Part shown: positions 1 to 42,021 of the stretch, one piece after another | Layout of the letters: the number at the start of each line of letters is the position of its first letter | Position numbering within the stretch: position 1 is the stretch's first letter | Origin: a virus | Lineage: Duplodnaviria > Heunggongvirae > Uroviricota > Caudoviricetes | Reading direction: 5' to 3' (one strand) | Virus record (IMG/VR): IMGVR_UViG_2703718855_000003 | Span: 1-42,021 of that record | DNA length: 42,021 nucleotides | The notes under the pieces: model-generated | Databases searched by the model: none | Told to the model about the DNA's origin: nothing | Seen by the model: only the letters and a program-made list of their open reading frames with translations | Translations under genes and position numbers: made by a program

Positions 1-8294: not shown

Positions 8295-9301
8295 TACACC
8301 CTCGCCCAGTTCTCAGCATATGCCTCAAATACCGTCACCCAGGCATCGCCATCGGCTGTCAGATACGAACCAATGTGTCTGACTGATTTCACAAGAAATT
8401 TCCCGGTGAACGTGGTCGAATTTTTTGCGATAACGCTGGGTACCGTTGTATTAGCCATCACAATCGACGCAGCGCCAGAATATAGCCCCTCCGGCAGTTT
8501 AACCACATCACCACATCTGATATCGCCTCTCATAGGGCATTTGAAACTGACGGTAAACGGCGCTATCCATGTCGGCTGCCCGACCAGTTCATGGGCATGA
8601 ATTGTTTTTGGCTCACCCCACTTTGCCGATGCGTTATCGTAGATTCGTATTCTGTCGGAAAGAATACTGATGGCGATTCCGCTATACCTTTCATTACGCA
8701 TCATCGCAATAGAGGCGTTTTTTACGACCATAGCCAGCGAACCAATCTCCGTATATTTGCCCGTCCACGGCTCTGGCAAAACCAGGTTGTCGCTGACTGT
8801 GCAATCAATAAGTTTATTGGGATATGCTTTTTGCAAAGCGCGGACTAAAACATCGCCCACCCTTTCCCCTGCTTCCCCCTGCCCCTCAATTGAAAAAGGT
8901 TTACCGTCATCGGTTTTGCGTATGCTTGGATTTATTACCAGGTTTAAAGTCTGGTTCGTGCCGATCCAGTTGGCATAGGCCAGATAAATTTCACCATAGA
9001 TTACCTCCCCCTGTTGATCCTTATTTGCCAGTGGTAACCCCTGAACAAAGCCTGCTTTCATACGTACCAGACAACCCTGCAAACTTACGCTTTGCTTCAG
9101 CATGTCAATTGGTAATCCATAGATCGTCAGCATCGTACCCGAACAGACTACATCCAGGCCGGTTACTTCAAAGTCAAATTCAACATGCAACCCACATCCT
9201 GGTGTTTCATTGGTATCAAAAGGTCCAATGGGTTTTCCATTGCTATCCACTGGCGGCTTGCCTGTTTTAGGATTAATAATTTCCAGTCGGTAATAACGCA
9301 T
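8294..9301 (-). CDS. Baseplate hub / tail protein (P2 gpD or Mu gpP position)
   Basis: 335 aa; start overlaps the stop of the upstream gene; assigned by position. Confidence 0.45.
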   Translation of the reverse strand: MRYYRLEIINPKTGKPPVDSNGKPIGPFDTNETPGCGLHVEFDFEVTGLDVVCSGTMLTIYGLPIDMLKQSVSLQGCLVRMKAGFVQGLPLANKDQQGEVIYGEIYLAYANWIGTNQTLNLVINPSIRKTDDGKPFSIEGQGEAGERVGDVLVRALQKAYPNKLIDCTVSDNLVLPEPWTGKYTEIGSLAMVVKNASIAMMRNERYSGIAISILSDRIRIYDNASAKWGEPKTIHAHELVGQPTWIAPFTVSFKCPMRGDIRCGDVVKLPEGLYSGAASIVMANTTVPSVIAKNSTTFTGKFLVKSVRHIGSYLTADGDAWVTVFEAYAENWARV

Positions 9302-9567
9302 TACGAAACCTCAAACTGATTCGTACTTTTGCGAAAAACAAGTTTCCCCGGTGAGCAAGGCAGCGCCAGATTGATGTCGTAACTGTCAGGTGACGCGATC
9401 AAAGGCATGTATACAATCACGTCGCCTGAACTGTCTTTCAGTTCCAGGTAGTAACGATTTGCATACAGATTAAACGGAACGCGGGCGAATGTTTCATATT
9501 CTCCGATTCTGGCCGTGAACTGAAATGGTCCTCGCCCGTCAGGTTTGAAAGGAATTAACGTTGTCAT
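9301..9567 (-). CDS. Tail protein (small)
   Basis: 88 aa, start/stop coupled to neighbours, in the tape-measure to hub interval. Confidence 0.4.
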   Translation of the reverse strand: MTTLIPFKPDGRGPFQFTARIGEYETFARVPFNLYANRYYLELKDSSGDVIVYMPLIASPDSYDINLALPCSPGKLVFRKSTNQFEVS

Positions 9568-10232
9568 AAGCCAAAACCAAACTCCTGCACGACCTGGTTC
9601 TTAATACCTGACCACGATAGCGCCCCGTCTGACGGCATCCCTTTATCAAATTTATCCAGAACGCTCGCCAGCGTTTTTACCGTTTGTTCGACAGACGACA
9701 ATGGTTGCTCAAACTCAATCTGCCAGGTGTGCTGAACCTGCTTGTTCTGCTCAGAGAAACCGGATGTATCGATAAACGACCGCATCAGACAGCGCGTGTA
9801 GATGAAAGATGGCGTCATTACGGTGTAACAACCGCCATACTGGTTATGCATATCGAGCGCCATTTTCAGCGCCGTGAATGTCATCCCCTTAGTGATGTAG
9901 CCACCGTCCTCCGTTGATGCCGGACGGATCATCTGCATGACTACCCGGTTAGGCTTCTTGACGGTCGCATTCGCTGCCGTTACCTGGTTATAGAAATTCA
10001 GGTTGCAAATATCCTGCTGAACCAACGTTGTCCCCGCCATCGGGGTAAATGCCGCCATCGAGCGTGTACGAATCTCGCCATGCAGCAGACCGTTCACAAT
10101 GCTTAGGCCTTCGGTCAAAACAGCAATCGGCATCACCCCGCCGGGAATTTTCGACGCTATGCCATCAACTAAAAGAATGGGCGATACTTCAAACGCCAGT
10201 TTGAAAGCTTGTCCAAAGTAATTAAGTGACAT
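9564..10232 (-). CDS. Tail protein (post-tape-measure)
   Basis: 222 aa, directly downstream of the tape measure gene. Confidence 0.4.
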   Translation of the reverse strand: MSLNYFGQAFKLAFEVSPILLVDGIASKIPGGVMPIAVLTEGLSIVNGLLHGEIRTRSMAAFTPMAGTTLVQQDICNLNFYNQVTAANATVKKPNRVVMQMIRPASTEDGGYITKGMTFTALKMALDMHNQYGGCYTVMTPSFIYTRCLMRSFIDTSGFSEQNKQVQHTWQIEFEQPLSSVEQTVKTLASVLDKFDKGMPSDGALSWSGIKNQVVQEFGFGL

Positions 10233-10235
10233 GGT

Positions 10236-12314
10236 TTACCCCGGTATTTGTTGCATTCCGGCGAGTTGTGCCAGTATGTCGGAACCTGGTTTTTGTTGAA
10301 CGTCGAGCCTGATTACCTGAGAAGTATTATTTGGTGAATATACGTTTCCCCGGTTCATTGCCAGCGCCCGCATCACATCATCGCCACTTACTGCACGAGC
10401 GGCGTCCCCATTTTCATGGTTAATAATGCCCTGAATTAGCTTTCTCATTATCTCAAAATTAGAACCATCGATTTTCTCCTTAACACCTAATCCGGTGTAC
10501 TGAGAGAGATAGCTTTTATAGGACGATGTGTTATTTCCATCAGATGAAGGGGCATAAATATCAATAATCTGATCAATCGTATTTTTGCCGCGTTTCAGGT
10601 ATAGCATTACCTGCCGATCTAAGGCAACAATGCCTTCCAGCATCGTCGGGAAGCTGGCAAAACGGGCATTTGGCCCCGATTCCAGGGTAGCCCCTTTTTG
10701 TCCTGCGAAATTAAGATTTCCGGGATTGTTATTCCTGATCCCTCTGGATAAATATGCAGATCTGTTTACTTGATTTGAAAATCCCTGCAATCCTCCAGGC
10801 CAGACCTTACCCGGATTGTTTTTTTGCCACTCCTGCACTTCGTTAAAATAATCAAAGTTGAAACGCCCCTCCAGCCCTTTCATTTCCTCACTGGTGGTAG
10901 GTGTGTCATTTGTAGGAATAGCCAATCCAGCTACTGTTCCGGCTGTAGCCCCAAGAAGACTTCCACCAACAACACGGGCGGCAACTCCGGTCGTTGTGGC
11001 TGCCACAGCACCAACTCTCGATGGTCCAGCAAGTACTGCGGCCCCAAAAAGCCAGGGATGTTCAACCGCAAAACCAACAAACCCGCTAAGTGCCTTAACA
11101 ACCTTTGCAACATTTTCGGCAAAATTATTCAGGTCGTTATTAAAATCCGGGCCATTTACATACTTACCAAGTTTATCCAGACCTGTTTCAACATCAGTCA
11201 AAATTCTTTTAAAGTTCTCACCGTTAAGGAAATTTAGACCAGCATTCTTTACACCATTAGATATTCTAATTAGCTGTACAGAGTTACCCGACATTACCCC
11301 CTGAAATCCGCTGGTAAGTTGATCCCAGTTATTTTCTAAGTTGCTGGTAAGATTCTGATACTGGCTTGTATGTCCAGAGGTGAGCAACGAGTCATTCTGA
11401 GAAGCTCGCGATAAAAACTCTTTGTTGAGTTCAGGTATTTTGTCCTGATATTTGACTAACTGGTTAGCAATACCAAAATTTACCCATCCAAGGCCACGAC
11501 CTCTGAGCATGCTCTGAGTAAGTCCAGTTCCCTCATACTCCTTTGCAAGAGCAGCAACTCTTTCTAACAATACAGGAAGATTTTCTGCTGCCCCTTTTTT
11601 AGGATTTATCCCTAATCCAATTAGCCCGTTGTAGGCAGGATGCTGAGTGTCATTTTGCGCGGCTGCCAGTGTATTGAGCAAATTACCAACACCGGAAAAA
11701 TAAGGCGAATAAGTGCTTTCTGCCGCCTTTAACTCTCCTGGCGTTGCCTGCAATTCATCAGCATTTTTCTGTTTCTCTACAACATTACGAGCCATCATGC
11801 CAAAGCCAAACGGCCCGGCAACACCCATAACCGCAAGTTTTGTCCCCCACGATACGGTGGTTTTAAACAGGTTGTTTAATCTCGAAGTCGTCGTCCGTAG
11901 CGTAGAATTGATCTGCTTGTAAGTTTTCAGCGTCTGTTTGGCGTTTTTCCCCAGCCCGCTGAGGTACTTATCAAACATCGTTTCGCCGCGACCTTTATAG
12001 TTGCTCACCAGCGAATCAGGTGTTTTCCCGCTGCCAACAAAGCGCCATTTTTCATCCCTTAAACGTCCATCAGTGGAAGCAGCCAGAACTGGCGCGGGTG
12101 AAGATGGTTTCCTGGGAGCCTGATTGGCTTCTCCGCCTGTGGTTGTCTGCCAAGAGCCACCTCCCGGACCGGTATTTGAAGGTATTTTAAGCGGCGTACC
12201 GGCAGGGCCAATCATCAGTCCGTTGCGATACTTTTCAAATATCGCCTCAAGCCGCCTGAGGTGTTCTTCATTAACATCCAGCGTCAGAACTGGCATCTGG
12301 TTACCAGCCATCAC
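10236..12314 (-). CDS. Tail tape measure protein
   Basis: 692 aa, largest tail ORF, Gly/Ala-rich hydrophobic central block, directly after the frameshifted chaperone pair. Confidence 0.7.
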   Translation of the reverse strand: MMAGNQMPVLTLDVNEEHLRRLEAIFEKYRNGLMIGPAGTPLKIPSNTGPGGGSWQTTTGGEANQAPRKPSSPAPVLAASTDGRLRDEKWRFVGSGKTPDSLVSNYKGRGETMFDKYLSGLGKNAKQTLKTYKQINSTLRTTTSRLNNLFKTTVSWGTKLAVMGVAGPFGFGMMARNVVEKQKNADELQATPGELKAAESTYSPYFSGVGNLLNTLAAAQNDTQHPAYNGLIGLGINPKKGAAENLPVLLERVAALAKEYEGTGLTQSMLRGRGLGWVNFGIANQLVKYQDKIPELNKEFLSRASQNDSLLTSGHTSQYQNLTSNLENNWDQLTSGFQGVMSGNSVQLIRISNGVKNAGLNFLNGENFKRILTDVETGLDKLGKYVNGPDFNNDLNNFAENVAKVVKALSGFVGFAVEHPWLFGAAVLAGPSRVGAVAATTTGVAARVVGGSLLGATAGTVAGLAIPTNDTPTTSEEMKGLEGRFNFDYFNEVQEWQKNNPGKVWPGGLQGFSNQVNRSAYLSRGIRNNNPGNLNFAGQKGATLESGPNARFASFPTMLEGIVALDRQVMLYLKRGKNTIDQIIDIYAPSSDGNNTSSYKSYLSQYTGLGVKEKIDGSNFEIMRKLIQGIINHENGDAARAVSGDDVMRALAMNRGNVYSPNNTSQVIRLDVQQKPGSDILAQLAGMQQIPG

Positions 12315-12604
12315 AATACTCCTGCGGGATTTTTGAATTTGAGCAGCTCACGAAACTGAGCTGCTGTTTTTACATTTAGGCCGGAATCTGCACAGATGTC
12401 TCTGAATCCGGCTCCGGCTGAGTAGTCGAGGATGTCGCTGATGACGTGTTCGCCGTCGCGCCAGAACTGGCGGCTGATTTCAATGTCGGCAATGAAGCGA
12501 TCCATTCCGTAAGATTCAATAACGAGCATTGAGTGCTCCATACTCCATTGACCACATCCATAGTCCCCTTCGCCTGCTCCGGTGAATTTATCGACGAGAC
12601 GCAT
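12311..12604 (-). CDS. Tail assembly chaperone, frameshift-extension ORF (T-like part)
   Basis: 97-aa ORF in the -1 frame relative to the upstream chaperone; its ATG lies 2 nt after a T8 slippery run. Confidence 0.55.
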   Translation of the reverse strand: MRLVDKFTGAGEGDYGCGQWSMEHSMLVIESYGMDRFIADIEISRQFWRDGEHVISDILDYSAGAGFRDICADSGLNVKTAAQFRELLKFKNPAGVL

Positions 12605-13005
12605 GTAAAAAAAATGAGCTCACCCGCCACTTCATCCAAATCAATGATTTCACGCTCCAGCGCCATATCGAGAGGGATTGTGTCGTAGCCTTTACCCTCC
12701 ACTGGGTAAACAAGATTTGCCAGGCGAATGACCTCATTAACAAGTGTATTACGGACCCCTTTATCACCTTCCCAGATATTAGAATCACGCGAGATCCGCT
12801 CCAGCATCAAAAAAGCGATACGCGGACCCGCAACGACGCCAAGACCTTCTGAAAAAATGGCAGAAAAAGTTTTACTCAGAATGAAGAAATGCTCTTTAAA
12901 CACCTCTTTGCTAATCGGCGTGGCATGGATCCAGCCATTATCCTTTTCTGTCCGGACAGGAATAATCAGGTTTAAATTTCGCGCGATTTTCATACCAGAT
13001 CCCAC
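12376..13005 (-). CDS. Tail assembly chaperone (G-like part)
   Basis: 209 aa between tube and tape measure; contains the slippery T TTT TTT heptamer near codon 130. Confidence 0.55.
   Translation of the reverse strand: MGSGMKIARNLNLIIPVRTEKDNGWIHATPISKEVFKEHFFILSKTFSAIFSEGLGVVAGPRIAFLMLERISRDSNIWEGDKGVRNTLVNEVIRLANLVYPVEGKGYDTIPLDMALEREIIDLDEVAGELIFFTCVSSINSPEQAKGTMDVVNGVWSTQCSLLNLTEWIASLPTLKSAASSGATANTSSATSSTTQPEPDSETSVQIPA
12607..12614 (-). other. Candidate -1 programmed ribosomal frameshift slippery site
   Basis: Plus-strand A8 (minus-sense TTTTTTTT) read in the chaperone frame as ...CTC ATT TTT TTT ACA...; a -1 slip gives TTT TTT TAC ATG CGT..., fusing into the 12311..12604 ORF. Confidence 0.5.
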
Positions 13006-13433
13006 ATTTCAGAGTTGATGTAATACGTACCAGTAATGGTGATGGCCACACCCGGCTCGCCCCCGGCGAAGGTCATATCCTGCACGTTGGTGATCGCCGT
13101 GTTATAGATATCGAAGTCACCGAACACCGTGCTGTCGCTATACACTTTTGCGTCGCCGATCGTGGCATTCTTTTCCCATTGCGTCTTGAATTGTTTTCCC
13201 AGCGCCTGGCTACGCAGCAGATGAACACGCGCCTGTAAAATCATGTATGGCTGCGGCGACTGCACGGCTCCCGTCATAGCGGGTAAAAACTCCGTGATAT
13301 TGCCCTGAAAGGACAATTCGACGCCTTCTTTTGCCAGAAAAGAGGCGGACACATTCAGTTCAGAATGGGAGGTAAATTTAACGCTGGCGCGAACCCGGTT
13401 AAGGGTGCCAACGGGGATCATTGGATTAGGCAC
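12990..13433 (-). CDS. Tail tube protein
   Basis: 147 aa immediately after the sheath gene. Confidence 0.6.
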   Translation of the reverse strand: MPNPMIPVGTLNRVRASVKFTSHSELNVSASFLAKEGVELSFQGNITEFLPAMTGAVQSPQPYMILQARVHLLRSQALGKQFKTQWEKNATIGDAKVYSDSTVFGDFDIYNTAITNVQDMTFAGGEPGVAITITGTYYINSEMWDLV

Positions 13434-13444
13434 GGTTCAGTCCC

Positions 13445-14782
13445 TCACGAAAGCTGCATTGTCACATTGATGTTAAAAATGATTTCGACAAATCCGCGCA
13501 TCGGCGTATAGGAGGCCGAAAGGCCTGCATAACGCCCGATACCGTAATCATTGGGATTAGTGTTGATATACTGGCGGAAAGGCACTGCATCGACGACAGG
13601 CTGACCGTTGACCAGGCCGTAAGATACGCCCGTATTGAACACCGCCTGTGCGACCTGCTGCAGACGGTCGATCCCGTCCTGGTTGTAGTAAAGCGGGTTA
13701 ATTGGGTTATTGCTACCGTTGATCACCGTGTTGGCGAGCTGCATATCGACATTAATCTGCACCCAGTCCACGGAATACCAGTACGTCATATCGTTACCGT
13801 CACTGGTAACGCCTTTCACCAGAATCGTGTTGGAAATTCCCCCCTCAGCCCCCGTGTCGACGTAGTTAATATTCTGCTTCGTCATCGTGACCAGAATTGA
13901 ATTTTTGCCCTTGTGGGCGTTTACCGCCTGTAGATAACGAAATGCCATCGGCGGCACCTTGTTGATTTCTGAAGGTGATGCGGAAACATAGTTCCACATT
14001 ACGGCTGCTGCCGCGTTTGTCGCCGGGTACGTATCATCCGCCGTTGCAATAACCGACTTAATACCGGCATAAGGCGAAACGTAATTCGTGTCGTCCGGCG
14101 TTTTCGTCAGCACGAAGAAATACTGCATCGCTTCGTTGGCGGTGTGGAGTTTTGCCAGACTGATAAATTCTGCGTCACCATCCCACCGCTGCGGCACCAG
14201 ATACGCATAAAACCGCAGGAGCGGATCTTCCATATAAGCTTTCAGTGCAGCGATTTCCTTACTGACCCCGCCTTTCTGTACTCCCAGCTCCAGCAGGTAA
14301 ATCCCAACTGAATTTCCCTGGGCAAAAAACGTGTTTACTGCCGTCACCAGATTTTCACTGCCGACAATGGAAAACTGCCCCAGTGTCACTGGCGAACCGG
14401 AAAGCTGAGAATCAGCAATCGTCCAGGTCAGTGTTTTTTCATCCGTGACGGTAGCAGTATATTCGCCATTCCACGCGTCGGGCGAACACCCGGAAACAAC
14501 AATTTTCACCTCAGAACTGTTTTCGCGTCGGATGTTGCTCCCTTCCGGAAGCGTCATCGTAACGGTGACGTTTGCCGCAGATTTTCCTGCGGCAGCCGCC
14601 GACAACGCAGCAATCGGATTTTTAACCAGATCGTTAATATCCTGATTGCTGGTGAGTAATACAGGCTTCCCCGGCTCATGAGTCGTGGAGCCAAACGAGA
14701 GAACCGCAGACATCTGCTGCAGATTCGAGGGTATGGCCCCGATGGTCTGGGACACATTCACCGTGACGATATTAAACCCCAT
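13445..14782 (-). CDS. Contractile tail sheath protein
   Basis: 445 aa; N-terminal region (...KPVLLTSNQDINDLVKNPIAALSAAAAGKSAANVTVTMTL...) resembles the P2 FI-type sheath N-terminus as I recall it. Confidence 0.7.
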   Translation of the reverse strand: MGFNIVTVNVSQTIGAIPSNLQQMSAVLSFGSTTHEPGKPVLLTSNQDINDLVKNPIAALSAAAAGKSAANVTVTMTLPEGSNIRRENSSEVKIVVSGCSPDAWNGEYTATVTDEKTLTWTIADSQLSGSPVTLGQFSIVGSENLVTAVNTFFAQGNSVGIYLLELGVQKGGVSKEIAALKAYMEDPLLRFYAYLVPQRWDGDAEFISLAKLHTANEAMQYFFVLTKTPDDTNYVSPYAGIKSVIATADDTYPATNAAAAVMWNYVSASPSEINKVPPMAFRYLQAVNAHKGKNSILVTMTKQNINYVDTGAEGGISNTILVKGVTSDGNDMTYWYSVDWVQINVDMQLANTVINGSNNPINPLYYNQDGIDRLQQVAQAVFNTGVSYGLVNGQPVVDAVPFRQYINTNPNDYGIGRYAGLSASYTPMRGFVEIIFNINVTMQLS

Positions 14783-15726
14783 TATTTAACCTCATATTTA
14801 CAAATGACTTTTTCAATCAACTGCCGGGATATTTCCCGGGCGGTGCTCTGGTAGTAATTCACGTCAAAATCGACAATCTTTTTCTTCGCCAGAGCGTTGA
14901 TTTCAACCTGTCCCGACTTTGCGTCCTGAACCACCGGAATATTGGTTACACCAAACTTTTCCTCCTCCAGCGCCCTGTTCACCACCGAGTCGACAAGATC
15001 CAGCGCCATTTTGTTGCTGAATCCGTAAAGCGTCAGGCGAACCGAATCCTGGACGAGCTGGAATCGCTCACCACCGAAAACAACGGGAGCCATCTGCAAA
15101 GGAATACTGTTGCGAACATCCACCGCGATATACGGAGGGCGAAGGTTCTGCGGTACCAGGTAAGACGGATACACGGTCGCGGCATCTTTCATTTGCAGCC
15201 AGATCGGGATGCTGTTGGATATGATCTGCTCGTCGCTGATATCCTCCTCGCAGTCGATAATCTGGGAACGCATGGTTGGCAAAATCGCCATGCCGCGATA
15301 ATGAAAAATACCCGACTGCTGATAGCGGCTCTCCATTCGAGAAAAAGCGAACTGGACGCCGCCGTACTCACCGAGATAGATCGCATCGGGATTTTCCACA
15401 TTAAAATCATCAACCTGCTGAACAGGCGTGAAAATAATGTTGTTCACATCCTTCGAGACAGACTCGTCCTGAATCGCAATAACCTGACGATGCAGGCTGC
15501 CTTTGATTTTCAGACGAGTTGGTGACTCAATATTCAGACGACACAGTTCATCGCAACTGATGATTTCCGCATTAACCCAATAGACAAAACCATCCAGCGG
15601 CAGAACCTGCCGGACATAGAGCCTGAACGTGATTTCCTGGTCTGACGAGATGGTTTCAACTGCGGATTTAAGAACGGACGAGAGCTGCGAACTGTGCTGT
15701 CCGGCTAATTCTTCAAGACTCGGCAT
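14782..15726 (-). CDS. Phage structural protein (head or neck; family not recognised)
   Basis: 314 aa in the head-to-tail interval; coupled to neighbours. Confidence 0.4.
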   Translation of the reverse strand: MPSLEELAGQHSSQLSSVLKSAVETISSDQEITFRLYVRQVLPLDGFVYWVNAEIISCDELCRLNIESPTRLKIKGSLHRQVIAIQDESVSKDVNNIIFTPVQQVDDFNVENPDAIYLGEYGGVQFAFSRMESRYQQSGIFHYRGMAILPTMRSQIIDCEEDISDEQIISNSIPIWLQMKDAATVYPSYLVPQNLRPPYIAVDVRNSIPLQMAPVVFGGERFQLVQDSVRLTLYGFSNKMALDLVDSVVNRALEEEKFGVTNIPVVQDAKSGQVEINALAKKKIVDFDVNYYQSTAREISRQLIEKVICKYEVK

Positions 15727-16168
15727 TGTTATCTATCCACGCTATAAAGCTGCCCTTAAACAGGCCGCCATCTATGAATGACGGGCGCCGCTCCCCGGTA
15801 TATTTGTCCTTAAGCCTTGAGTTAACACCCTGTAACGCAGCCTGGGTTGGGACCTGATTTCCGTTGATCGTCATTCCGGCCATTTCTTCGGTTTCAAGAA
15901 ATATATGGAAAATCTTCCCGGTCCCTTCCAGAAAATGCTCGCCAGGTAGCGGAGCCTTATACTTGAAGTGATTGACCAACTGGTACGCCAGTTCAGTACC
16001 TGCCTCCTGGATAATCTCGTCCTTATGCATTTCCCAGAAGTGCGTAAAAATTTCGTATCGCTCCTCGAGGTCACAGGCCACGTCAAACGTGGTTTTTCCC
16101 GGTTCGTCGCCGTAGTCATACGGCTGGTCGATAACCCCAAAACAAAGTTTCATGGCGTGTAACCCCAT
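15713..16168 (-). CDS. Phage structural protein (head completion / connector candidate)
   Basis: 151 aa, overlapping stops/starts with neighbours. Confidence 0.4.
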   Translation of the reverse strand: MGLHAMKLCFGVIDQPYDYGDEPGKTTFDVACDLEERYEIFTHFWEMHKDEIIQEAGTELAYQLVNHFKYKAPLPGEHFLEGTGKIFHIFLETEEMAGMTINGNQVPTQAALQGVNSRLKDKYTGERRPSFIDGGLFKGSFIAWIDNNAES

Positions 16169-16590
16169 ACCGTGCCCATCTGCATCAGCACCGCAACAAC
16201 CTGTCGTCCATACGGATCCTGTAACATCTGCAAATCCAGCAAAGACAGATTACTCAGCGCGTCGCTGATGGTGATCGAACCCGATGTCCCCTGGTCTGCT
16301 GCCGCGCTGACAAGCCCGGTAGCCAGTTTCCCAAGGTTGAGTTTTTTTCTCAGGTCGGCAAACCACGAGCCGGGAGCGAAATTCAGGAGAAATGAGGCGG
16401 CAGCGTTATAAACCGTTCGCACATAGATGATGGGTAAACGCTCCAGCCCCTGATCGTGAGGGATTAGCTCCATCGCAGACTGAAAGCAACATTCCAGTGT
16501 CGGATCATCGTCAGCAATAGCGTGAACCGGTACTTTCATGTCGTCACGAACAAAGCGAATAAACCCCTCCAGTGACGGACGCAGGGTCAT
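16150..16590 (-). CDS. Phage structural protein (head completion / connector candidate)
   Basis: 146 aa in late operon. Confidence 0.4.
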   Translation of the reverse strand: MTLRPSLEGFIRFVRDDMKVPVHAIADDDPTLECCFQSAMELIPHDQGLERLPIIYVRTVYNAAASFLLNFAPGSWFADLRKKLNLGKLATGLVSAAADQGTSGSITISDALSNLSLLDLQMLQDPYGRQVVAVLMQMGTVWGYTP

Positions 16591-17060
16591 TATTTTTTAA
16601 CCTTAATATTTCGCTTTGTGCTGGGCGGATTTTCCTGTTCGGTGTTAACCGCTTCCCCGGTGATTTCCATTTCAATACCACCTGGTTGAGGTTTTTCGCC
16701 ACTCTGAATCACTGCCTGATCCACTGCGTTATTCAGCGATACGGCGCTGGCTGCGAGAATTTCTTCTGACAGGGATTCCAGATTTTCCGTTTTCTGCTCC
16801 GCGCAATCCTCAATGCGACCAACGCTCACAGGTTTATCGATGGAATAGCAGATACCAGAAAAATTCTTGTCCACCTTGTCACAACGCTGGAATCCGTAAG
16901 GCTCATGCTGTCGGATGATGTGGTCGATAATATCGGACTGATTTTCGATCATATGCTGACGTCCGGACGGAATTGTCACACCGAACGACTGCGTTTTTTC
17001 GGGGAGTTTGTAGTTGAACGTGTGCGGCTGACGTGAGCAGTTAGCGATGTAGAGCTTCAT
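16590..17060 (-). CDS. Phage head-associated protein
   Basis: Track ORF 16590..17075 begins with TTG; first ATG at 17060 (MKLYIANCSRQ...). Confidence 0.4.
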   Translation of the reverse strand: MKLYIANCSRQPHTFNYKLPEKTQSFGVTIPSGRQHMIENQSDIIDHIIRQHEPYGFQRCDKVDKNFSGICYSIDKPVSVGRIEDCAEQKTENLESLSEEILAASAVSLNNAVDQAVIQSGEKPQPGGIEMEITGEAVNTEQENPPSTKRNIKVKK

Positions 17061-17071
17061 AAATTTTTCCC

Positions 17072-17098
17072 ACAAAAAAGGGGAGCATTTAGCTCCCC
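17072..17098 (-). terminator. Intrinsic terminator-like hairpin after the 398-aa head gene
   Basis: Minus-sense GGGGAGC-TAAAT-GCTCCCC followed by TTTTTTGT. Confidence 0.4.
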
Positions 17099-17117
17099 GC
17101 GTTATCAGGTTGAACGT

Positions 17118-18314
17118 TTATGCGTATTCCCGGCGTTTGTCCGGCGACTCCTCCACCAGCTCCTGCCATGTCGCGGTAAATTCACGTCGCCACTGGTAAA
17201 ACGTGGTTTTATAGTCATCAGTTATGATGTCCGGGTAATCATTTTTCAGCGACTGATAAAATTCCTCGTTCCAGGCGATGTACTGCACCAGGCGTTCGAA
17301 ATAATCCATCACAGGTTCAATCTGCTGGCGTACACCATCGATATACTGGCTGATAGCTTTCGAATCCTCAGTTCCTTCACCGAAACCATTCGAGAAAGCC
17401 TCCTCCTTGATGAGAATCGCGGGAACATCGCTACCTGATGCAATATCGGAAATAATGTTGTCGCGGGCGGCATTTAGCGCGCCATCGATGTTTTGTAAAT
17501 TCAGCGAGGTAACGTCCTCATCCTTCCCGATACTAAGCACACCTTTATTTTTTGCCTCTTTAACATTTTCCCTTTTTCGTCCCGTGGCGGCAGCCATGAT
17601 CCCGTCAAGTTTCGAACCATACTGCACAACTTTAGCCACCAGTACGCCTGCCTTCTGGCTGACGAGATCATTCGCCTCCATCGTATTGATATAGGATTTC
17701 AGGGAATAAAGAACGCGCTGAAACACGCTTCGCCCGGTGAATCCGAACGATGAACTCTGAAACTCCAGATAAATCGGTGTGCCATTGAAAATTTTCAGTG
17801 TGCGTGACGGATGCCAGTCTTTTCCGCCAATCTTCAGCTTTTTATTGGCTTCCTGGAAAAACGGGCTGTTTGGGTTCTGGTCAGTCACCATCGAACCAGA
17901 AGCGTTCAACGGGTCCCACGCGTTGATATACACATCATCTTCTGTCAGTCCGAATGTCGGAAGCGGCTCACGACATGGAACACTGTCGGTGCCCACGCCG
18001 ATCGCTGCGGCACCGTAGCAACGAGACAGAAAAAACAGATTTTTAATCTTCTCGTTAACCTTCATACGTTCCCATACCTCCTGGAAACGCCGCACAACCC
18101 GCTCGTCAGGGTCTGTCTCCACGTTGTACTGACGCGGCTTACACATCGCCATAAGTATGGGTTTTTCGACAAGTTTTCCGCCCAGAGGATGGAATTGCCA
18201 CAGCTGCTTACACAATTCATAGCCAATGTCGGTTCCCGGCTGAATTTCTTCAGCCTCAAGAATATGCATCAGTGCTGAACCGAGGCCGCCAGTAATCTCG
18301 ATCTCTGCCATCAA
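17118..18314 (-). CDS. Major head-module protein (portal or major capsid; not resolved)
   Basis: 398 aa directly downstream of the large terminase; followed by a terminator-like hairpin. Confidence 0.45.
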   Translation of the reverse strand: MMAEIEITGGLGSALMHILEAEEIQPGTDIGYELCKQLWQFHPLGGKLVEKPILMAMCKPRQYNVETDPDERVVRRFQEVWERMKVNEKIKNLFFLSRCYGAAAIGVGTDSVPCREPLPTFGLTEDDVYINAWDPLNASGSMVTDQNPNSPFFQEANKKLKIGGKDWHPSRTLKIFNGTPIYLEFQSSSFGFTGRSVFQRVLYSLKSYINTMEANDLVSQKAGVLVAKVVQYGSKLDGIMAAATGRKRENVKEAKNKGVLSIGKDEDVTSLNLQNIDGALNAARDNIISDIASGSDVPAILIKEEAFSNGFGEGTEDSKAISQYIDGVRQQIEPVMDYFERLVQYIAWNEEFYQSLKNDYPDIITDDYKTTFYQWRREFTATWQELVEESPDKRREYA

Positions 18315-18329
18315 AAATATCCTGATTTT

Positions 18330-19658
18330 TTACAACGCCGCGTAATTACCGTGCGCGATAATCAATCCATAGGTATAACAATCGAAAAGGTCATCAGCAC
18401 GTTTATGTGCGTCTTTGTCTGCCAGGTGGAACCCGGCGATTTGTTTAATGAGGTGGTTTGCGGTGGTACGTTTGAATGAAACGGTCTTGTCGTAAGCCTC
18501 CCGGGCGATTTTGCACATCCCCTGATAGTGGTAGCTGGATGCCATCACCGCCCGTTCGTCTTTACCTTTGCTGGTTAGTGCCGATTTAATCGGCGTCATA
18601 TCCCAGCCTTCGGTTTCCGCCTTCTGGTTGAGGATTGCCCCCATCGCGGCGTCTTCCATAAAAATTCCCTGGCAGCCCAAACGCGGACGGCATAATTTCG
18701 CGAGGCGCTCGAGGTTTTCATAAACGCCGGGGATATATTCAGGAAGCAATGACGCTTTAATTTGCGTCACATCCCAGTCAATAATCGTCAGTTTTGGCTC
18801 GTCCGAATACGTTGACTCATAAGCGAAATACACCACGCCAGTACCATCATTTTCGGTCCCGCCTTTCAGCGCCGTATCCATCACTGCGAAAATCATGTCG
18901 CAGTACGGCGGCATCTCAATTGGCTGACCGTCCACCAGCAGCTTATCGACATCGAGTAACGCGTCTTTGGACCAGTCCACGAACTCGGCAAGATATTCCT
19001 GCTGCCAAACGCGCGGATCGGATTTCTTCTCCGTTTCCTCCAGTTCTTCTTTCGGAATGTACGGATTCGATGAAGTTGGCGCATGGTGCATGACAAATCC
19101 CAGGGATTCATCGTGGCATATCGCGTAGAAAAAATTGCTCTCGTCGATACCGTTTGGTGTGGAAAATACCCACGCACAGCCACGGTAATCAACAAGCGTC
19201 GGGCGTATAGCGCGGGGCCAGATTTCCTCGAGCATTTCCGGCGATTTAGTGAATGCGGCCTCATCAATCAGCACAGCGTGATATTTACGCCCACGCCCGG
19301 CCAGTTTGTTATTGTCCGTTACCCAAAAGTCGATGCGCCCCCCATTACGGAGAATAATGCGCTTTTCATTTTTTGACTGGCTGAGGATCAGCGGTTGCAG
19401 AACGGCGCTAATTTCATCCCAGATTTCCTGGTACTGTCGGTATTGTGCGGTAAAAATCCCCACCCTACCCGCGATAAGCTGCCCGGTGGTAGGAACGGCA
19501 AATTTCCGCGTCGCGAAACTGGTAGCGATGTTCACCAGCATCACCGTTTTACCCCAGCGACGACCACAGCATACCGCGTGGAAGCGTTCCTCTATTGCCG
19601 CCGTCCATGCAGCTATTTGCCCCTCATGAGGTTTTGGGAGGTAGATTTCAATCGACAT
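18330..19658 (-). CDS. Terminase large subunit
   Basis: 442 aa; Walker A-like CCGRRWGKT, Walker B-like HAVLIDEAAF, then FSTPNG and acidic residues in the C-terminal half consistent with the nuclease domain. Confidence 0.8.
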   Translation of the reverse strand: MSIEIYLPKPHEGQIAAWTAAIEERFHAVCCGRRWGKTVMLVNIATSFATRKFAVPTTGQLIAGRVGIFTAQYRQYQEIWDEISAVLQPLILSQSKNEKRIILRNGGRIDFWVTDNNKLAGRGRKYHAVLIDEAAFTKSPEMLEEIWPRAIRPTLVDYRGCAWVFSTPNGIDESNFFYAICHDESLGFVMHHAPTSSNPYIPKEELEETEKKSDPRVWQQEYLAEFVDWSKDALLDVDKLLVDGQPIEMPPYCDMIFAVMDTALKGGTENDGTGVVYFAYESTYSDEPKLTIIDWDVTQIKASLLPEYIPGVYENLERLAKLCRPRLGCQGIFMEDAAMGAILNQKAETEGWDMTPIKSALTSKGKDERAVMASSYHYQGMCKIAREAYDKTVSFKRTTANHLIKQIAGFHLADKDAHKRADDLFDCYTYGLIIAHGNYAAL

Positions 19659-20739
19659 TATCCACTCCCGGCATCGGCAGAGAGTTGTGGATAATTATTT
19701 CGTTATTCTCACCACCCACACCTTTTTTGAGGTTTTCAATCTCAGTGCGCAGCTTTTCGTTGCGAAGCCTCAGTCCTTCAAGCTCCAGATCATTGCGACT
19801 GTCAGTTGCACCACCAGCAGAACTTCCTTTCGTCGCCGTTATCAGCTTGATAAGTTCGCGCCGGGCGGCAGCCTTATCCTCCAGCAGGATCTCAACGCCG
19901 AATTTTCCGAGCTTTGCCCCTGCATATAATTGCCGCGCATCCCCATCAAGCAGAGCGGTATCAGCCATATAAAGCTGTCCCATTCCCTCACCGCAGCACT
20001 TCGGGCAGTCCAGATTGGGTATGGCGTTATCAACAAAGCCAAGGCCTCCATATTCCGGCTCGGGTTTGCCATCTCTGGAGGCCTGTGCCGCTGCCTTATC
20101 GAATTCTGCAATATCACGCCACTGGTAGAGGTGATTCTCGCCCCAGCAATAACGGCAGTTAACACGGCGAAATTGTGCCAACTGATTGGGGTCGGCCTGG
20201 ACAATGGCCATCAACTGACTCACCAGTAAATCCAGGTCTGCGGTATAGCGTTTCTGATACTGATTGCGGAAGTAGCTGATAGCACGATAAACCCTGGCAT
20301 TTCTAAGCATACGGCTGGCGTTGCTGTTAGCTGTCGCACCTTGCCCCTCATAACCAGCCAGTCGGTATGCCTCTGTCGGCTTTTTCCCCTGAGCAACAAG
20401 CATCGCAAACTTAGCCTGCTGGTCAGAAATGCCGAATTCATCGGGGCAGAACGAAAATTCCTCCGCGTCGCCCTCATTCAGGCACGCATCGGATACTGGC
20501 TTTTTTTTCTGAGATTTTCCGTTCCGCTTTTGCGCAGTCTGCGCAGATTTTTTCTGCGCACTTTGTTGCGCAGTTTTGCGCATTTCTGTCTGCGCATTTT
20601 TCGGAGGTTTTTTGATGTAACGACGGGCTGTTGCGTAATTCAGTCCCCTTGCCTCACACCATGCCACCGGGGATACACCGGAGCGGGTGTATTCAGCAAT
20701 ATATTCCTGCTGCAACGCCCCCCAGTCCGGTCTGCTCAT
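19648..20739 (-). CDS. Terminase small subunit-like DNA-binding protein
   Basis: 363 aa; N-terminal helix-turn-helix-like region, long Lys/Gln/Ala-rich linker, Cys-rich C-terminal region (CRYCWGE...CPKCCGEG); overlaps the large terminase start. Confidence 0.5.
   Translation of the reverse strand: MSRPDWGALQQEYIAEYTRSGVSPVAWCEARGLNYATARRYIKKPPKNAQTEMRKTAQQSAQKKSAQTAQKRNGKSQKKKPVSDACLNEGDAEEFSFCPDEFGISDQQAKFAMLVAQGKKPTEAYRLAGYEGQGATANSNASRMLRNARVYRAISYFRNQYQKRYTADLDLLVSQLMAIVQADPNQLAQFRRVNCRYCWGENHLYQWRDIAEFDKAAAQASRDGKPEPEYGGLGFVDNAIPNLDCPKCCGEGMGQLYMADTALLDGDARQLYAGAKLGKFGVEILLEDKAAARRELIKLITATKGSSAGGATDSRNDLELEGLRLRNEKLRTEIENLKKGVGGENNEIIIHNSLPMPGVDNVD
20531..20596. repeat. Array of six TGCGCA hexamers (candidate terminase recognition / pac-type site) inside the small-terminase gene
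   Basis: TGCGCA at 20531, 20540, 20555, 20567, 20577, 20591, each flanked by T-runs. Confidence 0.5.
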
Positions 20740-20742
20740 TAG

Positions 20743-20994
20743 TTAGTCCTGATTTTTATCCACCCTGAGTAGTTCACGCAGGGCAAAGGCATCCCCTTTT
20801 CTGGCAAGCTTAAACAATGCCGCCCGTAGTTCGGCTTCACCTTTCGCTCTGCCCTTACGGATGGATGCGTAAAAATCTGTCATTGCTTCCCGATTTTCTT
20901 TCAGTCGGTTCAGATCAACATCCAGAACGTCAGCGATTTGTTGTGCAGTCATCCGGCACGCTGCCAGAGACTCTACTTTCGAATACGGAATCAT
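20743..20994 (-). CDS. Small helix-turn-helix protein upstream of terminase
   Basis: 83 aa; ATG at 20994 preceded by GGGGGTGA; overlaps the 3' end of the upstream gene by 65 nt. Confidence 0.4.
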   Translation of the reverse strand: MIPYSKVESLAACRMTAQQIADVLDVDLNRLKENREAMTDFYASIRKGRAKGEAELRAALFKLARKGDAFALRELLRVDKNQD

Positions 20995-21862
20995 TTGTCA
21001 CCCCCATTGATATGCAGGGTGTCTTCTTCCTGTATTTTTCGTGAAGGATTTTTACTGCAGCGTTGTTCCAGGTGACCTGATGGTGAATGCGTTTATGGCT
21101 GGCACCCATCAGTGAGATTTTTACGCACGACGGCGCATACATGACGGAGTAAAAACTTTTAACGTAGGTTCCGGAGTCCAGATACAGCTCGGTCATTCCG
21201 CCGCTGTTTTTCTGCGTCTGTTTCTGCCCTAACTGGACAGCACCGATCGTCATAAACAATTCACCACAGCGACCAAGATTCGTATACGTATTCACATCCT
21301 CGTTAATGCGCCCCATGAATGAGAACGGTCGATCAACGGAACAGATAAAACTGTTCATTGCCTTGCGTTTCACCCACGAAGCATGGCCGCCATTGTCACC
21401 AAGAAAATCTCCGCCCTGCGACATAGCGATGGAAAGCGCAGGTATTGATTCGTAGTACGCCAGCATTTCAGAAAGGATCGCATCCAGTTTTCTTATCGGG
21501 AAATAGGCCTGGTCATAGTTGCGATCCACCCGAAACTGGAACTCGTGATAATCATCATCGAGCTGAATGAAGTATTTACACCCGACCAGTTTTGCCAGGT
21601 CGAAACAGGCATTACGGGCGTAAAAAATTGATCGGCGGTCACCGAAATTATCGGCTTCGTCAAAACGACTGGCGATATCGGCTTTGGAAAACACCAGCAC
21701 CTGTTCACTAAATTCAGCTATGTAGTGATGCCGTGTATTATCTTCATCATCAACAACGATAAAAATTTTCCCGGTATAGCCAGCACGACGCAACGTCCGG
21801 TAAGTCAGAACTTTGTCCGGTCGCCCGTGAGTCAGAATAAAGGCGCAAAAATCATCACGCAT
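20930..21862 (-). CDS. GT-A-fold glycosyltransferase-like protein (function unknown; candidate modification enzyme)
   Basis: Track ORF 20930..21883; the ATG at 21862 has a GGAGGAGGAGG Shine-Dalgarno and overlaps the ParB-like stop (ATGCGTGA). N-terminus FILTHGRPDKV...KIFIVVDDEDNT and later QLDDDY resemble the GT-A/GT2 pattern. No transmembrane segment. Confidence 0.5.
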   Translation of the reverse strand: MRDDFCAFILTHGRPDKVLTYRTLRRAGYTGKIFIVVDDEDNTRHHYIAEFSEQVLVFSKADIASRFDEADNFGDRRSIFYARNACFDLAKLVGCKYFIQLDDDYHEFQFRVDRNYDQAYFPIRKLDAILSEMLAYYESIPALSIAMSQGGDFLGDNGGHASWVKRKAMNSFICSVDRPFSFMGRINEDVNTYTNLGRCGELFMTIGAVQLGQKQTQKNSGGMTELYLDSGTYVKSFYSVMYAPSCVKISLMGASHKRIHHQVTWNNAAVKILHEKYRKKTPCISMGVTNDSVFESRVSGSVPDDCTTNR

Positions 21863-22646
21863 ATTCCTCCTCCTCCCCGCCATGCATGATCTCCACCATA
21901 CGCTGCGTCATCCGGACAAATCCATTTTCAATAGCCTGCTGATAATCAATGATCACCAGCGCCGATTCCTCGAAAAAGCACTGAATTTCAGCGGGGGCGT
22001 GAGCGTAATAGTCCGCAATTCTGCTGAAATTAAACACCGTATGACGTTCTGCCGCACACAGGAGGAATTTCTCAATATCAGGATCAAGGGACGCCGAACG
22101 TATCCGGCTGATCAACTCCTGAGTTTTCGTATCGTCGTACAGTTCACTGATATCTGGTTTATCGCCCGACGGCTCATAAACAGGCGTATCAATTTTCGTC
22201 GTGTACGGTTCCTCCTCATTTCCTGTACCGGGCAAAACATCCGTCAACAGTTCATCAATTTCTGTCGGGCTGAATCCTGTCAGGGAGATATCAAAATCAG
22301 CATTGATTAGGTCCGACAGCTCCATCCGTAACAGATCTTCATCCCAGCCAGCATTCATCGGCAGGCGATTATCTGCCAGGCGGTACGCCTTTTTCTGATC
22401 ATCCGTCAGACCAGACAGAACAATAACCGGAACCGAATCCATTTTGAGCGCCTCAGCCGCCATAACGCGACCGTGACCAGCAATAATTTCGCCCTTTTCA
22501 TCAATCAGCACTGGATTAGTCCAGCCGAATTGCTTAATGCTTTCTACCAGTTGTGCCACCTGCTCAGGGCTGTGTGTCCTGGCATTGTGTGCATACGGAG
22601 ACAGTTCTTGTAACGGGCGATAGACGATCTTCAATTTCTCGCTCAT
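21855..22646 (-). CDS. ParB-like nuclease domain protein
   Basis: 263 aa; ...NPVLIDEKGEIIAGHGRVMAAEALKMDSVPVIV... matches the ParB/Srx N-terminal domain core; GAGG ribosome-binding site. Confidence 0.7.
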   Translation of the reverse strand: MSEKLKIVYRPLQELSPYAHNARTHSPEQVAQLVESIKQFGWTNPVLIDEKGEIIAGHGRVMAAEALKMDSVPVIVLSGLTDDQKKAYRLADNRLPMNAGWDEDLLRMELSDLINADFDISLTGFSPTEIDELLTDVLPGTGNEEEPYTTKIDTPVYEPSGDKPDISELYDDTKTQELISRIRSASLDPDIEKFLLCAAERHTVFNFSRIADYYAHAPAEIQCFFEESALVIIDYQQAIENGFVRMTQRMVEIMHGGEEEEYA

Positions 22647-22769
22647 ACAGCCTCGCTTTATGAATAAAAAAGCCCGCTATCGGCCAGTACGCTGGGTGCG
22701 CGGCGGGTGCCGATGACGAGCTTTGGCATTATCGCAACCCCTCACCATGAAGGGCTGCTGTAATGCCTG

Positions 22770-22877
22770 TTACTCACGAATCAAACGAGCATGCTGACCA
22801 CTCATTTCAATGCGTAAGTATTGTGGCTTGCCGTCAATCAACGCGGTGATTAACTTGTCACCTGTAGGTTTCCACAT
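22770..22877 (-). CDS. Small ORF (35 aa) with strong ribosome-binding site
   Basis: AGGAGA 5-6 nt upstream of ATG at 22877; encodes MWKPTGDKLITALIDGKPQYLRIEMSGQHARLIRE; below the ORF-track size cutoff. Confidence 0.3.
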   Translation of the reverse strand: MWKPTGDKLITALIDGKPQYLRIEMSGQHARLIRE

Positions 22878-23050
22878 AATTTTCTCCTGTTTTAATGCCC
22901 CTTGCCGCCAGGCAGTTGATCAAAGTTCATCTTGATTCGGCAAGATTTAGAATGAATAAGATAAAATTGGCACACGCAGCAGAATTTCATGCTTTCCGGA
23001 CGCTGGCGCACCCTTCATTTTTCAGCAAAATATTCTGCTATTACAGGCGA

Positions 23051-23233
23051 TCAGTTCTGCATACACTGCCGAACACCATCAATAAGCTGACAGACCTGAG
23101 ACGCGGTATCGAAAAGCTGGCGCGCCTTATCCAGGCTAACGCATCCCACCAATAAAAAAGGCACCAGTATCGCTACCAGTGCCCATTTCGCCGCTGTTCG
23201 CGGCGTTCTGTGTGTCCAGTGTTTTCTGCTCAT
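23051..23233 (-). CDS. Lipoprotein, possible outer-membrane spanin component
   Basis: ATG at 23233 with AGGTG upstream; 60 aa MSRKHWTHRTPRTAAKWALVAILVPFLLVGCVSL... with basic N-region, hydrophobic core and LVGC lipobox; directly follows the endolysin. Confidence 0.45.
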   Translation of the reverse strand: MSRKHWTHRTPRTAAKWALVAILVPFLLVGCVSLDKARQLFDTASQVCQLIDGVRQCMQN

Positions 23234-23247
23234 AACACACCTGGTTA

Positions 23248-23625
23248 TCAGCGTTTCAACTGAAAGTGAGGTCCGTCTTTCAGTGTTTTCCAGTCCCCGC
23301 CCCATTCGATGGCAGTTCCCAGCTCTGCGGCAGCCTGCTTAAATGCCTGCGCGATTTTCTCGTACAGAGGCCAGTCCCATGACACCTGGCTACCAATGTA
23401 GGCAACAACATCCACCGCATCACCTGTCAGGTGGCGGCTGTTCATGGTCTGGCTCTTGCCTTCTGCAACCAGCTGTTTCTGGCGATACTTACTGCGCAGG
23501 CCTTCCGTAATACCGAAATCAACCTCCGTCAGCTCCAGCGCACGGCGAACGACAGCAACCAGCTGTGGTTTGACGCCCTCCAGATTTTTTTCACTGCGAC
23601 GGCTGAATCTGAATTTACCCGACAT
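23248..23625 (-). CDS. Endolysin, peptidase M15-type (L-alanyl-D-glutamate peptidase family)
   Basis: ATG at 23625 with GAGGTGA upstream; pattern FRFSRRSEKNLEGVKPQLVAVVRRALEL...SRHLTGDAVD...WGGDW matches T5-type endolysins as I recall them. Confidence 0.8.
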   Translation of the reverse strand: MSGKFRFSRRSEKNLEGVKPQLVAVVRRALELTEVDFGITEGLRSKYRQKQLVAEGKSQTMNSRHLTGDAVDVVAYIGSQVSWDWPLYEKIAQAFKQAAAELGTAIEWGGDWKTLKDGPHFQLKR

Positions 23626-23627
23626 AT

Positions 23628-23903
23628 TCACCTCAACAATGGAAAGATTTTTGTGACGTTCCCGCGTGCGCGTATTACCAGCACACAGAACAACAGATTA
23701 AAAAACACTTCCAGCCAGCCCATTGCTAACGGACGACCACACAGATAGCTGAGTGGCGCAAAGGCATAAAGCAGCATCAACAGCCAGGCCAGCCATGACA
23801 TCAGCGGTTTATGTCTGGAATCACGACGACGGTAAAAAAAGAGCGTCAGTACGATAACCGTGCATAACGCCACATTCAGCAATCCGGGAAGGTTACCTGA
23901 CAT
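23628..23903 (-). CDS. Small polytopic membrane protein (holin/antiholin candidate)
   Basis: ATG at 23903 with GGAGGAGG upstream (alternative in-frame ATG at 23918); about 3 hydrophobic segments; coupled to endolysin start. Confidence 0.45.
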   Translation of the reverse strand: MSGNLPGLLNVALCTVIVLTLFFYRRRDSRHKPLMSWLAWLLMLLYAFAPLSYLCGRPLAMGWLEVFFNLLFCVLVIRARGNVTKIFPLLR

Positions 23904-24285
23904 TGCCGCCTCCTCCATCCCGCAGGCGGGAGAACAGGCCGGATACCAGTGATGCAATATCCTGCTGGTGGATGAACGACAGAATCTTCACCGAAATCAC
24001 CGATACCAGTACCGCGCAAAGCGCGTCGAGAGATGTGCTGTGTAGCCCCAGTTTTTCGACCAGATAAGACGCCATGACATCCGCCCCCAGCACGCCAACG
24101 ATAAACGACACCAGAAAATGCGCCGCCACACGCCAGACAGAAATCTGCTGGGGTATCGTCGCCACAAACAACGCCCCGGCGAATGCACCAAACACAATCC
24201 CGAAATCCGTTCCGGTAAACAGTCCAAATACCGTCGCCCCACCGAGCGCCGCAGCCGTACCGGAACCGGATAAGGGTTCAGACAT
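23893..24285 (-). CDS. Holin-like membrane protein
   Basis: ATG at 24285 with GGGAGG upstream; 131 aa with several Gly/Ala-rich hydrophobic helices; first gene after the upstream terminator. Confidence 0.5.
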   Translation of the reverse strand: MSEPLSGSGTAAALGGATVFGLFTGTDFGIVFGAFAGALFVATIPQQISVWRVAAHFLVSFIVGVLGADVMASYLVEKLGLHSTSLDALCAVLVSVISVKILSFIHQQDIASLVSGLFSRLRDGGGGNVR

Positions 24286-24300
24286 GCTTTTTCCTCCCAC

Positions 24301-24326
24301 AAATAAAAAAGGGCCGCCAGCGGCCC
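24301..24326 (-). terminator. Intrinsic terminator immediately upstream of the lysis genes (tR'-like)
   Basis: Minus-sense GGGCCGCTGGCGGCCC hairpin followed by TTTTTTATTT, about 16 nt before the holin ribosome-binding site. Confidence 0.45.
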
Positions 24327-24409
24327 GTAAAAACACCCTGTCAAAGGCACCCGCAGATGCCTTTTGTGTGGTGTTATCTGATGTGATGTGCGCCGGGCGT
24401 GGCGCGGAT

Positions 24410-24476
24410 ATGAAAAAGGCCCGCCGGAGCGAGCCATAAAAAACTGAATAAAAAAAAACCGCCAGGTGCGGCGGTT
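24410..24476 (-). repeat. Copy 1 of a 65-bp direct repeat ending in a terminator hairpin (downstream of tRNA-Gly)
   Basis: ATGAAAAAGGCCCGCCGGAGCGAGCCATAAAAAACTGAATAAAAAAAAACCGCCAGGTGCGGCGG; minus-sense CCGCCGCACCTGGCGG followed by a T-run. Near-identical copy at 25091-25153. Confidence 0.6.
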
Positions 24477-24728
24477 AAGGATGTATTTCCGGGCTTGGCT
24501 TAGTATATGACCAATCACAGTTTTGTTTTTGTCGATGTTTACAACATCAGAATAATGCATTTAAAGTAGTAAAAATATTTGCTAATAATGCATTATTCCG
24601 ATGGTGTAAAAAATGGCACTGGAACCGCAACGAATATCACTCATTACAGAACAGGGGGCGCAAGGAACCATAAAAAACACCCTACATATATTATGTCAGT
24701 GCCTAACACAATCTCGCCTTAGTTACTG

Positions 24729-24803
<75 letters not shown>

Positions 24804-25090
24804 ATACTGTGCTGGCCCCCGGAATAACACGAATTACCAAGAGAGCCCGCACTGGTCTTTCCGGTGGCAAACAGCACCCCTGCTAACATAAAAGATAAAC
24901 ACCTTCCAGACGCAAAAATACTAACAACTGTTTTTCAGATATCCAAAATATATTTGGTTTTTATTTTTGAAAATATGTATACATATGTATCATAAATATA
25001 CAAGCCATATCATAACCGAATTAAAAATCTTTAGTTATCTCTTTTGCCGTCTGATCACCACCCACCGGCAGCTGAGAATTCCGGCACACA

Positions 25091-25153
25091 ATGAAAAAGG
25101 CCCGCCAGGGCGAGCCATAAAAACTGAATAAAAAAACCGCCCGGGGCGGCGGC
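25091..25153 (-). repeat. Copy 2 of the 65-bp direct repeat / terminator (downstream of the degenerate tRNA-like sequence)
   Basis: ATGAAAAAGGCCCGCCAGGGCGAGCCATAAAAACTGAATAAAAAAACCGCCCGGGGCGGCGG; minus-sense hairpin followed by a T-run. Confidence 0.6.
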
Positions 25154-25519
25154 TAAAACGATAAAAGGACACAATATTATAATGATTATTGGGTTTGGGG
25201 CATCGGGTGCCTCCCGAAGTATTCCACTTTACGTGGATACTGTGGTTTCCCGCTAAACCGACTCTATAAACCACCCTCGCACTGAGGAACGCCCCAATTC
25301 ATGTTTTCCGACACAGAGATGGCGCATCACTGGTTACTCCACGCTAAATCCTGCTTCCTTTCGTGGGCAATGCGCCATTTCTGTGTCATAAAAAATACAG
25401 CACTGAGTCTGTAACCGATCTCCATTACAGAATGAGGGACGATAAAGGTATTAAAGAGATCTGTTCCTCACGAAAACCGCCAGTGCTGTAAAAACTTGTC
25501 CAAAAAACAATGAAGTTGC

Positions 25520-25590
25520 GGAGAACAGGAATCGAACCGGCATTACCAACCTAAGGCTGATGTAATAACCACTATACGATACCTGCATAT
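25520..25590 (-). pseudogene. Degenerate tRNA-like sequence (decayed copy sharing the D-arm and T-loop of the tRNA-Gly scaffold)
   Basis: Reverse complement GCAGGTATCGTATAGTGGTTATTACATCAGCCTTAGGTTGGTAATGCCGGTTCGATTCCTG... shares the D-arm and T-loop with the tRNA-Gly at 24729-24803, but acceptor and anticodon stems do not pair. Confidence 0.4.
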
Positions 25591-26107
25591 AGAGCAGGCC
25601 TCCGTAACCACAATAATGACACTGATACCGATAACAGCCCTTCATTATGATTAAACGGATGCCAGCAATGACCCGCAAGACAGCGGGTAACACCCCTGTG
25701 AACAGAAACTTGCTGCCTTTCGGGTCGAGAGTAATATTACCGATAATTTATATGACATCAAAAACTAATTAGTTTTCATATTTAAACATATGTATAAATA
25801 TGTATCAGACGCATACAATTTATGTTATTTCATCCAGACTTCTGATTTCTCACAGGAAATTGCGAAAAAAAACAACATAAAAATGAACAAATTGGGAGTA
25901 CGCTAACTCCGTTGTCGCAATAAATCACAGTAAGCTCTTCAGAAATAACAGTTCACAAGACTTACATCAACAGTAGTTTTTGTAATGATTAATGTTAACT
26001 GTAGCGTTGAAAAGAAAAGTTTTGACGAAATATGGTGAACTAACAGAGCCTAACGAATAGCCCTATTACGCCGAGCTAATAGCGCTGCCAGCTAAACTTG
26101 CATGGAA

Positions 26108-26184
26108 TGGTCCGCCACCGAGGACTCGAACCTCGCACAATCAACTTAGAAGGTTGATGCTCTATCCCGATGAGCTAGTGGCGG
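26108..26184 (-). tRNA. tRNA-Arg (anticodon UCU)
   Basis: 77-nt cloverleaf: acceptor CCGCCAC/GTGGCGG, D-arm GCTC-ATCGGGATA-GAGC, anticodon arm TCAAC-CTTCTAA-GTTGA, T-arm CGAGG-TTCGAGT-CCTCG, encoded CCA. Confidence 0.85.
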
Positions 26185-26186
26185 AA

Positions 26187-26262
26187 TGGTGGCCCTTGCT
26201 GGATTTGAACCAGCGACCTGGCGATTATGAGTCGCTCGCTCTCACCACTGAGCTAAAGGGCC
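26187..26262 (-). tRNA. tRNA with CAU anticodon (tRNA-Ile2/ileX-like; Met not excluded)
   Basis: 76-nt cloverleaf GGCCCTT...AAGGGCC-A-CCA, anticodon loop CTCATAA; closely resembles E. coli ileX as recalled; 2 nt upstream of the tRNA-Arg. Confidence 0.85.
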
Positions 26263-26402
26263 GATTGAAAAATATTGACTGAATCAGTTTAGCGCTGTAA
26301 TCCACCCAACACAACCGTTTAAATCTTGTATGTCAGCTACAATCAAGTAAAAATATCTGAACAACAAGCAGAAAAGTCTATATCCCGGTTACTCATAATG
26401 TT

Positions 26403-27116
26403 TTAGCGCACTTTGACTATATTAATTTCAAATTCATCTGTATGTGCGCTATTAAGTATAACGAAATTCGTACTACCGTGCCTGTACGATTTTGATAAAA
26501 CCAAGCGATCACCATAGCGAGCAAGAACGTAATACCAAACGCTCTCATAGTGAAGTGTCTGATACTCCTTCTTAAACTGAGGTTTGTACCATCCAGCAAT
26601 AAGCGAAAACAACCAGAAATAGAGCATGAATCCGGCCATAACACACTCAATCTTGTGATGCCGAATAAAAGACACTTCAGAAATACATTTAACGTAAATA
26701 AACTTCCTGCCCGTTCTGACGAACATGGTAATTATTAATGCCACAATAGCGCATAAAACCAATGCATCTGGTACAAAGTGCTGATGAATTACCGAAAACT
26801 CCAGAGCCGGAGGAACAAAAAGCAACAATATCGCAAGAAAAAGCCTGACAGCACTCAAATCCTTCATATTATTTTTTTGTTTGATCCCCAGAAAGAAGAC
26901 AATACCGATCCCCCATCCAGCCAAGAATATAACGATAACTGTGACAGCATAAAACAGGCTTCTGGCCACATCATCAACACCGGCCCCGACAACCCACCAT
27001 GGAAAGCCATAGTAAAAGGAAGTACCCCAGCCATAGAAATAAGCACTTCCCCACCCAAGACACCCCATGTAAGCAACAAAAAGTGAAGAATTCCTGAGCA
27101 GAGTACTGTCACTCAT
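26403..27116 (-). CDS. AT-rich polytopic membrane protein (lysogenic-conversion / exclusion candidate)
   Basis: Track ORF 26403..27122; ATG at 27116 has an AGAGGA Shine-Dalgarno. About 5 Trp/Tyr/Gly-rich hydrophobic segments in the first 190 aa, then a charged tail; AT-rich codon usage. Confidence 0.55.
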   Translation of the reverse strand: MSDSTLLRNSSLFVAYMGCLGWGSAYFYGWGTSFYYGFPWWVVGAGVDDVARSLFYAVTVIVIFLAGWGIGIVFFLGIKQKNNMKDLSAVRLFLAILLLFVPPALEFSVIHQHFVPDALVLCAIVALIITMFVRTGRKFIYVKCISEVSFIRHHKIECVMAGFMLYFWLFSLIAGWYKPQFKKEYQTLHYESVWYYVLARYGDRLVLSKSYRHGSTNFVILNSAHTDEFEINIVKVR

Positions 27117-27734
27117 AATCATCCTCTAACAACTTAACAACATTAACTCGCTTTACATAACAAAGAAAATTCCATGTAGTCAAGAGGGTTCAGGAAAGGA
27201 GAAACTAAAATTGCATAGCCATCATAAAGTTTAACGTACCAACCTGCTTTTTCAGGTATAAAAAAACCAACCTCAAGGAAAGGCTGGCATAAGAAAAGTA
27301 AATAATGATTCCACTAAAACTTCGTCGCAGGAGGAATCCTGTGCCGCTTAACATACATAAAATTTAGACAACTAACAATCACAATATAAAATATTTAAGA
27401 TTTCGTTATCAAAATACCAGTCAGTAGAGCGCCAGCTCTCCCGTAGATGGTTAAACATAACAACAAAACCCGCTCAATGGCGGGTTCTGGTGAAGTTCAT
27501 GCGATTAATTCGCCACGCGATACAGCTTTGCGAAGCGTATCGGAATTGAAGCAGTTTATGCGTAAGAAATCAAGCCATTTTTTGAGCAAATGATTCTCGC
27601 ATGGGAATGTATAGCGCACACTCAGCAACAGCCAACCAATTAGCAATTCGCTTTGACCAGTTGTATATGCGCCATTGCTGTCTCCAATGGCGCTGTAGGT
27701 TGCCAGTTGTTCAGGCTGGCTTACGAATTATAAC

Positions 27735-27908
27735 TCATTCCCGAATCACCTTGAAACCGAGCCTTTCAAGATATTCAATGAATGCCTCGATAGATAAAAT
27801 TACATGATTATCAGGGATTAACGTTGCGTAGATAACTTCCCCATTCTCAACGCGCACAGCAAAGAGGCCATTTTCACTAAAAATTTCACGTAATTCTTCA
27901 ATTTTCAT
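27735..27908 (-). CDS. Small hypothetical protein (57 aa)
   Basis: ATG at 27908; MKIEELREIFSENGLFAVRVENGEVIYATLIPDNHVILSIEAFIEYLERLGFKVIRE; below track cutoff; AAGGA about 10 nt upstream. Confidence 0.3.
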   Translation of the reverse strand: MKIEELREIFSENGLFAVRVENGEVIYATLIPDNHVILSIEAFIEYLERLGFKVIRE

Positions 27909-28030
27909 CAACAGAATCCTTCCAGATAAATAGCACCCCCCTGTTCGGGGTCCATCCCTCTTCTCCCTGCGCGCTACTTAAGTATTTTTGATTCTATTCC
28001 GGCATCGTCCATAACTTCAAACGTATTGAA

Positions 28031-28058
28031 AATAAAAACAAAAACCCGCCGAAGCGGG
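28031..28058 (-). terminator. Intrinsic terminator downstream of hok
   Basis: Minus-sense AACCCGCTTCGGCGGG followed by TTTTTGTTTTTATTTT. Confidence 0.45.
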
Positions 28059-28128
28059 TTAAGTGCGGGTGCGTTGAAGATGCCTGACACATCATAGGCG
28101 GCGAGGGATTTCTCCCTCGCCTGGTCTC

Positions 28129-28284
28129 TTACTCCTCAGGTTCGTAAGCTGTGAAGACAGCGACCTCCGTCTGGCCGGTTCGGATTCGTACCTCGCAGAG
28201 GTCTTTCCTCGTTACCAGTGCCGTCACTATGACGGTTAAACAGATGACGATCAGGGCGATTAACATCGCCTTTTGCTGCTTCAT
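28129..28284 (-). CDS. hokD: Hok-family type I toxin (small membrane peptide); overlapping upstream mok-like frame extends to 28341
   Basis: 51 aa MKQQKAMLIALIVICLTVIVTALVTRKDLCEVRIRTGQTEVAVFTAYEPEE: Hok signature (hydrophobic helix, LCE(V/I)R, periplasmic tail). The track ORF 28129..28341 is the mok-type overlapping frame. Confidence 0.85.
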   Translation of the reverse strand: MKQQKAMLIALIVICLTVIVTALVTRKDLCEVRIRTGQTEVAVFTAYEPEE

Positions 28285-28574
28285 AGCCTGCTTCTCCTTG
28301 CCTTTCGGCACGTAAGAGGCTAACCTACATTTGTGAGACATAGATTGGGCCTCAGATTAATGTTAAGCGTCTTGCAGGACGCGTAATGTTAACTGGGGCT
28401 TTTCTCTATCTGCCTTTGGTGTTCATGCCCGAGGCAGATAGCCTCAAGCACCCGCAGCAATTCTACTTAACTCTCCTTTTCCCGCAAACCGTTTTTATCC
28501 CCAGCGGCAAATCGAATACACCACCAGCGCCACCGCCATCGCAATTCCTACCGTGGTGAATGCCTCAGGCCGGG

Positions 28575-29279
28575 TCATTGATTCACCTCCTGCGGCGGTT
28601 CTGGTAGCGGCATCCAGTGAGTTGAGCTCTCTACTTCGACGCCGTCTTTGTCTACAAAAGCCATCTTATTCCCGCCACGAGTGGGGCAAAAAACCTTATC
28701 CCAGGAACCGGGGAATACATTCCCGAGATCATCGAGAAGAATCACATCGCAATATTCAGCAGGAACTGCATCACTACAGCTTATCCAGCCAGCCGGAGTT
28801 CCCGGAGAGCTGGTTGACGTTTCCGAGATTTCCCGAAAATTGTTGGTTGACGAATTCTTACTTTCCCGAAAGTTTTCGGCCTGAAGCATGGCGACACGGC
28901 AGGCGTTCCAGCCATCAGCATATGTTTCAGTTACACCGTCGAGATGGCAGGTAAGCAAATCCATTTCATCAGGCACTACCATCGCTGGCGGCGCTGCGTA
29001 AAGCGGTGTTATTTCTGCCCGAAAATCACCTACTTTATGCAGTCGCACCCACCGTTCGATTTCTGCTTTGTCAGAATTCATAAGGGTGAACGTATTACAT
29101 TCATGGTTAATTTGCGTGAAGGTTGCCTTCCACGCCACCGGCTCTGCTTCCAGTGATGCCAGTGCAATTTTGAATAACTCGCCCTCTACCTGCGCCATCC
29201 CTGAATTTGAGTGGCATTTCGCAATCGCTATTTTTAATTTGGCTTCTTCGATTAATTGCTCTTTGGTTAATTCAGTCAT
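28575..29279 (-). CDS. Hypothetical phage protein, C-terminus ...THWMPLPEPPQ (DUF551-like as I recall)
   Basis: 234 aa; conserved-looking W-x-PLPEPP C-terminal motif typical of an enterobacterial prophage family of unknown function. Confidence 0.45.
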   Translation of the reverse strand: MTELTKEQLIEEAKLKIAIAKCHSNSGMAQVEGELFKIALASLEAEPVAWKATFTQINHECNTFTLMNSDKAEIERWVRLHKVGDFRAEITPLYAAPPAMVVPDEMDLLTCHLDGVTETYADGWNACRVAMLQAENFRESKNSSTNNFREISETSTSSPGTPAGWISCSDAVPAEYCDVILLDDLGNVFPGSWDKVFCPTRGGNKMAFVDKDGVEVESSTHWMPLPEPPQEVNQ

Positions 29280-29409
29280 TTTTCATTACCGCCCTTTCAG
29301 GCGGCCTCCTGATGTTCTGAGGGTGCAGAAATCCCTCCGGTTAAGGATTTAATAAAATTCACTTCTGATTTAAATTTTCAGTATTTTGTTGTCAGGTGGT
29401 TTATCGCCT

Positions 29410-29721
29410 TTATGCTTCAGTCTTATTTCTCAGCCATACACAAACAGGACCATCTTCAGTGTCATGAATGGAACCAATGAACCAGCCTTCACCTTCCGGG
29501 CGCTCCGGTTTCCAAGAGGCAATATCGGGACCATCTGCGTCCAGATTAAAATCATCTTCATCCATAGTTCTGATGGTCCATTGAAGATTATTTTCCTCCA
29601 TCCATGCGTTAAACTCTTCCGTTGAAATATGTTCTCTACCATCACAGAATTTTTCATATTCAGGATGCGTCCAGCAGCCATATTCATCACGTACTACTGG
29701 TATTTCTTTAATTTCATTCAT
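29410..29721 (-). CDS. Hypothetical protein
   Basis: 103 aa, acidic; coupled to upstream ORF. Confidence 0.35.
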   Translation of the reverse strand: MNEIKEIPVVRDEYGCWTHPEYEKFCDGREHISTEEFNAWMEENNLQWTIRTMDEDDFNLDADGPDIASWKPERPEGEGWFIGSIHDTEDGPVCVWLRNKTEA

Positions 29722-29968
29722 TTCTGTTCTCCCACGTTTTCAGACTTTCACCACAGAACGGACAAAATGAAACCCGCACTGGTAATTTAGAAAATTCACC
29801 GGAACGCAACATCACCAAATCATGGTCGCGAGTTAAATTCTCATTCCAGATTTTGTATATCAGCAGACCTTTTCGCGTCGTGTATTCAGCATCATGCTCA
29901 AGGGCTTTTGCCAGTACCGCACATGGTTCTATCTGATTGCTATTAACCTGACATTTTGATTCGCTCAC
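29714..29968 (-). CDS. Hypothetical Cys-containing small protein (possible zinc ribbon)
   Basis: 84 aa with C6, C16 and C-terminal CPFCGES motif. Confidence 0.35.
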   Translation of the reverse strand: MSESKCQVNSNQIEPCAVLAKALEHDAEYTTRKGLLIYKIWNENLTRDHDLVMLRSGEFSKLPVRVSFCPFCGESLKTWENRNE

Positions 29969-30402
29969 AGCATCACCTCCTGAAATTCCCCCTGATAAAA
30001 CGCCAGCACTCGCTGCATAACCTCACTCTTCCGGCACTCGCGACAGATTATGTTCTGACGCCTGTCGTAGCGGCGTATTTCTCCGTCAGGTAATGACCTG
30101 ATAAGGTCCGGATCAACCACAGCCGTTTTCTTCACCTTTGCCCTCGATAGTTTTTTGCGGGCGTTTTGCCAGTCCTTACGAGCCTGTTCAGAGGGAAATA
30201 GCCCGTAGCCGGAGTTATATACATCGCCACTGGCAACCAGCTCTCTGGCGAGAACGCTCATTAAATATCTTGTCGCACCTGTCTTAGCTTCAAGTTGTCG
30301 TAACGTCTCGCGCCCATTCTGGCGCACGAGTTCAACAACCTGCCCCTTAATTTTTTCCCGCTCTTCTTGTGTAAATACTTTTGCCATAAGCGCCTCCGGC
30401 AA
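29965..30402 (-). CDS. Hypothetical protein (nin-region position)
   Basis: 145 aa, basic C-terminal half with CRECRK; start abuts stop of upstream gene. Confidence 0.4.
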   Translation of the reverse strand: MPEALMAKVFTQEEREKIKGQVVELVRQNGRETLRQLEAKTGATRYLMSVLARELVASGDVYNSGYGLFPSEQARKDWQNARKKLSRAKVKKTAVVDPDLIRSLPDGEIRRYDRRQNIICRECRKSEVMQRVLAFYQGEFQEVML

Positions 30403-31164
30403 TCACTTTTCCGATACAACACAGCGGGAAGAATCAGTAATCTGGCGAACAATATCCCGGTGCTTGTTCAACTCCCGCAGCGCGGCGCAGACACGCTCCC
30501 ACTTCTGGACATGGCTTTTCGCCCGACGCAGTTTGCGGTTTGCCAGATGCAGCGATGGCAAAATCAAATCATCCGCCCGCGTTTCGGTAAACGATGGCAA
30601 CGACTGCACAATGTCCGCTACAGTATCTGTTTTAATTTCTTCCTGTGTTGCAGCCTCCTGTACTGGTAACGCAACACCTGCGGGCTGAGGAAAAGCCTTA
30701 CCATCAGTTTCCGCTACCGATGCTGCTTTCGGCTCTGCTGGTAAATTATCGCCCGGTATGCAGTAACGAAATTTACCGCCCTGATTTACGCGAATCAGAC
30801 GACCTTTGCTGATTGCCATTGCCAGCGTTGAAGCCACTTTGCGTGATGTGGTACCAAACAATGTAGCCAGTTCATCCGCCGTTTGTGGTCCGCGTTGTTC
30901 AATCGTCGCGGTTAAATCGCACTCTGAGATTTTCGCTACTGTCGCCGTGCTGGTTTCTTCCGGCTGTTCTTCTGGCGCTGGCTGTTCCTGCTGAACGTTG
31001 TTATCAGCCACACGCCAGGTGTATGCGCTTTTATCAACGAAGCCAGCCTTTTTCAGTTCCCACAGCTCGTTCAGTACTTCTTCACGACTGATATCAAGTC
31101 GCGCAGCCAGCTCTACCGACGTGGCTTTTCCCATCGCTTTCAGTGCGTCAAAAACAGTCTCCAT
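30403..31164 (-). CDS. Tandem winged-helix DNA-binding protein (downstream of replication genes)
   Basis: 253 aa with two HTH-like segments (…[30 protein letters not shown]… and …[31 protein letters not shown]…). Confidence 0.5.
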
Positions 31165-31184
31165 AAATTTCCTCCCGGTAAAAA

Positions 31185-31931
31185 TTACTTTTCAATACCT
31201 GGCTGACCAACATTCGGGCGCCAGCTCTCCCAGTTAAAATTCACCCAGCGCCCGCCGTTCATGGTCATGCGATCCATAATCCGCTCGCCGAGCAATGTTT
31301 TCATGGCCTCATAGTTCAGGTTTGTCAGCATTCCCACGCTACGCATCGACGCTGTCCGTCGATCAATAATCTGGTGCAGTACCACCTGCTCGTTTTTCGT
31401 CTCGCGCTGAATGCCAATTTCATCAAGAACCAGCAGATCCACTTCGCACAGTTCCCGCAAAAATTTTTCGCCTGACTGCCCGTCGTCATAGCTGGCGTGC
31501 AGGGCGCTCATAACATCAGCCACGGTAACCACAATCACTGTCTGACCGTCTTTCAGCAGGCGATTCCCGATAGCTGCCGCTAAGTGATTCTTCCCGGTAC
31601 CAGGTTTTCCGCTGAACGCAAAATTTGTACACCCGGTCATCAGTTCATCGGCGATGGATTTCGCCTGGCTTAACGCGTATCGCTGGCCGTCGTTCTGCAC
31701 CTGGTAATTCGCAAACGAGCATTTACGGTGCAACGGCTGGATGCCTGAGCGATTCAGAATTTTTTCCACCCGCAACTGGCGATTCAGGCGGTTGATCTCC
31801 TCGCTACGTTTCTGGCCTTCAGCAAGTTGCCACTCGCGCCACTCCGCAACCGTTCTGAATGGGGCGGTTACATGTGGTGGGGTCAGTCTGCGGATACGCT
31901 CCAGAACGCCTCCTGTCGCAATATTTTTCAT
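31185..31931 (-). CDS. ydaV: DnaC-like replicative helicase loader (AAA+)
   Basis: 248 aa; ...[21 protein letters not shown]... (Walker A) and ...[12 protein letters not shown]... (Walker B); alignable by eye to E. coli DnaC as recalled. Confidence 0.85.
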
Positions 31932-31937
31932 GGTCTG

Positions 31938-32727
31938 TTACCCCCTGAAGCCTGGCGGGATCGCACTGTCCGGCAACGAGACGGTGTTAACCTGTCGGAG
32001 CAACGTCTCAGGCCGAACACCTTTCGGCGCGAACAGGCCCTGGTATTCATTGGCGATGCTGTGTCGAATCACCTGCTCAGGTGTAAACCCCTGCTGACGG
32101 AATTTTTCCAGTTCCCGTATCGCCCCGTTAGCGCCCTGCTCCGTTCGAATCGGTTTTCGCAATGCCTGTCTGAACCGGACCCACTCATGCCAGAGTGTTT
32201 CCGGCAACCAATCGGGCAGCTCAATAGCCTCCGGCTCGAATTTTTTAGACGCTCGTTTTTGGCGAGGGGGATTTAGGGGGAGATCAGTATTTAGATCTTC
32301 CTCTTCCTCTTCCTCTGGTAGCGCTTTTTGATCCGTTTGTGTAACGCCGGCAGCGTTACCTTTTCGTTTCAGTTCACGTATTTTTGTAACTCGCTCGTTT
32401 GTAACCGCCCGTTTTTTTAGAGCTTTTTCCGTTATGGCGTTCAAAGTTAGGTAGAGAAAGCCCAACGTCATTTTCGACCAGCCATCCAACCTGAATTAAC
32501 GCATCAGCAAAACCAGCCATAAAAGTGATGCGATCTATTGCACTTTTTGTAACGCCGCGAGCGTTACAATCTGCATTACCGTCTATCATTTGTTGATCCG
32601 CCCATGCCCAGAAGCGAATAACCTTCCCTAATGCGGCATCTGGATCAATATTCAGAATCTCAGCAAGCCTGAATATTTCCGGCTTATCCGGCGTAATAAC
32701 CTCGAGCTTTATCCAGTTTGAAGCCAT
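31938..32727 (-). pseudogene. ydaU: Lambda O-like replication initiator, split by a frameshift in an A7 homopolymer (or sequencing error)
   Basis: Track ORFs 32374..32727 and 31938..32489 are the N- and C-terminal halves in frames offset by 1; the break maps to the T7/A7 run at 32412-32418 (removing one A restores ...HNGKSSKKRAVTNERVTKIRELKRKG...). Confidence 0.5.
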
Positions 32728-32760
32728 TTGTTTTCACCTTGTAACGCTCGCAGCGTTACA
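32341..32760. repeat. Four copies of a GTAAC-containing 19-20 bp element (three palindromic TGTAACGC-N5-GCGTTACA, one direct-repeat variant) in and just upstream of the O-like gene
   Basis: GTAACGCCGGCAGCGTTAC (32341-32359), TTGTAACTCGCTCGTTTGTAAC (32385-32406), GTAACGCCGCGAGCGTTAC (32549-32567), GTAACGCTCGCAGCGTTAC (32741-32759). Confidence 0.5.
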
Positions 32761-32804
32761 TTTAACTGATACCGAACAAAACAATCCGGCACGATTAATT
32801 TCAA

Positions 32805-33227
32805 TCAATGCACTACGACAGAATCACCGGGCGACCCACCACCGCTGAAATGTGCTTTCCGGTAAACGGCCTGGACTGCATCATCATGCGCATCAATTGC
32901 CGTACTCAACGCTTCCTGCGCCGCCAGTAATGCACGGCGTTCCAGGGTATCGAAGATGCAGAGTCGGTGACGCAGCTCGCGCGGAAGAATTGCCAGAACC
33001 GCAGGGATCAGTGTCTGAATTTTTTCCCTTTGCGCTTTCGTTTCACCTTTTAACCAACGGTGATAGATGTTCTGCTGATTATTCCAGTCCTTGCCTGGTA
33101 CCAGGGGCAATTCGCCGCCCCCCTGGCGCAGATATTCTTCAGTAATTGCATTGGCTACCCATGCCTGCCCTTTTTCAGCGGCCAGGGCTAACAGCACTGA
33201 TTCGATGTGCTCATGCCTGATTTTCAT
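32805..33227 (-). CDS. ydaT: YdaT-like protein (Rac-type toxic/regulatory protein)
   Basis: 140 aa, same size and position as Rac ydaT (after the Cro-like gene, before the O-like gene); overlaps ydaS-like stop. Confidence 0.6.
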   Translation of the reverse strand: MKIRHEHIESVLLALAAEKGQAWVANAITEEYLRQGGGELPLVPGKDWNNQQNIYHRWLKGETKAQREKIQTLIPAVLAILPRELRHRLCIFDTLERRALLAAQEALSTAIDAHDDAVQAVYRKAHFSGGGSPGDSVVVH

Positions 33228-33486
33228 GAATCAACTCCTGTGCATTTTGTGTGTTAGCCTTACATCCAACAGGTAAACCATCGGTCGGATTCGGGTAGAT
33301 ATCAGGCCGGAGTTCATGAGGTGTAACCTCGAAATTCGTAGCCTCTGCGATACGCAATACCTTTTCAGGGCTTAACTGACTACGTCCAGTAGCAACGAGG
33401 CTAATCATTGATTGCGAACAACCAGCCAGCGCGGCCAAACAAGACTGTCGTACACGATTTTTTTTCAAATATTCATCTAATGTCAT
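33211..33486 (-). CDS. ydaS: Cro-type HTH protein (YdaS-like)
   Basis: ATG at 33486 with AAGGTGA upstream (track ORF starts at TTG 33513); HTH ...QSCLAALAGCSQSMISLVATGRSQLSPEKVLRIAEAT...; divergent from the repressor gene. Confidence 0.65.
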   Translation of the reverse strand: MTLDEYLKKNRVRQSCLAALAGCSQSMISLVATGRSQLSPEKVLRIAEATNFEVTPHELRPDIYPNPTDGLPVGCKANTQNAQELIHENQA

Positions 33487-33590
33487 AAGGGTCACCTTAG
33501 TAATGTTCGCCAAAATATTAACTATACTAATTTAAATGATCAATACTTATATCAGTTTGAGATTATGAGCTGTGTTCATAAGATGGTGGT

Positions 33591-34055
33591 ATGAGAAGAA
33601 AACGCGAAGAAATCGCATCGCCAGAAGCTACGCAGCGTCTACGCGGAATCTGGGATGCAAAAAAAAGAGAGCTCAAATTGACTCAGGAGCTTGCTGCCGA
33701 GCTAATGGGCTTTGAGACGCAATCTACGGTTAGCCACTATCTCAACGGAAAGGCTCCACTTAACACTGATGCGGCATTAAAATTCGCAGTATTGCTAAGA
33801 GTTAAGCCTGAAGACTTGAGGCCTGATTTAGCTGATCTGATGAATTACGTCCGTTCCTCTGGAACTTATGACGAAAGTTTCGAAGGCGAAGGGTGGCGGA
33901 TGGTTAACAAGCAACAAGCTGATTTACTGGATCTTTTTGATATCCTCCCCGAATCAGAAAAAGCAAAACTAATCGAAAGGCTTAAAGGCCAGAATGAACT
34001 CTACAAAGAAGCGTTTGAAAATATGCTGGCAGCTCAGAAACGCATAAAGAAATAG
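33591..34055 (+). CDS. racR: Prophage repressor, RacR-like (XRE HTH, no peptidase domain)
   Basis: 154 aa; HTH ...LTQELAAELMGFETQSTVSHYLNGKAPLN...; divergently arranged with ydaS/ydaT; followed by a terminator. Confidence 0.65.
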   Translation: MRRKREEIASPEATQRLRGIWDAKKRELKLTQELAAELMGFETQSTVSHYLNGKAPLNTDAALKFAVLLRVKPEDLRPDLADLMNYVRSSGTYDESFEGEGWRMVNKQQADLLDLFDILPESEKAKLIERLKGQNELYKEAFENMLAAQKRIKK

Positions 34056-34075
34056 CCCCCACTACCTCGTAACTA

Positions 34076-34100
34076 AACCGCCATCCCTGGCGGTTTTTTT
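34076..34100 (+). terminator. Intrinsic terminator after the repressor gene
   Basis: AAACCGCCATCCCTGGCGGTTTTTTT. Confidence 0.55.
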
Positions 34101-34291
34101 GTCCCCTGCGCCCCCATCGCCTTACTTTTTTATCAAAAAAAACACTAAAATTTTCATTAGGATAGTACATTTTTATCAACAAAATGCATATTTATGTTGA
34201 TCATCAATATGAATATAACTAATATTATTGCAGAAGCAGCACGGCGCTGTAGGTTTTAGTTCCGCCACCCGGCGTTAAGGGGAGAGATAAG

Positions 34292-34426
34292 ATGGTGCAT
34301 TACGAAGTAGTTCAGTATTTGATGGATTGTTGCGGTATCACTTACAACCAGGCTGTGCAGGCTTTACGCAGCAACGACTGGGATCTCTGGCAGGCAGAAG
34401 CCTCTATCCGCAACAACAAAATGTGA
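34292..34426 (+). CDS. ydaG: Small early protein (YdaG-like, 44 aa)
   Basis: GGGGAGAG upstream of ATG; MVHYEVVQYLMDCCGITYNQAVQALRSNDWDLWQAEASIRNNKM; below track cutoff. Confidence 0.55.
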   Translation: MVHYEVVQYLMDCCGITYNQAVQALRSNDWDLWQAEASIRNNKM

Positions 34427-34436
34427 GGTGCGAAAA

Positions 34437-34589
34437 ATGCAAAAAATCGACCTCGGCAATAACGAATCCCTGGGGTGCGGCGTGTTCCCCAACCAGGATG
34501 GAACGTTCACTGCCATGACTTATACCAAAAGCAAGACATTCAAAACTGAAACGGGCGCACGTCGCTGGCTTGCCAGAAATACTTGCTAA
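34437..34589 (+). CDS. ydaF: Small early protein (YdaF-like, 50 aa)
   Basis: GAGGTG upstream; MQKIDLGNNESLGCGVFPNQDGTFTAMTYTKSKTFKTETGARRWLARNTC. Confidence 0.55.
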   Translation: MQKIDLGNNESLGCGVFPNQDGTFTAMTYTKSKTFKTETGARRWLARNTC

Positions 34590-35009
34590 TCCATTATTTG
34601 GATTAATTCAATATTCTCGCTGTAGGGGTATAGCAGAAACCACCAAAGCCCGGAGGTGGTGAAATAAAACCGGGCACAACACGAAGTCGCATTTCCGATA
34701 TCCATAAAGAGTCGGTCTTGTCTGTTAAATTTAAATGGTGGGAGTGCGCCTCCGGTTGTGGATAACAACACTGCTGTGTGTAGTCTTGGCGGCATCAGTT
34801 TTTTCTTGAAGTTCGACTGATGTCCGCCCTTTTTAAAGTGAATTTTGTGATGCGGTGAATGCGGCTAAGCGCACGCGGCACAGTTAAAAGTCATGTTAGT
34901 CCTTATTGGTTTGGGTGGGAAAGCCGACTGTAATTGTTAACTGGTTGCAGTCACCTGGAGGCACTAGGCACCGCATCAACAAAGTTCATTTGTAAAAATG
35001 GAGATAATT

Positions 35010-35231
35010 ATGATTGCACATCACTTCGGAACTGATGAAATACCACGTCAGTGTGTGACTCCTGGTGACTATATTCTTCATGAAGGCCGGACATATATTG
35101 CCTCGGCAAACAATATTAAAAAGCGAAAACTTTATATTCGTAACCTGACTACAAAAACATGCATTACTGACTGCATGATTAAAGTCTTCCTCGGTCGTGA
35201 TGGTTTACCTGTAAAGGCGGAGTCATGGTGA
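35010..35231 (+). CDS. kilR: KilR-like cell-division inhibitor
   Basis: 73 aa [46 protein letters not shown]...; GGAGA upstream; matches Rac KilR as I recall it. Confidence 0.65.
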
Positions 35232-35401
35232 TGACTAAGAAAATAAAATGTGCTTACCACCTTTGCAATAAAGAAATTGAAGAAAGCAAAAGTATTAAAA
35301 GACCACTTCATTTCATGCGTGGAGTTATCCCAACGACGGAAATGAAAAAATATTGTAGTGAAAGTTGTGCCGAAAAAGACCAGATGGCACACGAACTTTA
35401 A
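35231..35401 (+). CDS. ydaE: YdaE-like small Cys-rich protein (56 aa)
   Basis: ATG overlaps kilR stop (TGATG); [56 protein letters not shown]; below track cutoff. Confidence 0.5.
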   Translation: MTKKIKCAYHLCNKEIEESKSIKRPLHFMRGVIPTTEMKKYCSESCAEKDQMAHEL

Positions 35402-35475
35402 TTAACTGACTATTCGAAACTGAATTTATGCCAGCAATGGCAGGGATTCGCTCAACCTTAATTAAGGAGAAAAAC

Positions 35476-35751
35476 ATGATTACCAATTATGAAGCCACTG
35501 TTGTAACTACCGATGACATTGTTCACGAGGTTAATCTGGAAGGAAAGCGTATTGGCTACGTGATTAAAACAGAAAATAAAGAAACCCCATTCACTGTGGT
35601 TGATATCGACGGTCCATCAGGCAACGTAAAAACACTTGATGAAGGTGTCACAAAAATGTGCCTGGTTCACATCGGAAAGAATCTGCCCGCAGAAAAAAAA
35701 GCCGGATTTCTGGCAACTCTGATTGCAATGAAATTAGGCGGTGAAATCTGA
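35476..35751 (+). CDS. racC: RacC-like protein (91 aa)
   Basis: AAGGAG upstream of ATG at 35476; size and position immediately upstream of recE as in Rac. Confidence 0.55.
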   Translation: MITNYEATVVTTDDIVHEVNLEGKRIGYVIKTENKETPFTVVDIDGPSGNVKTLDEGVTKMCLVHIGKNLPAEKKAGFLATLIAMKLGGEI

Positions 35752-35852
35752 AAGAAATAGCCTGCGCCATACGCAGGCTATGAACAGTGTGTATCCGGCA
35801 AGATCATTCACTGAACAAAACGAATTTTAATCTGAGTTGAGGTTAAAAAACA

Positions 35853-38800
35853 ATGAGCACAAAACCACTCTTCCTGTTACGGAAAGCGAAAAAATCATCC
35901 GGTGAACCTGACGTCGTCCTGTGGGCAAGCGACGATTTTGAATCGACCTGTGCCACTCTGGACTACCTGATCGTTAAGTCAGGTAAAAAACTGAGCAGCT
36001 ATTTTAAAGCTGTTGCCACGAATTTTCCTGTCGTTAATGACCTGCCCGCTGAAGGTGAGATCGATTTTACCTGGAGTGAACGCTATCAACTCAGCAAAGA
36101 CTCCATGACATGGGAACTAAAACCGGGAGCAGCACCAGACAACGCTCACTATCAAGGCAATACCAACGTCAACGGCGAAGACATGACTGAGATTGAGGAG
36201 AATATGCTACTCCCAATTTCTGGCCAGGAACTGCCCATTCGTTGGCTTGCTCAACACGGCAGCGAAAAACCGGTAACGCACGTTTCACGCGACGGACTCC
36301 AGGCATTACACATTGCTCGGGCTGAAGAACTACCGGCTGTTACTGCCCTGGCTGTTTCCCACAAAACCAGCCTGCTCGACCCGCTGGAAATTCGCGATCT
36401 CCACAAACTGGTTCGTGACACTGACAAAGTTTTCCCTAATCCTGGTAATTCAAACCTGGGACTGATAACTGCTTTTTTCGAAGCATACCTGAACGCTGAC
36501 TACACCGATCGAGGACTGCTGACAAAAGAGTGGATGAAGGGTAATCGTGTTTCACACATCACTCGCACGGCTTCCGGTGCTAATGCTGGCGGCGGAAACC
36601 TCACCGATCGCGGCGAAGGTTTCGTACACGATCTGACGTCACTGGCGCGCGACGTAGCCACTGGCGTACTGGCCCGTTCAATGGATCTGGACATCTATAA
36701 CCTTCATCCGGCACACGCTAAACGCATTGAGGAAATTATCGCTGAAAATAAACCGCCCTTTTCTGTTTTCCGCGACAAATTCATCACCATGCCTGGCGGG
36801 CTGGATTATTCCCGCGCCATCGTGGTTGCGTCCGTAAAAGAAGCACCAATTGGGATCGAGGTCATCCCCGCGCACGTCACTGAATATCTGAACAAAGTAC
36901 TGACTGAAACCGATCATGCCAACCCTGATCCGGAAATCGTGGATATTGCCTGCGGTCGCTCCTCTGCCCCGATGCCGCAGCGAGTAACAGAAGAAGGAAA
37001 ACAGGATGATGAAGAAAAACCGCAACCATCTGGAACAACGGCAGTTGAACAGGGAGAGGCTGAAACAATGGAACCGGACGCAACTGAACATCATCAGGAC
37101 ACGCAGCCGCTGGATGCTCAGTCACAGGTAAATTCTGTTGATGCGAAATATCAGGAACTGCGGGCAGAACTCCATGAAGCCCGGAAAAACATTCCATCAA
37201 AAAATCCTGTCGATGCCGATAAATTGCTTGCTGCATCACGTGGTGAATTTGTTGACGGAATTAGCGACCCGAACGATCCGAAATGGGTTAAGGGGATCCA
37301 GACTCGCGATTCTGTGTACCAGAACCAGCCAGAAACGGAAAAAACCAGCCCGGATGTGAAACAACCTGAGGCAGTAGTGCAACAGGAACCGGAAATAGTC
37401 TGCAATGCCTGCGGTCAGACTGGCGGAGATAACTGCCCTGACTGTGGGGCGGTGACGGGCGACGCAACATACCAGGAAACATTCGATGAAGAGAATCAGG
37501 TTGAAGCTAAGGAAAAAGATCCGGTGGAAATGGAAGGCGCTGAACATCCGCACAATGAGAATGCTGGCAGCGATCCGCATCGTGATTGCAGTGATGAAAC
37601 TGGTGAAGCGTCAGCTCCTGTAGCAACTGAAATCATGTGGCCGTCATATTTCGAGCCTGGCCGCTATGAAAACCTCCCGAACGAGGTTTATCACTCCGCC
37701 AACGGAATAAGCAGCACGATGCTGAAGGATGCCCGTATCAGCCTGATGTATTACCACGGGCGGCACATTGCCGGAACTATTCCGAACGAGGAAAGTGATG
37801 CACTGCTGCGTGGGCGGATCATTCACAGCTATGTTCTGGAAACGGATAAATTCGCTGATGAATATGCCATTCCGGTACCGGTTCCTGAATATGTGGTTAC
37901 TACTTCTAACGAACTGATCGCCATCATTAAAAAACACAATGCCAGTCTGCCAGCACTGATGACACCAGAGCAGATGAAAGAGTGGATCGAAAGCTACAAC
38001 AGCACTCTTATACAGCCACTGTCTGTAAGTGCTGGGGCCGAAGAAACAGGCATCCTTTACGGTTCGCTTCCGGTGGAATTTCGGCGTATTCCTGAGGGGG
38101 AAAAACATACAGCATCAGCAATGAAAGCCTGTATTAAAGAATACAACGCAAGCCTCCCTCCTCTGTTGAAAACCAGTGGAGCACGGGAGCAGCTTCTGGA
38201 TCAAATTGAAACTGTAGACCCAGAACTGGCAAAAAAAGAACGTGCTAAATCTTTGCCTTACAACATCAGTGGCACAAAAGAGCAATTAACCGAAATCGCA
38301 CGGAAAATTCGCCCGGAACTGGTGACACTGGAGGACTGGCAAAAACGCCAGCAAGAAGAAAACGCCGGGAAAACGTTTATCAGTCCGGATATGTATGAAC
38401 AGGCAAAAAATATTCACGCTGCAATGCAAAACAATACTGATGCAGCAAGGCTACTCAACCACCCGGATCGCAAATCTGAAATCAGCTATTTCGGGTTTGA
38501 TGAAGAAACCGGGCTGGAAATCAGGGTCCGTCCTGATATCGAAATCCGGCTGCCATACGAAAGCATTTGCGCTGACGTGAAGTCAGTCAGCCTCGGTTAT
38601 GTGCGGCAGGAACGACTTAAAGATCGCCTGCACCGTGAAATTATTGAGCGTGATTATCACCTCAGCGCCGCAATGTATTGCGATGTGGCAAACCTGGACA
38701 AATTTTTCTGGATCTTCGTCAACAAAGATGCTGGCTATCACTGGGTGGCTGTCGTGGAAGCCTCGCAGGAACTCCTGGAACTTGGTCGACAGGAATATCG

Positions 38801-38927
38801 CCGGACGCTACGCCAGATAAACGAAGCCCTAGAGACAAACAACTGGCCAGCACCGATTACCGAAAGTTATACCGACGAATTAAACGACTTTGATCTTCGT
38901 CGTCTTGAAGCACTGCATCTGGCTTAA
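35853..38927 (+). CDS. recE: Exodeoxyribonuclease VIII (RecE), full-length form
   Basis: 1024 aa; acidic middle region; C-terminal nuclease domain (...[46 protein letters not shown]...[11 protein letters not shown]...). Confidence 0.8.
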
Positions 38928-40030
38928 TGGAGAACCTGACCATGCAAAATACCAATATCATCACGACAGAGCAGACACCAAATACCATTTCTGCCAGTAA
39001 CACTATTTTTAACGTTCAGGCGTTGACGCAACTTCAGGCAGTAGCCGGGTTGATGTCACAGGCCACCGTCACAGTTCCCGATCACCTTCGCGGAAATCCT
39101 GCCGACTGCATGGCAATCATCATGCAAGCCATGCAATGGGGCATGAACCCCTACGCTGTGGCTCAGAAAACACACCTGGTAAACGGAGTTCTGGGTTATG
39201 AAGCACAACTGGTTAACGCTGTGATCTCTAGCTCAAGTGCAATTGTAGGCCGCTTCCATTACAAGTACGAGGGAGACTGGGAGAAATGCTCTCGCACCCG
39301 AGTGGAGACCGTTAAGAAAACGGCCAAAGGAGGCGGAATCTATGAGAAAAAAGAAACGCTCCCATGTTGGACCAGTGAAGATGAGTATGGTCTCTCAGTT
39401 CGAGTTGGTGCAGTTCTTCGCGGTGAAAGTGAGATTACCTGGGGAGAACCGGTGTTTCTTTCCAGCGTGATTACGCGTAATTCTCCTTTATGGACCTCAA
39501 ACCCGAAACAACAGCTCGCCTATCTGGCGTTGAAATACTGGGCTCGCCTTTATTGTCCTGACGTCATCCTGGGCGTGTATACCCCGGACGAACTGGAAGA
39601 GCCACAGGAAAAAATCATCAATCCTGTGCCGGTACAGAATTATAGCGAGGTAAGCGAGCAGCGAACAGAAACCATCGAACAGCGTATTGACGAAGCGTGG
39701 ATTGATGAATTCCGGCAGCGTGTCGAAAGCGCGGCCACGACTGAGGAAACCACTGCATTACGCCAAGAGATAGAGGATCAGAAAAACCAGATCGGCGAAT
39801 TCTTTGCCGAGCTTAAAGGAAAAGTGGTTCGGCGTCATCACCGTCTCAATGCTATTGCCAGTATCGAGAAGATGATAAATGACCTTCCTTCATCAGGTGA
39901 TCCAGAAGCAGAACAAAAATTTACTGCTCTGGAAAATACGCTGAATGCTGCCCGGCCACATCTGGGTGAATTATATGAGGCGTATAAAACGACACTGACA
40001 GATATGAAACCAGAATATATCGGCTCCTGA
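38927..40030 (+). CDS. RecT/Redbeta-family single-strand annealing protein with C-terminal extension
   Basis: 367 aa, start overlaps recE stop (TAATGG coupling); core resembles the RecT family but is not the canonical 269-aa Rac RecT. Confidence 0.55.
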   Translation: MENLTMQNTNIITTEQTPNTISASNTIFNVQALTQLQAVAGLMSQATVTVPDHLRGNPADCMAIIMQAMQWGMNPYAVAQKTHLVNGVLGYEAQLVNAVISSSSAIVGRFHYKYEGDWEKCSRTRVETVKKTAKGGGIYEKKETLPCWTSEDEYGLSVRVGAVLRGESEITWGEPVFLSSVITRNSPLWTSNPKQQLAYLALKYWARLYCPDVILGVYTPDELEEPQEKIINPVPVQNYSEVSEQRTETIEQRIDEAWIDEFRQRVESAATTEETTALRQEIEDQKNQIGEFFAELKGKVVRRHHRLNAIASIEKMINDLPSSGDPEAEQKFTALENTLNAARPHLGELYEAYKTTLTDMKPEYIGS

Positions 40031-40078
40031 TATTGACTTTGGCGGTGTAGCCTCACCGCCATCACAAAATTTTATTAT

Positions 40079-40288
40079 ATGAGAGAAAAAACAATGCGGT
40101 ATGAAAAAGTCAAACCATGCCCTTTTTGTGGTTGTCCATCAGTAACGGTGAAAGCCATTTCAGGATATTACCGCGCGAAGTGTAACGGATGCGAATCCCG
40201 AACCGGCTATGGTGGAAGTGAAAAAGAAGCACTCGAACGATGGAATAAACGAACCACTGGAAATAATAATGGAGGTGTTCATGTATAA
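40079..40288 (+). CDS. ralR: Restriction alleviation protein (Lar/RalR family)
   Basis: 69 aa with KPCPFCGCPSVTVKAISGYYRAKCNGCESRTGYGGSEKEALERWNKR, the Lar zinc-ribbon signature. Confidence 0.75.
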   Translation: MREKTMRYEKVKPCPFCGCPSVTVKAISGYYRAKCNGCESRTGYGGSEKEALERWNKRTTGNNNGGVHV

Positions 40289-40469
40289 AATTACCGCCAC
40301 TATTGAAAAGGAAGGTGGCACTCCTACTAACTGGACAAGGTACTCAAAAACAAAGTTAACCAAATCGGAATGCGAAAAAATGCTCTCAGGGAAAAAAGAA
40401 GCAGGCGTTTCCAGAGAGCAGAAAGTAAAACTGATAAATTTTAATTGCGAGAAACTTCAGTCCTCGTGA
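40281..40469 (+). CDS. ydaC: YdaC-like small protein
   Basis: ATG at 40281 with GGAGGTG upstream (track ORF 40209..40469 starts inside ralR); 62 aa. Confidence 0.5.
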   Translation: MYKITATIEKEGGTPTNWTRYSKTKLTKSECEKMLSGKKEAGVSREQKVKLINFNCEKLQSS

Positions 40470-40568
40470 ATTGCATTGTATTCAAATTAAAACTTCATAG
40501 CTGATTATTAATAATCAACATCGGGCGTCAATTTCAGTCTAACATTGGCGCCTGCCAGAGGTGATGCG

Positions 40569-40784
40569 ATGGCACAAGTGATCTTTAATGAAGAGTGGAT
40601 GGTTGAATACGGTCTGATGCTTCGTACTGGTCTGGGGGCCAGACAAATTGAAGCATACCGCCAGAACTGTTGGGTGGAAGGCTTCCACTTCAAACGAGTA
40701 TCTCCTTTAGGTAAGCCAGACAGCAAGCGAGGGATTATCTGGTACAACTATCCGAAGATAAATCAGTTTATCAAAGACTCATGA
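40569..40784 (+). CDS. ydaQ: Excisionase-like protein (YdaQ/Xis)
   Basis: ATG at 40569 with GAGGTGA upstream; 71 aa [21 protein letters not shown]...; stop overlaps the integrase start (TGATATG). Confidence 0.6.
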
Positions 40785-40785
40785 T

Positions 40786-42021
40786 ATGTCTAAATTACCA
40801 ACAGGTGTCGAGATTCGGGGAAAATACATTCGCATCTGGTTCATGTTTCGAGGAAAACGATGTCGGGAAACATTGAAAGGCTGGGAGGTTACTAACAGTA
40901 ATATTAAAAAGGCCGGGAATTTAAGAGCGTTGATAGTTCACGAAATCAATTCCGGCGAATTCGAGTATTTAAGACGTTTTCCCCAGTCCAGCACTGGGGC
41001 AAAAATGGTGACAACGAAGGTCATAAAAACATTCGGGGAGCTTTGTGATATCTGGACAAAAATTAAAGAGACAGAGTTAACAACAAACACAATGAAGAAA
41101 ACGAAATCACAATTAAAAACACTCAGGATAATAATTTGTGAGAGTACCCCAATATCACATATTCGTTATAGCGATATCTTAAACTACCGGAATGAACTGC
41201 TGCATGGAGAAACGCTTTACCTGGATAATCCAAGATCCAACAAAAAAGGAAGAACCGTGCGCACAGTTGATAACTATATCGCCCTGCTCTGTTCATTGTT
41301 ACGTTTTGCGTATCAGTCGGGATTTATATCAACCAAACCATTTGAAGGAGTAAAAAAATTACAGCGAAACAGAATAAAGCCTGATCCGTTATCTAAAACA
41401 GAATTCAATGCATTAATGGAAAGTGAAAAAGGACAGAGCCAGAACTTGTGGAAATTTGCCGTTTACTCCGGGCTTCGTCACGGGGAACTGGCTGCTCTGG
41501 CATGGGAGGATGTGGATTTCGAGAAGGGAATTGTGAATGTCAGAAGAAACCTGACGATACTTGATATGTTCGGTCCCCCAAAAACAAATGCCGGGATCCG
41601 GACGGTAACATTACTGCAGCCGGCTCTTGAAGCACTGAAGGAGCAATACAAACTGACCGGGCATCATCGCAAAAGTGAAATCACTTTTTATCATCGGGAG
41701 TACGGCAGAACTGAAAAGCAAAAACTGCATTTTGTTTTCATGCCCAGGGTGTGTAACGGAAAACAGAAACCTTATTACTCGGTAAGCAGTTTGGGAGCGA
41801 GATGGAATGCAGCTGTAAAACGTGCTGGTATTCGCCGCCGTAATCCGTACCATACGCGACATACTTTTGCCTGCTGGCTGTTGACGGCAGGAGCGAACCC
41901 GGCATTTATAGCCAGCCAGATGGGGCATGAAACTGCGCAGATGGTGTATGAAATTTACGGTATGTGGATTGATGACATGAACGACGAACAGGTAGCTATG
42001 TTGAATGCGCGGTTACCGTAG
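40786..42021 (+). CDS. intR: Tyrosine site-specific integrase (Rac IntR-like)
   Basis: 411 aa; C-terminal catalytic region ...RHGELAALAWEDVDF...RTVTLL...YHTRHTFACWLLTAGANPAFIASQMGHETAQMVYEIYG... with the conserved Arg/His/Tyr residues; stop codon is the last triplet of the window. Confidence 0.85.
   Translation: MSKLPTGVEIRGKYIRIWFMFRGKRCRETLKGWEVTNSNIKKAGNLRALIVHEINSGEFEYLRRFPQSSTGAKMVTTKVIKTFGELCDIWTKIKETELTTNTMKKTKSQLKTLRIIICESTPISHIRYSDILNYRNELLHGETLYLDNPRSNKKGRTVRTVDNYIALLCSLLRFAYQSGFISTKPFEGVKKLQRNRIKPDPLSKTEFNALMESEKGQSQNLWKFAVYSGLRHGELAALAWEDVDFEKGIVNVRRNLTILDMFGPPKTNAGIRTVTLLQPALEALKEQYKLTGHHRKSEITFYHREYGRTEKQKLHFVFMPRVCNGKQKPYYSVSSLGARWNAAVKRAGIRRRNPYHTRHTFACWLLTAGANPAFIASQMGHETAQMVYEIYGMWIDDMNDEQVAMLNARLP

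What the first reader, a model, noticed from the sequence alone, without database searches (positions are those of the whole stretch)
12311..13005. Tail assembly chaperone pair with a canonical -1 slippery heptamer
Seen: between tube and tape-measure genes, a 209-aa ORF and a 97-aa ORF overlap in frames offset by -1; a T8 run (minus-sense, plus coordinates 12607-12614) supplies a T TTT TTT heptamer whose -1 slip leads directly into the ATG-proximal codons of the second ORF. Established: a conserved programmed frameshift in this position is widespread in tailed phages. Unusual detail: the zero-frame ORF continues about 76 codons past the slip site instead of terminating shortly after.
Basis: partly seen in the sequence, partly recalled or inferred. 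Interest (0 to 1): 0.4.

Follow-up and report, generated by a model that had tools for sequence, protein, structure and literature searches.

The report
Phage tail chaperone frameshift, long overlap
This E. coli prophage makes two tail-assembly helper proteins from one gene by slipping back one base at a run of eight T's, which is a well-known phage trick, but here the slip sits mid-protein, so the two products carry different conserved C-terminal ends read from about 76 doubly coding codons.

Summary
On the minus strand a 205-aa ORF (12993..12376; 209 aa from the upstream GTG) and a -1 ORF (open from 12619, stop at 12311) overlap between the sheath/tube genes and a tape-measure/lytic-transglycosylase gene. 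T8 at 12614..12607 gives an in-phase T_TTT_TTT, and a -1 slip gives ...ELIFFYMRLVDKF.

The heptamer alone is not beyond chance. Its conservation is:
- 126 unique homologues all keep TTT TTT A on the same codon boundary.
- All 30 slip-site Phe codons in 15 lineages are TTT, against 47:41 TTT:TTC elsewhere.
- A 95-115-codon -1 ORF ends at the next gene's start in all but a few.

The "unusual detail" is real and family-wide:
- The 0 frame continues a median of 59 codons, 76 here.
- It encodes a conserved segment, and residues 130-170 are modelled with confidence.
- Substitution patterns show selection on both frames in the overlap.

Best reading: a G/GT-type tail assembly chaperone pair made by -1 recoding. 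It belongs to a large family that is annotated only as hypothetical. G and GT share 129 residues and then have alternative C-termini. Ribosomal versus transcriptional slippage is unresolved. This is a known kind in a new variant, of moderate interest.

The parts
13445..14782 (-). Tail sheath gene (445 aa), upstream context
   Evidence: phrog_205 'tail sheath', E 1.3e-54. The same gene order is seen in all distant loci.
12990..13433 (-). 147-aa gene in the tail-tube position. Its TGA overlaps the ATG of the next gene (ATGA).
   Evidence: ORF list and junction sequence. phrog_6566 has unknown function, and there is no PDB sequence match. The tube assignment therefore rests on position and size only.
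12376..12993 (-).
   Evidence: phrog_11810 matches full length. It is annotated as a 205-aa hypothetical protein in RefSeq and GenBank relatives. The AF2 model has mean pLDDT 88.7.
12607..12993 (-). Codons 1-129, the N-terminal segment shared by G and GT
   Evidence: Homologues match the query over residues 1-130 in hundreds of clusters. Substitutions are synonymous-biased in frame 0 only.
12607..12614 (-). T8 run. The slippery heptamer T_TTT_TTT is 12613..12607, followed by the invariant A at 12606.
   Evidence: Conserved in 126/126 unique homologues: T8 in 116, T7 in 3, T6 in 4, T9 in 3. It always ends on a codon boundary and is always followed by A. Synonymous-site conservation is shown.
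12311..12607 (-). -1-frame continuation 'T': 98 codons (Y130..L227 of GT) plus TGA at 12313..12311, which overlaps the tape-measure ATG (TGATG)
   Evidence: phrog_14324. The conserved motifs YG..F.ADIDR.R.FWR.G ... SA..FRQRYL appear in 21 aligned fusions. Selection acts on frame -1 only in the stretch beyond the G stop.
12484..12606 (-). G residues 130-170, a G-specific segment modelled with high confidence. It overlaps the variable linker of GT in the -1 frame.
   Evidence: pLDDT is 93-98 up to about residue 170, and helix 119-135 spans the slip site. The segment is conserved in distant homologues. In this clade frame 0 is selected (p 9e-6) and frame -1 is not significant. The GT model is disordered at 138-148.
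12379..12483 (-). G residues 171-205, a low-confidence Ser/Thr-rich tail ending in ..IPA. It overlaps the conserved part of the T domain in the -1 frame.
   Evidence: pLDDT 51-63. Frame -1 is selected (p 0.003) and frame 0 is not significant. A terminal [VILF]-P-x motif is found in 68/122 family representatives.
10236..12311 (-). Tape-measure-like protein with a C-terminal lytic transglycosylase/lysozyme domain (ATG at 12311; the ORF list starts it at GTG 12314)
   Evidence: phrog_7694, with partial matches to phrog_2276 'tail length tape measure protein' and to endolysin/transglycosylase families. Relatives are annotated as lytic transglycosylase or tape measure.

Best explanation
The region encodes a G/GT-type pair of tail assembly chaperones of a contractile-tailed, Rac-locus E. 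coli prophage.

Most ribosomes translate the zero frame and make G (205 aa). A minority slip back one base on U_UUU_UUU (12613..12607). Both Phe-tRNAs re-pair with UUU, translation continues in the -1 frame, and GT results (227 aa: residues 1-129 of G plus 98 -1-frame residues). GT terminates at a TGA that overlaps the tape-measure ATG.

Unlike lambda G/GT or P2 E/E+E', the slip site lies inside the protein, within predicted helix 119-135. G therefore keeps its own conserved C-terminal segment (residues 130-170, then a flexible tail that often ends in a hydrophobic-Pro-x motif). GT replaces that segment with a flexible linker and a helical T domain.

The 76-codon overlap appears to be time-shared in this clade. 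Where G is confidently modelled and under selection, the -1 frame encodes the variable GT linker. Where T is conserved, the zero frame encodes the G tail.

Shown here: the anatomy, the conservation of the signal, selection on both frames, and the synteny.

Inferred: that the fusion is actually made, that the slip is ribosomal, and that the products act as in lambda (shared part on the tape measure, T domain recruiting tube protein).
For: Anatomy and phase:
-.

Conservation of the signal:
- 126 unique homologues keep the run ending on a zero-frame codon boundary and followed by A. This covers the window's clade, a Chronis-like clade and 11 distant loci with 29-46% amino-acid identity.
- FF128-129 is invariant in 45 diverse proteins.
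- All 30 slip-site Phe codons in 15 lineages are TTT, versus 47:41 TTT:TTC elsewhere. The preceding codon ends in T in 14/15.

The -1 ORF:
- It runs 95-115 codons in all but a few sequences and has conserved motifs.
- It ends within -2..+11 nt of the next gene's start in 9 of 11 distant lineages.
- It has no ATG before the conserved domain in 7 of 11 distant lineages, as read by eye from the fusion sequences.

Co-linear N+T proteins:
- Seven database proteins match both the N-terminal part and the T part in one ORF (P0125, P0128, P0131, P0133, P0214, P0177, P0251).
- Four of the six of these that were aligned with the fusions carry FFY at the junction.
- The one locus checked at the DNA level has T9.

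Both frames coding in the overlap:
- The zero-frame extension alone finds colinear matches in distant homologues, about 40 with E<1e-4 among 150 representatives.
- AF2 gives pLDDT above 93 up to residue 170.
- Substitutions that are synonymous in either frame are enriched over those that change both proteins. This holds in four independent sequence groups, while flanking single-coding controls show only their own frame.
- Stop-creating changes: 1 observed against 18 expected.

Synteny:
- Sheath, tube-position gene, G/T, then tape measure in every locus examined.
Against: - No direct evidence shows that the fusion protein exists.
- No downstream RNA structure was found. The single sequence has z -0.11, and RNAalifold found no pairs in 19 diverse sequences.
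- An upstream Shine-Dalgarno-like element is present in only about 13 of 21 lineages.
- One lineage has only G_TTT_TTT, which is a weaker P-site re-pairing.
- The substitution tests count differences on a spanning tree of recombining sequences, so their p-values are nominal.
Confidence: 0.72

Rival explanations
1. The same GT fusion is made by transcriptional slippage. RNA polymerase adds one extra U while copying the T8 run, producing a minority of mRNAs in which G(1-129) and T are in one frame. Ribosomes do not shift.
For: - The signal is a homopolymer, and T8 is by far the commonest form (116/126).
- No conserved RNA stimulator was found.
- T9 variants exist in assemblies, which shows that the run is prone to length slippage at some level.
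- The protein product would be identical, as follows directly from the sequence.
Against: - T7 and T6 lineages keep the arrangement. From general knowledge, these runs are short for efficient polymerase slippage in enterobacteria, where runs of about 9 or more are typical.
- When the run shortens it always loses Ts from the 5' side and keeps the in-phase TTT TTT A. This is expected for a ribosomal heptamer or tetramer.
- The extra 5' T of T8 is explained by the Val/Ile codon at position 127.
Confidence: 0.15
2. There is no recoding. The 97-aa ORF is translated on its own from the ATG at 12604, and the T8 run is incidental.
For: - In this clade an ATG lies 2 nt after the run, and a GGTGAG lies upstream of it.
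- PHROGs holds the 97-aa ORF as its own family, phrog_14324.
Against: - The ATG is specific to this clade. In 7 of 11 distant lineages the -1 frame has no ATG between the run and the conserved T domain (read by eye), while the run is universal.
- Silent-site conservation of TTT TTT would have no explanation.
- The SD-like GGTGAG lies about 14 nt from the ATG in the sequence.
- Most gene callers do not call the ORF.
Confidence: 0.05
3. The frameshift arrangement is real, but the proteins are not tape-measure chaperones. They could be, for example, structural tail or baseplate-initiator proteins with two isoforms.
For: - No homology to any curated chaperone family or solved chaperone fold was found.
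- G has a conserved C-terminal peptide motif that could be a docking element in a structure.
Against: - Position between the tube and tape-measure genes, together with a conserved frameshift, is from general knowledge the criterion by which G/GT pairs were defined across phages that share no sequence similarity.
- Several sub-threshold Foldseek hits carry chaperone names.
Confidence: 0.06
4. Artefact: a homopolymer sequencing error or a decaying prophage gene has split one ORF in two.
For: - A few database proteins are single 226-227-aa ORFs. P0001 has the run as T9, and P0002-P0004 shift frame at other places.
Against: - T8 with both frames open is found in 116 of 126 unique sequences, including cultured, plaque-forming phages (Chronis, PdC23, vB_YenM, QDWS).
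- P0002-P0004 shift at scattered positions and are singletons, which is typical of assembly errors.
Confidence: 0.01

Closest known systems
Phage lambda gpG / gpGT (-1 frameshift on G_GGA_AAG)
   Same: - Two overlapping ORFs lie between the major tail gene and the tape-measure gene.
- The long form is made by a -1 shift and shares its N-terminal part with the short form.
- The T part ends at the tape-measure gene.
- The presumed logic is the same: a fixed low ratio of GT to G (review PMC5009743).
   Different: [quoted passage not shown] Here the shift is 76 codons before the G stop, inside a predicted helix.
- G therefore has its own conserved C-terminal segment that GT lacks.
- The heptamer differs.
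- No sequence homology was detected.
- The tail is contractile.
Phage P2 gpE / gpE+E' (Peduoviridae)
   Same: - It belongs to a contractile tail with the order sheath, tube, E/E', tape measure (gpT).
- It uses a T-rich heptamer, T_TTT_TTG.
- E' overlaps the start of the tape-measure gene.
   Different: - In P2 only 6 zero-frame codons follow the slip site, and gpE is 91 aa. Here 76 codons follow and G is 205 aa.
- hhalign of the family profile against gpE gives 0.2% probability.
Phage Mu gp41 / gp41-42 fusion (annotated -2 frameshift)
   Same: It has the same position in a contractile tail module, and it is annotated as a tail assembly chaperone with a frameshift product.
   Different: - The shift is -2 rather than -1.
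- No homology was detected.
SEA-PHAGES and Xu et al. sets of annotated tail-assembly-chaperone frameshifts
   Same: They share the same gene position and the same -1 heptamer logic.
   Different: The mean distance from slippery site to in-frame stop is 26 nt (SEA-PHAGES) and 36 nt (Xu set), according to PMC10885494. Here it is 228 nt, and the family median is 59 codons, about 177 nt. The same paper attributes its missed Xu-set frameshifts partly to distances above 30 nt.

Membership tests
G/GT-type tail assembly chaperone pair with programmed frameshift (positional/recoding definition) | Two overlapping ORFs lie between the major tail/tube gene and the tape-measure gene | tested here: met
   The order is sheath (phrog_205), a 147-aa gene, G/T, then a tape-measure-like gene. 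The same order is seen in all related loci. The tube assignment rests on position only.
G/GT-type tail assembly chaperone pair with programmed frameshift (positional/recoding definition) | A slippery sequence in the correct phase lies inside the window where both frames are open | tested here: met
   T_TTT_TTT at 12613..12607. The -1 frame opens at 12619.
G/GT-type tail assembly chaperone pair with programmed frameshift (positional/recoding definition) | The slippery sequence and the two-frame arrangement are conserved among diverged relatives | tested here: met
   126/126 unique sequences keep the run. In 15 lineages, 30/30 slip-site Phe codons are TTT. The -1 ORF is conserved as protein.
G/GT-type tail assembly chaperone pair with programmed frameshift (positional/recoding definition) | The downstream ORF lacks its own conserved initiation site | tested here: met
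   There is no ATG before the conserved T domain in 7 of 11 distant lineages, as read by eye. GTG and TTG starts were not examined systematically.
G/GT-type tail assembly chaperone pair with programmed frameshift (positional/recoding definition) | [quoted passage not shown] | tested here: not met
   76 codons remain here and the family median is 59. The typical distance is 26-36 nt (PMC10885494), and P2 has 6 codons.
G/GT-type tail assembly chaperone pair with programmed frameshift (positional/recoding definition) | The fusion protein is made at a low fixed ratio, both products are needed for tail assembly, and both are absent from virions | not testable with these tools
   This needs protein detection and genetics.
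Curated tail-assembly-chaperone protein families and solved chaperone folds (Pfam, NCBIfam, PHROGs, PDB) | Significant sequence match to a curated chaperone family | tested here: not met
   Pfam gave no relevant hit for G, T or 45 family members, and NCBIfam gave none. PHROGs 11810 and 14324 are 'unknown function'. The PDB profile search gave 0 hits.
Curated tail-assembly-chaperone protein families and solved chaperone folds (Pfam, NCBIfam, PHROGs, PDB) | Fold similarity to a known chaperone structure | tested here: inconclusive
P2 gpE / Mu gp41 families | Detectable homology to gpE or gp41 | tested here: not met
   hhalign probability is 0.2% for both.

The most novel reading that the evidence does not exclude
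In this family the frameshift does more than append a domain to a complete G. It acts as a switch inside the protein that exchanges one conserved C-terminal module for another. The G-specific module is residues 130-170, followed by a flexible tail that often ends in hydrophobic-Pro-x. The alternative module is a linker plus the T domain. Both are written in a time-shared doubly coding stretch of 58-76 codons. If the G-specific C-terminus has its own partner or role, for example oligomerising on the tape measure or docking to the tube or sheath initiator, then the lambda picture ('GT = G plus T') does not describe a large, unannotated group of contractile-tailed phages.
Probability: 0.5. Interest if true: 0.5.

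Novelty: new variant of a known kind. Interest (0 to 1): 0.4.

Why it matters
- Annotation. The family is large: 626 clusters at 50% identity, in prophages of E. coli, Salmonella and Shigella and in cultured Klebsiella, Pantoea, Yersinia and Shewanella phages. In every record inspected, G is 'hypothetical protein' and the T ORF and the frameshift are not annotated. The distance from slip site to stop is 5-9 times the average of annotated cases. The PRFect authors attribute some of their tool's missed frameshifts to distances above 30 nt.
- Biology. This is a clear natural case of long dual coding behind a recoding site, with selection measurable on both frames. It points to a chaperone architecture in which the short and long forms have alternative C-terminal modules. 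That idea can be tested directly with silent mutations in the run and truncations of G.
- Scale. The general phenomenon, the G/GT frameshift, is textbook, so the gain is incremental rather than fundamental.

Tried and rejected
- Viral-contig scans with P0169 and P0226 found nothing, and P0138 found one locus.
It was replaced by an alignment of database proteins only.
- Family and homology searches found nothing: Pfam, NCBIfam, a PDB sequence profile, and hhalign against P2 gpE and Mu gp41.
- Downstream stimulatory RNA structure: none was detectable in the single sequence (z -0.11) or in 19 diverse sequences.
- Upstream SD-like stimulator: present in many lineages but not all, so it is left as a lead.
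- Database 226-227-aa single-ORF proteins as evidence that the gene is 'really' unsplit: rejected. P0002-P0004 shift frame at scattered positions and are singletons, and only P0001 (T9) shifts at the run.
- Xu et al. 2004 could not be read in the held library. No paper found in the searches describes the frameshift in this phage group.
Full report
**What is there**

The relevant genes lie on the minus strand, in this order:
- a tail sheath gene (14782..13445; phrog_205, E 1e-54);
- a 147-aa gene in the tube position (13433..12990);
- the two ORFs of the finding;
- a 692-aa tape-measure-like gene with a lytic-transglycosylase domain (12314/12311..10236);
- baseplate genes.

The window is a prophage at the Rac locus of E. 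coli, 100% identical over the 901 bases compared (window 12200..13100) to strain RM11911. In that genome PGAP calls the 205-aa ORF 'hypothetical protein' and calls neither the -1 ORF nor any slippage.

- T8 lies at 12614..12607.
- The zero-frame codons are ATT TTT TTT ACA.
- The -1 frame has a TGA just upstream and is open from 12619.
- A -1 slip reads FF-Y-M-R-L-V-D-K-F.
- The zero frame runs on for 76 codons to the stop at 12378..12376.

The likely start of the upstream gene is the ATG at 12993, giving 205 aa. It overlaps the preceding stop as ATGA. The -1 ORF's TGA overlaps the tape-measure ATG as TGATG, so the four genes look translationally coupled.

**Is it more than chance?**

The heptamer alone is not. 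In-phase XXXYYYZ heptamers occur about twice per kb in this window's genes, three more lie in the same ORF, and T7 runs are only mildly enriched in the window. The case rests on comparison with relatives.

I collected 126 unique homologous DNA sequences:
- the window's own clade, reaching down to about 77% nucleotide identity;
- a second clade around Klebsiella phage Chronis;
- 11 distant loci with 29-46% protein identity.

The run is T8 in 116 of them, T7 in 3, T6 in 4 and T9 in 3. In the 123 with T6, T7 or T8 it ends on a zero-frame codon boundary; it also does so in one of the three T9 sequences (L059, whose upstream frame is broken) but not in the two whose T9 fuses the ORFs (L004, L061). 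In all 126 it is followed by A. When it shortens it loses Ts only from the 5' side.

In an alignment of 45 proteins at 33-42% identity to the query, the two Phe residues of the slip site are invariant. In 15 lineage representatives (under 75% identity to one another), all 30 slip-site Phe codons are TTT. Elsewhere in the same genes TTT:TTC is 47:41. The preceding codon ends in T in 14 of 15.

The -1 ORF is 95-115 codons long in all but a few sequences. It carries conserved motifs (YG..F.ADIDR.R.FWR.G ... SA..FRQRYL). In 9 of the 11 distant lineages it ends within -2 to +11 nt of the next gene's start; the exceptions are L066 (-98 nt) and L071, where it was not read through to its stop. In 7 of the 11 it has no ATG between the run and the conserved domain, as read by eye. 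This is the signature of a programmed recoding site and not of two independent genes.

**The 'unusual detail'**

A search of 1.84 billion cluster representatives found 626 clusters. Most are 186-200 aa and match the fusion query only over residues 1-130. Their remaining roughly 60 residues are not random. The window's zero-frame extension alone finds colinear matches at positions 130-187 in distant members, about 40 with E<1e-4 among 150 sequences. W152, S167 and L168 are nearly invariant or invariant.

AlphaFold2 on this alignment gives pLDDT 93-98 through residue 170. Helix 119-135 runs straight through the slip site and is followed by helix 138-152, a short strand and helix 161-167. Residues 171-205 are low confidence.

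Across 119 representatives the zero frame continues a median of 59 residues after FF, with a range of 30-90. In addition, 68 of 122 representatives end in [VILF]-P-x, against a background of 1.8% per position. The long zero-frame continuation is therefore a family trait and encodes real protein.

The GT model shows an intact N-terminal part, a disordered linker (138-148) and a helical T domain (152-221, pLDDT about 80-87).

**Dual coding**

I classified substitutions along a minimum spanning tree by their effect in each frame and compared them with expectation from all possible single-base changes.

| Region | Result |
|---|---|
| G-only region (control) | Only frame 0 shows purifying selection |
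| T-only region (control) | Only frame -1 shows purifying selection |
| Overlap, window clade | Changes silent in either frame are enriched over changes altering both proteins (frame 0 p 6e-5; frame -1 p 0.002); 1 stop-creating change against 18 expected |
| Overlap, three Chronis-clade groups | Same pattern in each group |
| G residues 131-170, window clade | Selection on frame 0 (p 9e-6); frame -1 not significant |
| G residues 171-205, window clade | Selection on frame -1 (p 0.003); frame 0 not significant |

In the window's clade the constraint is thus time-shared. The confidently modelled part of G lies over the variable GT linker, and the conserved T domain lies over the low-confidence G tail. 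In the Chronis clade the first 40 overlap codons show selection on both frames in two of the three groups; in the third (191-aa) group the frame -1 signal is only marginal (p 0.075). The p-values are nominal, because the sequences recombine and tree edges are not independent events.

**Mechanism**

The best-supported mechanism is -1 ribosomal frameshifting on U_UUU_UUU, yielding G (205 aa) and GT (227 aa).

The rivals are as follows:
- RNA-polymerase slippage on the homopolymer would give the identical protein and cannot be excluded from sequence. Against it, the T7 and T6 lineages keep the arrangement, and it is always the in-phase TTT TTT A that is kept.
- Independent initiation at the clade-specific ATG (12604) is unlikely, for the reasons given above.
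- Artefact is excluded by conservation in cultured phages.

I found no conserved downstream RNA structure. An SD-like GAGGTG/GAAGG lies 6-19 nt upstream in about 13 of 21 lineages but is not universal.

Seven database proteins match both the N-terminal part and the T part in a single ORF. Four of the six aligned with the fusions carry FFY at the junction. The one locus checked has T9, and so does L004/P0001. These show what the fusion looks like. They are most simply read as homopolymer length variants or assembly errors.

**Comparison with what is known**

The arrangement works like lambda G/GT and P2 E/E+E'. P2 even uses T_TTT_TTG in the same gene order. In P2, however, only 6 zero-frame codons follow the slip site. 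Lambda shifts 'near the 3' end' of G (PMC5009743). The mean slip-to-stop distance is 26 nt in about 2,500 annotated actinophage cases and 36 nt in the Xu et al. set (PMC10885494). Here it is 228 nt.

No homology to curated chaperone families or solved folds was found. The chaperone label is therefore positional and architectural.

None of the GenBank or RefSeq relatives annotate the frameshift. The papers found on these phages do not mention it.

**Verdict**

It is a known kind of system in a new variant and in a large family that is annotated only as hypothetical. The slip lies mid-protein and is followed by 58-76 doubly coding codons that give the short and long products alternative, separately conserved C-termini. 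Interest is moderate (0.4). What remains open is direct proof of the fusion, the ribosomal versus transcriptional mechanism, and the role of the G-specific C-terminus.

Noticed in passing
window 12990..12993 and 12309..12313 (minus strand): The stop and start codons overlap at both ends of the pair. The tube-position gene's TGA overlaps the G ATG (ATGA), and the -1 ORF's TGA overlaps the tape-measure ATG (TGATG). This suggests translational coupling of tube, G/GT and tape measure.
   Followed up: partly
C-terminus of the zero-frame product (window 12379..12387); family representatives P0121-P0270: 68 of 122 family representatives end in [VILF]-Pro-x (VPS, IPS, VPH and similar; the window has IPA). 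Background is 1.8% per position. The very last residues of the short product therefore look functional.
   Followed up: partly
L004 (IMG/VR UViG_2896595138), L061 (JGI 3300004607), L059; protein P0001 (6 contigs): In a few assemblies the run is T9, which puts G(1-129) and T in one ORF. The cause was not resolved: it could be a real length polymorphism of the homopolymer or an assembly error.
   Followed up: partly
L131, L142, L148, L149 (Chronis-like clade): One lineage has GTG TTT TTT A, that is, only T6 (G_TTT_TTT), through a silent Val change. Both frames are otherwise intact. It is a natural test case for how much of the heptamer is needed.
   Followed up: no
window 12615..12638 and the equivalent 24 nt upstream of the run in 20 other loci: A Shine-Dalgarno-like GAGGTG / GAAGG / GGTGA lies 6-19 nt upstream of the run in about 13 of 21 lineages (anti-SD duplex of -8.9 kcal/mol or better). 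It is absent or weak in the others. It may be a stimulator like the one in dnaX, or a by-product of conserved Glu-Val/Glu-Gly codons.
   Followed up: partly
window 6439..6445 (minus strand), inside ORF 5641..6816: This is the only other in-phase T_TTT_TTT among 20 minus-strand ORFs. The ORF sits among baseplate genes, and its counterpart in RM11911 is annotated 'type I restriction endonuclease'.
   Followed up: no
window about 15713..16168: PGAP marks the corresponding CDS in RM11911 as a 'frameshifted' pseudogene (442 nt). The window shows an intact 151-aa ORF over the same stretch.
   Followed up: no
window 24731..24803, 26108..26184, 26187..26262 (minus strand): There are three prophage tRNA genes: Gly-tcc, Arg-tct and a CAT-anticodon tRNA. 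ARAGORN calls the last one Met and PGAP calls it Ile. They lie upstream of the lysis genes.
   Followed up: no
window 10236..12314: The tape-measure-position protein carries a C-terminal muramidase/transglycosylase-like domain (residues about 496-674; phrog_873, phrog_7182). Distant relatives carry other cell-wall domains in the same gene position, namely VanY and Phage_lysozyme2.
   Followed up: no
L001 (PP818812.1): 'Actinobacillus phage vB_Apl-pPE4' is about 90% identical in DNA to E. coli prophages across this region. That is surprisingly close for the stated host.
   Followed up: no

Follow-up and report, generated by a model that had tools for sequence, protein, structure and literature searches.

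Introduction

The pac site of phage P1 covers 161 bp inside the pacA gene and contains seven TGATCA/G repeats with Dam sites (PMC10028697; also PMC11260489). These hexamers are methylation targets, and their synonymous disruption decreased the phage titer by about 9-fold (PMC10028697). Wobble-position recoding is an established test for the P22 / Sf6-type pac sites as well (PMC7672466, PMC11260489). For the SF6/SPP1 system, the isolated DNA-binding domain (DBD) bound weakly to pac and had no preference for the box repeats (PMC4737164); since these repeats are not specifically bound by the DBD, the mere presence of repeats in a pac region does not make them binding sites. Only for a handful of phages has the packaging site been determined by experiment, and prediction from sequence is usually impossible.

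Here we analyzed a stretch of viral DNA of 42,021 nucleotides (hereafter the window), which corresponds to a Rac-family E. coli prophage located at ttcA. An earlier note on this DNA had drawn attention to six TGCGCA hexamers in the small-terminase gene and had proposed them as a candidate terminase recognition site. Our analysis indicates that the array is likely to be related to the phage P1 pac site and to represent a widespread type that had not been described before; among the papers searched, none tied TGCGCA to a phage terminase.

Results

The terminase genes and their prophage context

The small terminase gene terS (363 aa) occupies positions 19648-20739 on the minus strand and encodes an N-terminal HTH-like domain, a linker and a Terminase_2-type body with a CxxC...CxxC signature. 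The protein matched PHROG 51 (E = 3e-71) and the Pfam family Terminase_2 (PF03592) over residues 122-310 (E = 9e-9, above the curated cut-off), while the comparison with the PDB gave a weak match to the Pam5 small terminase. The adjoining large terminase gene (442 aa; 18330-19658, minus strand) encodes the nuclease/ATPase partner TerL, which is proposed to cut near the array. No solved-structure relative of TerL was found, its sole matches being distant and N-terminal, to T5-like and SSU5 terminases. Reading the packaging type (pac versus cos) from TerL was dropped for lack of a characterized close relative, and for the same reason headful packaging is an assumption here.

Compared with E. coli W, the window has suffered a deletion of 3.98 kb at about position 17128 that takes out head genes, and this prophage copy is therefore itself unable to package. 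Directly upstream of terS, the window has a ParB_N gene, a gene for a TAGT glycosyltransferase and an 83-aa small terminase-like ORF. The relatives bearing an array have lysis genes upstream of terS and are devoid of the ParB, TAGT and 83-aa neighbors. The terS module described below (240 nt) occurs in 883 of 5,426 complete genomes of E. coli.

Six TGCGCA hexamers lie in the DNA encoding the TerS linker

The six palindromic hexamers start at positions 20531, 20540, 20555, 20567, 20577 and 20591 and span 66 bp (20531..20596); a recount placed every copy exactly where it had first been described. Family-wide conservation leads us to propose them as sites for the N-terminal domain of TerS. Their location within the basic Lys/Gln/Ala-rich linker was also borne out, the hexamers corresponding to codons 48-70; the linker itself, predicted with low confidence, extends over about residues 44-100 (20440..20610, minus strand). 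The start-to-start spacings are 9, 15, 12, 10 and 14 bp. The description of the copies as evenly spaced is thus roughly right, but the intervals are irregular and without helical phasing. Similarly, the T-rich tract said to follow each hexamer on the plus strand accompanies five of the six copies, where it represents Lys/A-rich codons of the coding strand, and fails at the sixth.

Six TGCGCA in 66 bp are far beyond chance because the whole window has only 13 copies, against 16.5 expected from shuffled sequences. When 13 sites were placed at random, no more than four ever fell within 66 bp (200,000 trials), and a Poisson estimate gave a window-wide probability of about 6.5e-11 for such a cluster. 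A second cluster of the hexamer, exact or with one mismatch, was sought in terS and none was found. The search for an IHF-like site in 20300-20800 and for GATC in 20450-20650 was equally negative.

The array is conserved as DNA and not as a peptide

The TGCGCA array is under selection at the DNA level. On the coding strand, it is translated into the peptide K N A Q T E M R K T A Q Q S A Q K K S A Q T A Q K R, in which five of the six hexamers are read as xxT-GCG-CAr (X-Ala-Gln). The sole copy in another frame, at 20577..20582, is read as aTG-CGC-Aaa (Met-Arg-Lys). In E. coli W the first codon of this off-frame copy has become TTG, replacing Met by Leu, and TGCGCA is still intact. Synonymous recoding of residues 44-80, with the peptide fixed and the codons drawn from the usage of the neighboring phage genes, yielded a mean of 0.81 hexamers, and six or more were obtained once in 200,000 draws (P = 5e-6).

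The same behavior was observed among the relatives. Klebsiella phage 5 LV-2017, whose TerS is only about 35% identical to that of the window, has six TGCGCA at the same place, distributed over all three frames (T-A-Q, L-R-T and K-C-A), and family-wide the hexamers are split between the frames as 509, 128 and 26. In counts that ignore phylogeny, the Ala-Gln pairs of the linker are spelled T-GCG-CA in 506 of 555 cases, versus 87 of 313 further downstream. Furthermore, in a set of 34 distinct E. coli-type sequences, the hexamers vary at 6 of their 36 sites and the spacers of the array at 18 of 30 (Fisher p = 3e-4). The earlier note had allowed that a protein-level repeat might explain part of the pattern; the frames, the codon bias and the different variation of hexamers and spacers all oppose this. 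A conserved amino-acid repeat written with other codons in relatives, which it had named as evidence against a recognition site, was looked for and the opposite was seen: frames and amino acids differ, and the DNA word is kept across them, in contradiction to a peptide that is kept while its codons change.

A three-helix domain precedes the array

Codons 1-43 of terS (20611..20739, minus strand) encode a three-helix, HTH-like domain, which we propose as the reader of the hexamers on the basis of an AlphaFold2 model, weak structural neighbors and the hhalign comparison described below. The model has helices at residues 6-20, 24-31 and 35-41 (pLDDT 79-87), and these are followed by the low-confidence linker. 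The third, putative recognition helix runs from Y35 to Y41 ('YATARRY'; 20617..20637, minus strand) and contains Arg39, encoded at 20623-20625. A Foldseek search of the PDB with the N-terminal domain gave nothing significant (best E = 1.3); the top neighbors, all of them non-significant, are mostly HTH DNA-binding domains (DeoR, TraR, IstA, Rex and TrpR). Searching Pfam with the domain retrieved no family above threshold, and in NCBIfam a sub-threshold match to the IS66 TnpA HTH was obtained. From the model and these neighbors, the domain is likely an HTH.

The array travels with the N-terminal domain

In tblastn comparisons, Klebsiella RothC, Pasteurella Pmp11 and Aeromonas phiARM81mr had only residues 1-43/45 in common with the window TerS, and Providencia PSTCR3 shared residues 1-160. 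In each of these four, an array is found at the equivalent place. A collection based on the domain only was then assembled from an alignment of the 48 N-terminal residues; it comprised 160 loci (80 from IMG/VR and 80 from species-representative genomes), of which 140 were distinct after dereplication. An array, called when at least three hexamers occurred within 210 nt after codon 40, was present in 137 of the 140. The three loci devoid of an array are dead genes, two being truncated shortly past the domain and one having a stop codon inside it. All intact domain-bearing genes thus carry 3-10 hexamers directly after the 43-residue three-helix domain, including those in which the remainder of the protein has no relationship to the window TerS, and the hosts include Enterobacterales, Pasteurella, Aeromonas and Vibrio. 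The number of copies varies, and the spacing of 7-16 bp shows no helical phasing across the family. Some relatives (Pmp11, phiARM81mr) have split arrays of 3+5 or 1+6 copies. In the prophage Rac-SA53, terS has been fused by a deletion with its junction inside the array, and three of the hexamers that remain are mutated.

The association was also seen from the side of the DNA motif. Viral contigs were scanned blindly for TGCGCA triplets at close spacing, and among the matches listed the domain was encoded within 500 nt in 59 of 81 clusters; among these same matches, the clusters without the domain are mostly perfect tandem repeats or three-copy GC-rich matches. One exception (L172) consists of six irregular TGCGCA in an ORF whose N-terminus is a more diverged form of the domain.

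Past the linker, the TerS bodies fall into three major unrelated classes plus singletons. The window belongs to the class with Terminase_2 and CxxC...CxxC, and the domain and array also occur on bodies without Terminase_2. Because the bodies past the linker are unrelated, we regard the domain and its array as one module joined to different terminases.

Residue 39 covaries with the hexamer

Two types of motif were distinguished in the family. Arg39 occurs with TGCGCA in 123 distinct loci; the 13 Lys39 loci have TGCGAA or TTCGCA, its complement, and there is no discordant case. A His39 singleton has TGCGCA. Position 39 is the sole position of the domain in perfect association with the motif type. 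The Lys39-type motif is non-palindromic and was found in both orientations. Deep lineages conform as well: in Pasteurella Pmp11 (Lys39), the array is made of eight TGCGAA and no TTCGCA, read in two frames (Cys-Glu and Ala-Asn), and those of Aeromonas and Vibrio combine Arg39 with TGCGCA.

Over codons 1-36, the Lys39 domains are up to 100% identical in amino acids, and 97% in nucleotides, to certain Arg39 domains; downstream of these codons, the body included, the Lys39 loci differ from their closest Arg39 loci. Such a pattern argues for recombination just upstream of helix 3 rather than for independent mutation. Treating Arg39/Lys39 sister pairs as independent switches was rejected, the Lys39 loci differing in the downstream body too. 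In addition, codon 39 is just ~12-15 nt away from the first hexamer, and in 8 of the 13 Lys39 loci codons 37-39 themselves spell TGCGAA. Because of this proximity, this spelling and the recombinant pattern, the covariation is suggestive of a specificity switch and does not prove it; it could be hitch-hiking.

The N-terminal domain resembles the N-terminus of P1 PacA

The N-terminus of P1 PacA starts [41 protein letters not shown]. The family domain profile aligned to PacA residues 3-41 over 39 gapless columns, with an hhalign probability of 93.1% and E = 3e-7. A plain HMM search ranked PacA first among 7,422 decoy ORFs, but with a non-significant E value of 0.45, and blastp gave E = 0.17 over 20 residues. 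Sub-threshold matches to HTH_23, HTH_28 and HTH_Tnp_1 were obtained for the PacA N-terminus. The third helix of PacA, 'NTARRYL', is nearly the same as 'ATARRYI' of the family, and P1 resembles the Arg39 type in that the residue matching position 39 is an Arg and its hexamer has C at position 5. Moreover, TGATCA of P1, TGCGCA and TGCGAA all share T1, G2 and A6. Taken at the level of the protein sequences, the N-terminal domain of TerS is probably homologous to the N-terminus of PacA. The PacA N-termini available in public databases are nearly invariant.

In pacA, the TGATCA/G copies start at nt 193, 200, 212, 227, 323, 335, 346 and 374 (span nt 193-379), are in mixed frames and lie on either side of the cuts annotated at about nt 275-284.

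Discussion

A putative recognition array for packaging

We consider it likely that the six TGCGCA form the TerS recognition array of a packaging (pac) site. The candidate terminase recognition site put forward in the earlier note is thereby strengthened on three counts, namely DNA-level selection, a constant partner in the N-terminal domain and the probable homology to PacA. As judged from the comparisons above, the array would best be read as a P1-like pac array that has no Dam sites, is not bipartite and is mounted on a different terminase, a reading that we hold with reasonable confidence.

Small terminases assemble as ring-like oligomers. The window TerS would form such a ring as expected for its protein class, and the tethered HTH domains of the oligomer could dock on one hexamer each. 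At hexamer position 5, the C:G pair is probably recognized through Arg39 in the third helix. By analogy with P1 PacA/PacB at pac, the TerS-array complex would then recruit the large terminase, leading to a nearby cut and the start of packaging.

The helix proposed as reader and its hexamers are inherited together because they are within about 100 bp of each other. A more ambitious proposal, to which we give slightly less than even weight, is that this ~100-bp segment constitutes a portable cassette for packaging specificity. It would consist of a PacA-like recognition helix and its own sites, with Arg39 or Lys39 setting position 5 of the hexamer (C or A), and would have been shuffled onto at least three unrelated TerS bodies in Enterobacterales, Pasteurellaceae, Aeromonas and Vibrio. 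P1 would be one member of this family, Dam-regulated and bipartite.

Other explanations for the array

The linkage and the covariation show that domain and array belong together, not what their complex does, and the domain resembles the HTHs of transposases or regulators. The HTH might accordingly bind the hexamers for a purpose other than packaging, the array being an internal operator that represses terS or a loading site for late expression or replication. We find this unlikely, given that the domain is invariably located at the N-terminus of small terminases, irrespective of the type of body, that PacA, its probable homologue, relies on the equivalent hexamers for cleavage at pac (PMC10028697), and that operators are rarely arrays of 5-10 sites within a coding region.

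It is very improbable that the array acts as RNA or single-stranded DNA structure, with UGCGCA copies pairing as hairpins in the terS mRNA and tuning translation or the TerS:TerL ratio. The window array does fold strongly (-37.7 kcal/mol, z = -6.3 against shuffles), and the Arg39-type arrays have a median z of -3.15; strong folding is, however, automatic for runs of self-complementary hexamers, and it is not kept in the non-palindromic Lys39 arrays (z = +1.4 for Pmp11 and -0.4 for Yersinia). There is no conserved pairing scheme, since the copy number and spacing of the hexamers vary freely, and an RNA structure would leave the link with residue 39 and the P1 parallel unexplained.

The probability is smaller still that the hexamers are the target of another factor, be it a DNA-binding protein of the host, one of the neighboring products (ParB-like or from the 83-aa ORF) or a system for methylation or restriction-modification. 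ParB_N, TAGT and the small terminase-like ORF adjoin terS upstream in the window, but the array-bearing relatives have lysis genes in place of ParB or TAGT. TGCGCA contains GCGC, and the P1 hexamers are methylation targets (PMC10028697), but selection in a phage would act against clustered restriction sites, the Lys39-type motif is non-palindromic and found in either orientation, and in four bacterial orders the type of motif changes together with a residue that the phage encodes.

Least credible of all is a repeated (T/S)-A-Q-K peptide of the basic linker, or neutral slippage or duplication, with no function of the DNA: five of the six hexamers do encode X-Ala-Gln in a linker of low complexity, but two or three frames are used (M-R-K, L-R-T, K-C-A, C-E, A-N), codon choice is strongly biased toward the hexamer (P = 5e-6; 506/555 versus 87/313), the hexamers stay while the spacers diverge, arrays decay in dead genes, and the irregular spacing speaks against tandem duplication.

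Implications of a proposed recognition array readable from sequence

Under the packaging reading, there appears to be a simple rule: a PacA-like N-terminal domain followed by an array of TGCGCA or TGCGAA marks the terminase recognition site, and this rule reaches many Gammaproteobacteria beyond E. coli. If the cassette proposal is true, sequence alone could reveal where thousands of prophages start packaging, and exchanging a single residue along with the hexamers could re-program the specificity. The rule would predict the starting point of the lateral transduction of host genes driven by prophages and, once experiments are added, its direction. It would also allow the construction of packageable plasmids or of non-packageable helper phages by wobble recoding, as for P1 and P22. 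Finally, the array family would tie the long-isolated paradigm of P1 pac to ordinary lambdoid prophages.

Comparison with other packaging systems

As proposed here for the array, lambda cosB has several short repeated sites (R1-R3), and these are read by the N-terminal winged HTH of its small terminase, gpNu1, to position the large subunit. The cosB sites are, however, located outside (upstream of) the Nu1 gene and are IHF-dependent, in a cohesive-end system, whereas the sites of the window lie inside the coding sequence; no sequence relationship to lambda cosB/gpNu1 was found.

With its Terminase_2 body, the window TerS falls in one Pfam family with G1P of SPP1 / SF6, whose pac (pacL-pacC-pacR) also has points of resemblance: it overlaps the start of terS and combines repeats with A-rich, probably bent DNA. 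The window TerS differs by an extra N-terminal domain that is absent from G1P and is tied to a sharply defined hexamer. Recognition of the SPP1/SF6 type, by bent DNA with no discrete motif, was set aside as a model because the conserved hexamer tracks a domain separate from Terminase_2.

In the P22 / Sf6-type pac, as proposed for the window, the recognition site is within the small-terminase coding sequence, and protein and site travel together. The pac of P22 consists of one asymmetric sequence of 22 bp, in contrast to an array of palindromic hexamers of variable number and spacing, and no similarity was detectable between the P22 / Sf6-type TerS and that of the window.

The closest likeness is with P1. 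Both have short palindromic TG..CA hexamers in mixed frames in the small-terminase gene, just after the part encoding the N-terminal domain, a likely HTH. The 7-8 hexamers of P1 are in a bipartite arrangement (4 + 3-4) around a ~90-bp core that carries an IHF site and the cut, whereas those of the window form one cluster. Each P1 hexamer includes a Dam GATC that controls cleavage, and the hexamers of the window are without GATC, the central dinucleotide being AT in the former and CG in the latter. Neither the TerS body, with its zinc-ribbon-like CxxC pair, nor TerL resembles PacA or PacB. The host elements also differ: a P1-like plasmid prophage in one case and a lambdoid Rac-type prophage in the other. 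What is new relative to P1 pac would therefore be an array with another hexamer, without Dam sites and not bipartite, which is associated with other terminase partners and has an apparent one-residue switch of specificity.

The packaging genes and their neighbourhood

Compared with the Rac-like prophage of E. coli W, the prophage of the window carries a deletion of about 3.98 kb at position ~17128 (compare 430..4404 of the retrieved locus L292). Lost in it are a DUF2213 gene, the 3′ portion of the portal-like gene ('Acb1 family') and the greater part of the putative capsid gene. The copy in the window still has terS, terL and the hexamer array intact but is head-defective.

Directly upstream of terS, an 83-aa ORF (20743-20994, minus strand) matched the middle of the PHROG 309 family ('terminase small subunit', E = 2e-22) but had no match in Pfam or NCBIfam. 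Rac-like relatives (SPF_0923, E. coli W) retain this ORF, which could encode an accessory packaging protein. Also a short way upstream of terS, on the minus strand, lie two overlapping genes encoding a TET-associated glycosyltransferase family protein (20930-21883; PF20691, E = 1e-33; PHROG 'beta-glucosyl-HMC-alpha-glucosyltransferase') and a ParB_N-domain protein (21855-22646). The two may form a DNA-modification or anti-restriction pair, which most other TerS-family members lack. The ORFs and PGAP annotation of window ~19500-23500 and of the identical VG48B2 locus showed neither a TET/JBP nor a hydroxymethylase gene.

The prophage also carries three tRNA genes on the minus strand (24731-26262): Gly(tcc), Arg(tct) and a tRNA with a CAT anticodon, assigned to Met by ARAGORN and to Ile by PGAP. 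Among the baseplate and tail genes stands a gene (window ~5641-6801, minus strand; 6642-7802 of locus L291) with the annotation 'type I restriction endonuclease', apparently an inserted moron. The Rac-family toxin genes hokD and ralR were found further along the prophage.

Frameshifts and possible decay of terS at the linker

Many public 'terminase' proteins of 66-90 aa (P0022-P0048, P0115, P0116) are frameshifted readings of terS. The frame is lost in or beside the linker (window ~20500-20610), where runs of A6-A10 occur, and from there the TGCGCA copies are translated in a different frame, e.g. KLRKMRRKKCAKLRKK. These homopolymer runs may be hot spots of terS inactivation, or else the frameshifts may be assembly errors. 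In Rac-SA53 (L002 2412-3440), the junction of a deletion that produced the annotated 'gpOterS' fusion gene falls within the hexamer array. Of the copies that remain, three are mutated to TTCGCA, TGCGCT and TGCCCA, which is consistent with decay after gene death.

The hexamer in other viral contigs and in relatives

Irregular arrays containing TGCGCA were also observed in two viral contigs, L200 (10434-10530) and L171 (4593, 5463), and no PacA-like domain was found near either of them. The L200 array, questionably iteron-like, lies within an ORF that also codes for a winged-helix-like protein, and that of L171 has an operator-like placement upstream of two genes. In these contigs the hexamer is put to other uses.

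Lys39-type arrays, which carry TGCGAA/TTCGCA hexamers, frequently contain the 12-bp palindrome TGCGAATTCGCA (e.g. loci L007, L104, L112, L125, L142). It consists of two opposed hexamer copies at a spacing of 6 and hints at binding by domain pairs. Unlike these palindrome-bearing arrays, that of the Pasteurella phage Pmp11 has eight copies in a single orientation. In Klebsiella-type terS, two or three extra TGCGCA lie downstream, ~150-190 nt beyond the main array (gene nt 347, 359 and 385 in L001; 347 and 359 in L005), where the encoded peptide is N-V-A-Q-A-I-A-Q-Q. These extra copies could be a coincidence, or they could constitute a second flank of the site, as in the pac site of phage P1, where two hexamer clusters flank the cleavage region inside pacA.

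Follow-up and report, generated by a model that had tools for sequence, protein, structure and literature searches.

The window, the whole 42,021-nucleotide stretch of viral DNA analysed here, contains, within an E. coli prophage, a ParB-like gene and a glycosyltransferase gene that overlap one another and lie directly before the DNA-packaging genes. The pair, the 83-aa ORF and both terminase genes described below are encoded on the (-) strand. The first gene of the pair (21855..22646, from ORF calling) encodes a ParB/Srx-like protein of 263 aa, referred to here as the partner, and the second (20930..21862) a TAGT-family GT-A glycosyltransferase of 310 aa, which is read from an ATG at 21862 to its end at 20930; a further in-frame ATG upstream of 21862 in the ORF listing gives a 317-aa version. 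Upstream of the pair (23051..24336) are holins, an M15 endolysin and a spanin-like ORF, and downstream follow an 83-aa ORF, the two terminase subunits and the portal, as the first-pass annotation had proposed in placing the pair between lysis and packaging genes. The 83-aa ORF (20743..20994), which is overlapped by a TAGT C-terminal extension of roughly 22 aa, has similarity to the N-terminal region of small terminase subunits (PHROG 309, 'terminase small subunit', 1.7e-22); it separates TAGT from TerS in 78 of 88 related enterobacterial loci at 54-100% identity, and in the remaining 10 either the sequence ends downstream of TAGT or the terminase module is a different one. TerS (19648..20739) and TerL (18330..19658) are assigned jointly by Pfam Terminase_2, PHROG 51 and the PGAP annotation. 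The prophage of the window has lost 3,975 bp, comprising the capsid and scaffold genes and the portal C-terminus.

The junction of the two genes (21855..21878, read directly from the sequence) is compact: the TGA stop codon of the ParB gene (21857..21855) lies inside ATGCGTGA (21862..21855), giving an 8-nt overlap, and a purine-rich run, GGGGAGGAGGAGGAA (21878..21864), lies 5' of it, with GGAGG cores 3 and 6 nt from the TAGT ATG. The tight coupling by a Shine-Dalgarno-bearing overlap that had been claimed for this junction is thus evident, and we infer from it that translation of the two genes is coupled at ATGCGTGA. Stop/start overlaps of 4-29 nt recur in eight independent lineages, which is more than chance would produce; the conserved overlaps are found in Pantoea, metagenomic, Lactobacillus, Nocardia, Porphyromonas and Haloarcula virus loci. 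The pair lies inside the late block and is not preceded by a promoter-like site. Searches around it for parS-like repeats, promoters and terminators yielded nothing beyond chance, a terminator-like hairpin upstream of the ParB gene was rejected as non-canonical, and an Rfam scan returned only tRNAs.

By its sequence, the 310-aa protein clearly belongs to Pfam PF20691, TAGT (TET-associated glycosyltransferase), the GREB1/JGT/T2-T6 family: it scores 117.5 bits against a cutoff of 27.5 (E=1e-33), with aa 8-222 aligned to positions 4-205 of the 205 in the model, and PF20691 is also assigned to its homologues. It matches PHROG 842 (E=1e-101) and already carries a PGAP name, 'GREB1-related protein', so that the module's enzyme, which the first-pass annotation could not place, belongs to a named family. 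A structure check finds a GT-A (nucleotide-diphospho-sugar transferase) fold. The active-site signature R...DDD...ED(Y/F), reported as the motif of DNA-modifying phage GT-As and JGT (bioRxiv 10.1101/2023.12.21.572611), is intact, and R14, D102-D104 and E188-D189 are invariant or nearly so across 12 diverse and 44 closer sequences. Of the two stretches originally singled out as reminiscent of GT-A enzymes, QLDDDY (aa 100-105) contains the invariant metal-binding DxD (D102-D104, encoded at 21551..21559), and the DDED of IFIVVDDEDNT (aa 32-42) is not conserved across the family. The acceptor-side third of the protein (aa 220-310) is poorly modelled, which counts against a reading of the enzyme as a DNA glycosyltransferase, and a search of solved structures by sequence gave no match. 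The absence of methyltransferase and PAPS-reductase motifs holds up: neither protein of the pair contains a [DNS]PP[YFW], SGGxDS, P-loop or SAM GxGxG motif. The same is true of the absence of a membrane segment, since the Kyte-Doolittle 19-residue maximum is only 1.08-1.24 for the two proteins. Sequence comparison establishes the 310-aa protein as a predicted TAGT-family GT-A sugar-nucleotide transferase with intact catalytic residues.

The partner belongs to the ParB/Srx (ParB-CTPase fold) superfamily by both sequence and fold. It matches Pfam ParB_N at 28.8 bits (cutoff 26.3) and PHROG 620 at 1.7e-90; phmmer against the PDB retrieves Spo0J/ParB, and Foldseek retrieves Noc, ParB-CDP/CTPgS, PadC and KorB (E 7e-7). 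The ParB nucleotide-binding domain (NBD, aa 1-100) and an adjoining helical segment (aa 101-135), together 22242..22646, are delimited by the AF2 model (pLDDT about 73-92 over aa 1-95; helices at 103-134) and by alignment to the Spo0J/ParB boxes. In that alignment, the box I arginine is R23 (HNARTH); box II, canonically GERR, is the GHGR that had been noted from the start, at aa 57-60 (22467..22478), with R60 retained and His in place of Glu; and box III, canonically ENxxR, is ADN (N93). N21, G57 and N93 are invariant across diverse partners, and the box II arginine R60 is absent from the NTR1 and Porphyromonas partners. ParB-methyltransferase fusions begin with this module of NBD and helices: aa 10-144 match the N-terminal part of PADLOC MTase_II (1e-38) and aa 3-141 match PHROG 498, 'DNA methyltransferase' (9e-52).

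Next comes a predicted disordered acidic linker (aa 136-165; AF2 pLDDT <50 over aa 136-161), inside which alignment of 12 diverse partners picks out a conserved linear motif, YTTKIDTPVYEP (aa 148-159, 22170..22205), with the consensus YTxKIxxPxYEP and with Y157 and E158 invariant. The remainder is a helical C-terminal domain (CTD, aa 166-263, 21858..22151; FLLxAAERHTVFNFxxIADYYAH...SALVIID), covered by no Pfam or NCBIfam model. The partner is strongly acidic, with a net charge of about -26, and neither Pfam nor the AF2 model reveals an HTH DNA-binding domain in it; both properties count against a DNA tether. Its initial description as a ParB-like DNA-binding protein is accordingly sound in its first half and overstated in its second. 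Identity as a partition ParB of the ParABS kind was rejected, there being no HTH, no ParA in the prophage and no repeat arrays nearby, and the TIGR00180 score is 37 bits against a cutoff of 58.

The pair is common and has been conserved in viruses of bacteria and archaea alike. It is present in 889 of 5,426 complete E. coli genomes, about one in six, and also in phages of Lactobacillus, Nocardia, Porphyromonas and Haloarcula; its range takes in haloarchaeal viruses and those of four or more bacterial phyla. TAGT identity is 42-47% between the E. coli, Lactobacillus, Nocardia and haloarchaeal virus enzymes, the partner's dN/dS is 0.08-0.10 and the pair's family is under strong purifying selection. 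The order ParB-TAGT-TerS-TerL, with overlapping stop and start, is kept nearly always and across different TerS and TerL families; some TAGT-pair loci lie away from packaging genes altogether. Wherever the sequence extends far enough upstream (about 150 diverse and 87 close loci, the latter from 88 fetched, of which L006 is too short upstream), a ParB-type or CTD-only ORF lies no more than 1 kb upstream of TAGT. In the IMG/VR set, a CTD ORF is directly upstream in 76 of 78 loci and within 1 kb in 77. Only two families, TAGT and the ParB/CTD partner, are universal in these neighbourhoods. Frequent neighbours include C5 MTase, Dam, N6_N4 MTase, Mom, PAPS-reductase/DUF3440 and sugar-nucleotide enzymes. 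The CTD family has 1,191 representative clusters at E<=1e-3, the CTD being C-terminal in nearly all proteins among the 150 matches listed. A tblastn search with partner aa 140-263 alone found 28 phage records, all from phages that are also among the TAGT matches; CTD-TAGT adjacency was checked directly in a set of annotated loci.

What stands N-terminal to the CTD varies. In at least 25 loci, the partner has no ParB domain and the CTD module stands alone, and these CTD-only proteins also contain the YTxKIxxPxYEP motif. Judged from sequence, then, the constant partner of this TAGT clade is the CTD module, that is, the YTxKIxxPxYEP motif and the helical domain. The CTD-only loci are among replication and recombination genes (ERF, YqaJ, DnaB-like, PDDEXK) and their partners begin MKQxN[LM]F; Qxx[LM]F is found in 22 of 27 unique CTD-only proteins, compared with 3 of 1,059 background ORFs. 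This motif resembles the beta-clamp motif QL[S/D]LF and the QLNLF of UmuC (PMC3716654), and the N-terminal QxNLF looks like a beta-clamp-binding motif, a reading that rests on a short motif and concerns relatives of the window's own protein. One further variant of the partner has two tandem NBDs and a Lys/Arg-rich tail. The alternative tethers that these N-termini may represent suggest DNA as their common destination.

Several parts of this arrangement have precedents. ParBs beside phage DNA-hypermodification enzymes and terminases have already been published (PMC8256090, PMC13229309, bioRxiv 10.1101/2023.12.21.572611), which further qualifies the notion of a module that cannot be placed, and one ParB subclass is an activator of phage thymine dioxygenases. 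A close parallel, drawn from architecture and adjacency, is 5mYOX176/ParB176, in which a ParB with NBD, helices, disordered linker and CTD, and with no DNA-binding domain, is required by 5mYOX176 on double-stranded DNA (PMC13229309); these genes too are often near terminases and the enzyme modifies DNA post-replicatively, but the client is an Fe/2OG dioxygenase rather than a glycosyltransferase. The same study links glycosyltransferases to a ParB-independent dioxygenase subclass (PMC13229309). In the ParB-DNA methyltransferase fusions, which are enriched in prophages (PMC12704722), the N-terminal 140 residues are homologous to the partner and the enzyme is covalently fused, whereas in the window's pair the ParB module is joined to an adaptor domain and a separate, overlapping gene encodes the enzyme.

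The TET/JBP-associated phage glycosyltransferases of C5-MT/5mYOX clusters share with the window's TAGT the PF20691 family, the GT-A fold and the R...DDD...ED signature, are often near ParB and terminase genes and act after replication (PMC8256090; bioRxiv 10.1101/2023.12.21.572611). Their clusters contain a methyltransferase and/or a 5mYOX that makes 5hmC or 5hmU, while the window and about 150 related loci contain none; conversely, the window's TAGT has what appears to be a dedicated, translationally coupled partner. The T2/T6 beta-glucosyl-HMC-alpha-glucosyltransferase is a UDP-sugar-dependent GT-A of the same family that acts on phage DNA (PMC13216743), but it adds a second glucose to alpha-glucosyl-5hmC, in phages with 5hmdCTP synthesis and an alpha-GT. 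T4-like members are only about 23-26% identical to the window's TAGT, have N-terminal extensions and lack a ParB/CTD partner. The name of the T-even enzyme, used in PHROGs and RefSeq phage entries, was rejected for this protein, as neither the window nor phage c5 has 5hmC or alpha-/beta-GT genes. Tethering of a DNA glycosyltransferase to a sliding clamp also has a precedent in the T4 alpha-glucosyltransferase and gp45 (PMC13216743), an enzyme that differs in having a GT-B fold, in binding the clamp directly and in needing 5hmC; clamp binding in the TAGT clade is suggested by the motif only. Kinetoplastid JGT and animal GREB1 are of the same GT-A superfamily branch as TAGT (PMC7968844). JGT requires 5hmU made by JBP and has no ParB/CTD partner. 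Neither NCBIfam nor PADLOC has a model for TAGT or the CTD, and the pair corresponds to no known defence system. A literature search on DNA modification in c5, HHTV-2 or Rac-like phages, and on ParB-glycosyltransferase pairs, found nothing; a 2013 Iyer/Aravind paper is said to have first linked ParB with TAGT. What appears to be new here is a pair without a TET/JBP enzyme or hydroxymethylase, and the CTD module as the constant partner of a TAGT clade.

The missing enzyme is the one that would make an acceptor. Annotation and a Pfam scan of unassigned ORFs reveal neither a TET/JBP enzyme nor a ThyA-like hydroxymethylase in the window, and annotation and Pfam reveal none in the complete 31.8-kb phage c5, in which none of the unassigned ORFs is the size of a 5mYOX (about 290 aa) or has a Pfam dioxygenase match. 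Neither enzyme is a recurrent neighbour in about 150 loci: TET_JBP has no match in recurrent neighbour clusters, among the best 25 families listed in a Pfam census of 233 neighbour-cluster representatives, or in loci that carry a C5 MTase. One strong ThyA match (E=1.9e-124) and one ThyX match occur, each confined to a single locus. Nor does any third gene family recur with the pair in these loci. With neither a TET/JBP enzyme nor a hydroxymethylase alongside, the pair has no known acceptor at its disposal. We know of no GT-A that acts on unmodified DNA.

Family and context together nevertheless point to DNA modification expressed with the late genes, as the first reading of the locus had it, and we put at about even the chances that the pair constitutes a two-protein DNA-glycosylation module of a temperate phage, in which a DNA-tethered glycosyltransferase modifies phage DNA before packaging. 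The partner would be a dedicated adaptor, its C-terminal module (the YTxKIxxPxYEP peptide and the helical domain) holding or activating TAGT, and its N-terminal ParB NBD would dimerise and place TAGT on double-stranded DNA, by analogy with the ParB-activated thymine dioxygenases. Clamp-like gating by NTP is an unproven part of that analogy, because some partners have lost the box II arginine and because ParB176 with a mutated NTP site is still functional (PMC13229309). Both proteins would be made together, by translational coupling and first in the packaging block, so that phage DNA, once replicated, would receive its sugar while being packaged or shortly beforehand; the probable advantage would be escape from restriction or other nucleic-acid-targeting defences in the next host. 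The frequency of DNA-modification and sugar-nucleotide genes nearby, the purifying selection and the strictness of the partnership all support a DNA target, and the sequence identity maintained between bacterial and archaeal virus enzymes is consistent with a universal substrate, for instance DNA. Among characterised relatives, DNA is the substrate of the T2/T6 enzyme (PMC13216743), the TET-associated glycosyltransferases (PMC8256090) and JGT. Against this, glycosyltransferase contigs without 5mYOX or ThyS have been considered 'less likely' DNA hypermodifiers (bioRxiv 10.1101/2023.12.21.572611). If no enzyme of the phage makes a 5-hydroxymethyl-pyrimidine, then the sugar would go to an unmodified DNA position or to a group of unrecognised source. 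A bolder version, which we offer tentatively and think more likely wrong than right, has the CTD-adaptor and TAGT as a self-sufficient pair that puts sugar directly on unmodified DNA, with no hydroxymethyl-pyrimidine precursor, by way of interchangeable tethers: the nucleotide-gated ParB module ahead of packaging, or, while DNA is being replicated, the beta sliding clamp of the host.

That TAGT glycosylates protein instead of DNA is unlikely, in our estimation, even with GREB1 as a protein-glycosylating member of the family (PMC7968844); the GREB1 glycosyltransferase, for its part, is a domain of a 1,949-aa protein and has no ParB/CTD partner. In the most specific form of this explanation, the partner is itself the acceptor, at the invariant tyrosine of PxYEP, in a glycogenin-like priming reaction, but a conserved motif in a disordered linker is more commonly there for docking than as a substrate. 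The sugar might otherwise go to a protein of the packaging machinery or the virion, or to a host protein on DNA that TAGT would reach by means of the ParB domain or the clamp motif. However, TerS and TerL families differ from locus to locus and some loci are not beside packaging genes, which leaves no external viral protein as a conserved target; a host protein is disfavoured by the 42-47% identity of enzymes from bacterial and archaeal viruses, and the ParB module is elsewhere attached to DNA enzymes.

A classical TAGT role, in which sugar is added to 5hmC or 5hmU, or to a sugar already on them, with the substrate supplied from elsewhere, strikes us as distinctly improbable. Such an acceptor is required by all the biochemically characterised phage relatives, and its source might be an unrecognised non-TET phage hydroxylase: the TET_JBP Pfam model misses thousands of 5mYOX-like contigs (PMC13229309) and each genome examined has several unannotated ORFs. 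The lack of a recurrent third family and the c5 ORF inventory weigh against that source. The low identity to the T4-like second-sugar enzymes and their lack of such a partner speak against the classical role itself. Alternatively, a superinfecting phage might supply the substrate in the form of its own hydroxymethylated or glucosylated DNA, with the pair serving as a prophage exclusion function, and anti-phage hypermodification by prophage glycosyltransferases has been proposed (bioRxiv 10.1101/2023.12.21.572611). The promoterless late setting of the pair speaks against exclusion, and its expression in a lysogen against invaders is unlikely because it is also present in the virulent phage c5.

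It is very doubtful that the pair in this window is a functionless passenger of a decaying prophage: the 3,975-bp loss and the remnants in many E. coli genomes (ynaK, the K-12 Rac survivor of the gene of which the partner is the full-length form, or a TAGT truncated at about aa 231) would suit that account, which bears on present-day use in this strain and not on the identity of the module, but neither ORF is disrupted or lacks an invariant residue, copies in induced phages and in apparently complete prophages match them at 95-100% identity, and their family is under purifying selection. Equally hard to credit are separate mundane roles, a ParB-like packaging, partition or nuclease accessory next to a lysogenic-conversion enzyme for cell-surface glycan, given the stop/start overlap and strict co-occurrence across phyla, a CTD found only with TAGT in the 28 tblastn records, the failings of the partition identity already described, the lack of a hydrophobic segment and of GtrA/GtrB-type partners or other neighbours expected of a Gtr- or TarP-type enzyme, and the occurrence of the same pair in Gram-negative, Gram-positive and archaeal viruses with unrelated envelopes.

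Sugar-modified DNA is one of the chief means by which phages evade restriction, CRISPR and defences of the glycosylase type; it also confounds sequencing and the prediction of host range for phage therapy. 'Solitary' phage TAGT/GT-A genes, counted in 288 of 753 phages (PMC13216743) and in about 65% of glycosyltransferase contigs (bioRxiv 10.1101/2023.12.21.572611), have been left with their function open. One large TAGT clade is not solitary: it is always accompanied by a small adaptor module, found in more than 1,000 sequence clusters and linked to a ParB domain in some phages and to a clamp-binding-like peptide in others, and the question of its function can be put to the test in E. coli with just the two genes. 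Should DNA be the target, then a new acceptor chemistry or a hydroxylating activity of an undescribed kind must exist, and the role of ParB as an activator of DNA-modifying enzymes would come to include glycosyltransferases besides dioxygenases and methyltransferases. With a target other than DNA, the pair would represent a system of protein glycosylation that is widespread in phages and likewise new. Should the sugar indeed be placed on unmodified DNA, then about one in six E. coli genomes would harbour a new DNA-glycosylation chemistry.

The gene pair lies on the minus strand of a Rac-type lambdoid prophage adjoining ttcA in E. coli; strain VG48B2 is 100% identical over window positions 19000-24000. 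The first-pass annotation had read two overlapping ORFs here, and so they are: the ParB-like gene (21855..22646, 263 aa) and a second gene, TAGT (ATG at 21862 to 20930, 310 aa), overlap by 8 nt (21862..21855), with the ParB stop TGA (21857..21855) inside ATGCGTGA and a GGGGAGGAGGAGGAA run at 21878..21864 just 5' of the overlap. The motifs it listed, GHGR (aa 57-60 of the ParB-like protein), IFIVVDDEDNT and QLDDDY, are all present, and a motif and hydrophobic-segment check agrees with it in finding no methyltransferase or PP-loop motif, and also no P-loop or SAM motif, and no membrane segment in either protein. The pair does lie between lysis and packaging genes, with two holins, an M15 endolysin and a spanin-like ORF on its 5' side and an 83-aa TerS-N-like ORF, TerS, TerL and portal on its 3' side. 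The ~400 nt between the spanin-like ORF and the ParB gene hold a sole ORF of 35 aa (MWKPTGDKLITALIDGKPQYLRIEMSGQHARLIRE; 22771..22876, minus strand) and no promoter-like or canonical terminator site.

The 310-aa protein scores 117.5 bits (cutoff 27.5) against Pfam PF20691, 'TET-Associated Glycosyltransferase', and hits PHROG 842 at 1e-101; PGAP currently names it 'GREB1-related protein'. Twelve aligned sequences, ranging from E. coli to a haloarchaeal virus and a T4-like phage, share invariant R14, D68, R83, D102-D103(-D104), D189, K235 and H260-H261, which is the R...DDD...ED signature reported in DNA-modifying phage GT-As and JGT (bioRxiv 10.1101/2023.12.21.572611). The Pfam match and the signature bear out the earlier suggestion of a GT-A-like enzyme, with QLDDDY as the true, conserved DxD; the other proposed key motif, IFIVVDDEDNT, has to be given up, its DDED (aa 38-41) not being conserved across the twelve. 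The protein belongs to a DNA-glycosylating family of GT-A sugar transferases and is intact.

Its partner has a ParB/Srx N-terminal domain that slightly exceeds the Pfam ParB_N threshold, Spo0J/ParB matches in a PDB sequence search, and Foldseek matches to Noc, ParB-CDP/CTPgS, PadC and KorB. Both proteins thus fall in named families, and the module is no longer of a type that cannot be placed. AF2 predicts a nucleotide-binding domain (NBD, aa 1-95), helices (aa 103-134), a disordered acidic linker (aa 136-165) and a helical C-terminal domain (CTD, aa 166-255). The protein has no HTH, and there is no ParA or parS-like repeat near the pair, which rules out a partition ParB. The ParB fold, which binds CTP, ATP or GTP, frequently occurs in fusions with phage methyltransferases (PMC12704722); the N-terminal module of such fusions is homologous to aa 10-144 (PHROG 498, 9e-52; PADLOC MTase_II, 1e-38), so that the NBD is common to the pair and to DNA methyltransferase fusions. 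The ynaK gene of the K-12 Rac prophage (87 aa) is a 5' 254-nt remnant of the ParB-like gene (91% identity; related locus L257, 3991..4254, against window 22393..22646), and PGAP therefore calls the intact gene a ynaK pseudogene in the 100%-identical strain.

Of 5,426 complete E. coli genomes, 889 carry the pair (at least 80% of its 1.7 kb at 90% identity or more) and 1,565 some part of it. It is also found in Pantoea prophages, soil and other metagenomic phages, Lactobacillus phages c5 and phi jlb1, Nocardia phage NTR1, haloarchaeal virus HHTV-2 and, at 27% identity, Porphyromonas phage 005b; the stop and start overlap by 4-29 nt in all eight lineages checked. Co-occurrence across prophages, which the first-pass annotation proposed as a check, is nearly complete: ParB lies directly 5' of TAGT in 87/87 close IMG/VR and genome loci (88 were fetched; L006, whose upstream sequence is too short, was left out), and TAGT and ParB are the only universal clusters in 73 diverse loci (71 each), the next most frequent being a TerL cluster (42). 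In these diverse loci the gene 3' of TAGT is a small TerS-type ORF belonging to at least 10 unrelated clusters (GP3_package, Terminase_2, Terminase_4 and HTH/Myb types among them), followed by TerL of several families; it follows that the two-gene unit has passed from one packaging module to another and kept its position at their head. The pair is a conserved, mobile unit. Purifying selection acts on both genes (dN/dS 0.08-0.15). Many E. coli assemblies also contain truncated TAGT or ParB in frame with tail-fibre, tail-tube, Caudo_TAP or Ail/Lom segments (homologous proteins P0023, P0036, P0041, P0042, P0045; P0209, P0212, P0214, P0237); they resemble junctions left by deletions in decaying Rac-like prophages.

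The constant partner of TAGT is the C-terminal module and not the ParB domain. Partners share a motif, YTxKIxxPxYEP, in the disordered linker (Y157 and E158 invariant) and a very conserved helical CTD that no Pfam or NCBIfam model covers. Searched alone by tblastn, aa 140-263 match 28 phage records, all from phages also among the TAGT matches, and CTD-TAGT adjacency was inspected directly in annotated loci; in 191-kb Vibrio phages among them a 139-aa protein that lacks the ParB domain altogether serves as partner. Another 78 IMG/VR loci were surveyed: 76 have a CTD ORF immediately 5' of TAGT and 77 have one no more than 1 kb away; the remaining locus offers just 2 nt of upstream sequence. ParB fusion is seen in 46 of these partners, and CTD-only proteins (~131 aa) make up at least 25, with no NBD-like ORF near the latter. 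The CTD family comprises 1,191 representative clusters (50% identity, E<=1e-3), and nearly all of the 150 matches listed have the domain at their C-terminus. ParB-fused partners stand 5' of TerS/TerL, CTD-only ones amid replication and recombination genes (ERF, YqaJ, DnaB-like, PDDEXK). The latter begin MKQxN[LM]F, which matches the beta-clamp-binding consensus QL[S/D]LF and the UmuC peptide QLNLF (PMC3716654); Qxx[LM]F occurs in 22/27 unique CTD-only proteins (6/9 clusters at 70% identity) as against 3/1,059 other ORFs. One variant partner, in L258 (3370..4671, 433 aa), joins a Lys/Arg-rich N-terminal tail and two tandem ParB NBDs to the CTD, and TAGT follows with an 8-nt overlap. The CTD protein is a putative adaptor, obligately co-encoded with TAGT. 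Two IMG/VR loci, L143 and L153, have an extra ORF (255-282 aa, cluster c70) between CTD-only partner and TAGT.

All characterised relatives that act on DNA depend on a hydroxymethyl-pyrimidine, as such or with a sugar already attached (PMC13216743; bioRxiv 10.1101/2023.12.21.572611). No TET/JBP, hydroxymethylase or first-sugar glycosyltransferase is present in the window, and no acceptor source is found in the complete 31.8-kb phage c5 (unassigned ORFs all <=208 aa, no dioxygenase match), among recurrent neighbours of the pair, in loci with a C5-methyltransferase, or among the top 25 families of a Pfam census of 233 neighbour clusters, a depth that rare co-occurrence of acceptor genes could escape. 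Neighbours do include DNA-modification genes (C5 MTase, Dam, N6_N4 MTase, Mom, PAPS-reductase/DUF3440) and sugar-nucleotide enzymes (epimerase, GDP-mannose dehydratase). In one case a class-I SAM methyltransferase-like domain (VDLGCGLG) is fused C-terminal to TAGT; second TAGT copies are occasional, and some loci have two tandem paralogues after a single partner gene, an arrangement suggestive of additional tailoring or of a second sugar (fused or tandem: L222 4929..6596, L003 2207..3938, L203, L223). A Pantoea prophage (L009, 4017..6599) has three extra genes between its lysis genes and the pair, an MptE-like one (faint), a 485-aa Glycos_transf_2 (faint) and a 215-aa ORF, that may represent additional glycan-building functions.

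A phage thymine dioxygenase requires a ParB of like architecture on dsDNA, and predicted structures put the enzyme between NBD and CTD, the site of the DNA-binding domain of partition ParBs (PMC13229309); T4 alpha-GT binds the gp45 clamp (PMC13216743). By our proposal, the YEP peptide and CTD would bind or activate TAGT, placement of the complex on DNA would fall to the window protein's NBD and, in relatives, to a beta-clamp-binding peptide, and TAGT would glycosylate replicated phage DNA before packaging; the pair is located at the head of the packaging genes. We regard the chances of this as even, the acceptor being its weak point; that TAGT glycosylates unmodified DNA directly is a more tentative and rather doubtful supposition. 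Glycosylation of protein, including self-glycosylation on the partner's invariant Tyr, would account for the missing hydroxylase and has GREB1 as precedent, but it sits uneasily with tethers of DNA-enzyme pedigree, lacks a conserved external target, and is unlikely. The enzyme may instead act classically, on 5hm-pyrimidines that either an unrecognised enzyme or the DNA of an invading phage would supply. This fits known chemistry; the lack of a recurrent third gene, the placement in a late operon and the presence of the pair in a virulent phage speak against it, and it too is unlikely. Separate mundane roles, as packaging accessory and surface-glycan glycosyltransferase, are scarcely credible given strict coupling across unrelated envelopes.

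The prophage itself is damaged. Compared with an intact relative, L001, it has a clean 3,975-bp deletion (junction 17127-17128) that takes away the portal C-terminus together with the major capsid gene and the head-morphogenesis genes (Mu-F-like and DUF2213) and leaves it unable to make heads. The pair could then be a dead passenger in the window, a reading that bears on this strain only and is very improbable, the pair itself being intact. PGAP names the portal (truncated, 17118..18314, minus strand; L001 17877..19313) 'anti-CBASS protein Acb1 family protein', probably an annotation artefact since Pfam assigns Phage_portal_3. A 391-aa protein with type I restriction-enzyme HSDR_N domains (5641..6816, minus strand; PGAP 'type I restriction endonuclease'), without a PADLOC match, stands alone and moron-like within the baseplate/tail cluster. 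A minus-strand tRNA cluster between the Q-region and lysis genes (24731..26262, and 25517..25586) encodes Gly-TCC, Arg-TCT and a CAT-anticodon tRNA (Met by ARAGORN, Ile by PGAP); a fourth, marginal tRNA-like match (Rfam, 31.8 bits) is absent from the ARAGORN calls.

That a ParB may sit beside a phage DNA-modifying enzyme near terminase is a general idea already published; ParB directing modification enzymes to DNA at packaging is, according to PMC8256090, a proposal of Aravind and co-workers. We found no literature description of a TAGT clade that has a CTD adaptor of its own, of interchangeable ParB or clamp-motif tethers for TAGT, or of a TAGT-adaptor system without a precursor pathway, parts of which the 2013 paper defining TAGTs may anticipate. 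'Solitary' TAGTs are listed as of undefined function (PMC13216743; bioRxiv 10.1101/2023.12.21.572611). For phages carrying a tethered TAGT that acts on their replicated DNA, the benefit would be evasion of defence.

Follow-up and report, generated by a model that had tools for sequence, protein, structure and literature searches.

The ORF on the minus strand at positions 26403 to 27116 of the window, i.e. the whole stretch of 42,021 nucleotides that we analysed, is a real and conserved gene, predicted to encode an inner-membrane protein. Comparison of its relatives supports the view that this ORF is carried as a moron-like cassette of about 0.8 kb that would consist of a promoter-like element, a Shine-Dalgarno site and the ORF itself. 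As for its role, we tentatively favour, with somewhat less than an even chance, a lysogenic-conversion envelope factor that would alter how the cell surface behaves in an animal host; a function in phage defence or lysis seems less likely to us.

The gene and its family

RefSeq annotates the ORF at the same coordinates in the RM11911 and VG48B2 prophages. The reading frame extends to 27122 if the ATG at that position is used (26403..27122). However, this ATG abuts the GAGG motif, whereas the ATG at 27116 lies 6 nt from it; 26403..27116 is therefore the likely gene. Furthermore, since more than 120 homologues of the product were found and the ORF is under purifying selection (dN/dS 0.05-0.2), it is not a chance reading frame.

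The preliminary description recognised no family for this protein. It nevertheless belongs to one that is already catalogued, as PF27470 (TfpB) in Pfam, as PHROG 1521 and as the 'STM1630 family' in PGAP. Residues 17-237 match positions 1-221 of the 222 positions of the PHROG 1521 profile (E 1.6e-85), and every homologue, one of them a cluster representative with 98% identity, carries a precomputed PF27470 (TfpB) label. In BLASTP, residues 10-234 align with Moraxella TfpB at 26% identity (E 8e-19), the Moraxella members being reached only by a homologue search seeded with distant family members. Relatives from Salmonella subsp. arizonae and diarizonae and from serovar Blitta are 46-48% identical to the window protein, and PGAP names relatives 'STM1630 family protein'; the Salmonella sequence in our alignment of upstream regions contains a match to an STM1630 deletion primer. 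The members have the same build: they are about 235-260 aa long, with an aromatic/Gly motif near the N-terminus, several transmembrane (TM) helices and a small C-terminal beta domain. Of the 5426 complete E. coli genomes, 1197 (about a fifth) carry a homologue, and a search for related loci with an alignment of closer homologues retrieved five genome loci. Searches with the ORF product gave no match in NCBIfam release 20 and no usable match among PDB sequences, and a literature search under PF27470 and phrog_1521 retrieved no publication. An 'Apicomplexa microprotein' match, obtained with a Pfam set devoid of PF27470, reached 16 bits for a cut-off of 27 and was discarded as noise.

The ORF had also been described as strongly AT-rich compared with its neighbours. 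It is indeed AT-richer than the flanking lysis and replication genes (41.2% GC against 50-56%), but 'strongly' overstates the difference: the window as a whole has 47.3% GC, the standard deviation of 714-nt segments is 4.2%, and 10.8% of these segments are equally low. Moreover, the AT-rich tract is not confined to the ORF, as positions 24400-27700 together have 41.5% GC. The AT-rich upstream region that had been reported is present (34% GC for 27100-27399), and homologues of the ORF have 31-38% GC.

Table 1. Features in and around the cassette (window coordinates)
Feature	Position	Strand	Details
TfpB/STM1630-family inner-membrane protein ORF (predicted)	26403..27116	minus	237 aa, intact, identical to WP_001285363.1
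Shine-Dalgarno GAGG	27123..27126	minus	6 nt before ATG 27116; read from sequence
Sigma-70-type promoter-like element	27154..27183	minus	-35 TTGACT 27183-27178, 18-nt spacer, TG 27162-27161, -10 TATGTA 27159-27154
Second terminator-like hairpin	27259..27288	minus	9 pairs + T7 run; found by scan; within the 268-nt insert
Promoter-like TTGATA-18-TATATT	27383..27412	minus	10/12 matches; same insert, ~115 nt before the 27288 terminator-like hairpin
First-described hairpin	27464..27489	minus	10 pairs (6 G-C), then TTGTTATGTT; 81 nt after the Q-like stop codon
C-terminal remnant of Q-like antiterminator gene (DUF1133, phrog_753)	27570..27656	minus	28 codons; pseudogene in VG48B2
Deletion junction, 1320 bp vs RM11911	27652..27654	.	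3-bp overlap; blastn, two 100%-identical blocks meeting there
hok	28129-28341		upstream of ORF
sok	28279-28453		upstream of ORF
tRNA(CAT), annotated tRNA-Ile	26187-26262	minus	downstream of ORF
tRNA-Arg(TCT)	26108-26184	minus	downstream of ORF

A moron-like cassette behind the late antiterminator

As first described, the gene is located between the hok/sok locus and two tRNA genes (Table 1). The Q-like gene that precedes it is intact in RM11911 (phrog_753, 'anti-termination protein Q-like', E 1.3e-77). In the window, the deletion relative to RM11911 has removed the Q-like, HNH (DUF1364) and NinB-like (DUF1367) genes, leaving the C-terminal remnant of the first. Holins and an endolysin are separately annotated in the RM11911/VG48B2 prophage, and an Acb1-family gene is annotated in the sister prophage. 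Among 80 viral contigs, 79 have a Q-like gene upstream of the family gene, at a distance of 211-457 nt in 76 of them, and these antiterminators belong to four Q families. The same gene order after a Q-type antiterminator is found in phage 434, in O157:H7 and in a UPEC strain.

The hairpin and T-run reported upstream of the ORF were confirmed on the minus strand. This hairpin resembles the one that follows the antiterminator gene in an O157-type prophage and in phage 434, where it is annotated as a terminator, and is probably a tR'-type late terminator. The second terminator-like hairpin is stronger than the first. It belongs to an insert of 268 nt (27195-27462) that is rare, being found in five of the 5426 E. 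coli genomes. The putative transcript from the TTGATA-18-TATATT site in this insert has an unexceptional predicted fold (z -1.9).

The promoter-like element closest to the ORF is shared by nearly all relatives in the viral contigs. The motif TTGACn, 15 nt, TGnTA is found at -67/-68 from the ATG in 78 of these 80 contigs and recurs in 28 different upstream sequences, with conserved hexamers and a variable spacer. When unrelated contexts are aligned, homology starts at the TTGAC motif, and one same upstream sequence was found behind two different Q families. A generic promoter scan left the element unlisted, its -10 matching the consensus at three of six positions. Its conservation suggests that the TTGACT/TATGTA element may act as the cassette's own promoter. 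The possibility that it is a phage late promoter was rejected: it is located downstream of the terminator, it moves with the ORF behind different Q families and it is retained on an ETEC plasmid that has no Q gene.

The preliminary description considered the gene as a moron. This part of its reading is supported by the putative promoter at a fixed distance from the ATG, by the occurrence of the gene behind four Q families, on plasmids and in chromosomal islets, and by its atypical GC content. One usual component of a moron, a terminator of its own, was not found: the scan detected no terminator-like site in the interval from the end of the ORF (26403) to the tRNA (26262), and no conserved 3' flank was seen. 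What is new here is that the E. coli copies share a cassette with an apparent promoter that is almost always located behind the late antiterminator.

This cassette would have been inserted just after the Q-like gene and the tR'-type terminator, ahead of the tRNAs and lysis genes. In the lysogen, it would be transcribed from its own promoter, probably with silencing by H-NS on AT-rich DNA and activation under host-like conditions, by analogy with the Salmonella orthologue. In intact phages, read-through from the late promoter would be added, while in this window the own promoter would be the only possible driver.

In nearly all phage contexts, the Q-like gene and terminator are followed directly by this gene, with the holin further downstream. 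This position would also suit an accessory of the late lytic cycle, expressed from the late promoter by Q antitermination and acting on the membrane at lysis, for instance on holin timing or by blocking the injection of progeny into lysing cells. We consider such a role distinctly improbable, given that the conserved promoter-like element lies downstream of the terminator and that the holin lies anywhere from 0.7 to 4 kb away, with other morons in between. Furthermore, pINV, the ETEC plasmid and the islets of Salmonella and Citrobacter contain no lysis genes, yet the gene is kept intact there, and its product matches no holin, antiholin, spanin or endolysin family of Pfam or PHROG.

Predicted structure and topology

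AlphaFold2 gave a model of moderate confidence for the 237-aa protein when distant members were included (41 homologues; pLDDT 78, pTM 0.68), whereas 24 close homologues alone led to too poor a model (pLDDT 63). The model displays five long helices (residues 10-36, 47-78, 89-111, 116-138 and 155-181) and a C-terminal beta domain of five strands (residues 184-235), which forms a small barrel in the tail of about 55 aa. It thus agrees with the first account of about five segments followed by a charged tail of about 50 aa, the 56-aa tail being about 30% charged or His. The segments had been called hydrophobic and rich in Trp, Tyr and Gly; the enrichment concerns mainly helix 1 (12 of 27 residues) and to a lesser extent helices 2 and 5, but the hydrophobicity of helix 1 is weak (mean Kyte-Doolittle hydropathy 0.52).

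According to the charge distribution along the protein, the Lys/Arg-rich loops 79-88 and 134-158 would be cytoplasmic. The most conserved motif, GWGSAYFYGWG..YYGFPWW..DDVARSL, and the C-terminal beta-barrel are predicted to be periplasmic. Only A15, A25, Y26, Y28, G37, P39, F167, G175 (invariant) and Y195 are conserved in at least 90% of the 41 sequences. Since no polar catalytic residue is conserved family-wide, the most likely mode of action is binding to a partner in the membrane or the periplasm, and not catalysis.

Fold comparison of the model returned no significant match, so that no particular mechanism is backed. The top Foldseek matches in the PDB, below significance, are MscS/YnaI chains that have the same layout, helices and then a beta domain. 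These MscS-like matches, as well as SH3/Sm-like ones, were too weak to count as evidence of relationship. Together with the Gly-x-Gly and GxxxG-like runs in helices 1 and 2, the shared layout would suit an oligomeric channel or small transporter built of glycine-rich helices and a beta domain as in MscS-type channels, which seems to us a very slim possibility. No sequence or fold similarity of the ORF product to housekeeping transporter families was found. Hence, neither this homology nor that to holin or lysis families, both of which the preliminary description had named as arguing against its proposal, was found when looked for.

Relatives outside prophages and a possible interaction with the host

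Relatives are also located beside virulence genes. In ETEC, the gene adjoins eltAB (LT toxin genes) on a plasmid. In Shigella, relatives are carried by 106 plasmid records, including the virulence plasmid pCP301 (pINV), where the gene is near spa40. The relative of Citrobacter rodentium adjoins lpxR in a chromosomal islet, and STM1630 of Salmonella adjoins sseJ in a chromosomal islet located between steB and sseJ. More distant members are found outside prophages in animal-associated Neisseriaceae, Pasteurellaceae and Moraxella, including stand-alone chromosomal ones in Neisseria, Mannheimia and Avibacterium. Our analysis unites the copies of E. coli, Shigella, ETEC, Salmonella and Citrobacter and Moraxella TfpB as one family.

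STM1630 is the member for which expression and infection data are published. According to the S1 text of PMC6785131, it is bound by H-NS and is transcribed from a start site of its own, with a -10 element; its expression was seen in macrophages as well as in SPI-2-inducing medium. Its co-regulation with SPI-2 genes is also documented (PMC2639726). The phenotypes are weak or inconsistent overall. The same S1 text (PMC6785131) mentions mutants reported as attenuated in infection screens in calves and chicks, an increased, not decreased, replication in macrophages after deletion in strain 4/74, and no growth defect for the single deletion. Hypermotility was recorded for STM1630 in a high-throughput screen, but is not among the phenotypes that the abstract of the follow-up study gives as confirmed.

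The preliminary description left the choice between lysogenic conversion and superinfection exclusion or abortive infection. The former fits the indirect evidence better, considering the co-expression with SPI-2, the reported attenuation of STM1630 mutants and the non-phage contexts. The neighbourhoods of the relatives (eltAB, pINV, sseJ and lpxR) and the infection data on STM1630 thus make us lean towards an interaction with the host. The virulence-gene neighbours may simply have in common an insertion into AT-rich islets, and the near-constant first place in the late operon would suit a lytic-cycle role equally well.

Known exclusion proteins such as HK97 gp15, P22 SieA and T4 Imm are small inner-membrane proteins without enzymatic motifs. 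The window protein is like them in these respects; it is also polytopic and prophage-borne, one domain is predicted to be periplasmic, the cassette has an apparent own promoter, and its gene sits in a known moron hotspot. It might therefore block the entry of incoming phage DNA or kill the infected cell, protecting the lysogen. We regard this as unlikely. Nothing supportive was found, the PADLOC defence models giving no family at E <= 1 for the ORF product. Moreover, many members are stand-alone chromosomal genes (Neisseria, Mannheimia, Avibacterium) and others are on virulence plasmids, and the orthologue of Salmonella is switched on together with the SPI-2 regulon within macrophages, where phage pressure is not expected.

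The Moraxella TfpB gene sits between type IV pilin genes and, as mentioned above, one relative adjoins the genes for LT, a toxin that is exported by type II secretion. The protein could therefore modulate a type IV pilus or pseudopilus by binding, within the inner membrane, subunits that resemble pilins; the PpdD/HCP pilus or the pseudopilins of type II secretion would be candidates. TfpY/FimB proteins, which are unrelated pilin accessory membrane proteins, do bind pilins non-enzymatically (PMC11841053). However, no pilin gene is linked to the family gene in Avibacterium, Neisseria animaloris, Mannheimia, Klebsiella, Salmonella or Citrobacter, and none is present in the window. Since this linkage is confined to Moraxella among the contexts examined, with no enterobacterial case, it is not a family-wide feature. 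TfpY-like proteins also differ in predicted architecture (3 TM helices and larger periplasmic beta domains), and we hold this role to be very improbable.

Returning to lysogenic conversion, a broader proposal is that TfpB/STM1630 proteins constitute a mobile, H-NS-silenced class of inner-membrane proteins, carried by prophages, virulence plasmids and islets of animal-associated Proteobacteria, that would adjust how a surface machine (pili, flagella or a secretion system) is assembled or works while the host is being colonised. The E. coli prophage copy would then be an unrecognised lysogenic-conversion gene. We put this forward as speculation with a rather low chance of being right. If the protein is a colonisation or envelope factor, it would represent a widespread and overlooked lysogenic-conversion gene, and if it is a phage-exclusion protein, it would found a new defence family. 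For the present, it has the status of an ordinary hypothetical membrane protein of a prophage with a well-described setting. It also offers a defined object for experiments: one cassette of 0.8 kb with a predicted transcription start near 27147 and a predicted topology.

Comparison with known systems

STM1630 of Salmonella Typhimurium, after which the PGAP family is named, is an orthologous member of the family (46-48% identity in the Salmonella sequences examined). Like the window gene, it forms a unit of one gene, of the same length (717 nt), that is AT-rich and was acquired horizontally, and its own promoter has been mapped. It is located in a chromosomal islet whereas the window gene is in a prophage, and the sequence upstream of STM1630 shows no homology to the promoter-like element of E. 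coli. Furthermore, the published expression data and weak infection phenotypes concern STM1630 and not the E. coli gene.

The interval from Q to S of lambdoid phages carries cargo such as stx, the nmpC/lc porins and tRNA genes. The products of this cargo are unrelated to the window protein, for which they suggest no toxin or porin function, but the window gene uses the same hotspot between antiterminator and lysis cassette and may be under dual control, by its own promoter and by late read-through. In phage 434, CPT_434_68 ('putative membrane protein') is 58% identical to the window protein, directly follows a Q-type antiterminator and a terminator, and has the same promoter-like element. Its antiterminator is Q82-like, and it is followed by TciB/DUF3927 and an esterase instead of the tRNAs of the window.

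TfpY, TfpX, TfpZ and FimB-like proteins are also small, non-enzymatic proteins of the inner membrane whose C-terminal beta domain is periplasmic, and are encoded beside pilin genes, as Moraxella TfpB is. For TfpY/FimB-like proteins, three TM helices and two beta-sheet domains are predicted, against 4-5 helices and one small barrel here; the arrangement of three TM helices, a mixed beta-sheet and an antiparallel sheet was not found in the window protein, and the likeness to TfpY, drawn from its published description, is an analogy only. TfpB of Moraxella bovis and Moraxella lacunata gives its name to PF27470. It is similar in size to the window protein (261 against 237 aa), but with 26% identity only, and is encoded between type IV pilin genes, whereas the late region of the prophage that carries the window gene is devoid of them. 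The homology covers the full length of the two proteins, and both have the N-terminal motif AY.YGWG...GYPWW and the C-terminal YYIL beta domain.

Gene and prophage setting

The AT-rich gene of the preliminary description is present at its locus, as an open frame on the minus strand of the window (26403..27122) that RefSeq annotates in identical prophages, with the coordinates 26403..27116 (WP_001285363.1). A GAGG motif directly abuts the ATG at 27122 and lies 6 nt 5' of the ATG at 27116. Since only the latter spacing is suitable, 26403..27116 (237 aa) is the likely extent of the gene. Judged from more than 120 homologues and dN/dS values of 0.05-0.2 (unsaturated comparisons), this ORF is not a chance reading frame. 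Its GC content is 41.2%, some 1.5 standard deviations below the 47.3% of the window (10.8% of stretches of the same length are as low). The adjacent lysis and replication genes have 50-56% GC and the ORF is therefore AT-richer than its neighbors, as described, but the whole stretch 24400-27700, ORF included, is AT-rich.

The prophage of the window is Rac-like and lambdoid and lies in minus-strand orientation. In the sister prophage of strain RM11911, the gene order is hok, NinB-like, HNH, DUF1133, ORF, tRNAs and holins, and the DUF1133 protein matches phrog_753 (Q-like antiterminator, E 1.3e-77). The two prophages are identical save for a clean 1320-bp deletion in the window (junction 27652-27654), through which the NinB-like and HNH genes are lost and the Q-like gene is cut down to its last 28 codons (27570-27656). 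Therefore, the window prophage has lost its late-gene activator and cannot switch on its own late genes.

The location behind an antiterminator gene is found again in phage 434 (Q82-like gene, terminator, homologue, TciB, esterase, holin), O157:H7, one UPEC strain and one O157-type prophage. Furthermore, a Q-like gene lies 5' of the homologue in 79 of 80 IMG/VR contigs (within 211-457 nt in 76), these antiterminators belonging to four Q families. This position between antiterminator and holin genes would suit a late lytic role of the product, which we consider quite improbable.

Other features were observed nearby. At 25517-25586 (minus strand, within 24804-26107), the Rfam tRNA model scores 31.8 bits (gathering score 29) and ARAGORN finds no tRNA; a degenerate tRNA is the probable explanation. 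No gene is annotated in the 1.3 kb that separates tRNA-Arg from tRNA-Gly, where the GC content falls to as low as 30%. Just 3' of hok, 28039-28120 (minus strand) weakly matches isrK, the Salmonella Gifsy-1 sRNA (26.7 bits, against a gathering score of 50), and overlaps a terminator-like hairpin (28060-28043).

A conserved cassette

Upstream regions from nine contexts were aligned. In six of them (window, O157-type prophage, phage 434, ETEC plasmid, E. albertii and Escherichia sp.), homology starts about 70 nt 5' of the ATG, at CCTCTTGAC. The shared motif (TTGACn, 15 nt, TGnTA) can be parsed as a -35 hexamer separated by an 18-nt spacer from an extended -10, i.e. a putative promoter. It lies 67-68 nt 5' of the ATG in 78 of 80 viral contigs (28 distinct upstream sequences), with conserved hexamers and a variable spacer and leader. 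Because one and the same upstream sequence is found with two different Q families, the element belongs to the ORF rather than to the antiterminator.

Features upstream of the ORF
Feature	Position	Strand	Remark
Promoter-like element	27183-27154	minus	TTGACn-15-TGnTA motif
Hairpin of the preliminary description	27489-27464	minus (ORF's strand)	10-pair stem
Second terminator-like site	27288-27259	minus	stronger than the preceding hairpin; lies in the 268-nt insert
268-nt insert	27195-27462	minus	between tR'-type hairpin and cassette
Promoter-like site in insert	27412-27383	minus	

The upstream hairpin noticed earlier is real. A similar hairpin follows the Q gene of the O157-type prophage and that of phage 434 (annotated terminator), and the one here is most plausibly the late terminator tR' rather than a component of the ORF's own gene. 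No terminator was found 3' of the ORF. Of 5426 E. coli genomes, only 5 have the insert. Its promoter-like site and strong terminator could yield an RNA of about 115 nt, for which the predicted fold is unremarkable (z -1.9) and Rfam gives no match.

Family and relatives

Searches of the protein against Pfam, NCBIfam, PADLOC and PDB sequences returned nothing usable. However, the earlier statement that no family is recognised is out of date, given an end-to-end match to PHROG 1521 (E 1.6e-85), the precomputed Pfam label PF27470 ('TfpB') on every homologue, the name 'STM1630 family protein' in recent RefSeq annotation of E. coli relatives, and Moraxella tfpB. The latter, 'protein tfpB' in its source, was reached by a search seeded with distant members and is 26% identical over the full length (E 8e-19). 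Only 71 matches came from a profile search across 1.84 billion proteins; distant full-length members occur in named clusters from Neisseria, Actinobacillus, Gallibacterium, Avibacterium, Pasteurella and Klebsiella. Of 5426 complete E. coli genomes, 1197 contain a recognisable homologue.

Many relatives lie outside this prophage. In Shigella, 106 plasmid records carry one, including virulence plasmid pCP301, where it sits in an IS-rich region near spa40. On an ETEC plasmid (NZ_CP028195.1; 3988-6900 of its locus), a relative divergent from eltAB (heat-labile toxin, LT) is followed by a remnant, the initial bases of the prophage tRNA that the window also has. This suggests that this flank of the LT locus was derived from a lambdoid prophage, from the interval between its Q and lysis genes. 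Another relative is a pseudogene near iroBC, that of Salmonella is a neighbor of sseJ, and that of Citrobacter rodentium (4863-6717 of its locus) directly adjoins a split lpxR. In phage 434 (2666-5717 of its locus), no more than about 1.3 kb separates the family gene from the lipid A deacylase gene lpxR, which is thus a recurring neighbor in two unrelated contexts. Distant members stand alone amid housekeeping genes in Avibacterium, Neisseria and Mannheimia. In Klebsiella (three loci, 5274-8517), a member of about 22% identity is part of what remains of a mobile element, along with an SRAP-domain gene, umuDC-like genes, a resolvase and, at one of the loci, a reverse transcriptase.

Since length and neighbors agree and a published deletion primer matches the aligned sequence, the Salmonella gene beside sseJ is STM1630. 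One study (PMC6785131) describes STM1630 as an H-NS-bound gene with a transcription start and a -10 element of its own, which is expressed in macrophages and in SPI-2-inducing medium; two SNPs silence it in ST313 strains, and S. Typhi lacks it. The same study reports attenuation of mutants in calf and chick infection screens and increased macrophage replication of a deletion mutant of strain 4/74. STM1630 also figures in a list of SPI-2 co-regulated genes (PMC2639726). Hypermotility comes from a high-throughput screen (PMC4219756) and is not among the phenotypes that the abstract of a later study (PMC4534456) gives as confirmed.

Predicted protein and function

An AlphaFold2 model built from 41 homologues (pLDDT 78, pTM 0.68) comprises five long helices, in line with the roughly five segments first described, and a five-strand C-terminal domain (184-235). 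Helix 1 is Trp/Tyr/Gly-rich but weakly hydrophobic. Fold searches with the model gave no significant match. The two short loops rich in Lys/Arg (79-88 and 134-158) are predicted to lie in the cytoplasm; therefore, judging by loop charges, the conserved GFPWW loop, the start of helix 2 (DDVARSL) and the C-terminal barrel would be periplasmic. A role as a channel is highly improbable. Among 41 diverse sequences, only A15, A25, Y26, Y28, G37, P39, F167, G175 (invariant) and Y195 are at least 90% conserved. Since none of these could act as a catalytic residue, binding is a likelier mode of action than catalysis.

The view of the ORF as a moron, an autonomous cargo unit, is supported. Because of the cassette structure, the spread outside phages, the association of the family with loci of host interaction and the expression data from Salmonella, we tentatively propose that it encodes a lysogenic-conversion envelope factor with its own predicted promoter. 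Superinfection exclusion, also envisaged for such a membrane protein, is unlikely.

The ORF is thus an ordinary, already catalogued prophage gene. What is new is the joining of this ORF, Moraxella TfpB and Salmonella STM1630 in one family, together with a conserved cassette, with its predicted promoter, at a near-fixed place behind the antiterminator. Moraxella tfpB has type IV pilin genes on both sides, which would suit a role as pilin or pseudopilin modulator; this role is very improbable for the ORF product. Its likeness to TfpY/FimB-like pilin accessory proteins is no more than an analogy, since these differ from it in predicted architecture.

Follow-up and report, generated by a model that had tools for sequence, protein, structure and literature searches.

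A putatively intact hok/mok/sok toxin–antitoxin cassette in the nin region of a lambdoid Escherichia coli prophage

Does a short toxin-like gene on the minus strand of this prophage belong to a complete hok/mok/sok cassette, and what would such a cassette do for the phage that carries it? The hok/sok family has been under study since the 1980s, and laboratory E. coli has several chromosomal hok loci that are silent relics. A preliminary description of the DNA analyzed here (a viral stretch of 42,021 nucleotides, hereafter the window) had proposed a type I toxin–antitoxin locus of the hok/mok/sok type embedded in a prophage. The sequence-level hallmarks of such a locus were present, in a single copy within the window, and its elements are collected in Table 1. 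Positions 28487–28033 of the minus strand read as a complete hok transcription unit within an intact hok/mok/sok type I toxin–antitoxin cassette. In the best explanation, which we regard as very probable, the cassette is both intact and autonomous and forms a "moron" within the nin region of an E. coli lambdoid prophage.

Table 1. Elements of the predicted hok/mok/sok cassette (positions are those of the window)
Element	Position	Strand	Remarks
hok promoter	28487-28460	-	-35 TTGCGG (28487-28482), 16-nt spacer, -10 TAGAAT (28465-28460); read from the sequence
Full-length hok mRNA	28453-28033	-	about 420 nt, from 5' GGGUGC to the U-tract past the terminator; ends predicted
tac element	28453-28442	-	GGGUGCUUGAGG; mRNA 5' end, pairs with fbi
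Leader hairpin	28406-28441	-	CUAUCUGCCU / AGGCAGAUAG; 16-nt loop; first inner stem of RF01794
ucb (anti-Shine-Dalgarno box)	28401-28395	-	AAGCCCC; base-paired to the mok SD region of the full-length fold; nearly invariant
mok SD	28350-28353	-	GAGG; precedes the mok AUG by 8 nt; base-paired when the mRNA is full length
mok frame	28341-28129	-	70 codons, in frame with hok, common stop codon
dcb	28320-28316	-	GCCUC; pairs with the mok SD region when the leader is open
hok SD	~28293-28298	-	AAGGAG; overlaps the Sok -35
hok toxin gene	28284-28129	-	51 aa + stop; MKQQKAML...LCEVRIRTGQTEVAVFTAYEPEE; Pfam, PHROG, RefSeq identity
3'-UTR hairpin	28121-28100	-	GGCGAGGGA / TCCCTCGCC; 9 bp, 4-nt loop, stable
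fbi (fold-back inhibitory element)	28079-28067	-	CUUCAACGCACCC; tac partner
Intrinsic terminator	28060-28033	-	stem 28060-28043 (AACCCGC/GCGGGTT), loop TTCG, U-tract ~28042-28033; terminator scan
Sok promoter	28298-28326	+	-35 TTGCCT, 17-nt spacer, -10 TAACCT; start G 28333
Sok RNA	28333-28403	+	71 nt; single-stranded 5' tail of ~13 nt, long hairpin, U-rich end

The 51-aa peptide, which had been assigned to the Hok family by eye, is hydrophobic and contains the conserved Cys and the LCE(V/I)R motif of Hok/Gef proteins. It matched PF01848 (HOK_GEF) with 82.9 bits (E = 1.2e-23; Pfam cut-off, 22) and PHROG 251, "MokW-like host killing" (E = 2.8e-33), and is identical to the RefSeq protein WP_000813254.1, named HokD. 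The NCBIfam Hok models matched with scores under their curated cut-offs (48.5 versus 73 and 40.2 versus 89), so that naming as HokD through the NCBIfam HMM was not reproduced; identity to relE-linked copies confirmed the name instead. The overlapping upstream frame, previously noticed as mok-like, adds 19 N-terminal codons upstream of hok. Its start region would be the target of the antisense RNA, and translational coupling of the two frames is predicted. The same layout is seen in the annotated mokW of the Stx2 phage 933W and in the R1-type plasmid locus (71 codons, in frame). An out-of-frame mok had been expected for R1, but the R1-type plasmid copy shows it in frame with hok, and the in-frame mok at 28341 is therefore no departure. 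Four other short ORFs, two across the terminator (27974–28090 and 27994–28095) and two on the plus strand antisense to hok and its leader (28151–28315 and 28386–28559), were judged to be spurious, since each lies across RNA elements and matched no family.

A consensus promoter scan detected neither the hok nor the Sok promoter because their -35 hexamers are weak; both were placed by homology to phage 933W and by conservation, and the hok promoter stretch matches the sequence that precedes hokW in that phage at 100% identity. Transcription of hok would start at G 28453, which corresponds to position 1 of the Rfam model RF01794, and the leader is approximately 170 nt long. RF01794 matched 28453–28279 of the minus strand over its full length (model positions 1–157) with 117.7 bits (E = 2.4e-26; gathering threshold, 59). 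The model is named "sok antitoxin (CssrC)", but it matches the hok strand, as far as the hok AUG, indicating that it describes the open-fold hok mRNA leader and not the Sok strand; Sok is the reverse complement of matched positions 51–121, and the window differs from the model by a 16-nt insertion in the second hairpin. The inverted repeat reported in the leader at about 28400–28440 consists of TATCTGCCT (28407–28415) and AGGCAGATA (28432–28440) and forms a 10-bp stem, counting one flanking pair. Farther downstream, the hairpin claimed at 28098–28123 was found a few bases off, at 28100–28121, and the terminator scan returned the terminator claimed at 28031–28058 as a stem at 28060–28043 with a U-tract extending to about 28033. 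The hairpin at 28121–28100 is a feature suited to halting exonucleases and, by analogy, would stop 3' exonucleolytic trimming and so set the truncated, active mRNA.

The preliminary description had predicted an antisense transcript at about 28290–28400 and considered that its gene could not be delimited by eye. We delimited it by transferring the coordinates of the annotated sokW misc_RNA of phage 933W through the 94%-identical alignment, and the predicted promoter and RNA agree with the expected interval. As judged from the sequence, Sok has its own promoter inside the hok leader, and it is perfectly complementary to positions 51–121 of the hok mRNA, spanning the mok SD and AUG. Both promoter hexamers are within strongly conserved blocks (major-allele frequency, 0.91–0.93). 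The Sok hairpin folded with -32.7 kcal/mol (z = -6.0), is terminator-like and is approximately 18 to 20 nt longer than that of R1. Primer YO-421, as we read it, indicates that this same -10 was apparently the one mutated to deprive sokW of its promoter, in the construct with which the toxicity of HokW was unmasked (PMC8621323).

Structure prediction, which had been named as a check of the leader, gave a minimum free energy (MFE) of -172.3 kcal/mol for the 418-nt hok mRNA, compared with -126.1 ± 5.6 kcal/mol for shuffled sequences (z = -8.3); like the Rfam score, this is well outside what chance would give. The full-length fold pairs the 5' and 3' ends of the mRNA: tac and fbi (28453–28442 with 28079–28067) form 12 pairs with one bulged C and with pairing probabilities of 0.94 to 1.0. 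After in silico 3' trimming, the leader could refold in the model to a near-isoenergetic open fold. The unconstrained MFE structure of the trimmed mRNA pairs tac with the immediately downstream hairpin (the "metastable" form) and not with ucb, and the tac/ucb fold (GGG(U)GCUU/AAGCCCC) was 1.1 kcal/mol above this MFE when imposed; in nascent RNAs of 60 to 170 nt, the tac/ucb fold is itself the MFE structure. Because the canonical open fold needed imposing and was 1.1 kcal/mol less stable, thermodynamics alone neither proves nor refutes the switch. The GAGGC/GCCUC helix between the SD and dcb appeared in the folds of the nascent and trimmed transcripts and in the Rfam consensus structure, and dcb adjoins the Sok -10, as in R1 (PMC9841398). 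The mok SD was mostly paired in both computed ensembles, and freeing of the SD was absent from them. Both ucb and dcb have the right complementarity, and their columns are nearly invariant and hence give no covariation signal.

These elements can be arranged along the R1 hok/sok mechanism as summarized in PMC9841398, from which the role of ucb is also taken. The weak hok promoter would give a stable mRNA of about 420 nt, in which the 5' tac is clamped to the 3' fbi; in this closed form, ucb would hold the mok ribosome-binding site (28353–28350), so that neither ribosomes nor Sok could engage the mRNA. As the 3' end was slowly trimmed to the 28121–28100 hairpin, fbi would be lost, and the leader would refold with tac paired to ucb and the SD to dcb, which would make the mok start and the target of Sok accessible. 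As long as the cassette is transcribed, the short-lived 71-nt Sok would pair across the mok start region, block translation of mok and the coupled translation of hok and trigger cleavage of the duplex. If Sok synthesis stopped, as might happen when the prophage is induced, when an infecting phage shuts off transcription or when the element is lost, Sok would decay, Mok and Hok would be made, and Hok would insert into the inner membrane and collapse it. The window allele is presumed to be toxic like hokW of the 94%-identical hokW-sokW locus, whose toxicity is neutralized by sokW expressed from its own promoter in 933W/Sakai prophage 5 (PMC8621323).

We examined the conservation of the unit in 35 homologues from Escherichia, Kluyvera, Photorhabdus, Pantoea, Citrobacter, and other genera. 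In the consensus fold, 98.2% of cells were paired, compared with 36 to 46% when the partners were slid, and 17 pairs had changed on both sides; none of 500 shuffles was as good. The leader hairpin (99.6% of cells paired, two doubly changed pairs) and the 3' hairpin at 28121–28100 (97.5%, three doubly changed pairs) were both retained. Position 4 of tac covaries with fbi across genera in a compensatory manner (UA in 22 sequences and CG in 11), and inspection by eye showed additional matching changes, among them GAGA/UCUC in Kluyvera and Photorhabdus. Column-wise counting in the MAFFT alignment covered the outer six tac/fbi pairs, since a one-base bulge shifts the inner six between lineages, and covariation for the tac/fbi, ucb, and dcb helices comes from a single pair because most positions are invariant. 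The conserved blocks were tac (major-allele frequency, 0.93), ucb, the mok SD (0.98, the best-conserved block of the leader), the Sok -10/dcb, and the Sok -35/hok SD. By contrast, the 5' tail of Sok is hypervariable (11 of 18 columns vary in close relatives). Of 5426 complete E. coli genomes, 3928 (72%) had at least 80% of the unit, with up to 10 related copies per genome; as a speculative possibility, the variable tail may make these hok/sok copies mutually orthogonal.

The R1 hok/sok (parB) locus and R1-type IncF plasmids share the architecture of the window element by element, although global alignment gave only ~57% nucleotide identity, Hok is 44% identical to R1 Hok according to the hokW paper (PMC8621323), and the carrier is a plasmid for R1 and a prophage for the window cassette. 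The R1-type tac is GGCGCUUGAGGC, compared with GGGUGCUUGAGG in the window; the leader hairpin, ucb (..AGCCCC), mok SD (GAGGC), dcb (UAGCCUCUUAC), hok SD (CAAGGAGAAG), in-frame mok, 3' hairpin, fbi (..GAAGCGCC), and closed fold with 5'/3' end pairing are common to both. The comparison with hokD (relF) of the K-12 Qin prophage is different in kind: the Hok peptide is 100% identical, as found through relE-linked loci, and the setting in the nin region of a lambdoid prophage is similar, but Qin-type copies have relE directly upstream and show homology only from 28298 downward, and they consequently have no Sok -10, mok start, ucb, tac, or hok promoter. Pedersen and Gerdes, in 1999, reportedly regarded K-12 hokD as having neither sok nor mok. 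The window copy keeps all the missing elements, and no relE is found upstream of it, where a DUF551 gene and a 27-aa ORF are located instead of the leaderless arrangement downstream of relBE. By sequence, the gene product is HokD and the locus is of the intact hokW type. Truncated relatives of the Qin type are nevertheless common, and the neighboring prophage genes include pseudogenes, both of which would suit a decaying relic, an outwardly intact cassette with no physiological activity that is passively inherited with the prophage and from which Hok is never released. We consider this very unlikely, given that all regulatory elements are intact, the functional hokW locus has an identical promoter region, the ORF, frame, and fold are all kept, and the functional blocks are selectively conserved while the intervening sequence varies.

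The closest experimentally studied locus is hokW/mokW/sokW of phage 933W (GenBank AF125520) and of Sakai prophage 5 (Sp5) (Takada et al. 2021, PMC8621323). Nucleotide identity was 94% over 444 nt from the promoter to fbi and 92% over 537 nt, corresponding to 28057–28593 of the window. The hok promoter, Sok promoter hexamers, tac, ucb, and dcb are identical in the two loci, and the 71-nt Sok, 70-codon in-frame mok, 51-aa Hok, and a conserved small upstream ORF are shared. The differences are located at the C-terminus of Hok (..VFTAYEPEE, HokD-like, in the window versus ..VFVDYESEK implied by the hokW primers), in Sok, where five or six of the first 14 nt differ from sokW and Mok codons 2 to 4 differ with them, and in the terminator and downstream flank. 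hokW-sokW has been shown experimentally to be a pair of a Hok toxin and a Sok antisense antitoxin; upon induction, sokW RNA vanishes and HokW appears, and deletion of hokW-sokW halves the phage yield with no effect on growth in uninduced lysogens, so that its demonstrated role is to help lysis and phage release on induction (PMC8621323). By analogy, the window cassette would most likely also serve to damage the membrane earlier and to improve the release of phage upon induction. However, the window cassette is located in the nin region, between the replication/nin genes and a Q-like antiterminator gene, with hok in the sense orientation to the delayed-early (pR-driven) early-right operon, whereas the 933W cassette sits beyond the tail genes, and the role of hokW therefore need not transfer.

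The stabilization or abortive infection proposed in the preliminary description is a plausible function under the same mechanism. If the main role were abortive infection or exclusion, a superinfecting lytic phage would stop host transcription, Sok would decay, and Hok would kill the cell too early for the invader to finish its cycle, sparing sister lysogens. R1 hok/sok on a high-copy plasmid cut T4 plating by 42% and plaque size by ~85% (cited in PMC8621323), and the cassette, self-contained from promoter to terminator, is a moron of a prophage that has a second type I system, RalR/RalA (ralR/ralA). The R1 effect is weak, however, and the phenotype measured for the nearest relative is release of its own phage and not defense. 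In addition, no PADLOC defense-system model matched Hok or the neighboring genes, and the cassette has no place among the defense systems catalogued there. We regard abortive infection as a possible, if unlikely, main role. Another candidate is addiction or prophage stabilization: in cured cells, the stable hok mRNA would outlast Sok and the cells would die, much as post-segregational killing works for plasmids. On plasmid R1, hok/sok classically has this role (PMC9841398); hokW is annotated as "prophage maintenance" in 933W, and related phage records read "phage maintenance protein." Killing of cured cells would rarely matter, as excision normally accompanies lytic development, the up to 10 related copies per genome could cross-protect unless their Sok tails are orthogonal, and the deletion of hokW-sokW was without effect on the growth of uninduced lysogens. 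We therefore find addiction rather improbable as the main role, and phage release on induction remains the preferred reading.

The orientation of the cassette suggests a more speculative link to induction, which we put forward as a long shot. Antiterminated read-through would hit the Sok promoter head-on upon induction, silence Sok by transcriptional interference and supply hok-sense RNA. If this were true, Hok release would be hard-wired to prophage induction, the speed with which sokW RNA disappears after mitomycin C, so far unexplained, would have a mechanism, and the hok terminator would also serve the nin region as a terminator that gates expression of Q.

The hok/mok/sok cassette described here is real but ordinary, being of an already known kind; given the age of the family, the 94% match to a tested phage locus and its occurrence in 72% of complete E. 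coli genomes, it has little discovery value. The practical gain is a set of exact coordinates for an antisense RNA, promoters, and regulatory boxes that are unannotated, as the RefSeq annotation at this locus consists of the hok CDS only. The RefSeq name "hokD" conceals an intact hokW-type locus and not the leaderless form of K-12.

The 51-residue Hok-family peptide of the preliminary description was recovered from an ORF listing of both strands and matched Pfam HOK_GEF with 82.9 bits (E = 1.2e-23) and PHROG 251, "MokW-like host killing", with E = 2.8e-33. An in-frame upstream ATG lengthens this ORF to 70 codons, which gives the overlapping mok-like frame of that description. Its inverted repeat in the leader (arms TATCTGCCT, 28407-28415, and AGGCAGATA, 28432-28440), its hairpin at 28098-28123, and its terminator at 28031-28058 were likewise present, with coordinates at most a few bases out. 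The locus is therefore real and its interpretation as a hok/mok/sok type I toxin-antitoxin unit is right; the window contains only one copy. A whole-window Rfam scan placed RF01794 "sok" (117.7 bits, E = 2.4e-26; gathering score, 59) at 28453-28279 on the minus strand, with the full model covered. This "sok antitoxin" match is to the hok-sense strand and stops at the hok AUG: what RF01794 describes is the leader of the hok mRNA and not the strand of the Sok RNA, and an antitoxin annotated by the strand of the match would land on the wrong strand.

Elements of the hok/mok/sok locus, in window positions (SD, Shine-Dalgarno; tac, ucb, dcb, and fbi, mRNA regulatory boxes named after the plasmid R1 model)
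Feature	Position	Strand	Sequence or remark
hok promoter -35	28487-28482	minus	TTGCGG
hok promoter -10	28465-28460	minus	TAGAAT
mRNA start	28453	minus	G; placed via 933W alignment
tac	28453-28442	minus	GGGUGCUUGAGG
Leader hairpin	28441-28406	minus	inverted repeat of the preliminary description
ucb	28401-28395	minus	AAGCCCC
mok SD	28353-28350	minus	GAGG
mok AUG	28341	minus	
dcb	28320-28316	minus	GCCUC
hok SD	about 28298-28293	minus	AAGGAG
hok CDS	28284-28129	minus	51 aa plus stop; MKQQKAMLIALIVICLTVIVTALVTRKDLCEVRIRTGQTEVAVFTAYEPEE; ORF listing, both strands read
3' hairpin	28121-28100	minus	GGCGAGGGA/TCCCTCGCC
fbi	28079-28067	minus	CUUCAACGCACCC
Terminator stem	28060-28043	minus	7 bp, GC-rich, then U-tract; terminator scan
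Sok promoter -35	28298-28303	plus	TTGCCT; overlaps hok SD
Sok promoter -10	28321-28326	plus	TAACCT; 17-nt spacer before
Sok start	28333	plus	G
Sok RNA	28333-28403	plus	mapped from annotated sokW of 933W

The closest annotated relative was hokW/mokW/sokW of the Stx2 phage 933W (AF125520), in whose record a "SokW antisense RNA" of 71 nt is annotated together with mokW (213 nt) and hokW (156 nt). Pairwise alignment showed 94% identity over 444 nt and 100% identity in the promoter region (BLAST homology reaches 28057-28593), and it mapped sokW, the mRNA 5' end, and the mok start onto the window. The mapped Sok RNA is perfectly complementary to nucleotides 51-121 of the hok mRNA, inside which ucb, the mok SD, and the mok AUG all lie; the antisense gene, which the preliminary description had left unplaced, is thus delimited. 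The predicted Sok RNA consists of a single-stranded tail of ~13 nt, a long hairpin (-32.7 kcal/mol, z = -6.0), and a CUUUU end. The 5' tail (28333-28348; alignment A1 columns 106-123) doubles as Mok codons 1-4. Among seven close relatives, no part of the leader varied more than the tail and its target (11 of 18 columns, vs 3 of 40 for the hairpin of Sok), and differences from 933W likewise cluster there. This variability would fit orthogonality among co-resident copies, and the tail is a possible specificity determinant against cross-reaction of co-resident hok/sok copies.

Structure prediction, which the preliminary description had proposed as a check, paired the 5' end of the 418-nt hok mRNA to its 3' end, with a minimum free energy (MFE) of -172.3 kcal/mol vs -126.1 ± 5.6 in dinucleotide shuffles (z = -8.3). 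All 12 tac/fbi pairs had probabilities of 0.94 to 1.0 in the Boltzmann ensemble. A homologue scan using one genome per species recovered 53 related loci, from Escherichia, Shigella, Kluyvera, Photorhabdus, Pantoea, Citrobacter, Pseudocitrobacter, and Erwinia, and 34 of them, in which both the 5' and the 3' elements were recognisable, went into an alignment with the window. RNAalifold retained the 5'/3' helix on this alignment, together with 11 others. Standard pairs filled 98.2% of cells, vs 36 to 46% when the 3' partners were slid by 1 to 3 columns; 17 pairs had changed on both sides, and none of 500 shuffles matched the observed values. At position 4 of the tac/fbi helix, 22 sequences have U-A and 11 have C-G. 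Matched changes (GAGG/CCUC, GAGA/UCUC, and GAAG/CUUC) were also seen in the homologue sequences in the inner half of this helix, where a bulge displaces the register and so precludes column-wise counting. Conservation maxima coincided with the predicted functional boxes of the leader (major-allele frequency: tac, 0.93; ucb, 0.89; mok SD, 0.98; Sok -10/dcb, 0.93; Sok -35/hok SD, 0.91).

In the R1 model (PMC9841398), tac of the nascent RNA pairs with the adjoining downstream sequence in a metastable hairpin, the full-length RNA is closed by the tac/fbi helix with the mok SD held by ucb, and the open RNA, after 3' trimming, has tac/ucb and SD/dcb helices. In silico removal of fbi and the terminator refolded the 5' end of the window's mRNA. 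The trimmed MFE (-142.5 kcal/mol) corresponded to a hairpin of tac with the immediately downstream sequence, and the tac/ucb fold, GGG(U)GCUU with AAGCCCC, lay 1.1 kcal/mol above it. The tac/ucb fold was itself the MFE of nascent RNAs of 60 to 170 nt, in which the SD/dcb helix GAGGC/GCCUC also appeared; this structure is that of the RF01794 consensus. The alternative folds that the R1 model demands are therefore available. The computed ensembles of the full-length and trimmed mRNA alone did not show the mok SD becoming free; we infer from the model that refolding would free it. It is very probable that the locus works by the canonical hok/sok mechanism.

In an R1-type IncF plasmid locus, the elements and their order are the same and mok is likewise in frame, but overall identity is only about 57%. 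The Hok peptide of the window is K-12 HokD, which Qin-type loci (relE directly upstream) also encode; their homology to the window, however, ends at 28298, so that the Sok -10, mok, ucb, tac, and the hok promoter are all missing from them. What the window carries is therefore a complete locus of the hokW type whose product is the HokD peptide. E. coli RM11911, RM13745, and RM13752 have the surrounding 801 bases on their chromosomes with 100% identity, and their annotation covers only the toxin CDS, under the name hokD. Of 5426 complete E. coli genomes, 3928 contain at least 80% of the unit made up of promoter and mRNA, at up to 10 places per genome, and related copies occur in 267 phage and 1465 plasmid records.

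All neighbours are on the minus strand: upstream lie lambdoid replication and nin genes, including those for a YdaV-like ATPase and for DUF977, DUF1627, and DUF551 proteins, and downstream lie DUF1367, DUF1364, and DUF1133 genes, tRNA genes, holins, and an endolysin. These genes place the cassette within the nin region of a lambdoid prophage, with hok read in the same direction as the early-right operon. Phage mEp460 is homologous over 27904-28472, and the core common to the 933W and mEp460 matches (roughly 28057-28472, promoter to terminator) has mosaic junctions at both sides, an arrangement typical of a prophage "moron". Both flanking genes look degraded or mosaic: the downstream 58-aa ORF (27735-27911, minus) matches positions 12-68 of the 85-position PHROG 340 profile and is partly a pseudogene in RefSeq, and the 234-aa DUF551 ORF (28575-29279, minus) is annotated as one short CDS and two pseudogene fragments in RM11911, whose flank aligns at 99.96%. 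Just upstream of the hok promoter, an unannotated hydrophobic 27-codon ORF (MTRPEAFTTVGIAMAVALVVYSICRWG; 28495-28578, minus) has a strong SD (AGGAGG) and an ATG overlapping the DUF551 stop (ATGA). An unannotated counterpart with 77% amino acid identity occurs in 933W, and two further E. coli loci retain the ORF at 96%. It had no match in Pfam, PHROG, or NCBIfam and could be a small membrane protein travelling with the cassette.

The prophage carries a second type I pair adjoining the integrase and Rac-like recombination region (40079-40288, plus, and 40287-40465, minus), namely, the toxin RalR (162.6 bits on the NCBIfam equivalog; cut-off, 113) and the antisense sRNA RalA (RF02694, 218.5 bits; cut-off, 170). 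Between tRNA-Gly (24731-24803) and tRNA-Arg/tRNA-Met(CAT) (26108-26262), the ~1.3 kb at 24804-26107 is free of RefSeq features and of ORFs exceeding 80 aa; it follows the Q-like gene and precedes the holins, which is the site of stx in Stx phages. A marginal tRNA-like Rfam match within it (25517-25586; 31.8 bits, cut-off 29) was not called by ARAGORN.

The family is long known, and the locus is near-identical to a phage locus that has been annotated and characterised by experiment. In 933W/Sp5, HokW is toxic and is neutralised by sokW expressed from its own promoter, mutation of which unmasks toxicity; RNase III and Hfq make partial contributions (PMC8621323). As far as the primer (YO-421) is readable, the mutated bases are the AGGTTA/TAACCT -10 shared with the window. 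On induction with mitomycin C, sokW RNA is lost and HokW appears in the inner membrane, dependent on RecA; when the locus is deleted, growth arrest comes later and phage release falls by half (PMC8621323). Within the operon driven by pR, the cassette lies in sense orientation ahead of the Q-like gene; we speculate that, on induction, transcription reading through from upstream would run into the Sok promoter and that the hok terminator may serve as a nin-region terminator. By analogy with hokW-sokW, the best-supported role would be earlier membrane damage and better phage release on induction; the rival roles, abortive infection and addiction, are compatible with such a lysis aid and not mutually exclusive with it.

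Follow-up and report, generated by a model that had tools for sequence, protein, structure and literature searches.

Palindromic repeats in the initiator gene of a Rac-type prophage form a candidate replication origin conserved across a large initiator family

What is the function of the GTAACGC palindromes that lie in and beside the replication gene of a Rac-type prophage, and is the gene that carries them still intact? The replication module was found in the window (the whole stretch of DNA that was analysed, 42,021 nucleotides). The prophage is integrated at ttcA, and the module has the gene order repressor, ydaS-like gene, ydaT, initiator and ydaV, which encodes a DnaC-like loader. The two genes that concern replication directly are:

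31185 to 31931, minus strand: ydaV, a DnaC/IstB-like helicase loader directly downstream of the initiator (from Pfam and the annotation of relatives)
31938 to 32727, minus strand: replication-initiator gene, 262 aa after removal of one A, with a full-length match to PHROG 2509

The name ydaV is the annotation of the same gene in relatives, and its product matches the Pfam models IstB_IS21 (5.4e-20) and Bac_DnaA (1.1e-8). The gene 3' of the initiator encodes a DnaB helicase, a DnaC/IstB loader, a Toprim primase or a lambda-P-like protein in 10 of 10 diverse loci. We infer that the initiator recruits the helicase via a putative partner encoded downstream.

The preliminary description of this DNA had reported three palindromes inside and just upstream of the gene, starting at 32341, 32549 and 32741. 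All three were confirmed, and each 19-bp core (GTAACGC-N5-GCGTTAC) is perfect. The longer 21-mer TGTAACGC-N5-GCGTTACA occurs at 32340–32360 (one mismatch, the last base being C), 32548–32568 and 32740–32760, which is three matches against 0.03 expected; three or more were found in 0 of 100 shuffles. The dyad core can be written as TAACG-N7-CGTTA, and the three dyads start at -32, +160 and +367 relative to the ATG. The sites and the elements around them are:

32740 to 32760, no strand assigned: site 0, the upstream dyad, non-coding, 14–34 nt before the ATG
32573 to 32579, minus strand: extra left half-site GTAATGC, one mismatch, 12 bp before site 1
32548 to 32568, no strand assigned: site 1 dyad, +160 from the ATG, in frame C-N-A-R-G-V-T
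32385 to 32406, no strand assigned: "direct-repeat variant", two TGTAAC hexamers 15 bp apart, judged to be no conserved site
32340 to 32360, no strand assigned: site 2 dyad in the linker between the two domains, at +367 once the frame is corrected, read as G-N-A-A-G-V-T in frame
32318 to 32324, minus strand: orphan right half-site GCGCTAC, one mismatch, encoding A-L-P of the linker
32297 to 32316, minus strand: uninterrupted 20-nt purine run, (GAGGAA)3, encoding EEEEEE, a candidate DNA-unwinding element and mosaic joint

Site 0 is placed between the ydaT stop codon and the Shine-Dalgarno sequence that precedes the initiator ATG, while site 1 maps in a structure model to a low-confidence loop between N-domain helices 2 and 3. 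The extra half-site before site 1 arises from a 4-aa insertion common to the enterobacterial members, and the half-site pattern of four loci (L091–L094) is "148> 160> 172<". Half-sites, listed with at most one mismatch, occur in small clusters with an 11–12 bp phase (locus L091: "367> 379> 391> 403< 426<"). In the window GTAATGC, GTAACGC and GCGTTAC follow each other in 12-bp steps, the principal units being isolated dyads spaced by about 200 bp. The orphan half-site, which reads GCGTTAC in a Shigella locus (L087), is separated from the purine tract only by CC. The direct-repeat variant had also been put forward beside the three palindromes. Its two TGTAAC hexamers are indeed present, one with one and the other with two mismatches as half-sites by our own count from the sequence. 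However, the variant is absent from phage homologues that are 67–70% identical (L002–L005), and the codons T109 and V113 over it show ordinary synonymous variation without third-position bias; it is therefore not counted as a site.

The conservation of the dyads was determined in 59 non-redundant species-level loci from Enterobacterales, Pseudomonas, Burkholderiales, Planctomycetota, Verrucomicrobiota and others. The 7-5-7 dyad was present at site 1 in 43 of the 59 loci, at site 2 (scored from +320 to +425) also in 43, and at both in 37, against a chance background of 0.007–0.013 per scoring window. In the phage homologues at 67–70% identity both in-gene dyads are retained and their spacers differ. 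Site 0 was found in only five loci, and non-coding dyads at -32 to -44 occur in Shigella, Serratia, Pantoea and Winslowiella loci. About a quarter of the family members have no recognisable dyad at one or both places, a point against the origin reading. The conserved layout is two dyads about 190–230 bp apart, then the orphan half-site, then the purine tract. The palindromes are thus present in homologous replication modules, across phyla and at the same positions, and this conservation upholds the earlier proposal that they are candidate initiator-binding or origin sites. The wide spacing, which had been called atypical for iterons, does not make a classical iteron array, but it is conserved and no oddity of this copy.

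The purine run in the window lies at about +410 to +430 from the ATG. Throughout the family a GC dip of 14–18 points with 82–85% purine is found 40–60 nt after the start of site 2. The tract takes the form (AGAGA)n across phyla, and the rare codon AGA accounts for 84 of 97 arginine codons inside it versus 58 of 1064 outside. Taking these features together, we consider it probable that the dyads and the tract constitute an origin of the lambda type, located within the initiator gene and organised around an initiator domain that is not related to the lambda one; both the binding and the origin activity are inferred here from sequence comparison.

An unlikely but not negligible alternative is that the dyads serve solely as operators for autoregulation or as roadblocks to transcription, used by the initiator or another phage regulator, and that the origin lies elsewhere. 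It is common for an initiator to use the same sites to repress its own gene, and one dyad does lie just upstream of the ATG in Rac-type, some Serratia and some Pantoea loci. However, the conserved dyads are the in-gene pair and not the upstream one, which is limited to the five loci mentioned above. Site 2 is always coupled to the orphan half-site and the A+T purine tract, neither of which an operator needs, and a promoter scan gave no sigma-70-like site near 32740–32800. The regulator genes beside the initiator also vary from locus to locus, and YdaT orthologues bind other sequences: one target is TTGATT-N6-AATCAA (PMC9986795), and binding to no palindrome was described for a YdaT orthologue elsewhere (PMC11879457). 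Matches like TTGATT-N6-AATCAA number 8 in the window against 4.2 expected, which is the chance level. YdaT itself was considered as the dyad-binding protein and rejected, because its published targets differ and distant loci keep the dyads without having ydaT.

The origin reading was then set against the structure of the K-12 Rac prophage, which has the same prophage type, ttcA site and gene order as the window. K-12 Rac aligns to the window only at 31100–32299 and 32807–33233, which leaves one replaced segment:

32300 to 32806, minus strand: specificity cassette, comprising the N-domain coding region and all three dyads, replaced in K-12 Rac

The flanking ydaT, C-terminal-domain region and ydaV are 91–93% identical to K-12 Rac at the DNA level. 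The C-terminal 120 aa or so of the initiator are about 90% identical to K-12 YdaU (64% overall, over 179 aa). In contrast, the N-domain of K-12 YdaU is DUF1376 (PF07120, 2.7e-26), which the window protein does not have, and hhalign of the window N-domain profile against K-12 YdaU gave a probability of 0.2%, that is, no relation. K-12 ydaU also carries five copies of TTGAACATCTG in place of the GTAACGC dyads. With its unrelated N-domain and other repeats, it therefore represents an alternative specificity cassette, and the name oriJ was given to this K-12 Rac type and not to the GTAACGC-dyad type. K-12 Rac was described as replication-defective after excision (PMC11014345), so modules of such type can be silent. 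The alignment shows that the dyads and the N-domain have evidently been inherited as one cassette, a co-inheritance that is partly trivial because the dyads lie inside the N-domain coding region.

The position of the joint leads to another explanation, namely that the dyad and the purine tract serve mainly as a recombination "linker" for N-domain exchange rather than as a functional origin. Homology with both K-12 Rac and the phages L002–L005 breaks exactly within the purine tract (32288–32302), and the C-terminal domains encoded downstream are highly variable (DnaT-like, YdaU-like and others). The tract is thus at a recombination joint, and the joint alone could favour its conservation. This explanation nevertheless leaves site 1, 200 bp inside the cassette, unaccounted for, as well as the symmetric co-variation of the arms described below and the conservation in phyla of very different base composition. 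The lambda ori also coincides with a mosaic joint, so origin function is not thereby excluded. As a full account of the repeats, we regard the linker function as very unlikely.

The dyads were shown by codon comparison to be under selection at the DNA level. The site 1 Asn codon was AAC in all 44 genes, whereas two other invariant Asn codons had AAC:AAT ratios of 40:19 and 49:10. The Val codon was GTT in 46 of 54 cases at the dyad versus 10–13 of about 44 elsewhere; the Gly codon at the dyad was GGT in 43 of 57, and the Leu codon of the orphan half-site was TTA in 35 of 39 genes. The synonymous positions of the arms are frozen while the spacer sequence is unconstrained, and site 2 is found in differing reading frames among loci. 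Variants of the arms are symmetric (GTCACGC/GCGTGAC, GTTGCGC/GCGCAAC, CTAACGC/GCGTTAG and GTCCGCA/AGCGGAC), 36 of 37 loci have the same 5-nt core at sites 1 and 2, and the sequence of the orphan half-site changes along with the dyad arms (GCGTGACC, GCGCAACC and GCGGACC). The pairing of the arms was scored in columns picked from the protein alignment alone, since sites pre-selected for pairing would make the result circular. Pairing was found in 88% of the cells, compared with 21–44% when the columns were slid, and the 12 double-sided changes at paired columns were reached in 0 of 500 shuffles.

Such paired changes are also what a hairpin in mRNA or single-stranded DNA would keep, acting in the control of translation or decay or as a priming signal. 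Each dyad can fold into an 8–9 bp stem with a short loop (about -10 kcal/mol), and the only call of a terminator scan was 32341–32359 on the plus strand, i.e. the site 2 dyad. This "terminator" is however antisense to the gene, and no Rfam match was found (Rfam 15, E<=1, positions 31700–33000). The arms are conserved in sequence beyond what pairing requires, with identical variants across sites in nearly all loci as given above. Among 54 mispairs only 3 were G.T and most were G.G or C.C, and the orphan half-sites, which cannot pair, still co-vary with the arms. There is therefore little chance that a hairpin explains the repeats.

The idea that the repeats simply reflect a protein motif, G-N-A-x-x-V-T, which the initiator needs twice, the symmetry of the DNA being incidental, is more improbable still. 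Both in-gene dyads are in the same reading frame in the window, and the motif is near residue 50 in 101 of 142 representatives. However, the synonymous positions would not then be frozen, and the N-to-H replacement in the left arm would not be accompanied by a silent change of GTT to GTG in the right one. Dyads also occur in non-coding DNA or in other frames, where they read V-T-x-x-A-L-P, and the model confidence of the loop that holds site 1 is very low.

An origin within the initiator gene has a precedent in lambda, and the likeness is one of layout only. In lambda the origin occupies the part of the initiator gene that encodes the linker following the N-terminal DNA-binding domain, which is also the place of the candidate origin in the window. 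The dyad-symmetric iterons of lambda ori extend from +348 to +433 and are followed by AAAAGAAAAAAGAAAAGA; in the window site 2 is at +367 and is followed by the purine run described above. In both cases dyad-symmetric sites precede an A+T-rich tract whose coding strand is rich in purines, the N-domain and the sites are exchanged as a specificity cassette, and a helicase-recruiting gene comes immediately downstream. The preliminary description had called the initiator lambda-O-like. This does not hold at the sequence level, since lambda O shows no similarity to it (BLASTP E=1.3; no match to PF04492, Phage_rep_O), and the window protein is an analogue by position and layout. The sites differ as well: lambda has four adjacent 18–19 bp iterons, whereas the window has two or three single dyads 190–210 bp apart with phased half-sites, one of the dyads being within the DNA-binding domain's own coding region. 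The lack of a classical iteron array counts against the origin model. Across phyla the dyad sequence has hardly changed, whereas even closely related lambdoid phages have different iterons, and the partner is a DnaC-like loader in the window and P in lambda.

In the origin model, dimers of the initiator N-domain would bind the dyads, and the resulting nucleoprotein complex would destabilise the adjacent purine tract. The loader and the host DnaB helicase would then be recruited by the C-terminal domain. Where it is present, the upstream dyad may also let the initiator throttle its own transcription. More tentatively, with somewhat less than an even chance of being right, the sites may represent a "frozen" origin of a large uncurated family, in which the recognition dyad forms part of the codons for the DNA-binding domain and linker of the very initiator that would bind it, and both the (AGAGA)n unwinding tract and the 7-5-7 dyad were retained from Enterobacteria to Planctomycetes and Verrucomicrobia. 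The protein and its site would constrain each other, so that the dyad and the tract persist almost unchanged, and the few specificity switches (GTCAC, GTTGC and GTCCGC) would have changed all the sites of a locus together.

The initiator has an N-domain of about 105 aa, a basic/acidic linker and a YdaU-type C-terminal domain. The N-domain is tentatively regarded as DNA-binding and winged-helix-like, with a tentative recognition helix at residues 73–80 of the structure model. Residues 1–262 match positions 1–277 of the PHROG 2509 profile, "replication initiation protein" (8.5e-89). No Pfam match was obtained for the half-ORFs, nor for the fused protein even at E<=10, nor any PDB sequence match for the N-domain profile at E<=10. 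The NCBIfam DnaT model scored 16 bits (E=0.0065), below its cut-off of 201, over the last 19 residues only. Relatives such as P0017 carry PF17948, a DnaT-type C-terminal domain. The N-domain family has no Pfam entry and, when clustered at 50% identity, comprises at least 5,900 clusters. Its members occur in the cultured phages epsilon15, CP2, PAN70, Raharianne and phiPSA1 as well as in Rac-type prophages of pathogenic E. coli and Shigella. The N-domain of the window initiator is shared with the PHROG 2509 or "primosomal protein I" phages (epsilon15-like, Xanthomonas CP2-like, Ralstonia and Pseudomonas), many of which have the C-terminal PF17948; both annotations are homology labels only. The epsilon15/phiPSA1 branch uses another dyad, GTCCGCA-N5-AGCGGAC, at +65 and +344/+365. 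Only two records of a plasmid collection contained the N-domain, which gives no evidence of use in plasmid replicons. The literature covered on oriJ/Rac, ydaU, the GTAACGC repeat, the purine tract and the epsilon15 origin or DnaT, which included few subscription papers, neither describes these sites nor reports binding, unwinding or replication results for any family member.

The second question concerns the integrity of the gene in this copy, which is interrupted at one position:

32412 to 32418, minus strand: A7 run on the coding strand (T7 on the plus strand), one base longer than in all relatives

As had been noted, the gene is split at this homopolymer into two overlapping minus-strand ORFs, 32727–32374 (117 aa) and 32489–31938 (183 aa), and deletion of one A restores a single continuous ORF of 262 aa. 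The frame is lost after codon 105, which leaves the N-domain with a 12-aa out-of-frame tail. An intact counterpart with matching layout exists in E. coli RM11911 (WP_010358686.1, a 789-nt CDS), and T6 versus T7 is its sole difference from the window in the initiator gene. The 81-nt context around the run had no exact match in 5,426 complete E. coli genomes, whereas 125 match with a 1-nt gap. Among 82 close relatives the run was A6 in 75, A9 in 2 and in-frame TCA-AAA-AAA in 4, and it was unreadable in 1; an out-of-frame run was found in none of the 5,426 genomes or the 82 relatives. The comparison with intact homologues that had been suggested thus found every run in frame, and the frameshift, in the genomes compared, is private to this copy. 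It is therefore either a recent inactivation or a homopolymer error, the same choice that had been offered before. Sequence alone cannot separate the two, and we lean only slightly towards a real mutation. If A7 is real, the prophage would be unable to start its own replication while a putative origin-binding fragment would still be made. Programmed frameshifting or transcriptional slippage at A7, giving a short and a long product, is extremely unlikely: homopolymeric A runs can slip and the run varies naturally between A6 and A9 (two relatives), but no other genome in either set is out of frame, distant homologues have no A run at the corresponding place, and by our own reading of the codons the second frame is reachable only by a +1 shift. 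The class of programmed-frameshift genes was likewise rejected, as it requires a conserved out-of-frame arrangement and all relatives are in frame.

By itself the frameshift, whether a lesion or an error at a homopolymer, is nothing unusual for a decaying prophage. The palindromes, in contrast, point to the probable origin used by a widespread family of initiators with no Pfam model, solved relative or described binding site. They offer a cheap and concrete hypothesis, in which an N-domain dimer would bind TAACG-N7-CGTTA and melting would start from the (AGAGA)n tract, and they would allow motif-based annotation of origins in many prophages. The protein stretches N-A-x-x-V-T, A-L-P and EEEE/REEKRRE are a clean case from nature in which selection on the DNA has shaped the protein sequence. 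If the frozen-origin reading is true, the family would further provide a sequence rule to predict replication origins in thousands of uncultured phages.

The prophage is Rac-type and lies at the Rac attachment site. The features around its initiator gene are as follows.

Initiator gene, dyads and neighbouring genes in the window
Farther out from the initiator gene: kilR, ydaE, recE, recT, ralR, xisR, intR and ttcA
Upstream of the initiator gene: ydaT, a ydaS/cro-like HTH gene and a divergent HTH repressor
32740-32760: dyad site 0, -32 relative to the ATG, non-coding
32727-32374, minus strand: ORF of 117 aa
32548-32568: dyad site 1, +160 relative to the ATG
32489-31938, minus strand: ORF of 183 aa
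32412-32418: T7 run on the plus strand (A7 on the coding strand), the overlap point of both ORFs
32340-32360: dyad site 2, +367 relative to the ATG
32318-32324: orphan half-site GCGCTAC, one mismatch
32297-32316: purine tract (GAGGAA)3
31931-31185: ydaV, DnaC/IstB-like ATPase, downstream of the initiator gene

Elsewhere in the window are the structural and lysis genes of the prophage (terminase, baseplate, tail fibre, holins). RefSeq annotates the near-identical prophage of RM11911 (L160) with two genes inserted among the baseplate genes, one of the anti-CBASS Acb1 family and one for a 'type I restriction endonuclease', and with three tRNA genes (Ile/Arg/Gly) adjoining the lysis cassette; by homology, all fall within window 1-27000.

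Three copies of the motif TGTAACGC-N5-GCGTTACA are present, starting at 32340, 32548 and 32740, versus 0.03 expected, which bears out the preliminary description of three palindromes in and just upstream of the gene. Phages 67-70% identical in this segment (Klebsiella ST11-OXA245phi3.2, Enterobacter BUCT554, vB_EcoP_ZX5 and TL-2011b) keep both in-gene dyads with identical arms and different spacers. For a wider comparison, 71 loci, one per species, were retrieved by a profile of the N-terminal 141 residues (35-97% protein identity); the groups represented include Enterobacterales, Pseudomonadales, Burkholderiales, Planctomycetota and Verrucomicrobiota (Akkermansia among them). Among 59 non-redundant loci, the 7-5-7 dyad was found in the site-1 window of 43, in the site-2 window of 43 and in both of 37, versus 0.007-0.013 hits per window for the same filter in 151 kb of flanking DNA. 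The palindromes are therefore present in homologous replication modules; their absence there was the outcome that the preliminary description had named as counting against its reading. Several loci have extra copies in the non-coding DNA upstream of the gene. A 4-aa insertion, D-G-N-A-x-[CSG]-N-A-x-S-V-T (window 32573-32579, L089-L094), is shared by the enterobacterial members; it contributes a further half-site 12 bp ahead of site 1, so that three lie in helical phase.

Deviant arms are symmetric and uniform across all sites within a locus, and sites 1 and 2 share an identical 5-nt core in 36/37 loci.

Arm variants
GTCACGC/GCGTGAC: loci L132, L141, L148, L149, L151 and L156
GTTGCGC/GCGCAAC: locus L117
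CTAACGC/GCGTTAG: locus L136
GTCCGCA/AGCGGAC, N5 spacer: epsilon15 and phiPSA1, at +65 and +344/+365

The last variant belongs to the divergent epsilon15/phiPSA1 branch (Salmonella phage epsilon15, L161:1565-1583 and 1844-1873; phiPSA1, L166), in which an extra half-site and AGAGAAGAGAAGAGAAGA again come after the dyad. In the Akkermansia MAGs L108 and L109 every site has the asymmetric form GTAACGC-N5-CCGTTAC, whose innermost pair is a C.C mismatch; thus the innermost base pair need not be symmetric.

Half-site maps showed small clusters phased 11-12 bp and an orphan right half-site after site 2, followed by a purine tract, usually GCGTTAC-C-AGAGAAGAGAAGAGAAGA. The abutting half-site tracks the arm variant of its locus (GCGTGACC, GCGCAACC or GCGGACC). 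Averaged over 41 loci, 20-nt windows centred 40-60 nt past the site-2 start lay 14-18 GC points under the mean of the locus, and their coding strand was 82-85% purine. The Arg codon inside the tract is AGA in 84/97 cases versus 58/1064 in the remainder of these genes. The tract is flanked by GATC (Dam) sites at 32282, 32294 and 32330 (window 32282-32333); nowhere else in the 42 kb do three or more GATC fall within 60 nt, and Dam/SeqA control like that of other enterobacterial origins is a possible explanation.

The N-terminal domain, about 105 aa long, is the sole component common to all loci; upstream regulators and C-terminal domains vary. It has no Pfam model and no sequence relative in the PDB, and its profile showed no similarity to the DUF1376 domain of K-12 YdaU. 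Clustered at 50% identity, the family comprises 5,893 representatives at E<=1e-3 (3,306 at E<=1e-10), and it is present in cultured phages. K-12 Rac matches window 31100-32299 and 32807-33233 at 91-93% identity and has a DUF1376 N-domain in place of 32300-32806, with the joint within the purine tract. The replacement gene carries five copies of TTGAACATCTG instead of the dyads; these copies are candidate iterons of oriJ, the classical Rac origin. In the Rac ydaU of E. coli C600/K-12 (L158:2953-3253), the five TTGAACATCTG(C/T) are accompanied by short palindromes ATGTTCAAACA/TGTTTGAACAT where the window has dyads. The gene after the initiator in ten diverse loci encodes a DnaB helicase, a DnaC/IstB loader, a Toprim primase or a lambda-P-like protein.

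These comparisons show DNA-level selection on the sites, their concordance within a locus, the coupled purine tract, the inheritance of the dyads as a cassette with the N-domain and the context of replication genes. The reading best supported by the sequences is that an unrelated initiator family carries a lambda-style origin inside its initiator gene. Two rivals to this putative origin are that the dyads are operators only, and that the dyad and tract sequence is a recombination linker.

The repeats could also represent a protein motif, since the arms in frame encode x-N-A-x-x-V-T. The codons argue against it. The site-1 Asn codon is AAC in 44/44 genes, versus AAC:AAT ratios of 40:19 and 49:10 at other invariant Asn positions; the site-1 Val codon is GTT in 46/54, versus 10-13 of about 44 for Val at other conserved positions; the preceding Gly is GGT in 43/57. 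Site 2 at some loci lies in another frame, read V-T-x-x-A-L-P, which explains the Leu codon TTA in 35/39 genes. Judged from these frozen synonymous codons, the second reading frame and the non-coding copies, selection at the dyads acts on DNA, not protein, and the protein-motif reading is very unlikely.

Pairing of the arms would also fit an mRNA hairpin. With site-1 columns picked solely from the protein alignment, 88% of cells paired versus 21-44% for slid partners, and double-sided changes in 12 cells were reached in 0/500 shuffles; in the GTCAC loci, an N to H replacement in the left arm is paired with a silent GTT-to-GTG change in the right arm. However, mispairs lie at the innermost and outermost positions and are mostly G.G or C.C (G.T only 3/54), and an Rfam search of the region gave no match. 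The mispair pattern and the concordant arms rule against a hairpin and indicate a symmetric double-stranded site with the core TAACG-N7-CGTTA.

The initiator gene in the window copy is broken by a private one-base expansion. As initially described, the two ORFs meet at the 7-nt homopolymer, and deleting one A fuses them into a 262-aa protein. In RM11911, the closest complete genome, T6 versus T7 is the sole difference over the gene. None of 5,426 complete E. coli genomes contained an exact match to an 81-nt probe spanning the run; 125 matched it with a one-base gap. Among 82 close relatives from IMG/VR and GTDB (one unreadable at the run), A6 was found in 75, A9 in two and in-frame TCA-AAA-AAA in four, and none of the readable loci had an out-of-frame run. 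The run is thus naturally polymorphic yet always in frame in IMG/VR relatives (L064, L068, L015, L016, L018, L086): the A9 form, on two contigs, adds one Lys, and TCA-AAA-AAA has seven A's with length unchanged. Programmed slippage at A7 is countered by this private distribution, since all readable relatives are in frame.

The choice between pseudogene and homopolymer error, posed in the preliminary description, remains the right one. Over the whole 42 kb, the window and RM11911 differ by 10 substitutions and 5 indels, all five being one-base homopolymer differences (the others include 16098, 25873 and 35693-35700). At 16098 and 35700, the annotated frameshift is in RM11911, with intact ORFs in the window, e.g. 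35428-35751. The 100% identity to strain VG48B2 over 25 kb (window 1-25000) speaks for a clean window assembly. Between the two, we lean slightly towards a real lesion. The sister prophage in VG48B2 (L159, 2021585-2021743) retains only 159 nt of the initiator; the deletion, approximately window 31940-35900, runs from the recE N-terminus through the initiator gene and takes the whole immunity region and origin cassette, so the prophage lineage is decaying. A real frameshift would leave a product made of the N-domain followed by 12 out-of-frame residues. In itself, such a frameshift is ordinary.

Origins inside initiator genes are known from lambda and P22. In gene O, the annotated lambda ori sits at the same position and is laid out in the same way, with four dyad-symmetric iterons (+348 to +433) and then ACAAAAGAAAAAAGAAAAGATTATT; unlike that array, the dyads here are dispersed and single. 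No description of the sites of the N-domain family was found in the literature that could be searched. In the proposed mechanism, a dimer of the N-domain would bind the dyads, the purine tract would melt, and the C-terminal domain would recruit YdaV and DnaB. It is unusual that one dyad sits in the coding region of the predicted binding domain itself, and that the site sequence is near-identical across phyla.

Follow-up and report, generated by a model that had tools for sequence, protein, structure and literature searches.

Positions 32805-34100 of the window, by which we mean the whole 42,021-nucleotide stretch of virus DNA analysed here, very likely encode the lysis/lysogeny control of a heteroimmune Rac-family lambdoid prophage of E. 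coli, with analogues of CI, Cro and CII. The CI analogue is a 154-aa immunity repressor on the plus strand (33591..34055). Divergent from it, on the minus strand, lie a Cro analogue of 91 aa, a helix-turn-helix (HTH) protein of the YdaS family (33211..33486), and YdaT, a CII analogue of 140 aa (32805..33227). An earlier note on this DNA had described the same arrangement and had assigned it to the RacR/YdaS/YdaT type. The arrangement is as described; of the assignment, the gene layout, the YdaS-family gene, the YdaT protein and the Rac-family prophage stand, but the repressor is unrelated to RacR. Judging by Pfam scores above cut-off and by recurrence of the layout in other genomes, the three open reading frames (ORFs) are genes and not chance ORFs.

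The gene identities, homologies, domain architecture, mosaic boundaries, promoter duplication and YdaT-box conservation described below suggest a switch that would work as follows, its binding events, exact operators, leaderless transcript, YdaT-activated promoter and antirepressor all being predictions. The lambda-CI-like domain of the repressor would bind operators overlapping two copies of a TTGATC-17-TAATAT promoter, a PR-like copy directed toward the Cro-like gene, ydaT and the replication genes, and a PL-like copy past the repressor terminator, directed toward ydaG/ydaF-like genes, kilR, recET, xis and int. Dimerisation is most likely a function of the DicA-like C-terminal hairpin. The repressor itself would be expressed from a weak PRM-like promoter lying back to back with PR, its mRNA probably being leaderless, and the Cro analogue would shut this promoter off. 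YdaT would bind an inverted repeat at its own start codon, giving reverse transcription toward the repressor gene, and probably acts at a second box before xisR as well. Release of repression would most likely come from a small antirepressor, with a Rem-family ORF of the prophage as the candidate.

An exchanged immunity cassette in a Rac-type prophage

The window is 99.9% identical to the prophage copy in RM11911, which adjoins ttcA and has the gene run kilR-recE-recT-ralR-xisR-intR beside it; recET, kilR, xisR and intR downstream identify the prophage as Rac-type. The integration site of K-12 Rac is shared with the RM11911 copy. Gene order, orientation and sizes in the control region are those of K-12 racR-ydaS-ydaT, and the two prophages have in common the YdaT-box over the ydaT start codon, a repressor without a protease domain, the PR -10 hexamer TAATAT and the flanking modules (ydaV; ydaG/ydaF, kilR, recET, ralR, xisR and intR). 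They differ in that sieB is missing from the window and that ydaS and ydaT are separated by a 22-nt gap in K-12 but overlap by 17 nt here.

The proposal that this prophage uses the same switch as K-12 Rac had to be abandoned. In blastn comparisons, similarity to K-12 Rac was found on both flanks but ends at 33233 and restarts only at 34256, with none in between. The intervening 1,022 bp form an immunity cassette (33234..34255) that stands in for racR, the racR-ydaS intergenic region and ydaS, and includes the repressor gene, both operator regions and the Cro-like gene; its left edge is the conserved YdaT-box. Read directly, the K-12 racR-ydaS intergenic region is also unrelated to that of the window. 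The lack of DNA similarity across the cassette implies operators and immunity unlike those of K-12 Rac.

Protein comparisons with Rac, which the earlier note had suggested, gave a divided result: YdaT is 94% identical to its K-12 counterpart, YdaS is 42% identical across 50 aa, and RacR shows no detectable similarity to the repressor, either in BLASTP (E = 4.5) or when a 27-member family profile was used (hhalign probability 0.15%). Low similarity, named beforehand as the outcome that would speak against a Rac-type switch, was thus found for the repressor. RacR and the repressor also belong to different Pfam and PHROG families, and we rejected a relationship between them on the BLASTP and profile comparisons. 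Neither the name ‘RacR’ nor the immunity of K-12 Rac should be transferred to this prophage in annotation.

The whole cassette is present in 75 of 5,426 complete E. coli genomes (~1.4%), all of which name the repressor only as a generic HTH protein; database names throughout the repressor family are likewise the generic ‘helix-turn-helix domain-containing protein’. The three-gene layout is found again in Hafnia, Serratia, E. coli and metagenome contigs, where the intergenic region measures ~106 nt, and members of the repressor family diverge from a YdaS and YdaT pair in at least seven independent loci with three different replication modules. The ydaU-like replication gene of the window contains a +1 frameshift in a T-run, so this copy of the prophage may be defective. 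No Rfam families were found in 32805-34300.

Promoters and candidate operators

A TGATCA motif had been noticed at 33536-33550 in the divergent promoter region. It is indeed there, at 33537-33542, and we rejected it as an operator because the -35 element (TTGATC) of the PR-like early promoter (TTGATC-17-TAATAT; 33515..33543, minus strand), a consensus match, accounts for it better. Within this -35 element TTGA alone is invariant across the family, some loci having TTGACT instead, and the -10 column is invariant in the family alignment. The same design is found at the same place in 13 of 13 related loci examined. It occurs only twice in the 42-kb window, the second copy being the PL-like early promoter on the other side of the repressor gene (34197..34225, plus strand), which is also present in 12 of the 13 related loci. 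The PR and PL regions form a 44-nt inverted repeat (33509-33552 versus 34188-34231) with a similarity score of 18, compared with 8.8 ± 1.3 and a maximum of 15 in 1,000 dinucleotide shuffles. Between the repressor gene and PL lies a predicted intrinsic terminator (34075..34103, plus strand; a 9-bp stem with five G-C pairs, then a T-run). The window has in common with the DicA-type switch promoters of PL and PR type on either side of the repressor, a DUF1391 protein as the product of the first PL gene, and a conserved PL leader.

The divergent PR/PRM layout is that of lambda and of Stx phage Lyz12581Vzw. A promoter scan placed the PRM-like maintenance promoter (TTGAGA-16-TAAGAT) at 33557..33584 on the plus strand, ending 6 nt before the repressor ATG. 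Its -10 element (ATAA[A/G]AT) and the 6-nt distance are conserved in the short-repressor family, while the 6 nucleotides themselves vary; in the Stx phage the PRM -10 is 4 nt further from the ATG. With such spacing the repressor mRNA would be leaderless or nearly so, as is the lambda repressor mRNA made from the maintenance promoter. A dyad read from the sequence, TTATGA-N7-TCATAA (33563..33581), covers the PRM spacer and -10; in a Salmonella relative (L012) its arms are kept and the spacer is changed from GCTGTGT to GTCACAT. It is a candidate for an OR3-like site, at which either Cro or, in negative autoregulation, the repressor itself would act.

Specific operators can be assigned only tentatively, and all sites given here are candidates. 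In the PL spacer, OL1 (ATATGAATAT, 34207..34216) is the top match in the whole window to a matrix built from relatives only; every close relative has the element at this position in PR, PL or both, and no 8-mers are more enriched in the control regions than ATATGCAT and ATGAATAT. Overlapping OL1 and covering the PL -10 is a dyad, AATAT-N5-ATATT (34212-34226). OL2 (AAATGCATAT, 34182..34191) lies 25 bp centre-to-centre from OL1, and a perfect ATATGCATAT occurs at the equivalent place in L012 and in L014. The ATATG(A/C)ATAT elements are two and strong at PL, and only degenerate at PR: one weak copy with two mismatches abuts the PR -35 (33543..33552) and is a low-confidence candidate for an OR operator, and one with three mismatches lies in the PR spacer (33524-33533). 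Another copy, with one mismatch, falls among the opening codons of the Cro-like gene (33469-33478). Three operator models fit the same sequences, namely the 10-bp near-palindrome, AATAT-N5-ATATT and AATAT-N11-ATATT. The best supported, the 10-bp near-palindrome, is short for an HTH dimer.

Conservation of Q44 and S45 in the repressor's recognition helix suggested lambda-type sites (TATC-N9-GATA) as well; they were rejected, as the only conserved block seen on reading the sequence, TATCAGTTT, lacks a symmetric partner. No lambda-type TATCACCGC operators are present. The candidate operators also differ from the TGTTAG...CTAACA-type palindromes of the Qin dicA-dicC region.

Induction of the prophage

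The repressor has no S24 domain (see below), so RecA cannot trigger its self-cleavage. This need not mean that the prophage is not SOS-inducible, because short repressors of the DicA and Gifsy types yield to antirepressors, a mode of control that is established for both (PMC3121763, PMC10448788). DicA of the Qin DicA-DicC pair and GfoR/GtgR of Gifsy, whose antirepressors are Rem, GfoA and GftA, are short HTH repressors without Ala-Gly/S24, like that of the window, and here too induction probably goes through an antirepressor.

The candidate is a small ORF of 57 aa at 27735..27908 on the minus strand that adjoins hokD/sok, just as the Rem-family ORF of Qin adjoins hokD. It is 63% identical to Qin Rem over residues 1-27 (tblastn) and falls in PHROG 340 (E = 1.7e-17), the family of Rem itself. 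Its function can be suggested by analogy with what has been reported for Rem (PMC10448788), and that it is the antirepressor of the 154-aa repressor seems to us possible, if somewhat short of an even chance.

Prophage Rac-SA53 (KU052037), an LT-II-encoding Rac-like prophage and the closest annotated phage record, contains a full-length, 70%-identical copy annotated ‘rem’ alongside ydaT, the same PR/PL design and two genes annotated dicA and dicC, of which the first encodes a 70%-identical repressor and the second is of the YdaS family. Its repressor is another allele, with recognition helix SQGTVSQYLNGK in place of TQSTVSHYLNGK in the window, and the promoter spacers differ; immunity specificity is probably different too.

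There may also be no dedicated inducer at all, repression being lost through stochastic or stress-dependent instability of the repressor and the Rem-like ORF being unrelated or a dead remnant. In Qin, ~1% of cells turn on dicBp independently of Rem and RecA, and this promoter also reacts to urea and heat by way of DicC (PMC10448788); moreover, RefSeq flags the Rem-like ORF of RM11911 as an incomplete pseudogene. Nor does the window offer a LexA box: exact CTGT-N8-ACAG is absent from all 42 kb, one-mismatch matches are near chance (19 versus 11.5 ± 3.8, with 5 of 100 shuffles reaching 19), none of them lies just upstream of the Rem-like ORF (27912-28100), and the LexA box that precedes the antirepressor in Gifsy-type phages was not found. 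Yet the ORF is intact over its 57 aa and spans positions 13-68 of the 85-position Rem model, nearly the same stretch as Rem itself (12-68), and its full-length counterpart in Rac-SA53 belongs to the sole sequenced phage carrying the same repressor family. We therefore consider the absence of an inducer rather unlikely, and retain an antirepressor as the probable route of induction.

The YdaS-family and YdaT proteins

For the Cro-like gene, the ORF lister gave a TTG start at 33513 (100 aa). Translation most likely begins at the ATG at 33486 (91 aa), used by RefSeq in the identical RM11911 copy and by homologues, which begin there (MTL...); the TTG is disfavoured as it lies upstream of the predicted transcription start. 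The protein matches Pfam YdaS_toxin (PF15943) with 40.4 bits against a cut-off of 30, falls in PHROG 35 (E = 4e-28) and has PDB matches to the ‘Cro’ entries 8c7k and 8co2, on which a literature search found no relevant paper. By sequence comparison it is a distant member of the YdaS family, and the gene in the Cro position of Stx phage Lyz12581Vzw encodes a protein 46% identical to it. DicC was rejected as the equivalent Cro partner since no alignment to it was obtained.

The identity of YdaT to the K-12 Rac protein extends over all 140 aa and includes the DNA-binding residues H56, R57 and W58. It scores 42.5 bits with Pfam YdaT_toxin (PF06254; cut-off 21), belongs to PHROG 163, ‘CII-like transcriptional activator’ (E = 3e-36), and matches PDB entries 3c4r and 8bt1; its function as a CII analogue is taken from published work (PMC11879457, PMC9986795). 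The start of ydaT overlaps the end of the Cro-like gene at 33211-33227, which is not an ATGA-type junction. Over the start codon lies the YdaT-box TTGATTCATGAAAATCAG (33217..33234, minus strand), an inverted repeat with one mismatch to TTGATT-N6-AATCAA, positioned at -7 from the ydaT ATG with the same offset in K-12 and five related loci. This box has been defined experimentally (PMC11879457, PMC9986795), and its function in K-12 and CP-933P is also experimental (PMC11879457, PMC9986795, PMC8630535).

In the 42 kb only one other site has one mismatch or fewer to the consensus: CTGATTATTAATAATCAA (40501..40518), with one mismatch, 50 nt upstream of xisR and identical in K-12 Rac. A -10-like hexamer, TAACAT (40540-40545), places the centre of this box near -42, making it a candidate PI analogue, that is, a YdaT-activated xis/int promoter. 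The box before xisR is unreported and would give YdaT a PI-type target, completing a CII-like regulon. For a PRE analogue, we found no sigma-70-like reverse promoter matching at 8/12 or better inside the Cro-like gene, nor consistently in relatives, and the idea of such a promoter there was dropped.

The closest parallel in logic is PaaR2-YdaS-YdaT of CP-933P (O157:H7), in which the CI analogue lacks a peptidase motif, YdaS and YdaT take the parts of Cro and CII, and the TTGATT-N6-AATCAA box is the same; its bistability has been shown experimentally. There, the repressor gene heads a toxin-antitoxin operon (paaA2-parE2) that is missing from the window, and YdaT is only ~30% identical to that of Rac.

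The region had been introduced as a module whose products are toxic when derepressed. What stands of this is the reported lethality or filamentation on RacR depletion in K-12, which acts via ydaS/ydaT expression (PMC5700377, PMC5700373); the framing is dated, YdaS and YdaT now being regarded as Cro and CII analogues (PMC5917428, PMC8630535, PMC9986795, PMC11879457). One could still suppose that the window contains a genuine K-12-type module, acting as a toxin-repressor unit or an atypical toxin-antitoxin one, in which a RacR-type repressor chiefly silences two toxins: gene order and sizes are as in K-12, YdaT is nearly the same protein and Pfam calls both families ‘toxin’. The repressor is not of the RacR kind, however, its segment with operators and cro has no K-12 DNA similarity, and the same four studies document YdaS and YdaT as regulators and no toxin-antitoxin pair, two of them arguing against a type II reading with YdaS as antitoxin and YdaT as toxin (PMC8630535, PMC5917428). 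Further, a full-length lambdoid prophage with duplicated OR/OL-type regions has what a phage switch needs and a toxin-antitoxin unit does not. A toxin module is thus highly unlikely, and the roles that suit YdaS and YdaT best are those of Cro and CII analogues, not of toxins.

Domain architecture of the repressor

The repressor consists of a basic N-terminal arm, a helical DNA-binding domain (residues ~2-89), a linker (93-102) and a C-terminal hairpin (107-152). The only Pfam match is HTH_3, at residues 26-76. The AlphaFold2 model (pLDDT 74.9) consists entirely of helices with a disordered linker, and its C-terminal hairpin is of moderate confidence only (pLDDT 55-78).

Sequence and fold comparisons agree on the origin of the N-terminal part. 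Searching PDB with phmmer matched the lambda CI N-terminal domain (E = 2.5e-7), hhalign aligned the repressor to lambda CI residues 4-82 with 37% identity (probability 97.3%), and in Foldseek the model superimposes on 1lmb with an rmsd of 2.1 Å (TM 0.78), the TM range for lambda CI N-terminal-domain chains being 0.72-0.83. From these matches, the lambda CI N-terminal domain, with its N-terminal arm and five-helix DNA-binding domain, has its homologue in residues 2-89. The relationship to a Stx phage is closer: residues 15-89 are 52% identical to the 239-aa CI of Lyz12581Vzw (Oslovirus), which carries Peptidase_S24, and OR and Cro are homologous as well. Several residues of the recognition helix differ from those of lambda and Stx CI, on which grounds cross-immunity is not expected.

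The C-terminal part has a different affinity. Where lambda and Stx CI have a domain for oligomerisation and self-cleavage, this repressor has a helical hairpin of ~50 residues. A profile alignment of residues 24-153 to DicA 15-133 gave a probability of 97.3% and E = 2.6e-11 (hhalign); the last 50 aa are 30% identical to DicA residues 85-134 (BLASTP), and both proteins share PHROG 5736. The NCBIfam DicA model NF007257 gives 35.4 bits against a cut-off of 101, the match being confined to the C-terminal 49 residues. These alignments establish homology between residues 105-153 and the C-terminal end of DicA (DicA residues 83-133). The control region as a whole is unlike that of DicA, having a repressor DNA-binding domain nearer to lambda CI, a Cro partner of the YdaS family and not DicC, and a YdaT.

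The claim that the repressor is not SOS-cleavable was borne out. Peptidase_S24 (PF00717) gave no match at E ≤ 0.01 in a Pfam search, whereas the Stx-phage CI, as positive control, scored 98.8 bits; no S24 chain is among the 50 fold matches listed for the model; and a cryptic S24 domain was ruled out by Pfam, structure model and fold search together. All 27 members of the repressor family are 151-161 aa long with the same C-terminus, a uniformity that marks the architecture as stable rather than recently truncated. A degenerate cleavable CI, truncated or with a cryptic S24 domain and retaining RecA-stimulated self-cleavage, to which the S24-bearing Stx relative with its homologous operator regions and cro might point, is scarcely credible given that the ~50 residues past the linker are predicted helical (the S24 fold is beta-rich), are homologous to DicA and are constant throughout the family.

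Related CI-type domains with homologous operators and Cro are thus joined to an S24 domain in the Stx phage and, in the window, to a DicA-type hairpin that would be the receiver of a Rem-family antirepressor. It is conceivable, though doubtful, that the C-terminal module of this repressor family is an exchangeable ‘induction cartridge’. If so, a swap of ~50-130 residues at the linker would convert induction by RecA cleavage into induction by antirepressor, or the reverse, leaving the rest of the switch unchanged, and Rac-like non-cleavable repressors could cross-repress related SOS-inducible phages with compatible operators, holding them uninducible. The identity of the operators, the Rem-family ORF as inducer and control of xis/int by YdaT are predictions open to cheap tests. 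The region leaves the general picture of phage switches unchanged and illustrates lambdoid mosaicism at two scales, a 1-kb cassette exchange with its junction at a regulator-binding site, and a domain swap within the repressor that separates DNA recognition from the mechanism of induction.

Gene content and relation to K-12 Rac

The three genes described in the earlier note were recovered in the ORF listing: the gene of the 154-aa repressor at 33591-34055 on the plus strand (Pfam HTH_3 above cut-off), a divergent Cro-like HTH gene ending at 33211 on the minus strand (YdaS_toxin above cut-off), and ydaT at 32805-33227 on the minus strand (140 aa, YdaT_toxin above cut-off). The stop of the Cro-like gene and the start of ydaT overlap by 17 nt. 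The ORF lister begins the Cro-like gene at TTG 33513 (100 aa). ATG 33486 (91 aa) is a better start because RefSeq annotates it in the identical copy of E. coli RM11911, homologues begin MTL/MDL/MNL there, AAGGTG precedes it, and the predicted transcription start falls downstream of TTG 33513.

Over the 1.5-kb switch region, RM11911 and two sister strains are 100% identical to the window, and positions 17127-42021 of the window match the RM11911 chromosome at 99.9% identity. The RM11911 counterpart lies inside a full-length lambdoid prophage, flanked by terminase, lysis genes and tRNAs on one side and by kilR, ydaE, recE, recT, ralR, xisR and intR, adjoining ttcA, on the other. Since ttcA is the Rac attachment locus, this context assigns the prophage to the Rac family. 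A segment of about 1.3 kb in RM11911, from the Q-like region to the DUF1367 gene (13634-14953 of the fetched locus L003), is missing from the window at ~27652; given the otherwise 99.9% identity, the window comes from a strain close to, but distinct from, RM11911.

The Rac-type architecture and the identity of YdaT proposed in the earlier note are borne out: YdaT is 94% identical to K-12 YdaT across all 140 residues. The Cro-like protein is 42% identical to K-12 YdaS and alignable over only 50 residues. The repressor, previously taken for RacR, gave no significant alignment with it (E = 4.5), and a profile of 27 repressor-family members did not match RacR either (probability 0.15%). DNA homology to K-12 Rac covers ydaT (32807-33233, 92.7%), is absent over 33234-34255, and restarts at 34256, 36 nt ahead of the ydaG-like gene. 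Thus, racR, ydaS and the intergenic region of racR are replaced by a 1,022-bp cassette that comprises the repressor with its terminator, the Cro-like gene and the two control regions. The prophage therefore does not use the same switch as K-12 Rac, as had been supposed; it carries a heteroimmune allele of a lambdoid switch of the Rac type. One phage record already annotates such an allele in outline. Repeats in the K-12 racR-ydaS intergenic region and in the dicA-dicC region of the Qin prophage are quite unlike those of the window, consistent with separate immunities.

We looked up the contigs of seven repressor-family members (52-88% identity). Where the left flank was intact, a YdaS-family gene was always found in divergent orientation to the repressor, across an intergenic region of ~106 nt, and a YdaT-family gene came next. 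This linkage was seen in contigs from Hafnia, E. coli, Serratia and metagenomes, and the replication modules downstream were of three kinds.

Toward its 5′ end (32300-32806), the ydaU-like gene is without DNA similarity to K-12 ydaU, and the 3′ part and ydaV are ~92% identical to K-12. The 5′ region is a second mosaic patch, adjoining the immunity cassette, and may be due to a difference in origin or initiator specificity. The ydaU-like gene (31938-32727, minus strand), a single 262-aa CDS in RM11911, is split into overlapping 117-aa and 183-aa ORFs by an extra T in a T-run (~32411-32418). Either the frameshift is genuine and the prophage replication-defective, or the extra T is a homopolymer sequencing error. 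The superinfection exclusion gene sieB, located between ydaF and kilR in K-12 Rac (2627-3180 of the fetched locus L001), is absent from the window (34569-34614), and ~410 nt from the DUF1391 gene to kilR hold no annotated gene.

Domain architecture of the repressor

As the earlier note had stated, the repressor lacks a protease domain: the Pfam search found no peptidase domain in the 154-aa protein, and no S24 fold was among the Foldseek matches listed. The AlphaFold2 model (mean pLDDT 74.9) agrees, with helices at residues 11-89, a disordered stretch at 93-102 and a two-helix hairpin at 107-152. In a sequence search of solved structures, residues 12-81 matched the lambda CI N-terminal domain (E = 2.5e-7). 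The family profile aligned with lambda CI residues 4-82, basic N-terminal arm included (37% identity, probability 97.3%), and Foldseek aligned the N-terminal domain of our repressor with structures of the lambda repressor at an rmsd of ~2.1 Angstrom over 80 residues.

The last 50 residues are 30% identical to the C-terminus of DicA, the Qin repressor (BLASTP), and the NCBIfam DicA model matched only the C-terminus, well below cut-off. Both proteins belong to PHROG 5736, and the family profile matched DicA over its full length (probability 97.3%). All family members (27/27) are 151-161 aa long and have the same C-terminus, indicating a stable architecture rather than a truncation.

The best full-length match in the phage collection was a 70%-identical gene of Escherichia phage Rac-SA53, annotated dicA and adjoining genes annotated dicC and ydaT; CI repressors from Stx2a phages came next. 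One Stx phage, Lyz12581Vzw, encodes a 239-aa CI with a Peptidase_S24 domain (98.8 bits); this CI is 52% identical to our repressor, the similarity being confined to residues 15-89. The Cro-position gene of this phage is 46% identical to the Cro-like gene, and its OR can be aligned with that of the window. The switch is thus related to an SOS-cleavable one, with the C-terminal module of the repressor swapped for a DicA-type module.

Promoters and candidate operators

Two promoters of the pattern TTGATC-17-TAATAT, found nowhere else in the 42 kb, flank the repressor: the early promoter PR (33543-33515, minus strand), a consensus match correctly placed for the Cro-like gene, and PL (34197-34225, plus strand), between the intrinsic terminator of the repressor (34075-34096 plus T-run, plus strand, identified by scan) and the ydaG-like gene. 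The TGATCA noted earlier in the divergent region is indeed present (33537-33542), but it is the PR -35 hexamer. The PR and PL regions form a 44-nt inverted repeat, with a similarity score of 18 compared to 8.8 ± 1.3 (maximum 15) in 1,000 dinucleotide shuffles. Among related loci, 13/13 examined have the PR copy and 12/13 the PL copy. In lambda, OR/PR and OL/PL are arranged around cI in the same way.

Back to back with PR, the promoter scan revealed a weak maintenance promoter, PRM (TTGAGA-16-TAAGAT, 33557-33584, plus strand), ending 6 nt short of the repressor ATG. Across the short-repressor family the -10 and the 6-nt spacing are kept, though the six bases differ; by analogy with lambda cI, this geometry suggests a leaderless maintenance transcript.

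In the five closest loci, an unbiased count of control-region k-mers ranked ATATGCAT/ATGCATAT on top (8 observed, 0.1 expected), followed by ATGAATAT. A matrix built from relatives only was scanned over the whole window. Its best match, candidate operator ATATGAATAT (34207-34216), falls in the PL spacer, and another match (34182-34191) lies 25 bp upstream. In close relatives the 10-mer recurs at one constant place in the spacer of PR, PL or both, and a second copy often lies at the -35. At PR, degenerate candidates are found at 33524-33533 (3 mismatches), 33543-33552 (2 mismatches) and 33469-33478 (1 mismatch, within the opening codons of the Cro-like gene). An alternative dyad, AATAT-N5-ATATT, lies over the -10 and is kept in close relatives with a variable centre; another, AATAT-N11-ATATT, is found family-wide. 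The 10-mer and the two dyads all fit the same DNA and are candidate operators predicted from sequence. A further candidate, TTATGA-N7-TCATAA (33563-33581), covers the PRM spacer and -10; its arms are unchanged and its spacer altered in a Salmonella relative.

Several other features were seen in these regions. A Dam site (GATC) lies within the -35 hexamer of both early promoters (33538-33541 and 34199-34202), and TTGATC, not the consensus TTGACA, is retained at PR in most relatives; sensitivity of PR and PL to methylation state is conceivable. The PL transcript is predicted to have a 5′ leader (34232-34291) that opens with a small hairpin, GCAGC-ACGGC-GCTGT (34236-34250), followed by AGTTCCGCCACCCGGCGTTAAGGGGA. 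This leader is shared by relatives from E. coli and Salmonella and by the leader of the Qin dicB promoter, and may represent a 5′ stabilising hairpin or nut-like element. Two exact copies of the 11-mer ATAAGATGGTG are present, one immediately in front of the repressor ATG (33578-33588) and one across the ydaG-like start codon (34287-34297); ~0.09 such repeats are expected in that 881-nt stretch. In the stretch from the repressor terminator to PL, TAC(T/A)TTTTTATCAA(A/C)AAAA forms a direct repeat (34123-34141 and 34166-34184, 43 nt apart), which is not kept in more distant relatives and may be an UP-like or architectural-protein site.

YdaT-boxes

The view of YdaS and YdaT as toxins, adopted in the earlier note, is dated. 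YdaT, a tetrameric DNA-binding protein, recognises TTGATT-N6-AATCAA; this YdaT-box overlaps the ydaT start codon in K-12, where bound YdaT activates a reverse promoter and raises racR expression, like lambda CII at PRE (PMC11879457; PMC9986795; PMC8630535). The box of the window (33217-33234) has one mismatch and the same -7 offset, as do those of five related loci. No consensus-like reverse promoter was found within the Cro-like gene, which is not unexpected because such a promoter would be activator-dependent. The left junction of the cassette coincides with the outer edge of this box, and the conserved box could have acted as a recombination joint.

The sole other site in the window with at most one mismatch is the inverted repeat CTGATTATTAATAATCAA (40501-40518, 1 mismatch), 50 nt ahead of the xisR start (40569) and identical in K-12 Rac. 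A TAACAT -10-like hexamer at 40540-40545 would put the box centre near -42. The site is a possible analogue of the lambda CII-activated PI promoter; xisR is not mentioned in the 2025 paper on YdaT targets and binding sites. We regard this conserved box and the domain-swap kinship with an SOS-cleavable Stx-phage repressor as the most useful by-products of the analysis.

Possible route of induction

The 154-aa repressor cannot cleave itself, and no LexA box was found in the 42-kb window. Small antirepressors inactivate short repressors of the DicA/Gifsy type: Rem acts on DicA (PMC10448788), and GfoA and GftA, which are under LexA control, on the Gifsy repressors (PMC3121763). The window holds an intact Rem-family ORF of 57/58 aa (27735-27908, or to 27911 in the 58-aa form, minus strand) adjoining hokD/sok. 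It is 63% identical to Rem over residues 1-27 and falls into the same PHROG (340, E = 1.7e-17); a full-length, 70%-identical copy annotated rem is present in Rac-SA53, which also carries the 70%-identical repressor. RefSeq treats the RM11911 copy as an incomplete pseudogene. Because of this ORF and the precedents, release by a small antirepressor would be the most likely mechanism, a reading we hold only tentatively. The main alternative is that the switch flips stochastically or under stress, as described for Qin.

Rfam searches revealed further RNA genes: sok, the antisense RNA of hokD (28279-28453, minus strand, 118 bits), the RalA antitoxin sRNA (40287-40465, minus strand, 218 bits) and a tRNA cluster (24731-26262, minus strand), in which ARAGORN identified Gly-tcc, Arg-tct and Met/Ile-cat. 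A weak fourth tRNA-like match is located at 25517-25586.
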